DNA from: Polymyxa betae A26-41 | Lineage: Eukaryota; Protista; Endomyxa: Phytomyxea | NCBI GenBank assembly: GCA_003693705.1 | Contig: RBZT01000583.1 | Coordinates: forward strand, 1-59,740 | Direction: 5' to 3' | DNA: 59,740 nt | Notes under the pieces: model-generated | What the model was told of the DNA's origin: nothing | What the model saw: only the letters and a program-made list of their open reading frames with translations | The model's database searches: none | In this document: piece by piece, positions 1-59,740 of the stretch | How positions within the stretch are numbered: the stretch's first letter is position 1 | Layout of the letters: each line of letters begins with the position of its first letter | Translations under genes and position numbers: made by a program

Positions 1-300
1 ACGAAGATCTGAACCCGTAGATCTGCTACAAAGGCCATGCCAGCATTGTCAGAAAAAGTTTCTGCTGTTCACTCGGATCTGAAATCTGCAATGACCAGTT
101 CATTAGCTCCGATATCACAAAACGTTGAAAATTTACAAACACATTTAAACGATATTCTATCTGGTAGAGCACTTCACTACGTAGTAATAAACGAGTCTGT
201 GATAGTGCTGAGAATCGATTTTGTATTATTTCAGGGAGTCAGGGCCCAAGGTAGTTCCGCAGTCCGTGACGCAACTTCCGGACCTGATCACTTCCGACGG
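1..300 (+). pseudogene. Crypton-like (Ndc10-II family) transposon fragment, frameshifted and truncated
   Basis: EPVDLLQ (frame 2) followed by AMPALSEKVSAVHSDL...LNDILSGRA (frame 1) resembles the post-catalytic linker of Crypton proteins; compare SVLPGVQDKIDQVHKDI in the 26767..28869 ORF. No GCR1_C domain follows. Confidence 0.45.
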
Positions 301-329
301 AATGTCCAAGAGTCTGCCCACAGTCTTTT

Positions 330-1445
330 TAGCGCAGTCGCGCACTTATTGCGACTAACGGAGAAAATATAGATTGATACACCCTTCGGTTTACGCTGGT
401 CAGTCTTGCCTGACAGTGAAATCCGATTCTGGCACGTCAACACGCGATCAACCATAACCGCACAAGATTTTATAAGCTTATTATGGAATCGCCAAAGATT
501 CTTACCCACCATACCATCGTGCTCGATCTCCGCACGCAACATCTCCTGTAATTCACGAGGCCGTGCAGCTCGTACCAGCATCCGGATCAGCTTGATTCGG
601 CCCTCCTCCGATGCGCGCATGCTCGAAAGCTGTTATCGTTGCAGGTTGTCCTCAAACTGCTTGAACTTCTCAGCTCCAGACAGCGGCATTCCTGGAGTAA
701 ATCCTTCTTCAAGATGGTCATGGCAGCTTGGACATGGTTAGCACTGTCGGTCGACTCTTAAGCAAGTTGACGTCCAACGTAGGTACTCGAGATTTTGTCT
801 GTCAGCAAAGAAACCTCCTTGTGTTCATTCAATTCCCAATTCGCGATGCAGCATAATTTGTCCGGATGAAACAGTGCGCGAAGATGTAAGGCTTCAGATC
901 AAAGGTTCCTCGTTTATCAATAAACAGGAAGATGTGTTGTTTGGGGCTTTGGTAATCTTAAGACAGCGGCGACAGTGATGATCTAGGTGACGGTAACGAC
1001 GGGGGCGGAGACAACGAGATTATCAGGGGCTGAGACTTCGATAGTGATTGAGGAGGAGACGATAATAGTAGCGGGGGAGGAGACGACGAACGCGGTGAAG
1101 GCAAAGGCGATGTTATAAGCAGAGTCGGAGAGGGTGATGAGGATGGCGACCTTGGCTGCGGCGGGGTCGAGGTCGGGTGCGCCCGAGACTCTCGAGACGA
1201 CAAGGACAACCGATCGAGAGAAAGGAGTTGATCAGAGTGGCCGCGCTGTGCGGCGCACTTCTCTAGATCTCCCAGGGCTGTCGTGCCTAGGGGCATGACA
1301 GAAGAGGGATTGCATTCCCAGAAGAGATCATCCGATTATAATAATTGTTCGCTTGGACGTACCATGGAATTGCCTTTATACAGCGGCGGTGTCTCCTGGT
1401 TGATTACAAATGCACCGTTGAATAGATTCGGGGCTTGCGGCATCG
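330..1445 (-). mobile_element. Degenerate gag-like (Ty3/Gypsy-type?) remnant with a Ser/Pro low-complexity segment
   Basis: Minus-strand MPQAPNLF...PPLYKG start near 1443; Ser/Pro tract at 958-1296; KLIRMLVRAARPRELQEMLRAEIEH...LWRFHNKL resembles protist retroelement gag. Multiple stops; no pol seen. Confidence 0.25.
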
Positions 1446-2279
1446 TTCGATTATGTTGACTATTTTATTTAATATTGATATCTTATTTTATTTTCTGATA
1501 CTGTACTTAGTTGGAGTAAGGGACTTAAAGGAGAGACGTATGTAGTTCTAAACGGGCCCAAATCGAAAGTACAAACATTGGTTTGTCATCGATCTCGTGA
1601 GAACCTGAACAAGACCACAAAGCTGCAGTATGTGTCAATATTATACGCAATATTTGACTAACCTCCGATCTTAGTGACATATAAGGGCTTGTTTTCGATC
1701 TGATAGAATCATTCGATCTGCATTCATCATTACAATTGTAACACCAACTTCAAAGTAGACTTGCTACAAAGATATCTTTAGCTGCACTTTGCCATTTCAA
1801 GAACTGATATACTATGGAGCAACCTGACGAATATGTCAGACAATGTGGAGAACCAGTCAGCGCAAAATTCGGCAGATATCGGATGTGAACAGCAGCCTGG
1901 TAATTCAGTTGCTGACAACGGGCGAGATTACTTTACCTAGCATACTCCAGTTCGCTCTCAAAGTGATGTTTGATCTTCAGGATATCATCGGACTTGTGAC
2001 TCTGTCATGATTCACTACTTCCGTTCAGCTTCCGAGCTACCTCATGAATCATCTACCATCAATTCCAAGTTCCGGTTGACTCAAGTATCGCGACTCAAAA
2101 CTTCGAACCTTTGCTTTCTCTGTTTATCGAAATACTATCATTCTCGAATCTATTCGATTCTTATTAATTCCTGTTCGCCTGCTTCTCGTAGCCTTCGTTA
2201 ATTTTTCCTCGCCCTGTCCCAGTCCTCACAGACTCTAAGATCTCAATGTGAATCAAAGCTGCACAATCGTATTGCAAAC

Positions 2280-2560
2280 CGATATACCGTCCAGCAATGT
2301 GAAAAATCATCATCCAACGAGTCCAAATCATCGTTTTCGCAGAGCGGGCAGTAAACTTTGATTGTTTAGTACTTTAAACAGATTCCGTCGTCCTCGAACT
2401 CTTCGTGCAGATGTGTAGACTAAGATCGACCAATTTCTTGCCGCATAAACCACATTGTTCTTTTGTCCTGTTTGAACTGTGGGTCTGCTTGTGGCGTTCG
2501 AGCTTGCTTGGAAACTAGAACGCTTTACTGCATCCATTGAAATCGCATATATATATCTCA
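2280..2560 (-). pseudogene. C2H2 zinc-finger pseudogene fragment
   Basis: Own translation: YICDFNGCSKAF*FPSKLERHKQTH-SSNRTKEQCGLCGKKLVDLSLHIC, then YCPLC in another frame. In-frame TAG inside the first finger. Confidence 0.7.
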
Positions 2561-2654
2561 GAGCACGGATCTGAGGTTTTCTCGCGCGATTTCCGTACCG
2601 TTTGATGCTGGCGTCGCAACGATAGGACCAGCACTTGTTAAGGTTAGGGTTATA

Positions 2655-3160
2655 AAGATTCTCATAAGGACCTGATGTCCTCTGGCAGAAGGCCTTGCGA
2701 TAATCTGCCTGGTGGGATCTATAAAAGCCCAGCAAGTGCGGAGTGGAGCGCCCTGCCTGGAAATGGCGTTGCATTACTCTTCAATTTTTTGGTCGCTAAA
2801 GGCTCATTGAAGAATAGAAGGTCGCGATGAGTTTCATTGACTATAGTATCGATGATTCTTGAACACGTCCACGGTGACCTACCGAACGTTTGCGACAGTA
2901 AACAGACGCTTGAGCTTTGCCAGACGACGACATACTAATGATAAGTAATTTAGAACAGGCGCAGCGTCCTGTGAATTAGTTATAATGACATTCGGCAACC
3001 GCAGAGCGGCTTTCAACTGCCGAAGTTCTGGAATAGTGAACCTGAACATAAGCCTAGCGGTTACATCGTCTAAATCTTCATTGAAATAGTTCTTGTAGTT
3101 AATCGTAGTCGGATTACGATGACGTAAGTGTAAGTAGCCGTGCTGCAAAATGTAATTCAT
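2655..3160 (-). mobile_element. PIF/Harbinger (DDE_Tnp_4-type) transposase remnant, frameshifted and 3'-truncated
   Basis: FRFTIPELRQLKAALRLP...LVCRRLA...RLFTVAN (HTH region), then across frameshifts RSPWTCSRII...AISRQGAPLRTCWAFIDPTRQIIARPS, matching the Harbinger CWGFIDGT..IARP first catalytic motif. Confidence 0.75.
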
Positions 3161-5729
3161 GATTTCGAGGAACTCGGATATGTTGGAACCGGTAACAGCG
3201 AAAAATTGAGATAATATAAAGGATTGCCTCTTTTTCCGACATCGCGGGCAACATGGAATCGTACGAGGACCGAGGTATGAATAGCGAAACTCAAACTCAA
3301 AACCGTCCAGTAGAGAACTTTCGGAGCGCTTAAATCCAGAGATTCAGATTCAGATAGCACCCAGCTATAGGGATGTGACGGACTGACGGGTGCCCTTATT
3401 GAGATAAAACTAGACCTTTCGGTACCTTTTCAGTTTCAGATTCAGAATCAATCGTTGCTTTCGGACAAGATTATTAGTCGGTGAAAATAATTTTGTGAAG
3501 CTCTTGCGATCAACGAATAGTTTCAATGGTCTCTCGTTCTTTAGCAAGTAATCAAGCTTATTCAAAGCATCAACTACTGCAAATCAATTCTCGACAATTG
3601 AACAGTTCGATTGAGGTCCACAAAAACCCTAAATTCGTGTCTTTGTTGAGCTACCGGCTTATCTAAATCCGTCATAAAAGCTTGTCTAGCCACTGCAGAG
3701 CTGTTACTTTCATTAGCATCAGTGTATAAGCACTGTGTCTTTCTCTTCATCTGTCCAGTAAATCCACTTGCCCGCGCCTGGTATACAGGGCTGCATTCCC
3801 GAATCCGATTCCGTTAGCCCGAGCTACTTTACCCAGAGCTGGATGCAATTCCATAGTGGCCGAACTGAAATAGACTGTACCCGTTTGATTGGCAGATTGC
3901 TTTATCATATCGGCGCGAAGACGGTTTCTAACTATTTCGACACAAGGCATATTGCATCCAGAGCAACTGAAGGAATTGCTCAGCATCCTCCAGATATTGC
4001 CAACAAATCGATTCCCGTGTCATATTGAATTTAGATTAATTTGCTTGTCCTCTCAAACGCGCCAGTTTTGATTCCCTCTTGCAAAAGTTTTGCTTTAAAC
4101 GCTTGTTTTATACAGTTTAAAAGCAGAGCTTAGAACAGCGAAATACACAACTTTGATACCCGTTATTATTGGGGGGAGAACCACGTCTTTGGCTAAACGC
4201 CCGTCATCAAGAATAGCAGTTTGCATATGTTTAAGGCCATGCTGGTAGATAGTAGACACGCTGTCAGCCTGCTGAAGCTGCAGTTTGGCTTTCAAACGTC
4301 CAGTTCCTGATGCGGGCAAAAAACGTGTTGTTTGTTGTCACGGTTATTCAGTACCGTATGAAATAACACAAATCCCACATGCAACTGGATTAATGAAGGG
4401 TTTGGGATATTGTGGATTGTTTATCAGCAGCAAGGTGAGGATTTTGGACTCCTCTTAAGGTTTGCGATTATTGGAGTTTGCAAATTCATCCCAGATCTGT
4501 CTGTTTCTGCTTTTTGCCAGACGCCAGGGTATTATCAGTTGCCGCTGTCGATGGATTTCTGCCGGCCAACGTTCGACCCGATAGTCATTCAGCATTGTTT
4601 ATTCGTGCAATCAGCTCTCCGATTCTGGCAGTAAAGTTTGCATTAACTGGAATGATGTCGAAAACCGCTCCTATCAGCACCAACTCAAAGTGGTTTATCT
4701 ACTTCAACTTGCAGCAATTACATCAATGACGATGGTGATGGCAACGTTCTGGATTCGGGTCTTCAGCGAGTTCAACGTAAACGATCGTTATCTACACGGC
4801 TGATTGCAGGCAGTTTCGGTGCTGCTGCTGCTGTGCGTTATTCATTTGCCATTGTACATGAAATCACATTCTCATTGTCGTGGACTCTATATTACAGTCG
4901 TCATATTCTATGGTTCCCTGTGATAGATGGATTTTTTAACATTCCTTTTGTTGAGCTTATATTCGGGATTCAATTCCTAGCTAGTGCATTGAGCTTCTTA
5001 TCACATGTACAATCATGTCAGATCCATTAACGCTTATATCGAGCATATGAGCTGGATCGCGTTATATCTCCGTATTTGTACTTTATGTGCAGATAAGCTG
5101 TTGGGACCGGTACGACAGCCTTCTATTCCATTATTTGCCACTCCATCTGGTTGGAAATTAAAGTTGGATTATAACATCTATATCCCATTGTCTCATATGT
5201 ATCGTTCTTTAAACTCAAACGATTCGCCTCACATAACTCACAGACAGTACTGGTTTTGGTGATGCAAATAAATAAAATTTATTATACTATTTGGTAATAG
5301 ATAGGAAGCATACCTGTGTTTTTATCTCTTCATATTTGATACGGGCATAAGCAATTTAAAAACTGAATATTGGTCTATCATACAATTTTCTCTGTATATC
5401 TACGTCCAGTTATTTCATTGATCGTCAATTACGTCCTACATATGTAGCCCTGACCAATCCTTGATGTTAGTTGCAGAATATACTTAAGATTTTCAAAACT
5501 GTATATATTACCATTAATAAATAGAGATTGATGTATCAAAAGGCGTTCTATTATTTGTATAACGGTTACAGTAATGACAATCTTGGTGTCGATATTGTCG
5601 TTTATGCCAAGTTACTTCTTTCCAACAACTGAGCCGTAAGGAATGGAAGCGGATCTAGAGCAATCAGCAATTCAGATGCTGTCCGTCCTCTGTCTGCCGT
5701 CTTGACAACACAACAGATCTTCAAACGCT

Positions 5730-8687
5730 TCAAGTGCTCGATGTTTTCGCTTTCTTAATCTGAGCTTTAAGAATACTCCTCTCTTTATCCCATGCCGCAA
5801 TTTGCGCTTTCATGTAGTTTTGTAAATGAGCTAATTGTGCTTCCAGACGTGCACATTTCATTGCCCAAGCGGCACGTTCTTTCTCCATCTCCGACATCGA
5901 TTTCGGAGAGTCTCGAAGAGTCCTTTCTTCAGCTTCTTTCACCGCGCGAATCTGATCGCGAAGATCACGAACTTCTCGCTCTAGCTCTGAAGAGGAACTT
6001 GCTGGCCGTCGCGGCTGTGCCTGGCGAATAATTGGCTGATCGGCGATCTGCGATCTGATTGCTTCCATCTCTCTCTTGATTGCCGATAAAACTTCTGTAG
6101 CAATTCCTTGAGATCGTTCCATACCACAGAAACTGTGTGCTGTCGTAACCGCTTGTAGTTCTACAGACACCTTCTCACGCGACTTTCCTGAATCTTCAAG
6201 TTCCTTTCGCAACCCAGCCACAATACGACGATGTTCTTCTGCCTGTCGGATCATTTCCTCTTGCGTTTTGGCGGTCTGATTTGCAGCTTGCTGACAGCGC
6301 ATCTTCCATCGCTCGACTTCTTCCATAAATGTATCCTCGTCTTTGGCAACTTCAGCCGCGAGATCATGAAGCTCCTGGTCTGTTAGAGTGTGACATTTGT
6401 CGCGATTCTCTTCGATATCATGAGCCAGATCCCGGTATACACTCGCCAGCTTCCTCAACTGACGAACACAAAGGCGTTCGCGTCGTTTGGCTGCTTCAAT
6501 CTCCTGCCGATGATGTGATTCAATACGATTGTGTTCTTCAGTCAACTGAGTTACAGCGCGCTTGAGTTCGTCATCCGTAACGAGAGTTAAAATCTTGGAA
6601 CGATACTGATCAGTTTGTTGAGCCAAAGCTGAACGAGTTTGTTCTAGTTCACCTTCCAATTGAACATTTCGGTCAGTAGTGGCAGCCAAATCAGCCTCCA
6701 CTGCAGATAACTGTCGTCGTACGCCCTTAAGCTCGTTGGTCAGACGTTCGGCGACTTTTTCTGCGTCCGATTTCGCCATCGACAGTCGTCCGATCTCTTT
6801 CTCGGTCGATTGTCGCAGAGCAGCCGCTTCTGCCTCGGCTTGACGCAGAAAATCGACCTGGGCCCGTTCCAGTACGACCCGTCGCGATTCGAAATCGGTC
6901 TGAGCCTGGCGTAGTTCGATATCTTTCTTGAGCGCCATTAACGAAAGATTCTCGTTTTCCGATTTCAACTGATGTTCAGTCTGTTCCAGAGAAGTGAGAC
7001 GTTCATTCAATGATTGCTTTACATGAAGGGCTTCCTTCAGACTGCCGTCCAATACGTTAATTTGTTCCTGTAATGAGGCCCGTCTATCTTCAAGTTCTTT
7101 CTTCACATTAACCAGAGTTAATAGTTCGAAACCCAATGTCTCATTACGTTGTTTTAGCTCGCTGTTATCTTGTACAGTATGATCATAATTCTGACGAAGT
7201 GTGACATATTCCAAGGCCAACGCTTGCCTTTCAGATTCAGTATTTTCAACCTTCTTATGCAGGTCCCCGACCTCTTGACTCAAGCGCTTTTCACGAGCGC
7301 GTAGTTCAACAGTTTCAGCTTCGGCGGCAAGCACTTTAGTTTCAAGATCGTAGCTCTGTTTGGCCTGAGACTCTTTCAACAGTGATTCTTGCATCTGGGT
7401 GTCAATTAAAGCTTGGGCCACGCGAAGGCGATCTTCCTCGCTGTTGACCAACTCCTCTTGAACCTTCGTCTTTTCTTCCAAAAGCTGCTTGTATTTGTCC
7501 TTGAGCTCGTTAATTGAAGTCGTAATGCGATTCTTAGCGGCTACTGCTGCAGCTCGTGCTTTTTCGGCCACGATGACTTTGGCTTTCTCTTCCAAAATCA
7601 GCGATCGATTGCGATCAGAATCGGCATATGCCTGCTCATTGGGATCGGCTTGCTTTGCACGCAAACCTCTCAATTCCTCAGTCAGTGATGAAATTCGTAA
7701 ACGTAATCGTCGTAAGAGTCCATAATGACGTTCATCATTGGAAACCGGGAATGTTGTAATCACCTGTAATGATTGCACCAAGTTTAAAGTAACCGATGCC
7801 ATACTGACATCACTAATGTCAATCATTAATAATGCTGTGGTTAGAACACCTGAGCTCAGTGAATCACGAAGTAGCATTGTTGTCTTCGATTCATCGAAAT
7901 TCGCAAAATCAGCGCGGTCACGATCGGCCAACGATTTAACAACGTTATTGAAAGCGATCAGTTGGCGATTAGGATTGAGACCTTCCGCTGCGCGTAGCTG
8001 AGCCGGGTCTAAAGCGAGACGATCAAGTGAAGGAAGATCGGCCAAGCACAACCGCGATCGCTGTTGAAAGCCTGAAGGCATCTTTAAGTTCAGATCGATC
8101 ATCAATAATAAAGTAGCACGATCAGACATAGGCCCGTATTCTGTAATATGGCGTGTGCGGCGACCAAGACCTTCACGAATTGATGCTTGGAAATCGTCAC
8201 GACCGGCACATGCAATACGGCGCCCGCCGGTGATAGAGAGTCCCCATTCAGTTTCATCGATAATGAGCTTCGTATCGGTGCTTGAAAACAAATCGCGAAT
8301 CAAATCATCGACGACTTCCACGAATTGTGCATCGATTGTGAACTGGTCGTTACGATCACGAAGCGACCCGATTAGTTCAGTGACAGCGAAGCCGGCAATG
8401 TCCGAAAACGCTTCGGAATGAGGAGTTCGCGATGAGCCGAGAAACAGAATGGTGGAACTGATGCCGTCTAAAAGCGAGCTAACAACGCTGCTGATATCAT
8501 GATCAAATACTTGCTTATTAGTTGAAAACTGATCTTGAATTTGATCGAGATTGTATGATGTGTCCTGTATACCAATACGCCGGTCGCTGACGCTGATTAG
8601 AGCAGATTGAACAGCTCCATCTGGGACATGGATCTTCCCGATACATCGTATTGGTTGACCTTTGGGCCAGTATGACGAAGAAGACAT
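5730..8687 (-). CDS. Degenerate kinesin-like motor domain + CCDC78/DUF4472-like coiled coil, 985 aa, single exon
   Basis: Kinesin fold remnants: LLDGISSTILFLGS, FVEVVDDLIRDL, SRLCLADLPSLDR, ESKTTMLLRDSL. SEEDRLRVAQALIDTQ...SYDLETKVL resembles the CCDC78 N-terminal region. Long coiled coil follows. Confidence 0.75.
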   Translation of the reverse strand: MSSSSYWPKGQPIRCIGKIHVPDGAVQSALISVSDRRIGIQDTSYNLDQIQDQFSTNKQVFDHDISSVVSSLLDGISSTILFLGSSRTPHSEAFSDIAGFAVTELIGSLRDRNDQFTIDAQFVEVVDDLIRDLFSSTDTKLIIDETEWGLSITGGRRIACAGRDDFQASIREGLGRRTRHITEYGPMSDRATLLLMIDLNLKMPSGFQQRSRLCLADLPSLDRLALDPAQLRAAEGLNPNRQLIAFNNVVKSLADRDRADFANFDESKTTMLLRDSLSSGVLTTALLMIDISDVSMASVTLNLVQSLQVITTFPVSNDERHYGLLRRLRLRISSLTEELRGLRAKQADPNEQAYADSDRNRSLILEEKAKVIVAEKARAAAVAAKNRITTSINELKDKYKQLLEEKTKVQEELVNSEEDRLRVAQALIDTQMQESLLKESQAKQSYDLETKVLAAEAETVELRAREKRLSQEVGDLHKKVENTESERQALALEYVTLRQNYDHTVQDNSELKQRNETLGFELLTLVNVKKELEDRRASLQEQINVLDGSLKEALHVKQSLNERLTSLEQTEHQLKSENENLSLMALKKDIELRQAQTDFESRRVVLERAQVDFLRQAEAEAAALRQSTEKEIGRLSMAKSDAEKVAERLTNELKGVRRQLSAVEADLAATTDRNVQLEGELEQTRSALAQQTDQYRSKILTLVTDDELKRAVTQLTEEHNRIESHHRQEIEAAKRRERLCVRQLRKLASVYRDLAHDIEENRDKCHTLTDQELHDLAAEVAKDEDTFMEEVERWKMRCQQAANQTAKTQEEMIRQAEEHRRIVAGLRKELEDSGKSREKVSVELQAVTTAHSFCGMERSQGIATEVLSAIKREMEAIRSQIADQPIIRQAQPRRPASSSSELEREVRDLRDQIRAVKEAEERTLRDSPKSMSEMEKERAAWAMKCARLEAQLAHLQNYMKAQIAAWDKERSILKAQIKKAKTSST

Positions 8688-9502
8688 TCAATACATCAGA
8701 TCGAGAGAGAGTACACTAAACGAGTAATCGGATCATGATCGAGGTCCGCGCTTACACATCTGCCAAAGGCAGAAGAATCGTTCTTGGAAGAACAGCAACT
8801 AAGATGTTTAATATGAAGAGAAAAATATCTCAACGATAACGAAACTTTGTTGAGCTATTCTTGTGGGTCATCGATTATCTTTCCAGGTATATTGACAGCC
8901 GATGCTTGAGTATGACCCATTGGTGCATTCTTTGGCCATTATTTAAAAGATAGTGAAAGCCTCCAAACGGCGGAGCTTAGTATCGGAATACAAATGGCTG
9001 GCTTTGTAATCGTAGGGAGCCATTCGAGACTGCGCTCAGGGAACCGGCCATCAAGACCAGCCTAATGCTGACCCGAAGGAATTGCCAACACTATAAAGAA
9101 TTGGGAAAGAAAGACTGGCCTTTTGACATTCTGTCCAGTATAAAAAAGCAATGAAAAGAGAGTGATTGGTAGTGCTCGAGACATGATTATCCCTGTCATT
9201 TGCAGAAAGTTGCATTTAGCATTCAAGAATAATAGCTTCTTTCAGCAACGACGATTCTCTCTGCAAGTGATGTTTGACTGGATTACATAGTGATAAATGA
9301 GGTCCTTGATTGTTGTTACATTTACTCTTCTAATGTCCTGCTTATGATCCCCTGCATATAGCAACTACAGTACTATGGAGGCAGAAAATTCAATGAGGTT
9401 TGTATGTAGAGGGTTGCGCGGGTCCTGCCACTGCACTCTGACCTGTCTGCCTGCTTGTTTGCAGTCTTTTGCTTCCCTTCAAGTATTCATTCAGCTCGTG
9501 GT

Positions 9503-11160
9503 ATGATAGGCTTGGCTTTAGCTTCTGGTGTCGTCGCCCTGGGCATGGCCTGGGCCATCGGCGCCCAAGATGTATCCAATGCGCTTGGTCTGATGGGATT
9601 TTGACGCGGTTTCTGGCTATTAATGATGAGTTAGGGACGGCAGTCGGATCCAAAGCAATTTCAGTTCAACAAGCCATTGTAATTGGCGCGGTTTGCGAAT
9701 TCGCAGGAGCGCTAATTGGCGGTGATGTTGCCCAGACAATTTCGAAGGGAATCGTCAATCCAGAGCTTACAGGCTCCATGATGATCTATTGTCAGATCAT
9801 GTTCTGCACCTTATTCGGCGCTTTCGTATGGCTTGCGATTGCTACAAAATACGCTCTTCCAGTTTCTACATCTCACAGCCTTGTCGGGTGAGATGATTTC
9901 CTTGCAATAGTTGACAAACTGTTATTTTTCTTTCACACACTGAATCCTGCTTTATTCTCCTTCATCCCTTGTCTTTTTGTGTTGCATAATTTCTTGATCT
10001 TGACTAATTTTGTATTCTTCCAGATCGTTGCTCGGGTTAGGTTTGATAGCGTGTCCTCAGGCACTGAATTCAAATGTTCTCTCCACTGTTATTGCCTCTT
10101 GGTTGGTCTCACCGACTGCTGGTGCTATTATATCCTTTATGATCTTCTACATCATTAATCGATTCATTCTTCAAACTAAATTTCCATTGCGTTCTGCTCG
10201 CAATCTGATCCCATACTTTTGGGGGTTCACTGTTAGTGTTCTTACTGCTTTCTCAACGTTAGCGGGTCCATCAGAATTCAGGTATCAAATTTGCCTGACC
10301 TGCTTTTAGTTTTGATGGTTATCTAGACTGTCACCTCACCTTTCTTTTGCGTGTGCTGTGTTCATGTTTGTGGTTGCTACCGCTGTAGCATCCCGGATGC
10401 CAGATTTGCGTGAAAAGACTACTTTAGATTTAGCTGACGAAGATGATACAACAGAGAAAGCTGAAGCTCTTTTTATTCGCTTAATGATCGTAACGGCGTG
10501 TGTCGTTTCTTTTGCTCATGGTAGTAACGACGGTACCGACCATTTGACAAACACCTAAGTTTCCTACTGACTCGCTGATTCAGTTTCTAACTCGATCGGT
10601 CCATTTGCTGCCATTATCGAAGTGTATCAATCAGGTAGATTTTATCCACCCCTGTTTGCTTGGAATCAGCTAATGATGTTTGCACAGGTTCGACGTCTGC
10701 GAAAGACCCCATTCCTCTATGGATTTTGGTGTTTGGGGGATTCGGCATCGTTCTGGGACTCGCTACCTATGGCTATAAGGTAGGACTCTATTTCCTCTGT
10801 GAATCCCAACTCAAAGGAATAGGTGATGGCGACAATTGGTGAAAAAATCACCAAGTTGACATATTCACGAGGGTTTGCTGCCCAAATCGCTACTGCTTTA
10901 ACTGTCCTTACTGCATCTGTATTGGGATTAAGCGTTTCCACAACCCATTGCTTAATCGGTGCAATTGCTGGTGCGTAGTAATCCCTGGTAAACATTCATA
11001 TTCTGATGGCACTTTAATAGGTTTAGCCATGGTAGAAGGCAATGATAAAGTCAACAAAGGCACTCTGAAGCGAATTGCTGTTTCGTGGGTTGTGACACTA
11101 CCGGCTTCGGCCACATTCTCCTTAATAGTATTCGGCTTTACTAAGGTATCTCCGATATAG
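9503..11160 (+). CDS. PiT/PHO4 (SLC20) family phosphate transporter, multi-exon
   Basis: Spliced motifs AWAIGAQDVSNALGTAVGSKAI, LPVSTSHSLVG, SFAHGSNDVSNSIGP, SRGFAAQ, SVSTTHCLIGA, SWVVTLP. 5' end uncertain (possible upstream exon from 9375). Confidence 0.92.
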
Positions 11161-11575
11161 ATTAATGTTTAAATAATAAAAAAATCATTAATATTCAACT
11201 GGATTTGTCTAGCTCCGGTTGATTGTGGTATTCAACGGTTATTTGGAAATTCAGATTGGACTTGGCAGATTGAGAGCTAGTTAGAACCTCGGGCGATGTT
11301 CGGCATGAGCACTCGCCATGGCTGAAAGAATGGCATCGTCTGCATGCATGAATATACCTACAAGTACCAATTCTTTGGCAGTGGTCACTCTTATTAAAAT
11401 AATAGCAAAAGCTGTGAATATCGTCTAGAGAGCGCCGACTGACAATAGCATCAGAGCGCTTGGCGTGATTGTCATCAAATGATGATCGAGAGCGACCCCT
11501 CGATTCGCTGCGACTGTAACGATCTTTCCTACAATAGGGTTAACATGAAGGTATCGATATTACTAACAGAGCGGT

Positions 11576-14062
11576 TTACGATCCATATCGGGACTGCCTA
11601 TAAGTTGAAGGCGACGCATCACGCCGTGGAGAATAAGAACGAGAATCCGATCTTCGCCGAGTGTGAGACTTAACAACCTGGCGCTCCAAAGAATGTGAAC
11701 GAGAGCTCGGAATCAGATTTTTGTTAGAGTATGAGCTTGAACTGGAATTCAAAGCTTGACGCTCTAAGGAATGTGATGGGGAGTTTGATATTTGATTATC
11801 CGAAAGGTGAGAGTTTGCCCGAGAGTTATCCACAGTTCGGTGTTCTGGAGACCGCGAACGTGTGATCAAATGTTGATTTTCTTCACAGTGTGCATTTGCA
11901 ACGGAATACTCCACGGCTTGCCGTTCCGGAGAACGCGAATTCAAATCTGGATTCTCATCAATATATGAACTTGCCTTGGAATGATGACGATTCGGAGAGC
12001 TGGGGGCAAAATGAAGAAAGTTGAAGCCAGGAGATTGAGGAGTGACTTCTGAACTATCCGCGCGATTCGAATTCGATGGCGACTGTCCAGCCAAAGTTGG
12101 CTAATGATTCTAGTTGCGACTTTCACAAAAAAGTTATTTACTAACTTTAGGTCTGCTTCGGTGCTCCTGCTTCACAACATCTGACGAATTCGCACCTTTC
12201 GTAGACAGGGGCATTACTGAAACGAATATTCTGGTTTGATTGTCGAGAACCCTCTCGGTGAACATCAGAGAGGATTTACCGATGTTAGATTGCCTATATA
12301 AGATGTGTAAGGAGCGTAAGAATATAAAGAGCAAGACTTCAAACCATCGGAAATAATTAATGAAGCTTTCCAACGTGGACAAGCCGACTTGAATCAACCG
12401 CTTAGCAAAATCCCGCTCATATCGCGAACTATACATCTAAAAAGGTTCAGCAGATTCCGACATATTAGTATGAGCTGAACTAAAAGTAAACCATTGGAAT
12501 AGTTTTCACATCGCAGCACGTAGAAGACGATTTCGTCTGCAGCAACTGAATGACCTAAAAGATATGGTAAGCATTACAGAAAATGTTTGCTCTAACATAC
12601 CTCTTTTTCTAAAGAAGCAGTAGATGACTCGATGATAGCTGGAGGGGGTAATGAGACTGGCGAAACAGTTTCATTGACAACGGCAAGGGTGCGAGGACTA
12701 ATTCATGTTAAGCAAATGCCAACTGACAGATCCATCACAAATTACGAATGTCCAACAGTCTGAGCAGATCCGCCGGTATCTTGAGTACGGAAAGCCCCAG
12801 CTTGCGCAGACGATGTTCCCTAAACGAAATCAGAAGAGGTAAGAAGCGTAAACGATAATCTAACAGAAGAGGAGTGAGTGATGAAATGCTGCGAGCTTGT
12901 TCTATTGACTTGAGCAGATAGTTGAGACGGAACAGAAACAAACTGAGAAGCAGGGGAAGCTGTGACGAAATAAACAAGAAATGTCATGACTGCAATCGCT
13001 TAGAATTTGCCTGAATGTTGAATTTGACTTTGGCTTGAGCTTGGAGTACTTACTTGACGAGATTCGGGCACGGAATGCGTAGGGAATGGGGACGAAATCG
13101 GTAAATGCGACGATGATGTAGGAAATCTTGGAGCTGAAGAAAGAGAGACAGCACCACTCTGATCAGCTGTCGCGGTCGTATTTGGACAGCTTGGAATGCC
13201 TTCAGTGATGTTGGAAGACAACGAAGGAGAAAGAGGTAAAGATGACGGGGTCTCAGCGACTGAAAAATGCTGCAGCCTGGGAGTTGTCTCGGGCTCACAT
13301 GGAGCTTGAGTGGAGCTTGCTGATTGTGGAGTTTGAAGGATGACCATCGGGTCAAAGTAGGTAGTATCAACCTGAATAGGTTGTGAAGGATCAGGTAAAT
13401 TGCTTGCAGGAGCAAAATCATCATCACTAGCCAGTTGTTGGTCCTTATTTGCGGGGCTCGTAGTGAAATTAGTCGAAGTGTGAAGTGCAGACGACGGCGA
13501 AGCCACTTCTGAAGGAACGGATTGGCCCGGCACATTTATAGGGGATTCAGTGCCAGGTCGAACATCGGTGTAGAGAAAGGCTGGATCACTGGGAGCGACA
13601 GTATACATCGCATGCACCATGGATTTCAATTCATCAGCAAATTCAGCAACACTGCTTAAAAATAATCCAAGATTATCGAGTCGGTGTTGACTGGATGGCA
13701 CTTGTGCTCTGAGAGCCTTACATAGCGCTTCAGCCTGGAACTGTTTAGGTATACGATAGAAACAATCAACGAAAACATTGAAATGAATGCCACAACAGCT
13801 ACAGAATCTGACACAGATATATAAAAATCCAAATTAACACCAAATAAGAAAGTGAACAAACTGCACAAAACAGCTCAGTTCTTACTTGGATACGTCGTTT
13901 TCTCTCAACAACTAGCTCAGCCTCGACCATCTGTATGCGTTGTTCAAACTCGGATCGTTGTACATCGAGATTCTTCTGACATTCACTGGCGAATCCGGTT
14001 TGCAGCTCCTGTATGAGCCGGGTCAATGTTGGCGAATTGATCATGGCCATCTGGGCCGCCAT
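11576..14062 (-). CDS. Hypothetical Ser/Pro-rich protein(s), multi-exon, N-terminal coiled coil
   Basis: Co-oriented open segments 13799-14062, 13000-13701 and 11576-12094 separated by intron-like AT-rich gaps. No recognisable domain; may be one or two genes. Confidence 0.45.
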
Positions 14063-14337
14063 CTACTGGCCAGCTTGATCAGCTATCGATAAAGCTCTAC
14101 GCAGTTGCGCGACCCGTTCAAATTTGTTGCATTAGTTACGTTACACTCTCAGAAAAATCGTCACGAACGGCTATTGGATCGATCATCAATCATCCGATTT
14201 AAAAAGTAGGATCATTAGCAGAAAATGACGTACTGATTTTAAAGACGTTAGATATAAGCAAGTGCTGAGACATTAGTTGTATTAATGAATGAAGTAGTTA
14301 AGATGATAGGAAAACACAGGCCATGCTACCAGCAAAT

Positions 14338-15405
14338 TTAGTGATCCTTCTCGAGATGGCGTTCAAGACCTCTAGAGCTGCCGAATTTCTTAGGACACAG
14401 CGAACAATGGTGTTCGTAGTGTTGTCTTTGATGGTATTTCAAGCTCTTTTTAGGCATCGTTTCTTGACACTTTTTGCAAGTAGCCATTTCATCATTACTT
14501 GATATTTCCAACTTATCATCGTCCTTGTCATCATCAATTTGAGCGCCTTCCGCAATATTCTCGGATTGTACTTGGGCATCCTCTATAGCTTCGTCTTTCT
14601 CAGGATCAGGAACGTTTTCGGTCGCATTGTTGCCCTTGGATTTCTTTTCCTTTCTTAGTTTTCTTGGCTGAGTGACTGATCCGTTGGCCTCGACAATCGC
14701 TTCGTTCTGCTCAAAAGTAGGCTGATTAGGCTCAATTGGCACAGAATTCGCAGTAGTTCGCTTCGACTTCGTTGCAGATTCTTTTTTCTGCGAAGTAGCT
14801 TTGATTGGCTCAGGTGCATCTTGTTTAGGCAATTCCTTCTCTTTAGCCTGAGTCAGGGCTTTTTTCGGCTCGGAGGCAGACTTCCTCGACATTGGCTTCT
14901 TGGCTGTAGGTTTCGCAGTTGTCTGAGCCAAAGGGAGGCTATTCGTCGATGAGCTGTCGTCATCGGACACCTTCTGAGCGCCGCTTTTCGGTGTTTCAGT
15001 GACATTGGGGAGTGATAACACAGGTGTAATCTTATGCTGGATAGGAGAGCCTCCAGATTGCCCAAGCATTGTCTTTTGCTGTGGCATCGTAGTAGTTGAA
15101 GCCGGAGAACGGAAACACGTTTTCTTCGCAGGCGTTTGATTATCGTCATTGTCGCTTAGGTCGATGTAAATATGGTCGCGATCTTCGAATACATCAGCAA
15201 CAACATCGTCAACGTCGAGATCAAATCTATCTGCGCATTGTAACCTTGGTGCCCGAATTTGGCGACCGGAATACAATTTGCTGTACTTTGCCTGTATTGT
15301 CAGGGCAAGATCGCCAAGAGAGTCGGACGGACGGGCAAGTTGAACGAACTTTCGGTCGCGGCAATGGACAAAAAGTCGCAGGAATGGTCGTTCAGAAACG
15401 CTCAT
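14338..15405 (-). CDS. Net1/Tof2/Dnt1 N-terminal-like domain + Lys-rich linker + two C2H2 zinc fingers
   Basis: RKFVQLARPSDSLGDLALTIQAKYSKLY...LQCADRFDLDVDDVVADVFEDRD resembles the Cytokin_check_N pattern. C-terminal CKKC..HQRQH and CSLC..HLEKDH. Confidence 0.7.
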   Translation of the reverse strand: MSVSERPFLRLFVHCRDRKFVQLARPSDSLGDLALTIQAKYSKLYSGRQIRAPRLQCADRFDLDVDDVVADVFEDRDHIYIDLSDNDDNQTPAKKTCFRSPASTTTMPQQKTMLGQSGGSPIQHKITPVLSLPNVTETPKSGAQKVSDDDSSSTNSLPLAQTTAKPTAKKPMSRKSASEPKKALTQAKEKELPKQDAPEPIKATSQKKESATKSKRTTANSVPIEPNQPTFEQNEAIVEANGSVTQPRKLRKEKKSKGNNATENVPDPEKDEAIEDAQVQSENIAEGAQIDDDKDDDKLEISSNDEMATCKKCQETMPKKSLKYHQRQHYEHHCSLCPKKFGSSRGLERHLEKDH

Positions 15406-15881
15406 GATTTGTCTGAAACCAGGACCCGTCTCTTTAACAGCTCAAAATGACAATTGTCCGGAAATTTGCCATGGTCATGCATGGGGGGTTCGGGGGTCAA
15501 AATGTCATCAAATTGCGTAACTTTTCCGAAAATGCGAAATAATCTTCCGAAATTGCGTAGAAGTTCTTGGAATCCGAATCGCAGAAACAAAGATCAGTCG
15601 TTCACTTCCAGTAATCTTGAAATGTTTATTTGAAATCTAAACTAAACCCAAGTTTACTGAGATTGCTAACGTACAACAATTGCCTGCTTGCCGTTAACAA
15701 CTCATTATCTTGTCTGTTTATTCATTATCTGGTCGTGCTTCTGGTGCATTCCGGTCCCGAGAACTAATACCATGAAAACGATAGCGGGTGTGTGTCATTG
15801 CAGATATAATCGTTGATGTTTTAACCTCCAGTTACCAAGTATGGTACTAGACCATTTCTAAATAGCAATAACATGTATTCT

Positions 15882-16103
15882 TTAGGGGCTTGAATTAAGT
15901 CCCCAATGACGAGGAGAAAACGTGTACACTTTGCTTTCTCTCATTCTTGGACGTTTGAAGGATTTAGATGATGTTAATGGGGTTCTGGTCGATATTAGAC
16001 TATTATTAGGTGATTTCATAGATCGACGTCGACATAGGATCATAGTAATGAGAATAATAATCAGGACACCGACTAGTAGAGTAGCTGTAAGTATTGGGAC
16101 CAT
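15882..16103 (-). CDS. Possible small single-pass membrane protein (or one exon of it)
   Basis: Hydrophobic ILTATLLVGVLIIILITMILC followed by RRR; gene structure not resolved. Confidence 0.3.
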   Translation of the reverse strand: MVPILTATLLVGVLIIILITMILCRRRSMKSPNNSLISTRTPLTSSKSFKRPRMRESKVYTFSPRHWGLNSSP

Positions 16104-16470
16104 TCCAATTAGGTGCAGTTAATGATAGCAACATTGCTTGGCACGCGGTCATGTCAGCTCTCATATCTGAAACGATCAACACATGATTGACACAAATGAA
16201 ACATATCTTCACCAAGGTCAGTATCTTGAAAAATTTCACACAGTTTTCAGCACTAAAGTTACATTGAAAATATATAAAGTAAACTTCTAGAGAAGCAATT
16301 AACAATTTAACCAAAACCACAGGTTTGATTGCTGAAAGAGTTGTGGAACTGGAACTGCAATGCGTGACAGGGTTGGGTTGACTGTGTTTAGGGTTTCTCA
16401 TGACTGCATGCAATTGCTGCGGATCAGCCGAATTCCGGATCTGTCATTGGGTTTCTGAGAACCCTGAATC

Positions 16471-17379
16471 ATGACAACAATTCGTATTCTGGATGGTGGC
16501 ATGAGCCGCGAATTAACCCGATTAGGAGCCCAATTATATCAGCCCGAATGGTCGGCAGCAGCCCTTATCGAGACGCCCGAAATAGTTCGCAAGGTTCATG
16601 ACGAATTTATTGAGGCTGGCGCCGATATCATTACTACTAACAGCTATGCTCTTGTTCCATTTCACATCGGCGAACAGCGATTCCGTTCTGAAGGTGCCTC
16701 ATTGATCAGTTTATCTGGGGAGTTGGCAAGGGCGGCAGCGAACTCTAATACTCAACGTAAGGTGCTGGTAGCAGGCTCATTACCACCAATATTCGGCTCG
16801 TATGAACCTCAACGTTTTGATCCAACTCGTGTTCACGACTATCTATCAGTTCTGGTAGAGAACCTCTCGCCTCATGTTGATGTATGGTTGGGCGAGACCT
16901 TAAGCTTGATCGCCGAAGCCGAGGCTGTTCGTTGTGCTGTCCAGGCATCTGGAAAGCCATTCTGGGTTTCGTTTACTTTGTCGGACGATGCCGGAGCGGT
17001 TGAAGATGTACCAAGGCTAAGATCTGGTGAGACTGTGACGGAAGCTGCTCGATGGGCGACTGAATCAGGTGCTGCCGCCCTGCTCTTCAATTGCAGTCGT
17101 CCAGAAGTTATGACAAAAGCTGTTCAAGTCGCCGCAAAAATGTTGAAGGAAACTGCAATTGAGATGGGCGTGTATGCGAATGCTTTTGAGGGTGAACAAG
17201 AAGGGAACGCTAATGGGACCCTTCATGAAATTCGGGATGATCTAACTTCCGATCGGTATTGTCTATTTGCTGACGAATGGTATCGTGCTGGAGCGACACT
17301 GATTGGCGGATGTTGTGGAATCAGTGCTCAACATATCTCTCGCCTTGTCGCAGCCAAACGCGATTTTCACTGGAAATAA
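16471..17379 (+). CDS. Homocysteine S-methyltransferase family protein, intronless
   Basis: ILDGGMSREL, QPEWSA, AGADIITTNSY, VAGSLPP, LLFNCS, GVYANAF and IGGCCGI (Zn-binding cysteines). Confidence 0.95.
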   Translation: MTTIRILDGGMSRELTRLGAQLYQPEWSAAALIETPEIVRKVHDEFIEAGADIITTNSYALVPFHIGEQRFRSEGASLISLSGELARAAANSNTQRKVLVAGSLPPIFGSYEPQRFDPTRVHDYLSVLVENLSPHVDVWLGETLSLIAEAEAVRCAVQASGKPFWVSFTLSDDAGAVEDVPRLRSGETVTEAARWATESGAAALLFNCSRPEVMTKAVQVAAKMLKETAIEMGVYANAFEGEQEGNANGTLHEIRDDLTSDRYCLFADEWYRAGATLIGGCCGISAQHISRLVAAKRDFHWK

Positions 17380-17915
17380 ATCGCCAATACTGAATGCTGA
17401 TTTCGCGAACAGAGACATTCATTTCGAAAGGACTTGTGTGATGAAATCCTTTGTGATTGTTTCTCTATTTTAAGCCACAAGGTGCATCGGCATGATTCTT
17501 GATTAGGTTCCAAGTAGGCTGATTTTAAACCAACCTGTATGCTGTATTCAATGTTAGGGAGTTATCCTTCTGTATGATAATCAGGTACTGTACTTGATAT
17601 TTCATGGGCTTTATGATCCCCTCATGTCAAGATCTTTAAATCCGAGTCGACCTTGTGTTGCGATCTTCTCATCTCGCAATGATATTGCTGATTCATAAAA
17701 CAAATCCGTTCTCTAAATAAAAGAATCTATTCCAGTGCAACTCAGCAAATTACTGTCACAAAAAACATTTCCAATCTGAATGAGCTCAAAGGGCATTCAG
17801 TATAATGATAAAGACGGAATTGTTCTCATTTCAAGACCGAAGAATCTAAAGCAGTTCGGTGGCCATTATACGTATATTATTTCATACATCATCTCTTTTG
17901 AAATATGATAAAGAT

Positions 17916-18642
17916 CTAAGCGAACATTGTCTGAAATTCATGAAAGTCAATAGTTTGACCATCATTATTTGGGCTGGCCTGCTTTAATAGATCGTCCAGA
18001 CGGATTGTCAATCCAAAATCCTTACAGACGATTTTCTTCAACTTGGCATAGCTAATAGTTCCGGTCTTATCTGGATTGCCACCTAGCGCTACGAACGCTT
18101 CAACGATATCGCTGTCGTCGGAAACCTTGGAGGCGTGCGCCTTCTGCGACTGAATCACCTTGAGAAATTCAGGAAAATCAATAGACCTGTACGACAATGG
18201 TAAATTTGGACAAATTCAATAGATGAAAATGATATGCAGATAGCAGATGAGCAAATTCTTTAAAAGACGCGTTCCCGTTCTGTTTGCCACGATGAAGCAG
18301 AACATAAAATGGATGATATCAACACATATTTAGAAATGAATAACGAACAAACATAGATCATCGAAGATAATGAATAGCCATGAGAGATTGAATATAGAAT
18401 CATACCCGCTCATATCTTCATCAACCATGGATATCATGGCAAATACAGCCTCTGAGCAATGTCTCAGCTCTGTACTCCAATAAGATGACAATCATTTCAC
18501 CTTGAGTAGGTTTCTGTCGCATTGATGTCTCCAAAGCCTGAGATAGCTCCCATACATCTATCGTTCCGCTGTTATCTTTATCGAATTTTCGAAACGCATC
18601 ACGACATCGCTTGACCTCGGCCTCGCTCATCTCAGAATCCAT
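17916..18642 (-). CDS. EF-hand calmodulin-like outer-arm dynein light chain (LC4 / 18 kDa type), 3 exons
   Basis: AFRKFDKDNSGTIDVWEL, MISMVDEDMSGSIDFPEFLKVI and the LC4-characteristic EAFVALGGNPDKTG...KDFGLTI. Confidence 0.85.
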
Positions 18643-19866
18643 GATCGTTTACCACGAATAAGTTAGATCGAGATGTACACCTGGTTCCATCTCAAGTTAA
18701 TAACTATCAACCAGCAACCAACACGGTAATAATATTCTACGATCATCATTCATCTGCTACGTGAGTCCTCGATCATGACCTTGATAAAACCAACTAATAA
18801 TGCAGTACAAGAAATACAACAAATTCATCTCCAACAGCCGTGCTGTTGTTATTAATGGTCGGGTATGGCTCTGCAGGACATCAAAGTCATAGCTTACATC
18901 ATGATCGTCTAAAGAGACGAATTTAAGTGGTCTGTTCCTTGAGTCTTAGCCTGAATTTTCGAAATTCTTTATTGAATATGCAGAGAGAGGCAGGAATGAG
19001 ACAATAGAGGTTGTGCTTTGAGAGATCTGGTCGTCTTCATTGACGACCAACAGCAATGGAGCGCCGGCGATTGTCGGTGACGTTGCCGACGAAAGCCTTC
19101 GCCCAGACGGCTCTTTCTAATCCGAACCAATAAAATTGTTGAGTAGGTATTGCAGACATTGCTGGCTGGATGACAATATAACATGAATGGACAGAATGGT
19201 ATCGTAAAAAGATCGCAACTGTTATAACAGTTCTGCAGTAGGCTCCCATGTCAAGGAGAGGCTGATACAGATTTTAATATGTCTTATTAGTAAAGCTTTA
19301 AAATAACCTTCATTAGAAATAAACGTAATCTTCTAGCTCTCTGTGATTTCTCTGATTACTGAAGAATGAGAATCTGCCATAAGAAGGCATCCAACATCGA
19401 GCCTTGCTATACAACTGACAAACCTTAGAAAACCGGCGGACGCCAACACTTACGGTAGAAGTAATACTTGTGCAGGACCCCCCAAAGCAACATTGGGAAA
19501 TCTATCGTCATACTTCAATAATCGTTCTGATGAACCGGGTGATAGGATCGGCGATTTACTCATCCATCTGGAGGCAAATACTACTGCTCTTGGATATAAA
19601 ATTGTCCAGGTTAAAAGGCAATGGCGGCTTTCTCGACTTCGCGCTTCGCTTTCCAGTTTGACGATGATCTGATGGAAGTTTATAGATAACTGTTGCATTC
19701 CGAGTAGCCTCTGTCTAGATTGTAGAATGAAAGAATTGATTGTTATATCACGAGATAGAGTTGACCCTTTCACGGATCGATTCGGGTTTTTCTTCATACA
19801 AATTAATTGTGAGGTGATTCAACTCCTAATAGCCCTGATTTCGATCAGGTTTGTCATACACTATAG

Positions 19867-21020
19867 ATGCAGCCGATTGGATCGGCAGCTCTGCCTGTAC
19901 CCGACAGTAGACGAGTCATCACGATTCGAATCGTGATGGTCGTTGGTCTGATTGCAATGGGCGCCCTGAGTTTCTTTCTGATGCCGACCGCCATAGACAT
20001 TCTAACAAGTATTACTAAAAGTTATGATCGAAGGAATATCGGCTACATTGTAATGTGGTTTATTGCCTTCTGTATTAATGGCTCTCCAATCTCTGTCGCA
20101 TCTCTGTAAGCAGTCCCATCACTCGCTGTTATCATTTGAAGTTCTGCTCTACTTCTGATTTCTGGTTCATTGTGACTACTGTATCATTTTTCATTTCAAT
20201 ATTTCTTTAGATACATTTGCCTTGATTCAAACCTTTTTCGTTTATCCTCTTATCTTTCTCGTGTTTGTGACTTCTTGTTCTACTTCTGCTCATGTTTCTA
20301 CTTGTGTCAATTTGCTAATTGATGTATATCAGGCCTGTGGCTTTAACTTCTGGGTTTCTATACGGATGGTGGGCTTTTCCATTGGTATAAGCAGCAAGTT
20401 CCTTTCATCAAACAGTAATGTAACTTGACCAATAGGGTTACTGTGGTCTAATTCTTGGTGCTCACGTATCAATTCGAATTGTTCGATGGCTGGCCGGTAA
20501 TGGTAATCGGGTCTTGGCTCTGCTGTGATCACGCTGTTTTGACCCATCTTCAGGGCACGTTTCAGTGACAGCGGTTCGTCAAATGTTCGGTTCGTATTCC
20601 GAGAAAATCGTGGCTTTTGAGCAAGCACTAAAAGAGCATGGCGTTCAGATGGTTGCTTTGCTTCAGCTGAGCGTTTTACCTTTTGGAATCCTGAATGGTC
20701 TTCTGGGTTTAACTGAAGTCAAGCTGAGTCAACACTTTTTGGCAACAATGGTGACCCGAACAAAGCTGCTTCTGTACGTTTGGATTGGAATGTCGGCTCC
20801 AGATATCGCTGTCCTCATACGGGACCTACAATCTGGTTCTTTTGACTTCCGCTCCGCAAGAACCATCTTGTTTTCTCTGGTCATTGTGTTTACCTTCGTG
20901 GCTTTCGTGATGATATTTATCCATGTCAGAAAGCAGCTGAGGAGGTTTCAACAACCTTCGCAATCTGTTCCATCTTCGCCAGATCCAAGTGAAATGGCAA
21001 CGAGTCAATCAACGACTTAG
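19867..21020 (+). CDS. TVP38/TMEM64 (VTT/DedA, SNARE-associated Golgi) membrane protein, multi-exon
   Basis: Multiple TM segments; EQALKEHGVQMVALLQLSVLPFGILNGLLGLTEVKLSQHFLAT matches the VTT domain pattern. Confidence 0.8.
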
Positions 21021-22854
21021 CATTCTCTCTCCTGTTATTTATTGAATATATTATCTAGAATATTCCTCTAACAAGGTATAATGTCGGTTATCAGCTTTTA
21101 GTGTGCAAAATATCTCAAATTCGATAGTGGCGCGTGGGCTACAACGTCAATCGATTTCAATTCTCTGAGTTTTGCAGCGAGATGTCTACAGCGTTCACTG
21201 TTAATAGCCAAGAACTTAAAATCCTCAAACAAAGAAGAATTGCCAAACCGGAGAATATCTGGCTGAGGACTCGGTTGCTCCCGAATTTCCACATGGAGGT
21301 TACGAGATGTATTCAACCAGCACCAATTGCTTATCGATCCCGATCACATCCTCTATATAACCTATCTGCTACAACATTATGCCAATGGAACATCTGTTCG
21401 GGCGGCAGCCGTCGAAGTCGTTTTTTGCCATCTTAACGCATGCTACTAATCTTTGTCAGCCAGTTCGTTGCGAACGGCTGCTTCCTGCATCAATGAAGCA
21501 GCTGGACATTTCTGAGACTCAATTTCATCAACTCGAAGGATAAAAATTGAACTATGATTTATCTTACATGATACGATGGTCTGACCAAACCATTATGTGA
21601 AATCGTACTGCTCGTAAAGCTTCTTCTTGAAACAAAAGTGTGATGTTCACAAGGCACAATAGCAAATGAAGGAATTACAGTATAGGCCGGGATTCATGAC
21701 GATGGGATTTAAAAAAAAAGGTAGAATTATGAGAGTGATTTGTTCAAAGGGGCCATGAAGGTGAACATTGACTGATCAGGTTTTTAACTGAACAAAATGA
21801 CAGCTGCGATCAGTTCATCTGCGAGTAAATCGAATTGAAACTAAACGTCATGCAGACGACTATGAAACATGTAGTTCTAGTCTCTAGGAATGTAAAGCAT
21901 CGTTTAGATTCTCCTCTGTATTTTTAATGATTTCTTTTATCCGCTGGTTGGTCAGAGTATGGGAATACGTCTTGGTTTAAATTGAGTTTTAAGAGAATAT
22001 GCAGTTGCACGAAGCTCTAAATCAAAGCAAGGATTCTGCATTGCGGGCCGCTGATGACAAACTCAGTACGAAATGGAGAAATATCTTTCAAATAGAAAAG
22101 GAATCCCAATGGACCCTTGACATGCTTCACTGAATTCCAATTCGTACAAGATGGCGGAGGTGGTAAGTGAAAATTCGGATAATTTCCCAATTTTCTGGAA
22201 TTGTTTAACAGGACAGAGGATCGAATATAAATTTTGTCTTCTAGACATCCTTGATAAAGATGGGAAAGCAAGACGTGATAATAGACAGAACAGTTCCTCA
22301 ACAGCAGCTTGAAGTACAGCTGCATTACGCTATGATCTGCTTCGATGTCAGCATTCAACCATAAGAGAAGTTACAATTATCTCACATCGCTTTTATTCAT
22401 CCTACAACAGAGATGTTCGGTAGATCCATAATCATCAACAGAAAGTATTCTCGAAAGAGTCCCGAAGAAAGAAAACAGTTTTGATCAGATCATTATGAGC
22501 ATAATGTTATCCGAATAGAACAAGTTTCTGCAAGTGCCTTTAAATGCGAAAGAAGCCAGCTATGGCACTGTATTTCGACAATCAGATAGCACATGTATAA
22601 CCAAATCAATCTTCAAGTTCTACGTGGAAAATGTTGCCTTATCGAGTCTGATTGTGTTTACAACCGATAATGTGTCAGAGAAAAGAGTGATCAGGATCTA
22701 GACCGGATCCGACTGAATCGTATCAAACTGCATCTTTTACTTAAATAACGATTATTGTACAGTAGTTTGGAGAATCCCAATAAACATGACCCAACTTGAC
22801 AACTTGTGCGGGAATTTAGAATTGAGATCTGCGTCATTTCTGTGATTAATCTTA

Positions 22855-24462
22855 ATGACGGCATCCGATGTCGAGCAATCTGATTCTGCCAGGACGCAGC
22901 CAGATCCTGATTGGATTGGGTGGGGTCCAAAACCATTGCAGGTTTCAACTTCAGGATTGACTAAGGAGGAAATTCAATGGTGTCTTGATGGTTTTCGCAA
23001 ATACTCATCTGATTACTATAAAATCAAGAGGAAATATCCTTTCCGAATTGGGATTACTACTGCCCGAATTCGATCGCTACTTGGTCGTGTAGAACGGCTG
23101 CAATTGACCTATCAACAGAAAAAACGTAACATGTTATCTGATGAACAATGTGAGTTCCAGTTGGTTGACCATTTCTACTAGACAATTACTAACTGCATTC
23201 AGTAATAGATTGGCTTTCTGAACCTCGAATCCGTTGGACAGATGAGGAAACTGTTGCTTTGAGAGAGGCCGTTAATATATATGGCCGGGAATGGCGAAAA
23301 ATCGAAACAAAATCGCAGGGTACCCTGTTAGAGAGATTTGATAATGTCCAGCTCCAGAGACGATGGGAGCATGTTTGGTAAGTCATTAAATCCATACTAA
23401 TCACTATATGTAATTTGATGGTGGTTTAGCAAATGGGATACAAGAAAGAAGATACCTGTTAAGCAGTTCATTATCCTCGATGTGGTTGATGAATTTGGCA
23501 ATCCTTATACTGTTCGTGAGCGATATGCTAATGATGCAGCTCGTAAAGCAGCTCCGTTAGGATTCGAACTATTACGTGTTCAAGAGAAAGGGGATGATAA
23601 GGTATCGAAGGGTTTGGTTTCATAGTTCATTTTGTTTGCATCGAAAGTTTTTAAGATTCCAATGCTTTCATTGCGTTTTTCTCACAGTAGGGCTCTCTTT
23701 TTATAGGTTTATGCCTACAAAATATTCCGATTGGGCCATGGAGGCGTAATGAGGATTTCTATAGAGGATCCAAAGAATCCTGATTATAGCTGCTTTGAAG
23801 ACGAAATTCAAAATTGCTCTAAAGAGGAAATCGCTGTAACAGCAAATGGTCACAATCTTCAAGCACGAAATGAGCGAATGCTTTTACGTGAAGTGAAAAG
23901 CGAGCACATCGGACACGACAAGAACATTGCCGAACCAATAGACGCCGACCTCGTAACTTGGACTCATGGACGAGGTGTTGATGGTGGTTACTTTGATGCC
24001 GCTGAAATGGTTGCTGCTGAAATTGTTGCCGCCGAAGCGAAAAATTTCATAAATGTTGCTGGTGACCGCGAAGATGACAATGCCAAATCTTGCTCACCAA
24101 AACAATCTCTTGTTGAGAATGTTTCCCAATCTGAGTTGCAAGCCGATATTTCCGCTGAAAATGATGCAAATGAAGAATCCAAGCCTATCCATCTACTCAG
24201 AGATATTGTAGAAAATACAGACGCCGGTCATGCCTCTGAACCAGAACCCGAACGCATTGCAGAATCCGCAAATGAACAGACGGAACCATCAACAAAGTTT
24301 GAGCATGAAGAACAGAAACCATCACTCAAGGCTGTGAGAAAGCGGTTACGAGACGAGTTACGAGCTTTGAAAGCCATTCACCCTACAAGTTCTGAGGAGA
24401 AGAAAAAACTGAAGATTCAAAAAGAGGAAGTGAAAAGACAACTTCAACAATACCAGGAATAA
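22855..24462 (+). CDS. Two Myb/SANT-like repeats + MC1-like domain + acidic region and basic tail, 4 exons
   Basis: LTKEEIQWCLDGFRKYSSDYYKI and RIRWTDEETVALREAVNIYGREWRKI...QLQRRWEHV. Exon 23430-23601 spliced to 23707 gives KQFIILDVVDEFGNPYTVRERYANDAARKAAPLGFELLRVQEKGDDKVYAYKI. Confidence 0.75.
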
Positions 24463-24920
24463 TGAGTGTCAGGTGGTGACATGATATTCCAAACATTTAT
24501 TACTTATTTATTGATACATCTTTATATATATCTGTATACGGTAGCTTAGATCATAGATGTGAGATTTTAACAGTTATTGATAAGCACAGCCAGAAAATCT
24601 GATTCATTTGAATCCAACTGCTACGACTTCTCACATTATGAATTTAGACCGGAAACCATGATCATTGATCCATAGCATATTTCCCAATATTGGTACCTCA
24701 CTATCCTATCCTTTTGATGAAAACCCGAAAACCGCTCACAATCTCGATGCGCTAGTTGCAGAAATCTATAGGCAGGCAACAGTTCCAATCCAAGATGGAA
24801 AGCGAGGAGAAATAGAGCCCTTGTAAATGGCAGGAATTATTAGATGCTTCTGAATGGGAATACTACTGGGGGGGGGGCTGTGCCAGTACGGCATAACCCG
24901 AGATCTGATAATAAGCTGTC

Positions 24921-26335
24921 ATGTCGGGTGATGTTGGTATGAACCAATTCACACTCGTATTAAGCTTTGATCTGATTATTCATAGGCAATGCATTTGAAC
25001 GGCTCAGGCGCCTTCTTCCTAAGATCAAATATCATGGATCTATGGATCAGGCAATGGCTATGGCTGGAGCACCTGAAATCCTCCTTCCATTACTGCATTA
25101 TATCTTTCTCGGCTACAGTCGCGACGTCGCCAAATTTGTTTCAAATGCTGGGTAATTTATATTTGGTTTATTTCCATGCTGTTTAGAGCAGTTGTTTCCA
25201 TTTATGAATGTTTCCACAGAATTCTGGTAAACCTCTGATTTGTTTTGAGCTCTGAGTCTAATTTTACAAATCGCATTTTCCATTGATTACTTTCAAACAG
25301 ATATGAGTTAATGGGAAGATCCGATATGCAGTTTGTTTCTGATTGCTTTCGGATGCTATCTGATCTATTCGCATACAATCCCAGCATCTCGTCAAAACAA
25401 TTCCTTGCCCGAGGTTTCGCTGAACGCAAGCTGCACATGATGTGTGATGTTGTTCTACTCGTGATAGAAAAGAAGAAGCGCTTAGCACCGGTCCAGCATT
25501 CCTCAGCAGTTCGACGATCTTCGATTCCTCCCGTCTCCGTTGTACGAACGGTTGTGAGCGCCTCAGATTCGGAATCGTCTCCTTCGCCTCGAATTTCGGC
25601 TCCACCTGTTCCGACAGCTAAACTGCCTTTAACACCAGCCGATACTTCTATGGATATTATTTCCAAATTGTCAGAGCGCATGGCTTCACTGGAGACTACT
25701 ATCCGATCTATGAATGATACAATGGCTGCCCGTATCACCATCATCGAGGGAAAGATTCGATATTTAGAACAGAAATTGAAGTCGCAAGAACCTATTGACA
25801 GAGAAGAACAAGAGAAATATCGCGAAGATCAAAGCAATAGCAACTCTTCGACTGGAAATCAACCACGAGGCCAGCTGGAGCCAAATGAATCGAAGGAGAA
25901 GAGTATTGGTCGTACAGAAGGGTAAGATATCATTATCTCTTTTATTATCATTTTCTAACACTTTGTATTCAGAGCGCAAATTCAGGTAACATCTTCTGGC
26001 GCTAAAGAGGATCGTGATAGTAGCAGTAGCTCAATTCCCATGACATTTGCTGATAGGTAGATATCTGCATTCCTGAATGGAGCCAGATTTACTCAATTTC
26101 TTTAGACTGAACGCATTCGGTTCTGGTGAGTCGCTGAAAAATGCCTTTTCGGTGCTGTCTCAGGTAGTTTTATCAAATGTGAATCGCTTCTTCTTAAAAT
26201 CATTTGTAGACACCGGATTCAACATTCGTGCAAAATCTACTGACCAGAGTGGAGCAGACCGACCTCCTGTTCTCATCACAACTTCGCCCATTCGAGTCTA
26301 ACAACAATGGCGCTTCTTCTGGCTCTTCTAATTAA
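24921..26335 (+). CDS. CEP44: Centrosomal protein CEP44, multi-exon
   Basis: Spliced MSGDVGNAFERLRRLLPKIKY...GAPEILLPLLHYIFLGYSRDVA...YELMGRSDMQFV...YNPSISSKQFLARGFAERKL. 3' end approximate. Confidence 0.88.
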
Positions 26336-26529
26336 ATTCCTAATTGTGCTTTAATCTTCACAAAAGATGATAATAGGACGAATACTGCAATGTAAGATGA
26401 CTTGATTGCATCTATGGGTCTGTCGTCGGCAAATTTCTGTGCTTTTGATGAATACATCATACATTCGATTAATTATTTTTACCGAAATCCCTGCCTGGTC
26501 AGACTGGTCTGCCTGGCAAGTCTGACTCA

Positions 26530-26557
26530 CGGTAAAAAAATCGCAGTTATTTTACCG
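26530..26557. repeat. 11-6-11 imperfect palindrome, putative recombinase core site
   Basis: CGGTAAAAAAA-TCGCAG-TTATTTTACCG; arms are 10/11 complementary and the spacer recurs at 28898-28903. Confidence 0.65.
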
Positions 26558-26766
26558 TCTGTAAAATAACTCTAGTTATTTTTGCCAGCTCTCGGAATCT
26601 ACAGTTATCCATAGACAGGAGCCGATTTAATGCATGCGTGAAAGCGACCGACCAGTCGCCCTGACGATTGCGATATAGATTATAAACCTGTATAGCATTG
26701 GATGTATGTAAGCCTGCCTCAAGCAAGGGCGGCATATATTAGGTGATTAATTTTGGGGCTGTTTAT

Positions 26767-28830
26767 TTAACCACGATTTTGCGCTTTGAGAAATTTTTCA
26801 AGAGCGGATATGTTTTTTTTCTGCTCGAAATATTGGTCCATCAAGTCCAGAGCATCACGCTCTTGGAACGTTGCCGAAATAAGAGATTCAGTGTGGGCGA
26901 CCAGAAACTTGATTCTGGAAAAGTACTTTTGATCAGCTGAGCTCCAACCGACGCGCCATTTCCCTTTCGTATGTACTTCAAGCTGCTTTATACCTCCAGC
27001 AACACAAGAGGCGTTGCAATCAGGAGAAAACTCGCCGATTCCATTCCACTCATTCCATATGGAGCGCATAGATCGATGACCCCTAAACGGTACGTAGTCG
27101 CTCTGGTCTGTTGATTCTGGAACCGGCACTAAGCTTGTCGGCGTGGCGCTTAGCGAACCATGACGAAGCTCAAACTGGCCGATATGGTGGATGAAACCTT
27201 GTAGTTGCGAAGTTGTGACGGTTCGTCCCAGACGATCTGTGGCGCTATCTAATTTTTCCGATAAAACACTGAGATGCCCTCCAATATCTTTATGGACCTG
27301 ATCGATTTTATCCTGAACACCAGGTAGCACTGATTCGATACTTGCTTCGAACGGACTAACAGTAGTCGACAAATATGCTTTCATAGAATCACAAAACTCA
27401 GCAAATAAAGGCGAATTAAACACGGGAAGGCTGAACAAGAAATGGTCTCGTCCGAGAAGCTTCATCATAGCTACATCTTGGAGGATAACGGATCTCATAC
27501 GAATCAACATGGTCAGAAAAGCCATCGCAGTCGGGTGCCGGCCTACATTTCGTTCTAGTTCCGCGTCGACAAATGGGAACACAGATCTGGCCAATTCTTC
27601 GGGCGGCTGCACACCCGATCGCGGAAGGTAATACATCCCTTTCTTGCGATCATGACCAGCCATGATTCGTAATGCTTGCAGTGGTAATTTCGCCGAATAC
27701 CGATCGTCTTGGGTGTCTGGATTCCAGTTTCCTAAATTCTTGATCAGTGAGGAATCCATTTCTTCCAGCTCTGCTTTCACAGCTCCAACTGATCTTCCGA
27801 AATGGACGAAGTGTTTCGACACGACGCCAAGCTTCTTGCAGGTCGAACGCATGGCTTTGGCATATGTCTGATTGTTAACGCTGACAGTATTGTCAGCAGA
27901 AGACGACTCAATTAAAAGCTTGACCCCAAACCAACTGTCGTTCGAAGAGAAATCCAAGACCTCGCCCGAAATGTGGAATCTGGCGAGCAGATAAAAGCCC
28001 AGTGCTCCGACAGCACAGAGAGTGACGTCCTTGTGCCGCACGACACGTCCATAGAGAGTTTTTAGACCGTTTGTCTTTCCGATCGCGATCCGCATTACTA
28101 GAATATGACATAAATGGGGACCGTCATCAGGCTTCATCAAATCGCAAAGATCAGAAAGCTCACAGTTAAACAAGCTTTCTCCTCGAAGAATACCACCGTT
28201 AGTCATCAGGAAGCAGAACCTGTCCCGGAGAGCACCTTGGCAGAACTTCCTTGAGAATGCATGCCTTCCAAACAGCTCTTTCTCTATCAAAGGTACTTTT
28301 TCTACCAGCAGGTAAGGTAAAAATTCAGACTGCAGCTTTTCCTCGAAGTTCATTCTGTGAACGGTCACCTTCCGAGTCTTGACTGTAGCCAGCAGCCTTT
28401 GTACACGTTCAGACCGGATCTGGTCCTTAGTCAGGTTGTTAGCGTTCATATCAACCTGCTTCTTCCAAATTTTTAGAACCGAGCACAGATACTGGTTGAC
28501 GATATCGTAGGCAACCGGCTTTTCATGGTAGTTGTCGCACTCCATAACCGAACGAAAGTGGTCAGCGTCAAATATTGCATCCTCGTCGTTTCGACGCTTC
28601 CTGCCACGTTTTCTGGAAGGTCTATAAGCTTGGTAATAAAGGAAGCCGAAAACCTTCTCTTCAGTGACAGTTGTCGGGAAGTCGTGGCTGGCATACATCT
28701 CGTTGCAAAACGCAAGGAACTCCTGACCTTTACGATCATAAGCAAGCCTTGTATTTTTACGAGTAAACTGCTCTTCATGATCAAGTATTCGCTGAGCCTG
28801 AGCTGCGAATGGGCCAGTAGTGAAGGCCAT
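26767..28830 (-). CDS. Crypton tyrosine recombinase (Ndc10 domain II-like + GCR1_C domain), first ATG at 28830
   Basis: Catalytic set: R (ILRGES), K (GKTNG), HxxR (HFGR), W (LGNW), Y (DDRYSAKLP). C-terminal IWNEW...GGIKQLE...KWR...QKYFSR is GCR1_C-like. No stops or introns. Confidence 0.92.
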   Translation of the reverse strand: MAFTTGPFAAQAQRILDHEEQFTRKNTRLAYDRKGQEFLAFCNEMYASHDFPTTVTEEKVFGFLYYQAYRPSRKRGRKRRNDEDAIFDADHFRSVMECDNYHEKPVAYDIVNQYLCSVLKIWKKQVDMNANNLTKDQIRSERVQRLLATVKTRKVTVHRMNFEEKLQSEFLPYLLVEKVPLIEKELFGRHAFSRKFCQGALRDRFCFLMTNGGILRGESLFNCELSDLCDLMKPDDGPHLCHILVMRIAIGKTNGLKTLYGRVVRHKDVTLCAVGALGFYLLARFHISGEVLDFSSNDSWFGVKLLIESSSADNTVSVNNQTYAKAMRSTCKKLGVVSKHFVHFGRSVGAVKAELEEMDSSLIKNLGNWNPDTQDDRYSAKLPLQALRIMAGHDRKKGMYYLPRSGVQPPEELARSVFPFVDAELERNVGRHPTAMAFLTMLIRMRSVILQDVAMMKLLGRDHFLFSLPVFNSPLFAEFCDSMKAYLSTTVSPFEASIESVLPGVQDKIDQVHKDIGGHLSVLSEKLDSATDRLGRTVTTSQLQGFIHHIGQFELRHGSLSATPTSLVPVPESTDQSDYVPFRGHRSMRSIWNEWNGIGEFSPDCNASCVAGGIKQLEVHTKGKWRVGWSSADQKYFSRIKFLVAHTESLISATFQERDALDLMDQYFEQKKNISALEKFLKAQNRG

Positions 28831-30000
28831 TCCTCTACCGATCTGTATGGACAGATGTTTGTCTGCCACCCAATGAGCGACTGTCTACGAACAGTGGTCG
28901 CAGTTATTTTTGCGTAGTCAGATTGCCATATTAATGTGAGTCAGACTCCTTATATATATACGATAAATAATCTCTAATTATGTTTGTAAACACTACAGTA
29001 CGGCCTGAGCTGACCAACATGATCGTTATTGATCACAACTTTCTCGCTTATCTGCTGTTTTTTGTTGTTGCATTCCTGGATTGTACCAGACCATTCATTT
29101 CAAGTTCAACACTCTTCTCGTATATATAAAAGATATCGAATATGGAATAAGTAGTTCAAAAAAATTAGCCTAATGCATGTCAACAAGGATGAGAAACTGC
29201 ATTGTCCAGCGGAATAGGTTTACGATAAGATGGAGCTGCAACGAGCAGTAGGCTCATCTGGGTTCTTGACGTAATTCAACTCAGCGCATGCTCATGATTT
29301 ATTTCTTATTGAGACTGAAGACAAGTAAAAGTCTGTAAAACCAAACTATGACAGCAAATGCTAAATTGCAATTCGGGCAATTCAAGAGCATTCTTGTAAA
29401 ACCATTGTACCAAATTAATGATAAAAACATCTCTTTCATATAAAGATAAACCATGTTTATAAGAACACTCTAAATATATTTAAAAGGACGTTTTAGGGTT
29501 CATTGCTGATGAGAACTAGCGGATACTAACTGTAATAACAAATTCTCATTTTGGTGTAGGACTCTGAAATCAGGTCAAAGTATTACTTTAAAAATCGGGG
29601 TTCGAGCTTATCAATAATTGTGATAAAATAAATGAGAGGTTGGTGGAAACTGGAAACTGGATCCAGAATGGGCGACAACTTCGTAAATCCACCGACTTCA
29701 ATATCTATTTTGAACATTGCAACTCTGTAACAAAGCGAGAATTAAACATGGGATTTTATTTTTTTTTATTCAGGAACCATCCACACTCCACAGAATGAAG
29801 GTTTTTTCTGATAAAATGGATTTTCTAAGATACTGTAGCCAGTAAATGCAACTGCAATTTCGACTTCCCTTTCTCTTAACTGAATATGAAGCACTAAGAA
29901 TAAACTGCATCTATAATGATATGAGCCAGCGACAGAGAAAAACAATATCGATTAACACTTTAGCGCTCGTCAATCAAATTCATAGGATCGTCTATGCTCA

Positions 30001-31056
30001 ATGTTGTTTTTGAGGTTATGCGGACGAATACAGAAACTAACAAGACCAGCTCCCATCTCATCATGGCGTCGACATCTGTCAGGACTGCCACCATCTTTTC
30101 CTAGAAATGGCCAATCGAAGCTGGTCATCTGGGGTATCCTGGGCGTTAATGCGGCTGTGTTTGCCAAATGGAATCTCATTCATTCATATCGGGAGCTACA
30201 TCATATGACAGATAATTGGACAACATCTGTTGGTAATCTCATTAATCATCCTTGGACTCTGGTATCACTTCTCTTTTTGTCTATAATCATATGGAAAATC
30301 TATATTATATACTTCATTTGAGCTTATCTTTGCAAATCATTGCTCTGCTTCTGTTTAATATACAAAGGCACAGTTGCTGTCCTTTTGTTGGGTTTCACTT
30401 TAATAACATCAATGTGGTTTATATCTTAATTCTTCAAAGATATCGCCCCGGTTTCAATTACAGTCACCTTCATATTCAATGTGTTTTATTCTGATTTCGT
30501 ATTAAACTAAGTGCATGCTAAGGTGACAGCTGCTTTCTCTCATCAACAACCAATTCATTTAATATTCAATATGTTGGTGTTCTATTCTTTTGCTCCACCT
30601 CTGGTAAATGTACTCTTCATCAATGAATATACCTCACTGATCTTTAACAGTTATCCTTACTGGGTGCACCTCGATTTCTCGGTTTTTATTGTTCTGGAGC
30701 GGTCGTTGCCAGTTTCGCCCATATCGCTTATTGTTTTGTCACACGAAGAGATTCACATTCTCTTGGAGCTAGTGGTGCTATCAACAGGCAATGATTTTAC
30801 GATCAAAAACTATTGCTCTATCTAACCGATGTCATTTAGCATGATGGTGACCTTCGCATTGCTTTTTCCTCATTCTGAATTTCTAATCTTTGGTATGTTA
30901 CCAGTTCCAGCATTAATCTGGGTTACTGGTTTAGCTACATACGAAATTGTGTTCTTGGGTGATAAGTCCACAACTGATAGAGCTGGACATCTTGGGGGTC
31001 TAGCCTTTGGTGCCGCCTATTACTTCCTTCGTCTACGTCGCTTTCGCCGGTTTTAA
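30001..31056 (+). CDS. Rhomboid protease, PARL/Pcp1-like (probably mitochondrial), multi-exon
   Basis: Arg-rich N-terminal presequence, PWTLVTAAFSHQQPIHLIFNM, catalytic LGASGA and DRAGHLGGLAFG. Confidence 0.9.
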
Positions 31057-32047
31057 TCCCGCTCAGCAGTTAAAGTGAAATATTTGTCAATGAGCAGTGT
31101 ATGGGCAATATACTGGAAATACTGTTTACAGATAAACTACTGTTTTAAGGACTGCATGGCGCCGATCTCATTGACAAACAGCTCGATGCTGGAGAATCGG
31201 CCCTGTGCCTGTGGATTATCTCTGGGCCTTAATTTCTGCAGAAGGCCATATAATGCTGCCTCCGACATTGCAGATCGCTTATCATAGTGATTCATACTGA
31301 GTACCAATGTAAGAGCTGACACCAAAAGCTGATATAAATGTGAATTGGTTGGAATCTACAGTATTCAGATTCACATTAAGGATGGCATTGATTCGTGCTT
31401 CTTACATTGTAGTTAAGATCGGCGCTGATTGACATTAATAAATGATGAGCTGTATCTCGTAATGAAAAAGTATTGAGCATGGCGTGCAGTATTTGTTCAG
31501 GGTTGATTTGGGTCGAAACTGTACTATACGGCTGAGTAGTAACGTCTCGCAGAGAATTAATCGTGGATGCGATGGAATTCGGTCCGATTTAGGTCATACT
31601 GTACAGAAGAAAAAAGTGCGCCATAACATTTTATGTTTCAATGTTGCTGTCTATCTGAACCCGGTTGCAAGTGATACAGTTCAAATAACGAAAAATGAGG
31701 TTTTATCAATTCTAAAGATGCGATCTATACTTCATGCAAGCTTGATTTATACGTTCCAAAACTCATTTTTTGAGACTTACGCTCCTCTAAAAGAGCAGGT
31801 CTGTACTCAAGTCCTCAACGCGACCATCGTCATCTCAGAACTAAAAGAAATCGGAGTATCAATGGGATGCTAAATGTATCTGTATCGAATCGACTCTTTG
31901 ATTTTATTTAATCTTCGGTAATGTAACAGAACAGAGGTGGCTGCGCCGCAGGAGGTTGTCTCTCGGTTACTGTTAGATAGAGCTTTTCATTGTTGTGGTT
32001 ACTTGCTGGGGTTCTGCTTAGCACAGGTTCCCATTTTGTAATCTGGT

Positions 32048-34090
32048 ATGGTCGTTCTATCAGCAGCTGTCATCACCAGAAATGGCAAAGGTACACAAGT
32101 CGTGTTTTTGGTCGACCTGTCCAGACTGAGCCAGAATTGCAACAGTTCTGGTCGCGCGTCAGTTTATGTCCATGACAAAGTTAAGAATAGAGGGCCTTTT
32201 GTCTGCCTTTCCGAAATTGGTTTCATCTGGAGGTGAACATACATTCATCGAAACTGAGAACGTCCGGTACTTGTACCAGCCTTTAGAACAGCTTTATGTG
32301 GTGCTGATCACCAACAAACAATCCAACATTATGGAAGATTTAGAATCACTTCGTCTTGTTGCCAGGCTGGTTCGAAATGAGGATATTTCTTCATGTGCAG
32401 CACTTAGATGCCGTGTAGGTTCCCGAATTTTGCCATGGTCATGATGAAGCTGCTGTTACATCCAATGCTTTTCAGCTCGTTTTTGCTTTAGATGAAGTTA
32501 TCTCAGTTGGATATAGGGAAAATATCTCAATTCAACAGGTGGCTCTAGTTTATGATTACATATTTATTAGTTAAACCGAAATTTAGGTTCGCACATTCAC
32601 AGAGATGGATTCTCATGAGGCAAAGCTTCAGAAAATCATAAAAGGTGGAAGAATTTCCCATTGGACTTCTTAAATTTATTTTTATGATAGCTTCCAAGGA
32701 AGATGATGCCCGAGTCAAATCACGCCAGATGGCCAAAGAAATTGAGCAGCGCAAACAGAAAATGCACAATTTACAGATGGGCAGTCAAGGTCCACAGACT
32801 ACTTCGTTGTCTAATCACTATGGATCCGATTATGCAAGCAGCAGTACAAACCCTATAGAGTCAGCGAATCGATTATGGTTTCTTTCCTTATGCTGACTGC
32901 TTCAAGCTATTCTGCAGGATATGAATCGACACCGGCCAGTACGGCATCGTATCATGCTCAGACTCGCCATGATGCTTCGACGAGGGCTCAACGCGAACAA
33001 CAGGTTCATATCAACGTTCGGAAGGCACGACGTTGTCTAAGAATTCATAGGGCATTGTTGGTTTGAAATTAGGACGACCCGCTCGGCAAGGAGACCAGTT
33101 TTTACAGCAATTAGCAAATGAGGAGAATATTGCTATTCCAACTGCAGCCACCACTCCGCTACCTGCTGCATCTACACCAACGTTCGTATCGCAAACTCCT
33201 CATGAGATTGTGCAAGGTGTTCTTGTCACTGTTGAAGAAGTTGTTACAATCTTATGTGAACGTGACGGTCTGTCGATAATCTTTTCCGTCTGGCAGAGTG
33301 TTTAAGGTTGCTTAGGCGCTCTGTCTCAGCTTGACGCTGTCGGTACAGTGAAACTGACGATTGGAAATCCGGATTACTCTCGCATTCGCTTACAAGTTGC
33401 TGGGTTAGATGCTGCGCCAAAAGGCACCAGATTCCAACCTCATCCAAAAATTGACAAAGCGGCTTGGATGCAGGTAACCTATTGAATCAAGCAAGTTTCT
33501 GTTACTCATCAAATTTGCAGAATCAAACGTTGAGCTTGAAAGAAGGAGACAAAGGATTTCCTATTGGTTCGGGCAATGCCGCGCCAATCCTGAAATGGAA
33601 GTTGTCTTCAAATGATCCAAACCTGTGTCCCTTACAAGTTACGTTCTGGCCCTCACAAGAGAACGGTCGAACAAGCATCACTGCTGAGTATCAGGCTGAA
33701 TCAGACAGGCTGACTCTAAATAACGTTGTTATTCGAATTCCTTCGCCTAAACCTGAAGGTTCGTTTTTAGTCATTAGTTTAAGATCAGTTTGAAATTGAA
33801 CAAAATTCTGATTTTTAGTATCTCAATGCGACGGAAGATATGTCTATGACGCTCCATCACGGACACTATCATGGCAAATTGGCGACGTCGAACCTGGTTC
33901 GACGGGTACAATCGAATGGAAGACTGATCCCATGGACGCTGATGGGTTCTTTCCGCTCTCGGTCACATTCGTATCCACATCTACTATTGTTGGTGTTGGA
34001 ATTTCTGCTATAACAAATGCAGAATCAGGTGCATCTATTGAGTTTGAAAAGCGCAGTGCACTGGATATTCAGTCGTTCACTCTCCAATAA
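32048..34090 (+). CDS. ARCN1: Coatomer subunit delta (delta-COP), multi-exon
   Basis: [79 protein letters not shown], and a C-terminal mu-homology domain ([10 protein letters not shown]). Confidence 0.95.
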
Positions 34091-34221
34091 ATATTAATAT
34101 CTTTTTAAATTTGAAGAGCATACCAATCCAACAGAGTTAAATCCAATTCAAATTGCTGGTTCCATCATAATTTATGCCTGGCTCAGCGTCTTTCAGAATT
34201 TCTGATGCCAGACCCTGAAAA

Positions 34222-35108
34222 TTATGATAATTCATGCAGCTCTAGCTCTTCTAAATGTTGTGTAAGAGCATTTATCTTGCCATCTTTCAACTCAAGTAGC
34301 TGCTCAAGTTTCTCAACCTAACGATAATTCACGGTTTCTGTGATATTCAAAGTCTTTTTATTTACCTTAGCGGCTAAAATCTCAATGGTCTGTTGAGACC
34401 TGGCCAGACGTAGGTCTTTCTCTTGAAGCAATCTCCTCAGCTCAGCATCATCATCAACATCATCGGTATTAACTTGATCTGACAATGGTTTGGCCACTCT
34501 ACAGTCAAACGGTTCTGATATAGCCGAATGAGATTCTGGTTCATGTGCTCCAGGATGCATCTCTTCTGGCGCTCGAGATGGTTTGCAAGTCACTTTCTTC
34601 AGCCGTTTAGTTTCGTACTCGCCCATCTAGCGACGATCAGGAAGGATGGTTTCCAAACTCATAAAATGGCATCACTCACTTTTTGCCGAATGGTTAAAAG
34701 AACTCGCTCAATAGCCAATCTTCGAACATTAACAACGGCGTCAACATCTTCGGGACAGATACAGAATCTCATTACTCGGAAAACACGTTCTAGTTAAAAA
34801 CTTTAAGATTACTCGATCAGCAACAATGCTGCCTATACTATTCAAAGTTGACCAGTTATACGCTTTTCTGGCAACTGCATTAGTCGGTGTATAATTGTGC
34901 ATGTCGACCAGGCGCGGGTAGAAGTGCTGGATGATTTCGGCGACCAGCACTTCAAAAGAATCAGATTAGGTTTACTTGGGCTTTATCTAATCCAGAATCG
35001 CTGACCTCCGTCACTAAAATCGCGTCCAATATTGCGTTTCGGGCGTGATAGCGGAATCTGATCCACCCAGCAATAGAGATCCTGTAGGATCTCATCCGAT
35101 AAATCCAT
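34222..35108 (-). CDS. SPEF1: Sperm flagellar protein 1 (CH domain + coiled coil), multi-exon
   Basis: LYCWVDQIPLSRPKRNIGRDFSDG-VLVAEIIQHFYPRLVDMHNY...NWSTLN and C-terminal QTIEILAAKVEKLEQLLELKDGKI. Confidence 0.92.
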
Positions 35109-35234
35109 CGACATCTGTTTCGACCTGCCCACTCACAAGATGGGTGTGTAGGACTGTGACTCGAAGATATACCAAACATGAATCTTGGTTCACTGCTTTC
35201 TCGGCTTTTATATATCATCAAAAAACGAAGTTGT

Positions 35235-36752
35235 TCATTGAGACACCGACACCCTATCATCCTTTCTTCTAAGGCTCTTGATGAACTGCAATGTTCTGGA
35301 GATAGTGACAGAAAATATCGATAAGAAGTATGGAGCATAAACAGCATACACATGCTCATCTGGAAAGTACAGTAACGGCAGCATCGTTTCGTCGAAGAAC
35401 GCTGAATGTGCTGCAATATATCCATCAAGACACAGATCATATGCTTTATCGTAGAGACCACTCTGCATATTCTGCATACAACGGTCCAAATTTGAAACCG
35501 CCTGTTCTATTAACTTACCAACATGAGGTTGGACTGGGAGCTGGAGATTCTCATCCAGCAGGCGCATCAATGCGTGTAGCTTATCGTAACCGGCATGATA
35601 GTTCTGCTGCAAACGTTGCCTTTGAATCAGCCCAACTTCCCAATCGGCTACGCCAACATTAGAAAAGATCTGCCGAGCCGTTTTCAGGTCCTGGAATGAC
35701 CATAGCGGATCCGGGAATCCCAGCAGCATCCGGATCTGGGCCAGCACAACCGGCATCACCAAGTCGAAGTCTTCTGCGCTAGCATTGAGCTTTGCAAGTG
35801 AGTTTCCGATTGTTAAACCACCCCATCGCGGAATGCAAAACGCCATGGTGTTCTTATAATCAGATTGGATTAGTAGGGGCGAATGTTTCGATAGAGGAAT
35901 GTAAATAAAGAAATGCAGAGCTGGATGCGATGGTGTATGAATCGATTCAACATTCCATTTAGTTCGGCCCATGAAACCTTCAAGCTGTGCCTGGGTCAGA
36001 AATGTCGACCCATCTTCGCCGATTTGGACATGATCAGCGATATCAGCATAGTATATAATCTGGGAGTCGATTCTGGTACTAAATATTGGGCGAATTCTTT
36101 GAAGGAATGGCTGCAGGTATTCGTTGATAACCTGTTTAAAATTCCATTCAATGTTAGCCTCTTCTGGGTCTTCGACCAGAACAGAGAAAGATAGCAGATA
36201 ATTTTTCTGTGATTGAATTTGTACAGGCCTGTTATGCGCTGCATCATGAACCATCCGACTGAATACAGATAGAGAATCAGCTATCCAGCTGTCTTCATCA
36301 AGCTGTCCTTGTACAGACCAGGCATGGCTGAACTGACCCAATACGACACTATTTTCCTGACCGGTATCACCTAGAAAGAACCAGCTGATTCCAGTTTCGA
36401 ACGAGAATTGTGTCAAAAAAGAGTCAACAGAATTGTCTTCAAACTCATTTAGCTGAATTTGTTGAAAAGCGCAGTGGATAGTGTCATTCTTCCCTTGAAC
36501 TTTCGAAAAGTTGAATTTTAGTTTTTGACAGAATTGCTCGTTGGAGTCTGGATCGGTCTTCGACCGAGATATAATAGCATAAATATCGTCAGGTTCCGGA
36601 GACCATGATTCTGGGCGACTAATTTGGGGAAGTGGAACACGCTCGACCCGAGAAGTGAGCAGATGGGCAGCGTAGCAGAAGATGAAATAAATGAGGAATG
36701 TGGCCAGAATACCAATAGATGATAAAGAGACCTTCCTTTGATTAGACGACAT
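35235..36752 (-). CDS. PIGS: GPI transamidase subunit PIG-S (Gpi17), single exon
   Basis: N-terminal TM, IDSQIIYYA, LHFFIYIP...PLLI, AFCIPRWGG, QIRMLLG, AFFDETMLPLLYFPDEHVYAVYAP. Confidence 0.93.
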   Translation of the reverse strand: MSSNQRKVSLSSIGILATFLIYFIFCYAAHLLTSRVERVPLPQISRPESWSPEPDDIYAIISRSKTDPDSNEQFCQKLKFNFSKVQGKNDTIHCAFQQIQLNEFEDNSVDSFLTQFSFETGISWFFLGDTGQENSVVLGQFSHAWSVQGQLDEDSWIADSLSVFSRMVHDAAHNRPVQIQSQKNYLLSFSVLVEDPEEANIEWNFKQVINEYLQPFLQRIRPIFSTRIDSQIIYYADIADHVQIGEDGSTFLTQAQLEGFMGRTKWNVESIHTPSHPALHFFIYIPLSKHSPLLIQSDYKNTMAFCIPRWGGLTIGNSLAKLNASAEDFDLVMPVVLAQIRMLLGFPDPLWSFQDLKTARQIFSNVGVADWEVGLIQRQRLQQNYHAGYDKLHALMRLLDENLQLPVQPHVGKLIEQAVSNLDRCMQNMQSGLYDKAYDLCLDGYIAAHSAFFDETMLPLLYFPDEHVYAVYAPYFLSIFSVTISRTLQFIKSLRRKDDRVSVSQ

Positions 36753-37209
36753 CACTCATATTTCATAATGAAACTAATTGTTATGAAATCTGTTACAGGG
36801 CTGCTCATTATCATAAGTAATAAATACCGAGGCTGCTCTAGTAATATTTTCAGTAGATTATCAAATAGAGCATTGGTGGAGTTGGGCCTTTTCAAATATC
36901 CTACTACGGTAGATTGATTGAAGACGAATCAGTTACTAAGTTTTAAGTTCGTTACCATTAAAAGCATAGATGCGTTTCCCCAAAAAATTTCGAAATGAAA
37001 TTGAAATCGTGAGAAGGTATCAGGAAAATAACCGCAGGTAAGAATCCATTGAATTTGGGGTTATTAGGTAGAGATTTTCATTATTGGCTGTTTTGATAGC
37101 TAATAAAATGACGCGTTTGGTTCTAAATTTCAGTGACTGTGATTTACATTTCAGATAAATGGTCACATTAATTCACTTTGTGTCATCATCATTAATATAG
37201 AACCTGTCC

Positions 37210-38641
37210 ATGTCGGTAGTCAATTGGCCTCGTCTTGCCCCTTTTCAGGTTTTTACAGTCCTTCTAATAACGTTCTACTGGTTCAAACCTATTCAGGTCC
37301 CTCTTCAACGTCGTCTACAGACTTTGGCTGTGCTCTTCTGGTTTCTACTAATCTGTCTGCCACCAATCGTCTCTTTTATCATCGTTGCGTTCGGCTCCAA
37401 CTTTATTCGATGCTGTTTTTTGCTGTATATATCGTGGATCATGTTTTTACAAAGATTCCAGAGCACAGGTGCGCTTCGATCCGGCGTATTTCGGCGATGG
37501 TTTGTTTGGAAATATTTCGCCGCTTATTTCCCCATCAGCATGGTTAAAACTGCCGAACTCGATCCACACAAATCTTACATCTTTGGTAATGCCTTCTGTC
37601 GGTTTTTAATGGACTGGCTATCAATGTTGTCCAGGTGTTCATCCTCATGGCATTATTGGTGTTTCAGCGTTCGCTACGTTTGGAACCGAGGCGCTTTCGT
37701 TCTCAGAACAGTTTCCTGCAATTATTCCCCATTTGTTGACTCTGGCCACTAATTTTCGCATGCCGTTCCTGGGTATATTTCTAGGTTTACTTGGCATTTG
37801 TGACGCCAGCAAACAGACCTGTCTAACGATTTTGGGACGTGGGTCTGGACAATCGATTGCCGTTGTGGTCGGTGGAGCACGAGAGGTTTCGTAGAGTTCT
37901 GCTGGGGATTTAACTCACTAACATAAAGCTTAGGCATTAGATGCTCGACCTGGTACATGTGATTTAACTTTAACCAGGAGAAAAGGGTCAGTTGGGGTTT
38001 TGCTTTTCTTGTTATCTCTCTTTGGTGTCCAATGATCAGTTGTGAGTTTTAGGCATTTACTTACAATCTGCTTACAGAGAAACCTCCACTGTCTTTTGCT
38101 TTCTTTGATTTATTTTACAATATCTTGAATGCTGATCTGGAGGATCAGCTTTATAAAACTGGCACTTGAAACCGGATCCTCCCTGGTTCCAGTGTTCTCA
38201 TTCGGTGAGGTCGATATTTATAACCAAGTCAGTAATCCACAAGGCTCTCTTCTACGAAAAATTCAAGAGTGGGTCTTAGAATTTTTTGGCTTCACAACTC
38301 CATTAGTGAAAGGTTGACTGCTTCAGTTATCTAACTCTGCAGAATATTTATTCATTACAGGTCGTGGCATCTTCAATTATGATGTTGGTGTTCTACCACA
38401 ACGTCGTTCAATCTGCGTCGTTATCGGTAGCCCAATTGCTGTAAATAAGGTTAAGATAAATAGAATAACATTGGTGTATTATTTTTTGTCTGAAATTTTG
38501 TAGGTGGAACGTGATGTCATTACTCAAGCGATGATTGACGACCTTCACAACCAATATGTCTTATCGCTTCGTCAAATTTATGAGCAATATAAGGACAAGT
38601 ACGCTCCGAATCAATCATCATCTTTTCGCGTGGTTCAATAA
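37210..38641 (+). CDS. DGAT2: Diacylglycerol O-acyltransferase type 2 (DGAT2/MOGAT family), multi-exon
   Basis: RRLQTLAV, YFPISMVKTAELDP, FGVHPHGIIG, VVVGGAREAL, RRKGFIKLAL, LVPVFSFGE, GRGIFNY, VIGSPI. Confidence 0.93.
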
Positions 38642-38790
38642 AATCGCCGACGATTTTTGAAGGATGTCGATGCCGTTCTAGAATGGAGATACCAGGTCAC
38701 CATTTAGATACACACTGTTAGGAATTCTACTCTGTGCAGGTTGCCGACCTCATTTCGCACAAAAAATGTTTTGCTAAGGCCGTCATTAGA

Positions 38791-39196
38791 ATGTCGAACC
38801 GGCCGGCTCTCAGATCGGCATCTGAATCGAGTGAATCCAGCGCCGAGACCAGGACCGTTCAATCCGGTCGCTTCCAGGTCTCAGATCTAATCGCCCCGGA
38901 ATCATCAAGGGCACTTACTGCACTACAAACAACCGTGTCTGGGCGCTTTCAGATTGCTGACATTTCGGCGGCACCGGCTTCGCCACCGGAACAGCAAATT
39001 GCTAATCAAAGCAGGAGAGGATCGATATCGAGTGACCCGTTGCAATTGCTGGTAATATGGATCTATTATTATCGGCTTGTTACCAAGTCTGTTCATTTAG
39101 TCACTATTGCATCATCGGATAAAGGCACTTTTAGAAGAAAACCGCAAGCTGAAGGAAGAAAACGCCGAATTTAGACGTCAGATAGCAGAGCGATAA
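38791..39196 (+). CDS. Small protein with two RFxV/I motifs and a C-terminal leucine zipper (TSC22-like), 2 exons
   Basis: Exon 1 (38791-39051) contains SGRFQV and SGRFQI. A GT-AG intron at 39052-39100 leads to exon 2, SLLHHRIKALLEENRKLKEENAEFRRQIAER*. Confidence 0.65.
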
Positions 39197-39640
39197 TCGA
39201 CACGATCGAATAATTATTTAACAAAACACAAATAGATGTCATGATTTGATACTGTGATGGTTAGAGACGAGCGAGACTGACCGAACCCATAGCAATGGAT
39301 GGAGTTATGATGAGGTGGGAGTTGTAAGTCGTATTAGTGTATGCGTGACTTGTCTTGATGGGTGTAAAGTATTCATATCAATATATGCCTTATACACATA
39401 CAAGTCAAGTAGAGCATGGTATTGGAGTGATATATGGTGATCCAGAGAGTATAGGTCGGGTAATGAAGGCATCCTCTGCCAGAAGTCGGGGACCCGTGTC
39501 CCAGTGTGATTAGCGTTACCGGCTCATACCGGCATATCCAGTGGGATCTTGTGGGGACCCAAATTTAACACCCTCAAGTTCAAGCCTGGGTAACGGTTGG
39601 CCCACACGTCCCTCCTTGACTCATAACTTTATTGGAGATC

Positions 39641-40192
39641 ATGGAAAAGAAGACAAATCGCTCGATGGACTCCAGTGCGACCACATACAGCTCTAGCGAC
39701 CAACTCAAAGGTGGAAGATTACGATGGACGGCTCGTGACGTTATGAATCTCATGATGGGCGTCTCAAAATACGGCCATGCCTGGTCCACCATCATCAAAC
39801 AATATGACTTCCGCGGTCGTAATGCCAAAGCCATCAGTGATAAGTTCTACTCGATTGCTGGCAAAGGCGACCGCAGATCGGTGTATTCAAAAGAAGAGGA
39901 AGAGCGTCTCATACAGGGTGTGAAACGATTCGGATGCAGAAGTTGGAGAAAAATCAGAGAGCTAACGGATGAAGATCTAGCTGAAGATCAAGTACATCCC
40001 GGAAAAAGGAGTCGACTTGACGTCGAGGACCAGTACGACTACCATTCTGATCGGGATGAAGATATGGAAAGCGAAGGCGAAATGGAAAATGACAATGAGG
40101 ACAGGCAACAAGAACGATTTCATCGGTTTCAGCAGCTGTTGTTGGCTGTAGCCGCTGAACAATTAGTTAGAGGCGAGGGCGTAACATGTTGA
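39641..40192 (+). CDS. Myb/SANT (telobox-like) domain protein with a second partial repeat and acidic tail, intronless
   Basis: RLRWTARDVMNLMMGVSKYGHAWSTIIKQYDFRGRNAKAISDKF and YSKEEEERLIQGVKRFGCRSWRKI. Confidence 0.8.
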   Translation: MEKKTNRSMDSSATTYSSSDQLKGGRLRWTARDVMNLMMGVSKYGHAWSTIIKQYDFRGRNAKAISDKFYSIAGKGDRRSVYSKEEEERLIQGVKRFGCRSWRKIRELTDEDLAEDQVHPGKRSRLDVEDQYDYHSDRDEDMESEGEMENDNEDRQQERFHRFQQLLLAVAAEQLVRGEGVTC

Positions 40193-40537
40193 TTTAATAT
40201 TCGCTGTACATATGTAAAAGTCATCTATTATTCTAGAGTCATGGTGGATAAAGTACTTGGACCTGATCCTGTACCAGGGACTCATATCTTCACTATCACT
40301 TTTATTAACTAAATATATCCTACAAATTAGCTATTCGCAATGTACATCAAGTGTGCAGTTAACATCAATTTCAAATACTCTACTGAAGGTAAAGTTTCAT
40401 TCTAAACAATGCAGTTCCAAATTTATAGAGCAATGGCTAAAATCGGAAAAAGGTTAATTTCGTCAGATAGGTCACTTTGGAGAAAGATGTTGGATGCGGA
40501 AGCCGCAGCGGAGTGCGACAGCGTCAAAATTTGATTC

Positions 40538-41116
40538 ATGGCGGGTGAACTCGACGAACACCAGCAACGTCAAGTGCAGCAGTTCTTGCTGGAACAGCAG
40601 CAACAGCAGGCCATGCAGCAGATCATCTCCAAGATTACAGATACATGTACTGATACTTGCAGTTCCTGGGACCGCCAATGCCTCGCCAATTGTACCCTTC
40701 GGTATCTTGATACCAGGTATAGACGTTTGATCGATTGTTTCATACTTAATTTTGTCGATTTTGAATTGTAATCGCCTTTTGTCCTTGAATTCATGTCACC
40801 TACTCTTCACAATTTTCTGGTGAGTTAGATTTGTGTAATGAAACTACTATGTTTATGCCTTGTTTTTCGACTTCAAGTTTTTTTGCACATTATCCACTCT
40901 ATCTATTTATTCCAATCGCAATCAATTTCATATTTTGAATCTGGCCACTTTGAAGTGCAATTTTAATGGGCTGTTTTTTCCAGCTGTCTCTTACGCTTCT
41001 ACGAAATTTTCGGTTTTCTCATTTTAAATGTTTCTGTTAGTTTCATTATTTAATCGCTATCTTAACATCCGTATAGTGCATTTGTAATGAACCATCTAGT
41101 GAAGAAGGGCACCTAA
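40538..41116 (+). CDS. TIM8: Small Tim chaperone (Tim8-like, twin CX3C), 2 exons
   Basis: QVQQFLLEQQQQQAMQQIISKITDTCTDTC...CLANCTLRYLDT spliced to SAFVMNHLVKKGT*. Confidence 0.8.
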
Positions 41117-41298
41117 ATCGCTTCACATTATTACAATGTTACGTATATACAAGGACGTGAGTTTGAATATGTTCTGTTTCTCTATGACTCGATGTATGAA
41201 TATAATACTGTACAATGTGTGTACTAAAGGGCTGCCCCTACCCCTCTTACTACCAGTATCTTTATATCCACCATACAGTACAATATTTTTCCAATGTT

Positions 41299-43860
41299 AT
41301 GAGTAGAGCCTTAGCACGAACTATCTCATATCGGTTCGACATCAACGACCTGGTCGTTACCCTAAGCGACAATAACAATGTCGCTTCACTCTCTGTAGAC
41401 TGGCAATGTGGACGCCATTCAACTAAGACGCCATTGACGCCGATATCTAGCGGCCGCTTTCGAATCGATCAAGCCATTTCTCTTATCTGCTCTATCAAGC
41501 AAAACAAATCCCGAATGGCGACACTGACCGTAATCGATCCAAAACAGCAGCGCCCTTTTGGTCGAGTTGAAATCGACCTGGCCGAGCTGTGTAGAACGAA
41601 TTCGCAGCCGTTCCTAACTCGAGACTATCGCTTAGGTCAATGTGTTGATACAAATGCGACTATGACGATTCGAATCACGACTGAGGCTTTGGCCGGCGAT
41701 AACGACAAGTTCTCTGTTGATGGCGATTTTGCCGTTGAACTTCAACAGCAATTGCAAGATGAGCGTCGTGTGAAACAGGAACTTATATCGCAGGTTGATG
41801 ATCTAACGGCAAGATTGTTTCAAGAGACATTGCGTTATGAAGAGATTCTAAAGAAAACAACATCAGAGCAGCAAAACCAGGTCGCTTCGTTAAGCCAATC
41901 TTCGGAAGGCGAGATTCGTTTATTGCGTCAGAAGTTGTTGGATCAAAAGGTACGGTTTGAGGCACGAGCTCAGGACGATGCTCAACGCATTCGCAACGAG
42001 GAGTCGAAGGCCCGCGAGCTCCTCCGACAACAAATGGAGAAATTTCAAGAAACAATTGTTGATCTCGAGACCCGAAACAAAGATGCTGATTCGAACTCGG
42101 CTCGTTATCGAGAGGAAGCTGAAAGACTACGTAAAGAGCTGAATGAGTTTGCAAAGAAGAAGGGAAAGAACGATGATAACGAGATTGTGTCAGTTAAGGA
42201 CAAAATATTCGGACGGCGTGTGTTGAAGAAGGGCGTTGATGATGATGTGAAGTTAAATTCCGATCAGGATGGTGTCGACCTTATTCTGTTGGAGAAGCTC
42301 GTGAAGACGATGAAGTTGCAACAAATTGACCTGATTCAAAAACAGCGGGCCAAAAGCATTTCTGAAATGGCCAAGAATAGGGCTGTCGCTCAACAACCGC
42401 CACCACAGACGTCAGCGCCAGTCGTTGCTGAGACAGACGAGAAGATCGTAGCACTGAAGAATGAGCTCAAGGCGGCTCAGGAGCAAGCTGATACCCAGGC
42501 TAAAAAGGCCAAGATGGCAGAATCAAGCAAATTAATGGCCTTAAAGCAATTAGAACTTGAGAAGAAATGGAGGGAGACATTACAAAAGCAGATTGATGGA
42601 GGTGGTTCTGCTTCAGGCAGTGACTCTGGCCCTGGGCCGACTTTATTATCTGAAAGCGGCCAGCCACTTGCTGAAGCGCAGAGGGAGATCGCACAGCTTA
42701 GATCGGAAATCAAAGAACTGGAACGCACCAAGACTGATGCTGTTCGCCATTTAGAAAGGGAGGTAAACCGCCTTCAGGATGAGTTGAGGAGCGCTGGCGG
42801 CGCTAAAGATGGCGAACTGCAACGAGTGCGGACGTCCCTTTATAAATCGCAGGAGGATGCCGAGGCTTTGCAACGAAGTTATGATGCAGTGCAGGGTGAC
42901 CTTCGGAAACTTCAGATGGAGTTAGAAATGAACGCCAAGCAAGTTCAAGTCGAACAACGTTGGCGTCAACAGCTTCAGCAGCAGCTTGATGATATCGGTC
43001 GCGAACGCGCCGATGATGATGCCCAGCTGGAGTCACTGAAAGCGGAAGCCGCCTCCAGCGAACTGAAATGGGTGCAAGCCGAATCTAACTTGAGCCAGTT
43101 ACGCGTACAGATCGCTGATCTTCAGCAGCAACTGGAGCACAGCCGTGCAGTTGCTGCTAGTACTGCTCCTGCTGATATGATACATGCTGTAAAGAAAGAG
43201 CGAGATCTGTTACTGGACCGGGCACAATCTGCAGAGTTGCGAGCAGATCAGGTGCAGAGCCAACTTGATCGTGCTAATGATCGCATAAAAGAGCTGACCT
43301 CCAACGTTTCCGATTTACGAGAGGCAAATGCAACATTGAATCGTGATCTAAAAAAGACCATGGAGCTCTCACAAACAACGGTGGCAAAAGCGTTGAAAAT
43401 GCAGCAAGCGCCAGCTTCACCAAAGGCCATGGATCGCGTTTGGGAGAGGCGTGCCAAAGATGCAGAAGAGATGCTGAAGATGGCTCAAGTTTCGTTCGCT
43501 GAGACGACCAAGATTCTGGAGGAGCGAAGTTCAATGCTGGATGAAGAATTGGTTCAAACAAGGCAGAGGCTGGTCTCGATCTCTGATGAACTTAGTCGAA
43601 AAGAAGAACATATTGAATCATTAAAGAGGAAGCTGCAAGACGGGTATAAAGAGCGTATGGACATGAACGAATACCTGAATGACCTGGAGGTTGAATTAGC
43701 CAATAATAAGGCACGATTTGTGGATACTATTGACGAAATGGGCAATCTAGAGAACGAGAATTTACGTCTCCGGGAGAAGCTGACTGTTTTAGGGATCAAA
43801 ATCACGCCTCCACAAAGATCACAACCAAGATTTACTGAAGCACAACAAGATCTACCTTAG
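41299..43860 (+). CDS. NT-C2 (EEIG1/EHBP1-type) domain + long coiled-coil protein, single exon
   Basis: YRFDINDL..LSVDWQCGRHSTKT...FGRVEIDLAEL...LGQCVDTNATMTIRI followed by about 700 aa of coiled coil. ATG 41299 preferred over 41215. Confidence 0.75.
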   Translation: MSRALARTISYRFDINDLVVTLSDNNNVASLSVDWQCGRHSTKTPLTPISSGRFRIDQAISLICSIKQNKSRMATLTVIDPKQQRPFGRVEIDLAELCRTNSQPFLTRDYRLGQCVDTNATMTIRITTEALAGDNDKFSVDGDFAVELQQQLQDERRVKQELISQVDDLTARLFQETLRYEEILKKTTSEQQNQVASLSQSSEGEIRLLRQKLLDQKVRFEARAQDDAQRIRNEESKARELLRQQMEKFQETIVDLETRNKDADSNSARYREEAERLRKELNEFAKKKGKNDDNEIVSVKDKIFGRRVLKKGVDDDVKLNSDQDGVDLILLEKLVKTMKLQQIDLIQKQRAKSISEMAKNRAVAQQPPPQTSAPVVAETDEKIVALKNELKAAQEQADTQAKKAKMAESSKLMALKQLELEKKWRETLQKQIDGGGSASGSDSGPGPTLLSESGQPLAEAQREIAQLRSEIKELERTKTDAVRHLEREVNRLQDELRSAGGAKDGELQRVRTSLYKSQEDAEALQRSYDAVQGDLRKLQMELEMNAKQVQVEQRWRQQLQQQLDDIGRERADDDAQLESLKAEAASSELKWVQAESNLSQLRVQIADLQQQLEHSRAVAASTAPADMIHAVKKERDLLLDRAQSAELRADQVQSQLDRANDRIKELTSNVSDLREANATLNRDLKKTMELSQTTVAKALKMQQAPASPKAMDRVWERRAKDAEEMLKMAQVSFAETTKILEERSSMLDEELVQTRQRLVSISDELSRKEEHIESLKRKLQDGYKERMDMNEYLNDLEVELANNKARFVDTIDEMGNLENENLRLREKLTVLGIKITPPQRSQPRFTEAQQDLP

Positions 43861-44502
43861 TTAATTTATTGTTTCTACAATACAATGGTCAAATCACGTA
43901 TGGGTGCCCTAGCCTGCCATCAGCCAGCAATTCTCCACTGAACTTCTCTCACAGACGGTACAGATTCTAAACTTATGTCTCGGGTTCGGGACGAGTTGTT
44001 TTCATCACATTTCTAGCTGCAAGTTTGGATTTCAATGAAGACAAGGCGAAGTAAGCTTGCCATTTCTCATTACTGTAGAAACTGCCAAACTTTTGTAGGG
44101 TTCTTGGTCTAGAGAGCATTTCTTAGGCTTCTAATTGTTTGTAAGATAAGGTCAATCTTGTATTGTGTTGGACGTATCACCTGGATCCAGCATTCATGGT
44201 CTTACGCATACTAAGTCAGGGAACATGGCTTACTTAGTCAATAATAAGAAAAGCAGAATATGTAAAAACAACATAAAAAACGAAGTCGACAATCAAGATG
44301 CGATCTGCTGTACTATATTCTGTAAATGTGAAAAGGCTGCGAGCCCTATCGACGTATCGTGGACGCAGCACTCCCGATATGTGGTTACTGGTTGGGGTCT
44401 GGTCGACTGGGCTGAAAAGCCCCGTCTGTATGACTACATCATTATGCATGTTAGATATCATTCAGTCTAAGTGTCTTATTGCTCTCAATTGTAATTGTCA
44501 TC

Positions 44503-46236
<1,734 letters not shown>

Positions 46237-46583
46237 TTATTCATTACCGATAATACTGTCATTATAAGACTTAACCCTCTCAGTAAAGTACGGTTTCTCT
46301 AAGCCTCCATGTTTCACATTACTTTCGAAGAAACCCATCTGCATGCATTTTTAACTCTTTGTAGATCGGACACTCAGAAGTGCGGGTGTTTAAAGCCTGA
46401 GAAATCTACCATTGTCCATCACTCTTGATTTTTACAGCCAAAGCAAAGCATTGGCGGAATTGGAGAATAAATCCAGGCGCAGCCCACCTGCTTGTAAGTG
46501 CGTCATCTTGAAGTTGAACTTGAAGACAGTTGCCGCCTCCATTGAGGCTTTCTGGCGTCCGTTATCCAGGCAGTCGACCTGCC

Positions 46584-48236
46584 ATGTCTCGTCACCTACG
46601 AACGCGAAATGTTGATAATCAGAAACGCCTCAAAGTCTACATCGTCGAGGCAGACGATGCCTGTGAACCTACAACCGAAGACCTGGTTCACATTATTGAT
46701 GCTGCTCATAGCGAGCCACGACCAGCTGGCGAAATTCCCATTCCAAATATTGTTGTCGGTACACCGATCATAGACCATTCCAATGTTCCGGGACTTTTCA
46801 AACGTCCACATCATTATATTCATTATCATCAACATTGTGGAAGCGGTGTTTATACGGGAACTCTTCTTTATGATCTTCGCGAGCATGATATGAACTGGGC
46901 TAGCATCAATAATGTTGATTTAAACCTTTTGGAAAACCTAATCACGCAATTCGAGATTGAAGCTGGTCGTCTAACACAAGATGCTGATTGCCTAGCAGTG
47001 TTTGGATTAGCTCAAGCTATACGTCTAGTACAATATGTCACTTCTGATGATATCGCCGCACGTGTGTATCAATATTGGCTTGATAGACGTCGCGTTCGAG
47101 GCAAGCCTCTCATACCTCTGTTTGAACGTCCTCCTGACTTTGATGATCCTTCACCTCATGTTGCATTTCGTGCTCGGGAGAATACACGGCGGGTATTTTT
47201 TATTTGCATTTTGTTTGTTATTCTTAACATTCGCTCATCAAAAATGCTTACTCAATTATTTTGATCAGATATGCACACGTAATCCCCGAAAGAATGATTC
47301 ACTTTCTTTCTGCAAAGTTCGCTTGTTAAAGCGTGATACGTTGAATGTTTTGCATATTCTTGATCAAATCCAGAAAAGGGAAGCACTCAAACGCAACAGG
47401 TTTAGACATTCTCTTTTCAGACTTCGTTTATCTTGACAGGTGTTTCTAGATTGCTGTTAGAAGCAGAAGAATTCGATCTTCGTCTTTCCGAGACTTCATA
47501 CGCTCGCCATCTCACATCTCTTACTGAACGTACAGTACAAGAGCAGATTATTTTCGATCATCTGAGAACAAGTCTTTGCAAATCGAACTACGAGCTGCAC
47601 GTTAAGACACCCAAGTTCGTATTGAGAACTAGTTTTAATATGTCTTGTTTTTGATTCGTTTTGTATTGCAGAACTGCACGTCCCCCTAAAAAAATTCGAC
47701 CACTTATACGGCCAACTGCTGCTGCTGCTGTTCGGGAAATTACCATGCCATCCCCTACAGCTCGGGCAGCTCCTGTACATCATCGTGCTCCAGCTCCACC
47801 GCATTTGTTCGACTTCAAATTTCCCAATTTGTCATTGTCATCAGATGAGGAAGAATCGGAACCTGAAACTGGTGAGACCTCAAGTCAGTGTAGTAGCATG
47901 TTGTATTTAATATTTTTAGAAAGTGAAATCGCCTTTATCAATATGGTGGAAAAGTATCTGCGGTCAAATACAGATGGAAAGCAGATATTGTCTAGAAGAA
48001 GTAAGCGAAAAGGGGCAGATAATGAACAGATCGGCTATGTCCAGGGTAGAACACACCGGGATGGACAGGTACTAACATATGCACTTCTTTAATTCCTTGT
48101 TATCGTCATGTTCTAGGTCTGGTTTGATCCGATTATATACGACTTCATGCTCGCGGATAGGCTGCCTAAACCCGTTGCTGCTCTACAGCAAACACCATTT
48201 CATCCGATTGCAACCAAATGCCCTGCTGTCGTATAG
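46584..48236 (+). CDS. EPL1: Enhancer of polycomb-like (EPL1/EPC, NuA4 subunit), multi-exon
   Basis: MSRHLRTRNVDNQKRL, EIPIP, FKRPHHYI, YDLREHDMNW, VYQYWLDRR...KPLIP, DDPSPHVAFRARE, TRNPRKND, IQKREALKR. Confidence 0.88.
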
Positions 48237-48506
48237 TTCTTTTTGCAAAGCCAAATATTTAATATCAACCTATTATGTGCACATGAAAAATTTCAAATAT
48301 AAGCCATCTATATACAGCTTAAGATCCCTTGAACAAAGGGCTAGTATCTGACGTTGATATGATGCCGAGATGCATCTCAGCTGTCACAAGTACGGTAGCT
48401 GAATATGTGACGTGTACGGGGTCGTGTTGTTGTGTTGTTAAGTCATAGACGCATAGTGCGATAAAGTCAAAGATAGATTGCCAGACTTTCTGTATCTATT
48501 CTGGCA

Positions 48507-51014
48507 ATGGCGTCTTCAGGTTCCAGTAGCACTGGCTCAGCCACATTAAAATCTGTATTTGCACCATCACCTCAGACTAAACGAGGCTATGGTATTCAAG
48601 CGCACAGCTCGAAAAAGACGGGCCAGTTTCTGTACTGTAATGGCAAGCATGTCATCATTCGTAATCTGACGAATCCATCCCAATGTGAGATCTTTTCTGA
48701 ACATAAATGTAATGTTAATGTCGCCAAGGTCAGGCGTGTTCATGTATAAAATTAGTGCCCAGCTTATATTTCATATGACAGTTCTCACCGAATTCGGAAT
48801 GGGTTGCTTCTGGTGACAGTCGAGGACGTATTCTAATATGGGGTCTCAACAACAAATTGATCAAGAGCGAGGTTCAAGTCTGTCGTGACGTCTTGGACTT
48901 GGTTTGGTCTGATGATGGGAAACGTATCATTGGTGTTGGTGATGGTAATGGCACCTATGCTAAAGCATTTCTGTGGGATACTGGCTCTAATGTTGGAGAT
49001 ATTACCAACCACTCGAAATCTATATTGTCTGTTGATTTACGTCAACAACGTCCATATCGAGCTGCTACAGCTTCTGAAGACCGACAGATCAACTTCTATC
49101 AGGGACCGCCATTCAGATTCGATAAAATGAATGATAAACATAGTCGATATCCAAATCAGGCCTGATATAATGTGATGGGCAATTTGACCGCATCAACTGA
49201 TATTTGAGTTTAGGTTCGTTTCTCTCCAGATGGTCAGTATTTGGTATCAGTTGGATCTGATAAATTTATTCTCCTATTTGATGGAACGTCTGGAGATCTA
49301 ATTCAAGATTTTTCACAAGCTGGTACTGTTGCTAATGGACATCAAGGATCTATATGGTCATTTGCATGGTCTCCTGATTCCAAACATATTCTTACTGTTT
49401 CAGGTAATATGCAACTCCTTTCCTTTCACTGTACCATCATTTGCACCCATTCGTTGATTCATTCAAGTTTGAATCCTACGGCTTCTTAACTGTTTATTTC
49501 AGGAGACAGCACGGCTAAAGTCTGGTCTGTTCCTGACGGAAAAGTTGTTCAGACTTTCGAATTTCCAAATGATGGCACCTCGTGTCATCAACAGGTTTTT
49601 AACACTGTAATCTGTGTCACTAATTCACTGAATCGTATTAGGTTGGATGTCTATGGCATGATGAATCAACCTTGGTGACTGTATCCTTATCTGGTGCTAT
49701 CAACTGGCTCGATCTTGCTAATCCATCACAACCTCGACTTGTCGTACGAGGACATTCAGTACCTATCACAGCTCTGGCTGTAGATTCTGCTTCTCGCCAT
49801 GGTACTCTTCATGTTTTTTTTTGTTGATGAAGTTGTAGCGACCGTTTCATGAACGTTTCATTTTCAGAGTGAAGTATTTGTTTATACCGAGTCTAACGCT
49901 TTCTAGTGTTCTCGGGTGACAGCATTGGTAGTGTGTTCCGTTGGAATCCATTTACAAATGAAATCAAAGAGCTTAATGATGTTGGCGAGGGCGGGAAAAA
50001 TATTTCAGATATTTCCATAACACCTGATACACATCAACTATATTCAGCTGCATTTGATGACATGCTGCGTCTGAATTTGTATGTTGGGGCCTGCACGACT
50101 GCATATCTGCTCCTATTAATGGTTGCAGATCGAACGAGGGATGTCCTTTGGGTTCTCAACCTGTATCTATTGCTACAGGACCTGACCAGCTTGTTGTTCT
50201 GGTTACTAAGAAGAAGCAGATTGCTGTTGTATGCGATAATGTCATGGTGTGCTCTGAAAAGCCTTCATTATGTATTTTAAAGAGCCTTCTTCTAATCAGA
50301 TTTAGGTCCACTTTCTTGAACTTTCATTTGTTCCCACTGCTGTTGCTATTTCACCTGATTACAAGCAGGTATATTTTCCTGTCTGTCCTAATCTGAATAG
50401 CCACGCTCAAGATTTGTCAGGTTGCAGTTGCTGGTACTAAGAACGTCATGCTCTATGATCTCGATAACAAGAAATTGTCATTCTCAAGATCTTATGATAA
50501 GCATACAGACAATACGACATCTGTGGCCTATTCTCCTGGTTGATCAATACTTTGAATGCGTATTTTGTACTGACGTTAGACTAGATGGAAAGTACTTATG
50601 CACTTCAGATGGACAACGCAGCGTTTATGTATGGAACCGAGCCACAGGTTTAGAATTTATTTGGAATGTTTAAAGACAGTGCTTGATGGTTACTGTACAG
50701 GCCAAGTCTGTAATAGTTCAGGCTGGAGATATCACTCTGCTAAGGTCACATCTGTGGCATTTTCACCCGATTCTCGTTATTTGGCTACTGCTAGTACTGA
50801 TCAGGCTATACTTATATACACTGATTTGGTCTCGTTCCAATCAGACCGCATCAAGATTGATCGTAATATTACTAGCGGTTCCAGAGAAATTAGGTTCTGA
50901 TTCTGATTTGCAGCTGCTCATGTTGGTGGCGCATCTCATGTCAAATTTCTTGATGAGAAGTGCATTGTCAGTACAGGAGATGACCGCGCAGTTAAGCTAT
51001 GGGAATTGCCCTGA
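48507..51014 (+). CDS. WDR1: Actin-interacting protein 1 (WDR1/AIP1), multi-exon WD40
   Basis: FAPSPQTKRG, VAKFSPNSEWVASGDSRG, DTGSNVGDITNHSK, RQQRPYRAATASED, FYQGPPFRF, HQQVGCLW, WRYHSAKV. Confidence 0.93.
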
Positions 51015-51076
51015 ATTCTACAATGTTCTAATAAATGCGAAACCGATCATCTTTGAAATTGGGATGTTTAGTGTGT

Positions 51077-52273
51077 TTACAGAGGCACCTGTTGCTTGAA
51101 AAACTTCGCTAAACGATGTGCTCGAAATTGATAATTTAATTGCTGACGTTGACGTAAACGTTCAACACGTTGTCCGCGCTTAATGTTGTCCTCGGTGACG
51201 GCCATTTCAGCGGATCCGATCAATTTCATGGCTTGTATCTGGCGACGATCATCAGACATAGTCCTGACATTACCAACACGTTGGCGATAAATTAACCTGC
51301 AGAACGAATTAATCAACAAAGAAGGAAACAACTGGAAGTTATTACTTGTAATCACGATGACCAATAACATTGCCATTAGATATAACTAATTCACCCATCT
51401 CGTTAACTCGTTCAATTCCTGGTTTATTTTCAGAAACAATCACCTGTTATATAATTCAGTTCTGGTAATTCAATAAACAAATTCAGGACCCACCGCACTC
51501 TGATCATCATCTGTGAACATATCGGGATCAAAATCATAGAATTCGTCGAATTCGAATGCATCTTTCTCGATGACACAATTGCCGTCCTCATCAGCAACAT
51601 CATCGTCAATATCCACTGCCAAACATACTCAGAGCATTGTCATTGAGACAATGAAACTTTTACACTCAGGCTCCCAGCGCATCTTGCAATGGCTTTTAGA
51701 GTGCATATGAGCCTGTACGGCCTGCAAAGACTTGAAGGTGGCGTTGCAGTGAACACAAACGTGTCCGATACCGACTTTACAACCGAAATAGAGGAGAAGA
51801 CCTTCAAGATCAGTAAGATATTCGCGATAGGGAATGAAGAATCCATGTGATTTCGTCATATGTTCGAGACAGGGTAACATCCCTTCATCGAATACTAAAT
51901 CACAGAATAGACAAGTTCCAATAGGGATGACAGCAGGAGCCGATTTCAGAATCACGAAATCATCGCTGGACATTTCTTTCGCCACCGGCTTGCATTCCGT
52001 TTTTTTGTGTTTTCTGGACATTTGATGATTGTCATAGGATGTTTTGGAATTAAATGTCTTATTGCAGCATGTATACGTAGAGGCAGAAGGCTGGCTAGAG
52101 GCAGCAGCAGCGATTAAATCGAATTCATGAGCAGCGATGGGAGGAAGTTGGGCACATTTTCTCTTCACATTATACCGATGCCATTGCGATGAATAGTGTT
52201 GTGATCTTAAGGCCGGATCTGCATCAGCCATTGTATAACGACAAGCATTGCAGGTTAGAGCGACAGTAGCCAT
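51077..52273 (-). CDS. REI1: Cytoplasmic 60S biogenesis factor REI1/ZNF622, multi-exon
   Basis: TCNAC...HYSSQWHRYNVKRKCAQLPPI, CLFC, HMTKSHGFFIPYREYLTDLEGLL, CVHC...AVQAHMHSKSHCKM. Confidence 0.93.
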
Positions 52274-52879
52274 CAGTAATACTCTGTACAACGATATTCA
52301 GGGAATATCCCGGACCTAGATCACATCAATCCGAGAAATTCGACACAATTTCCGTACGCAGAAAATATTCCAAAATGTGAAATACAGAGTAGTAACACAC
52401 CACTGTTATCTTCTCTTTAGTAGTGAAACATCAACCATCGGGCGGGACAGTTACGTTTGCATGAGGAAGTTTGGTTACCAATATAAAACGATGGGGGAAC
52501 TGAAGGGGGTATGCTTCTGAGAAATCCGATTAATTAAGAACGGGTCGGGATGTAGATACGTTTCGGTGAAAAAGCGGCTGTGTATTGTTATACAGCAGTT
52601 GCATGATTCTATGGAAGTGGTCAGGCTACCTTCAGACCCGGGTCGGTTTATCTATACATTCCAGTTTCATTTAAGGTATTATTAATCAATAATGTCGTAA
52701 GCTAACCACTTTTAAACAGCATGACAAATAGTTCGGTTTTATGAGCTAAATTACACAAAAGTAAAAGCCATTGGTGGATTTCCTGAAATTTTCGGAGAAT
52801 TCTCTACAAGTGCGTGACGGTGTCCGATACCCAAAGTTTGACGGAATTTTAAAGAACTGAAACTGTATTACCATATCAA

Positions 52880-54407
52880 ATGGATTCGAACTGGCCCGAA
52901 TATTTGATCTGGTTAGCTACACCTGATGCCAAGCATTTTGGTGATTTCCGTCTTTCTGAAGTTGCCACTTTACTAAATCTATTCTCTATTGATACAAATC
53001 AGCTACCTAGTCATCTACCTATTGTAATTTAAATGTTCTTCAACTGATTCTTTCATCTGAGATTTATTGTACAGGATTGTCCATATGTTATTGTACAACT
53101 TCCAAATGATGAGATCTGCCATGAGCTGTGTCGTCGTGCTGTTCTAATAGAAAGTATCAGTCGATTATGGGTCAAGACTAATATCCTGTCTGCATTACCT
53201 GATCTAGTTCACAAATATCGCCATCAAATGAGAGCTGATCCTGAACCTGATAGTAATCAGTCGTTCTGTATTCGGGTGAAATCATTTGGGAATAAAGTCC
53301 CTCAAGATATATCTCAGCATCTAATCCGTAATTTAATTCATCAATTGCAATGGCAGGCCAAGATCCAACTTAAAGATCCTGATTTCTTATATTATATATA
53401 TTGTCATTATGGTATGTTATCAAACATTTATTTATGGCTTGTTTCATTTGTGGTATTATTTCTCTTATTGAGAGCATCTTATCTGATCTTATTGTTAGCC
53501 ATTAGACGGGATCGCTACACAGATCCTGATTTGTTGCAATGTTTCTTTACAAGAACTGTCGCCAACCGAACCTTCTCAATTATGGACTATTCATTAAAAA
53601 CACGTAACAACCAACAGTAATCTCATATCATTATGTTTGAATGTTTCATGTTAGGCATCTATATAGGACCAACATCGACAGATGCAGCATTGGCACAATT
53701 AATGGCGAATCAGGTTCAAGCTGTACGAAACTCACTGATATTAGACCCATTTATTGGAACTGGATCTCTTCTAATCGCATGTGCTGCATTTGGTGCTAAA
53801 TGTATTGGATCGGATATTGATTGGAATACTCTGCACCCTAAAGATGGTAACAACTGCAGGTTAGTTTCGTTCAATTTCCACATTTGTGAACTGACATCAT
53901 CTTGTCATGCAATTTTTCGTCTTTATCAATGCTGTGTTTTTTATTGTATTGATGAGATGTGCTAAAACTTGGTACAGAAGTAATTTCGATCAATATGGTT
54001 TAGATCGTGCAGATATAGTTAGATCAGATAATTCTATACCAGTTTGGAGATGTTCATTACAATTGGATGGTATTATAACAGATCCACCATATGGTATTCG
54101 AGCTGGTGCAAGACGTGCTGGATCAGATCGAATTAGATGTCAGAAACCTGTTCCAGAGCAATACTGGTCTACACATCATCCACCAACAAGACCATATCCT
54201 GTTCATGATGTTATGACTGATCTATTGAATTTAGCAGCTAAACATCTTCGTATTGGTGGTAGACTTGTATATCTATTACCTGCTGATAATCAATTTACTG
54301 ATCAAAGATTACCTACTCATTCATCACTACAATGTATTGCTAATAGTGAACAGATATGTACAGGTGGTCTATGTCGACGTCTTATTACTATGGTTAAGAT
54401 ACAATAA
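52880..54407 (+). CDS. TRM11: tRNA (guanine-10-N2)-methyltransferase TRM11, multi-exon
   Basis: DFRLSE, YIGPTSTDA, LDPFIGTGS, GSDID, NFDQYGL, IITDPPYGIRAG, GGRLVYLLP, RRLITM. Confidence 0.93.
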
Positions 54408-54645
54408 TGATATATTTTATATATTCCAGTATATTCAATAATGATATATGATATCATTAGTATGTAGTAGTTGCATATTTGTTTTATAATTAATAGTTTG
54501 CTTGTTGCTAATGATGAAATCAGAAATCAGTTTCAAACGGATGAATGTCCATGACCGAATCAATTCCGAGCCATTCACTGTACTAATTCAGTAGTTTGGA
54601 GACCAGCTGCTAAGATCACTTATATATTATAGTTATTACATTAAG

Positions 54646-55428
54646 ATGGCAGTAGAAGGTCAATTACAATCTCATCCTATGGAAGGGAAATCTATTCCAC
54701 AAGCTACATTTAAGGTTCTTAAAGAAGGGAAACTTGAAGATATTACCAGCGATCAGATCTTTTTTGGGAAGAATGCCATTGTATTATCAGTACCAGGGGC
54801 GTACACACCCACATGTTCATCTATGCATGTTCCAGGATTTCAAGATCTTTATGATCAATTTCATATGGCTGGTATTGATACTATAGTATGTGTTAGTGTT
54901 AATGATGCTTATGTAATGAAACATTGGGCTGAAGATCTACATATTCAACAAGATAAGATCATGTTCTTAGCTGATGGAAATGGAGAATTTACTAAATCTA
55001 TGGGCATGCTATTAGACAAGAGTGAGCTCGGATTTGGACCAAGATCACGTCGTTATGCAATGATAGTTCGTGATGGAATAATTGAAAAGATTCTAGCAGA
55101 ACCATTAGTTAAAGGAGATCCTTATGATGTCTCATCAGCTCAATCATGTCTTAAACAGATAACAGGACAATCTGCTAAATCTATGCCAGAAATTACGATA
55201 TTCACTCGACCTGATTGCCCATATTGTCATCAAGCTAAAAGCTGGTTAAAAGCACACAAGTTCCAGTATCATGAGCTAATAGTTGGTAAACAGATTGATG
55301 GTGGTACATTACGAGGTGTTGCTGGTAGTGAACGTGTACCACAAATATTTATTAATGGACAACATATTGGCGGATTTGATGACCTTCAAAAGCATGAGAA
55401 TCTATTACCTCAGCCTGCTGCTGCCTAA
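54646..55428 (+). CDS. Hybrid peroxiredoxin (Prx5-type)-glutaredoxin fusion, intronless
   Basis: PGAYTPTCSSMHVPG, CVSVNDAYVMKHW, ADGNGEFT, GFGPRSRRYAM; C-terminal glutaredoxin CPYC, VPQIFING, IGGFDDL. Confidence 0.95.
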   Translation: MAVEGQLQSHPMEGKSIPQATFKVLKEGKLEDITSDQIFFGKNAIVLSVPGAYTPTCSSMHVPGFQDLYDQFHMAGIDTIVCVSVNDAYVMKHWAEDLHIQQDKIMFLADGNGEFTKSMGMLLDKSELGFGPRSRRYAMIVRDGIIEKILAEPLVKGDPYDVSSAQSCLKQITGQSAKSMPEITIFTRPDCPYCHQAKSWLKAHKFQYHELIVGKQIDGGTLRGVAGSERVPQIFINGQHIGGFDDLQKHENLLPQPAAA

Positions 55429-55858
55429 ATATTTAATTATAATCAATTAATACATATTTTCATCGTGACACTTGCATGTATGTCATTATGTCTTTTATTG
55501 CAATGTGGAAATGGGTAATATGATGAAGCGCTCCAATTGTTATTAAATGTGTAATTGTGAGTATTATCATTCAGCCATGCGATAAGGACACAACGCCACC
55601 CTCTGAACAAAGACCAGCGAAACTATATTAATCCATTTCATATCCAACTTGGAACGTTTCCCAGTAAAAAACCTATAGGCTAAGATTGATGATATGTTGA
55701 ATAGTGAATAATATGCAGTTATTATAGAGGTAATGATATGAGTGATTTATTAGTTATGTTGATAGGAAGAGTAGCAGTAATAGACTATTGATTACCTATC
55801 TCAGTTCAAATGATATGGTCACAGAGATATACATCTCTCATCCTATCTAAATAGAGCA

Positions 55859-58850
55859 ATGAATCTCGGTGCTCAGCAGCGTCTGTTCTCTAACAATAGA
55901 TCCATGCTCCTTAATGACACTGATAAACATCATCATTCTGTTAATATAGATCCAGGACGTACTCATTCATTACAATTATGCTGTATGATCGGGTTTACAG
56001 GATCATATCGACAGACGTTGTTATGTCATCCAATATTATCTGATATTTGTATATCAGCTATAGGTCCAGGTTAGCAATCATATAATCATGTTGTTATCAA
56101 TGACCTTAACGCTCTCTATATAGTCATTGTTATTAGTAATTTATCGGAATCAGGTGAACAGAGATTTCTACGTGATCATCAACAGAATATCGTGGCTATT
56201 AACATGTATTTGCAGATTGTTGATCTATTTAATTGTGTTGGTCATTGTCCTGTTATAGATCTCGATCTGGGAATTACATAGTATCTGGTCAGATTAGAAA
56301 TCCAACTTTAGATCCAGATACATGTATATGTCTTTGGGATTTCTCTTCAGGGTCTCTGCTCAATAAATTCGGTTGTAATATCGTCATATAGTGCTAATCA
56401 TGTTCTAAATTGATATGCTGTAGGATATGGACGTGGTCAAGTAAAATTATTGGAATTTACGAATGATGATAGATGGATAGGATGCTGTACAGATGAATAT
56501 ATTCTATATATATGGGAAATACAATCGGGTGATCTTGGTATGTACTCAAATTATTTATTTTATTCAATATTCGTATCCCTGTATTTTTGCATATGGTTTT
56601 TTGATATAAATTATAATTACCTGATTTTATACATAAATAGTCTTGACTGCGCCTGGACAGCAGTATTCTTGTATGAAATTTGGACCTGTTCTTCCTTCAA
56701 GTAAATCGCGACGTAATCGATCATATGTTCTGTATGCATGTAGTCAGGTAAACTTCATTGTTGATGCCAATCTGTTTATATTCATTACAAGGCAGAATTC
56801 AGTACAGATCTCCACATTTCATTATGATATTAAAACTATGCAATATGAAACGAATAGACGAAGGTCTAAAGAACATGTTTGATGGTATCGTATGAGTAAT
56901 TGATATGTTGTAAAGATGTGATGTTCCAGGACGATGTGCTCTTATTCGTACATTTACATGCTGTGTATTAGATGGAGATAATCAGTATCTGTATTGTGGA
57001 ACTACAGTAAGTCATATGAGATACACTTCTCACAAACAACAAATATGATTATAGGCCGGTGATGTTTGCATGTTTGATCTGGGATCGGGCCAGTACAGAT
57101 CCACATTTCAAGTATGCTCTGGTGGCGTTCAATCAATGATTGTATGCGATAACGTTATGATTATTGGAGGGTAGATTGTCTCTTTTGATATCGCCAATAG
57201 ACTCTTATTAAAATAGGGGAGATGGGTCTCTCTACAAATATGAACGTACTGGTCCACAATGGATTCTGCACAGCGAAATGAGATTATCTGGATCGATAAC
57301 AAGTCTGACCGTATCGTCTGATATGAAAGAAGTTATATCTGGTACTAATATGTCATGTATTTATAGATCTAGGTAATATACTATTTTGTATTGCTAAACA
57401 ATCATCTATGCAATACCAATTCAGTTTCGAGTTCACCTATCAAGCATTCTCTCTATATCTTCCTCATATTACAATTAACAATACCAACGTTTTGTTTGGT
57501 CTGGTTTTGTTTGTCTTGTTCATTTTTAATATTTGTGTAGGATGTCAGATCTTCAATCATTATTAGTTCAACGGTCTTCACCTGGCCCAGTTTCCCAGCT
57601 GGCGTTTCCTCGCAATGCACAAGATCGTATTGCCGCCACCATATCAACTTGTGGTTCTGTTATAATATGGGATCGATCTGATTATAGCATTATAACAACA
57701 TATCAAGGACCATGTCCAGGTATACATCAACACGTCATGTTTGTCAGTTGATCTCAGCTCCTACAATAGGCACAACAATTATATTCAATTCGAATGATGG
57801 GGCTGGAGATTCGGATCTGTTGACCGGTTGGGAAGACGGCAGTATTCGTCTTTATTCGAGCACAGAAGAATGCATTCGTTGGCAGATTTGTGATGCAGCA
57901 CGGGGTGCAATTACTGCAATACAGCAACATGAGAAACATATTATTGTAGCAGGATCCAAGTCAGGTTTGCAGATTGGAAATCAAAATCATTTCACTAATT
58001 ACACGATAACATTATTTCTGCACTTGTATTCTATTTCTCTACTAAATACTGAATGTTACTTATGCTAGGTGCAATTCGTATATGGAACAAATGTAACCGT
58101 ACAATGATATCAGAATATGTTGCTCATAGCTCTTCACCAATCATTGATGTTATATTGGATAAAGCCCGACCATATCTAATTCATTCTGTGGGTCTCGATC
58201 GACGTCTCGTGTCATATGACTATCGAAACAAACTATACATTTCAAGTCATCAACTCAACCATCGAGTTTATCAATCGATTTCTCAACGAAACACAGGTTC
58301 ACTTTTCTAATTTTGAGGTTCTAAGATTTGAGTAATCGCAGGAGAGCTGGAGATTGCGGCAGGTTTGGGAGATGGTTGTATAATGATATATGATCTCGAT
58401 CTGTCTGAGCCTGTTTGTGTTCATGAAACCGATATCAAGAGATGCATAATCGATCTCGATTTCTCAGCCAACGGACGTTATCTGGTTACAGCACAAGCTC
58501 CAGATCAAAGTATGTAGCGACTTGACAATTGCAGCTTTTAGCTTGCACTTTTCTAATGGAAAATCAATTCAGTAACTGCTGTATCCCTATTTTCTGGAAG
58601 TTTCAGCGAAATATCTACTGAATCGATCCTATAGTTGTTGTATATGAGTTCACAGCTGACCAACAACTTGCTTGTCGAGCGTATCTATCGTTACATTCAT
58701 CGAGGATAACATCGGTCCGTTTCTCTCCCGATCAGCATGAAATTATCTCCTCATGTAAGATTGCAATTTGTGACAATGTGATAGTAATCCAAAGCTATGA
58801 CAGGTCAGGATTCATCTATTTGCATTCTAAAATTCACATCGAATTTGTAA
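55859..58850 (+). CDS. WD40-repeat protein, CFAP52/WDR16-like, many exons
   Basis: CMIGFTGSYRQT, QRFLRDHQQNI, YIVSGQ, LYCGTTAGD, LLTGWEDGSIR, HSVGLDR, FSANGRYLVT, VRFSPDQHEIIS. Orthology not established. Confidence 0.65.
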
Positions 58851-58900
58851 CCCAATCCGTACAGTACTATAGTGTATTATAATATTTAATGGTACACTTG

Positions 58901-59150
58901 AAAAAGGTAGACAGGCAGAGAAATGCGAGGGTGTCTACCTCCTCCTGTCTACCTTTTTAATGGAGGGCTACAGAATTAGGTAGACAGGCTTGGCACTGGC
59001 GCAAAAACCCTAGGTAGACAGGCTGAGCGCAGCCTCCCGACAATTGTACGGTGGGCTGCGCTTGTCAAGGCGGGCTGCGCAAGTACTGTAGGCACTAGGA
59101 AACTATAGCATCCTGCGCTAGTCATCTATCGAAGTTAGGGTCTGCGCAAT
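58901..59150. repeat. Array of GGTAGACAGG and GGCTGCGC motifs with a 15-bp perfect inverted repeat (putative element end)
   Basis: AAAAAGGTAGACAGG (58901-58915) / CCTGTCTACCTTTTT (58944-58958). Further AGGTAGACAGGCT copies at 58978 and 59012; GCGCAGCC/GGCTGCGC copies between 59027 and 59150. Confidence 0.75.
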
Positions 59151-59220
59151 TGCGTGGGGGCTTCCGCATTATCCACACTACAACAGTCAAGTTAGAATTC
59201 GGTTTATCTTTAGTTGAGTT

Positions 59221-59740
59221 ATGGATATCGCGTTTGTATTAAGTGATGAATATTCTGGGGAATCTTCGGAACGCTTCCACGATTCTGCTGCAATTACTGA
59301 GCCATCATCTTCGAAATCATTAGGAGATTCATCTTCTATTAGTTCGCATTCATTTCGCTCTTGGAACTTATTGAATGGCACCTCCCCTTCAGAGAATGAT
59401 TCCGAGCATATTCACTGTGTGGACAAAATCGACCTAACATGGTCACCAGGGGATTTCGAAACGCGATCTGGATTTAGTGGTAGCTCCTTCACTTTGGACT
59501 GTGGTCTTGATGAAGAAGGAGTCCCTATGCATCCAAATAGGGACTGCATATTCAAGTTTGACCAATTATCTCTCAAACCGAACCTCCAGGCCCACTATTC
59601 TGAATGGCAATGGAAAGTAATCCGCTCTCGCTATAGCGATTACCGAAAACCCGAAAAGTTCATAAAAATCATCACCAAACAATGCAATGGCATCATCCGA
59701 TGCCAAAAAAAGGAATGCGTGTTTACTCAAAGGCCGAAAC
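59221..59740 (+). CDS. 5' part of a GCM-like domain protein (probably transposon-encoded), runs off the window
   Basis: Stop-free frame from ATG 59221 to the window end: MDIAFVLSD...DCGLDEEGVPMHPNRDCIFK...EWQWKVIR...ITKQCNGIIRCQKKECVFTQRPK. Confidence 0.6.
   Translation, partial: MDIAFVLSDEYSGESSERFHDSAAITEPSSSKSLGDSSSISSHSFRSWNLLNGTSPSENDSEHIHCVDKIDLTWSPGDFETRSGFSGSSFTLDCGLDEEGVPMHPNRDCIFKFDQLSLKPNLQAHYSEWQWKVIRSRYSDYRKPEKFIKIITKQCNGIIRCQKKECVFTQRPK

Follow-up and report, generated by a model that had tools for sequence, protein, structure and literature searches.

The 59,740-bp stretch of Polymyxa betae DNA analysed here, referred to as the window, contains a Crypton, and the locus raises the question of which short repeat at the element's ends is the site of recombination. 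The initial annotation proposed a crossover in the hexamer TCGCAG, found near both ends of an element spanning 26471-28947. The ends, the gene and the motifs between them were therefore compared with related copies.

Boundaries and coding capacity of the element

A set of 17 element ends was compared: five from other contigs of the same genome, ten from contigs of metagenomes or other assemblies, and the two ends in the window. According to its announcement (PMC6328671), the genome was covered at 225x by one Illumina run. The set covered at least five families, with protein identity down to 48%; this assembly contributed just one left end besides the window's own. For three metagenome copies (94.5% identical), which represent three independent insertions, homology to the window ran exactly from 28981 to 26471. 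Copies from the same genome lie on contigs C159, C584, C1001 and C416; homology with own-genome copies stopped at 28981, and the divergent C416 copy began at 26471. Beyond these two positions the flanks were unrelated across all copies compared, each insertion of this multicopy element lying in different DNA. Families at 68 and 48% protein identity kept the same terminal blocks and diverged directly outside them; the termini of two more distant relatives, L025 (48% identity) and L026 (44%), were not shared with the window element. The annotated span had the correct left limit but stopped 34 bp too early on the right, since the element runs to 28981. The element and its terminal features are as follows.

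26471-28981, minus strand (that of the gene): complete Crypton element, 2,511 bp
26471-26476, plus strand: left terminal direct repeat AATTAT, the proposed crossover hexamer; similarity among copies begins here
28976-28981, plus strand: right terminal direct repeat AATTAT; similarity ends after the repeat
26471-26483, plus strand: invariant left terminal block AATTATTTTTACC, with every alignment column invariant
28963-28981, plus strand: near-invariant right terminal block ending AATAATCTCTAATTAT, aligned over 10 ends from at least five families, down to 48% protein identity

The left AATTAT was invariant in six left ends from four families, and the right AATTAT was present in 9 of 10 right ends, the remaining one reading AAATAT. 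In one insertion, L019, the left hexamer was AATTAT and the right one AAATAT, a pair that matches the use of a near-identical target. Five exact copies of the right-end block were found in the genome, every one at a Crypton end. Matches with one mismatch on contigs C120, C323 and C743 were without Crypton features and were set aside as chance matches. Searching the assembly with the left or the right end by itself revealed no solo or miniature derivatives. The tips of the element have no terminal inverted repeats and no long direct repeats; such inverted repeats as were found are subterminal motifs.

The coding features all lie on the minus strand.

26767-28830, minus strand: ORF of 687 aa from the ATG at 28830, stop codon included
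27403-28446, minus strand: tyrosine-recombinase-type domain (Pfam NDC10_II, E = 1.6e-34 to 2.5e-34)
26833-27075, minus strand: GCR1_C-like C-terminal DNA-binding domain, a profile match below the cutoff

Gene calls in three metagenomes include a protein of the same length, 687 aa, that is 97% identical; in the window, starting at a GTG in the same frame, at 28869, would extend the product to 700 aa. The ATG had been placed about 70 nt inside the repeat, with expression suggested to depend on flanking DNA. Its actual distance from the element end is 151 nt, which weakens that argument. NDC10_II was the sole strong Pfam match on this single ORF. Based on an alignment with 19 relatives, R216, H343, R346 and Y378 were invariant, K252 nearly so, and W369 invariant or nearly so. 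The element has neither a DDE transposase nor a reverse transcriptase, and the tyrosine recombinase is the only enzyme that it encodes. For GCR1_C, the window protein scored 22.5 bits against a gathering cutoff of 23, over profile positions 8-78 of 80, and relatives at 68 and 48% identity scored 25.3 and 26.8 bits in the same region. Judged from these profile scores, the domain is very probably present in the window protein as well. A search of solved structures by sequence with the window protein gave no match.

The identification as a Crypton was supported by the NDC10_II domain, the catalytic residues, the multiple copies with defined boundaries and the short terminal direct repeats. NDC10_II is itself derived from CryptonF, so that the domain match is indirect support for a placement with the fungal and oomycete elements of that group. 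The feature probably represents the two ends of a CryptonF-type DNA transposon that is intact, was recently active and is bounded by AATTAT, with conservative recombination via a circle as the likeliest mechanism. Its recent activity is indicated by other copies in the P. betae genome that are 98-99% identical.

Subterminal palindromes and motif arrays

Inside the terminal blocks, both ends carry further motifs.

26529-26558, unstranded: palindrome 1, a dif-like 11-6-11 site with the spacer TCGCAG at 26541-26546
26559-26587, unstranded: palindrome 2, resembling a copy of the predicted circle junction, with conserved arms
26498-26526, unstranded: left GTCWGAC cluster (26498-26504, a degenerate copy at 26507-26513, and 26520-26526)
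28917-28947, plus strand: right GTCAGAY pair (28917-28924 and 28940-28947)
28898-28914, plus strand: right subterminal site, TCGCAG followed by TTATTTTTGCG, resembling the right half-site of palindrome 1

The dif-like palindrome reported around the left TCGCAG was confirmed as ACGGTAAAAAAA-TCGCAG-TTATTTTACCGT, in which 12-nt arms, 92% complementary, flank a 6-nt spacer. It has the geometry of dif and lox sites, which combine inverted arms of 11-13 bp with a spacer of 6-8 bp. The arms were invariant in four families, in which the spacers read TCGCAG, TCGCAG, CTGTGG and GTGCGA. No element junctions were located in this spacer: they mapped to AATTAT, 70 bp away, and the assembly held no TCGCAG junctions. 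In the L022 relative, a 116-bp tandem duplication has its breakpoint in the palindrome 1 spacer, a single unexplained case.

A second palindrome, noted earlier at 26563-26582, was also present. The surrounding palindrome 2 was the window's best non-self match to the 29-nt sequence predicted for the junction of an excised circle (21 of 29 positions, against a background maximum of 18).

The motif GTCAGAYT was found where it had been reported, on the plus strand at 26498, 28917 and 28940 and on the minus strand at 26519. The whole 59.7-kb window had only eight matches, against 5.5 expected, and four of the eight fell in about 190 bp of element ends, so the motif is strongly clustered there. The same ends held four of the seven window matches to a related motif, ARTTATTTTWRC. 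In relatives, the first two motifs of the left GTCWGAC cluster form a perfect 16-bp palindrome, and two GTCWGAC copies were seen at the right end in every aligned family. Conservation of the right subterminal site across families was limited to its GTTAT-like part. A remnant on C1001 has a deletion breakpoint right after the AGTTAT of this site; a 52-N gap adjoins it, and the case was given no weight.

The invariant blocks, the palindrome arms and the GTCWGAC motifs are good candidates for binding sites of the recombinase or its accessory domain. It is unlikely that the palindromes instead act as structural signals, either in the 3' untranslated region of the transcript or as single-stranded DNA hairpins in 3'-end formation or replication. 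On the coding strand they do follow the stop codon by 180-240 nt, and their arms could pair, with standard pairs in 89% of cells across the relatives. However, no compensatory changes were seen; pairing is disrupted by three kinds of substitution, and at one position every sequence has a mismatch. The centre of palindrome 2, at 2 nt, is too short for a loop, and unpaired copies of the same half-motif are found at the left tip and close to the right end.

Site of crossover

With the motifs regarded as candidate binding sites and AATTAT as the crossover hexamer, the following sequence of events is proposed. The tyrosine recombinase would excise the element as a circle retaining one AATTAT, as in the Goodwin model, which a Chlamydomonas CryptonF has been seen to follow. 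In this predicted circle, AATTAT would be flanked by the two invariant terminal blocks, the right-end one ending AATAATCTCT and the left-end one reading TTTTTACC. The recombinase would then join the AATTAT of the circle to any genomic AATTAT or near match, the exchange presumably taking place within the hexamer, and integration would leave AATTAT at both junctions. The TCGCAG repeat, both palindromes and the GTCWGAC motifs, located 20-115 bp inside the ends, may serve as extra sites bound by the recombinase, by GCR1_C or by both. By analogy with the arm-type and accessory sites of bacterial integrase systems, they could assemble a donor-site complex.

Unlike a canonical core site, the predicted circle junction has flanks around AATTAT that are not mutual inverted repeats. 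The nearest dyad in it, AAATAAT-CTCTA-ATTATTT, is offset from AATTAT. A metagenome collection scanned for the AATTAT-type junction gave no match, and neither did a control pattern that L019-L021 contain; these contigs are thus absent from the collection, and the scan was given no weight. A crossover in CTCTA, the centre of this dyad, was considered and rejected: the left flanks match only the final A of CTCTA, so overlap identity would fail.

A division of labour between two types of site can also be envisaged, and is rather improbable. AATTAT would serve insertion and excision, and palindrome 1 would be an internal lox/dif-like site at which the same recombinase could resolve multimeric circles or recombine separate copies, with the spacer as a family compatibility code. 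If so, the tandem duplication in L022, broken in the spacer, would be a footprint of recombination at palindrome 1.

Alternatively, staggered cuts at one strictly preferred hexamer could have duplicated the target site, which would make AATTAT comparable to the TTAA of piggyBac. The hexamers are the same at the two ends and the target is AT-rich, which would suit such cutting, and sequence comparison alone does not separate a duplication from a shared crossover. We nevertheless consider a duplication very unlikely, given that the sole enzyme, a tyrosine recombinase, keeps its catalytic residues, that there is neither a DDE transposase nor a terminal inverted repeat at the tips, and that the behaviour of an active CryptonF element fits conservative recombination (PMC9977147).

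The proposal that the crossover lies in TCGCAG, with 26541-28903 as the mobile unit and 26471-26540 and 28904-28981 as the halves of a defined palindromic target, is scarcely tenable. All five sequence observations behind it were reproduced at the coordinates given. TCGCAG is present at 26541-26546 and 28898-28903, each copy followed by TTATTTT, which together give a 13-bp direct repeat, TCGCAGTTATTTT, identical at both sites. The outer stretches do form imperfect inverted repeats, which match best between 26519-26535 and 28931-28947 (17 nt at 88%). The alignment of copies had been named beforehand as the comparison that could overturn this proposal, and homology among the copies extended outward through both TCGCAG hexamers to 26471 and 28981, outside which the flanks were unrelated. 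TCGCAG thus sits inside the element, 70 bp from its left end and 78 bp from its right end. The supposed target halves occurred in every copy of every family beside differing flanking DNA, and are element sequence; the four pre-insertion sites that could be reconstructed were not palindromic. Identity of the left and right hexamers was restricted to the window's own family. In the 94.5%-identical relatives the left hexamer was TCGCAG and the right GCGCAG, and in L022 they were GTGCGA and TTTTGG. A search of the assembly allowing three mismatches for the joined empty site and the circle junction predicted from TCGCAG matched nothing besides the integrated sites already known.

The features noted in the initial annotation, namely the repeated TCGCAG, the palindromes and the clustered motifs, are therefore real and non-random, but they are internal to the element and do not form its crossover site. 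The idea that a 6-bp direct repeat marks the recombination ends was sound, with AATTAT (26471-26476 and 28976-28981) as the hexamer in place of TCGCAG. Likewise, conserved and clustered motif arrays do occur at the ends, together with an 11-6-11 palindrome such as tyrosine recombinases bind, but att-like integration into a palindrome was not borne out.

Relation to known recombination systems

The element fits the known CryptonF type (Goodwin et al. 2003; Kojima and Jurka 2011) and reveals no new kind of system. It shares with CryptonF a single ORF combining a tyrosine-recombinase domain with a very probable C-terminal GCR1_C, a size within 2.5-5 kb, a low copy number and tips without terminal inverted repeats. 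CryptonF elements have 6-bp AT-rich terminal direct repeats that are regarded as recombination substrates (PMC3212892); published examples are GATAAT, ATTATC and ATAACT, compared to AATTAT here. The active Chlamydomonas element CryptonF-1_cRei ends in CACCG, targets CAYCG and is excised cleanly (PMC9977147). Kojima and Jurka found no conserved nucleotide sequences among the Cryptons of different species (PMC3212892). The window element differs from CryptonF in its host, a phytomyxid (Rhizaria), in its 13-bp and roughly 19-bp terminal blocks, invariant across families at only 48% protein identity, and in the conserved subterminal palindromes and GTCWGAC motifs at its ends. A search of one paper collection for texts naming both Cryptons and phytomyxid genera returned none, and the present element extends the CryptonF type to such a host. 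The corrected boundaries also matter for annotation, which would otherwise inherit wrong ends.

The CryptonS elements of stramenopiles, including CryptonS-1_PTri, are likewise DNA transposons that encode a tyrosine recombinase and carry short terminal direct repeats. Their termini are TATGG or CTGTAAG and they have no GCR1_C, whereas the window element has the GCR1_C-like region and ends in AATTAT.

Among bacterial and phage systems, XerCD/dif and Cre/loxP resemble palindrome 1 in having 11-bp inverted arms around a 6-bp asymmetric spacer, the arms being conserved and the spacer variable. However, palindrome 1 lies off the element boundary and so does not define insertion, and the actual junction is not a symmetric core. 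An analogy may also be drawn with lambda-type attP and the ends of conjugative transposons, where a complex donor site of about 200 bp has repeated motifs flanking a short crossover, and where the target needs few matching bases, as would apply here. Minimal target identity is used by Tn916 and CTnDOT. In contrast to the lambda-type systems, the window element is eukaryotic and would rely on a single protein with two DNA-binding parts.

To our knowledge, Crypton transposition still lacks a biochemical system, and what is known comes from sequence comparison and one mutation-accumulation study. The family described here offers unusually well-defined candidate substrates, with an invariant junction sequence common to families at 48% protein identity. 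The conserved dif-like palindrome, the 7-bp palindromic motif at both ends and the intact recombinase gene provide further material for binding and cleavage oligonucleotides.

The window protein also resembles the kinetochore protein Ndc10/Cbf2 through its NDC10_II match (E = 1e-34). Ndc10/Cbf2 is a domesticated CryptonF recombinase; the window gene differs from it in keeping the catalytic residues and in being mobile and multicopy.

Limits of the Crypton element

The search of the P. betae assembly (1,001 contigs, 27,085,814 bases) returned the following copies of the Crypton.

Copies of the element in its own genome
C159: right end, 98-99% identity, cut off by the contig end
C584: right end, 98-99% identity, cut off by the contig end
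C1001: remnant copy
C794: internal fragment
C416: divergent left end, 87% identity
C737: divergent right end

In these copies, the similarity ran on past the TCGCAG sites to a left limit at 26471 and a right limit at 28981, and the DNA outside was unrelated. In a protein search, three metagenome contigs (L019-L021) proved to encode a protein with 97% identity. The corresponding copies showed 94.5% DNA identity to the window, with homology running exactly from 28981 to 26471 and flanked by three different sequences. For the more distant relatives L022 (68% protein identity), L023 and L024 (both 48%), the tips were kept and divergence was seen directly outside. Alignment of ten right ends revealed a near-invariant block finishing in AATAATCTCTAATTAT, and alignment of six left ends an invariant AATTATTTTTACC. 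Based on these blocks, both tips of the element were assigned as AATTAT (26471-26476 and 28976-28981), giving a length of 2,511 bp. In the L019 insertion, the left hexamer was AATTAT and the right one AAATAT, as would be expected from insertion at a near-identical target.

The remnant at C1001:74671-74887 (L006:1501-1715) carried a 259-bp internal deletion, and the right breakpoint immediately follows AGTTAT in the right subterminal site. This deletion adjoins a gap of 52 Ns and may be a scaffolding artefact. On C794, the truncated copy started at the equivalent of window position 26867 and, at approximately 50958-50980 (L002:1481-1503), adjoined a short telomere-like inverted pair, GGGTTAGGGTTTTAAACCCTAACC.

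The TCGCAG repeats and the proposed crossover

The motifs described in the initial annotation were confirmed as a whole. TCGCAG followed by TTATTTT was present at 26541 and 28898. As a spacer, the left TCGCAG separates two 12-nt arms, 92% complementary, of a palindrome (palindrome 1, the 11-6-11 site). A second palindrome was present at 26563-26582, and the stretches outside both TCGCAG copies were imperfect inverted repeats (best segment 17 nt, 88%). GTCAGAYT was found in three direct copies and one inverted copy; these represent four of the eight matches in the window and lie in element-end sequence totalling approximately 190 bp, with 5.5 matches expected for the whole 59.7-kb window. Similarly, four of the seven window matches to ARTTATTTTWRC were within the same ends. 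The clustering of motifs at the element ends is therefore not due to chance.

The mechanism that had been read from these motifs, a crossover at TCGCAG into a palindromic empty site, was refuted by the comparison of copies. Homology passes the proposed crossover on both sides, and the motifs are therefore subterminal. The identity between the left and right hexamers holds true for the window and was not conserved among relatives.

Hexamers at the positions of the two TCGCAG copies
Window: left TCGCAG, right TCGCAG
Relatives at 94.5% identity: left TCGCAG, right GCGCAG
L022: left GTGCGA, right TTTTGG

Allowing up to three mismatches, neither the predicted empty site nor the predicted TCGCAG circle junction was present in the 27-Mb assembly. 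Each end was also searched for, and no solo or miniature derivatives of either were found in the assembly. The pre-insertion sites rebuilt for the window, L019, L020 and L022 were not palindromic, as the target had been predicted to be, and had only AATTAT in common.

Encoded recombinase and subterminal sites

The minus strand of the region enclosed by the ends contains one open frame; counted from the ATG at 28830 it encodes 687 aa, and from a GTG 700 aa. The protein matched strongly to Pfam NDC10_II (E = 2.5e-34), and its C-terminal region scored 22.5 bits for GCR1_C (cutoff 23). The corresponding region scored 25.3 and 26.8 bits in relatives, and a GCR1_C domain is very probably present. 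Across an alignment of 19 relatives, R216, H343, R346, W369 and Y378 were invariant and K252 nearly so, identifying these residues by alignment as the tyrosine recombinase catalytic set. The ATG, previously placed about 70 nt inside the repeat, lies 151 nt inside the true end, which weakens the argument that expression needs flanking DNA.

The element is best read as a well-preserved, otherwise ordinary transposon of CryptonF type whose terminal repeats are AATTAT. It matches the published description of CryptonF, which combines a recombinase with GCR1_C and has 6-bp AT-rich terminal direct repeats, including GATAAT, ATTATC and ATAACT, that are regarded as recombination substrates (PMC3212892). 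In mutation-accumulation lines, an active Chlamydomonas CryptonF showed CACCG ends, CAYCG insertion sites and clean excision leaving one target copy (PMC9977147). The mechanism of the present element looks like that of the Chlamydomonas CryptonF, with AATTAT. It would be excised as a circle carrying one AATTAT, with strand exchange within this hexamer or at its borders, and a genomic AATTAT would be captured with little further sequence requirement.

In the left-end alignment, the arms of palindrome 1 were invariant across four families and its spacer varied at most positions (TCGCAG, CTGTGG, GTGCGA). Palindrome 2 was also kept across families. GTCWGAC motifs, each a 7-bp palindrome, were kept in variable orientation, three at the left end and two at the right. 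Between L022 and the window, the left end was 76.7% identical compared to 70% for the coding region, so constraint on the non-coding end is no weaker than on the gene. A half-motif, roughly YARTTATTTTTRCS, was seen at four places: once at the left tip, where it includes AATTAT, once in the right half of each of the two palindromes, and once near the right end. For the 29-nt predicted circle junction, the best non-self match in the window was palindrome 2 (21/29; background maximum 18), so that copies of the junction site seem to be present inside the left end. Six sequences, a sample with little power, showed no compensatory changes in the palindromes, a result that agrees better with protein-binding half-sites than with hairpins.

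The internal features are, with moderate confidence, candidate binding sites for the recombinase and/or GCR1_C that would build a donor-site complex, comparable to how bacterial integrases use arm-type and accessory sites. In this form, the earlier general proposal of core-type sites combined with accessory ones still stands. In the predicted junction, the sequences either side of AATTAT were not inverted repeats of each other, and the nearest dyad, AAATAAT-CTCTA-ATTATTT, was offset from this hexamer, which makes the junction unlike a textbook symmetric core. The conservation of the terminal blocks and of the arrangement of subterminal sites is a detail of modest novelty and some use, and supplies concrete substrates for experiment.

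At L022:5330-5446 (an ENA contig), a 116-bp tandem duplication comprised 43 bp of flank and the first ~72 bp of the left end. Its breakpoint fell within the 6-bp spacer of palindrome 1, and the joint lacked microhomology; recombinase cleavage at this spacer, accidental repair or misassembly could each account for the duplication.

Crypton relatives and neighbouring genes

A protein search of the genome produced 38 matching stretches on approximately 28 contigs, with several families near 30% identity to the element's protein. Further Crypton-like recombinase genes included several open frames of ~500 aa (roughly 30% identity), and decayed copies were found at 72-78% identity. For 27 Mb, the genome is rich in tyrosine-recombinase elements.

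Examples of Crypton-like genes
C508:2087-3331
C426:3790-5163
C377:379-1401
C983:8118-9308
C887:4769-5517

Among the papers searched, none named Cryptons together with phytomyxid genera. A related family in a JGI metagenome (L025, 48% protein identity) had entirely different ends, with dense CCATGG(T/A)ATA-like arrays on both gene flanks (L025:1-511, more than 10 copies upstream; 2564-2990, at least six downstream). Having motif arrays at both ends may be typical of the clade in general.

For a GPI-transamidase subunit gene in the window, Plasmodiophora brassicae provided the sole strong match (41% identity, E = 7e-114). At 16471-17379, an intronless homocysteine S-methyltransferase gene was ~70% identical to many proteins of Rhizobiaceae and 72% identical to one from Spongospora, which fits an old bacterial acquisition common to plasmodiophorids.
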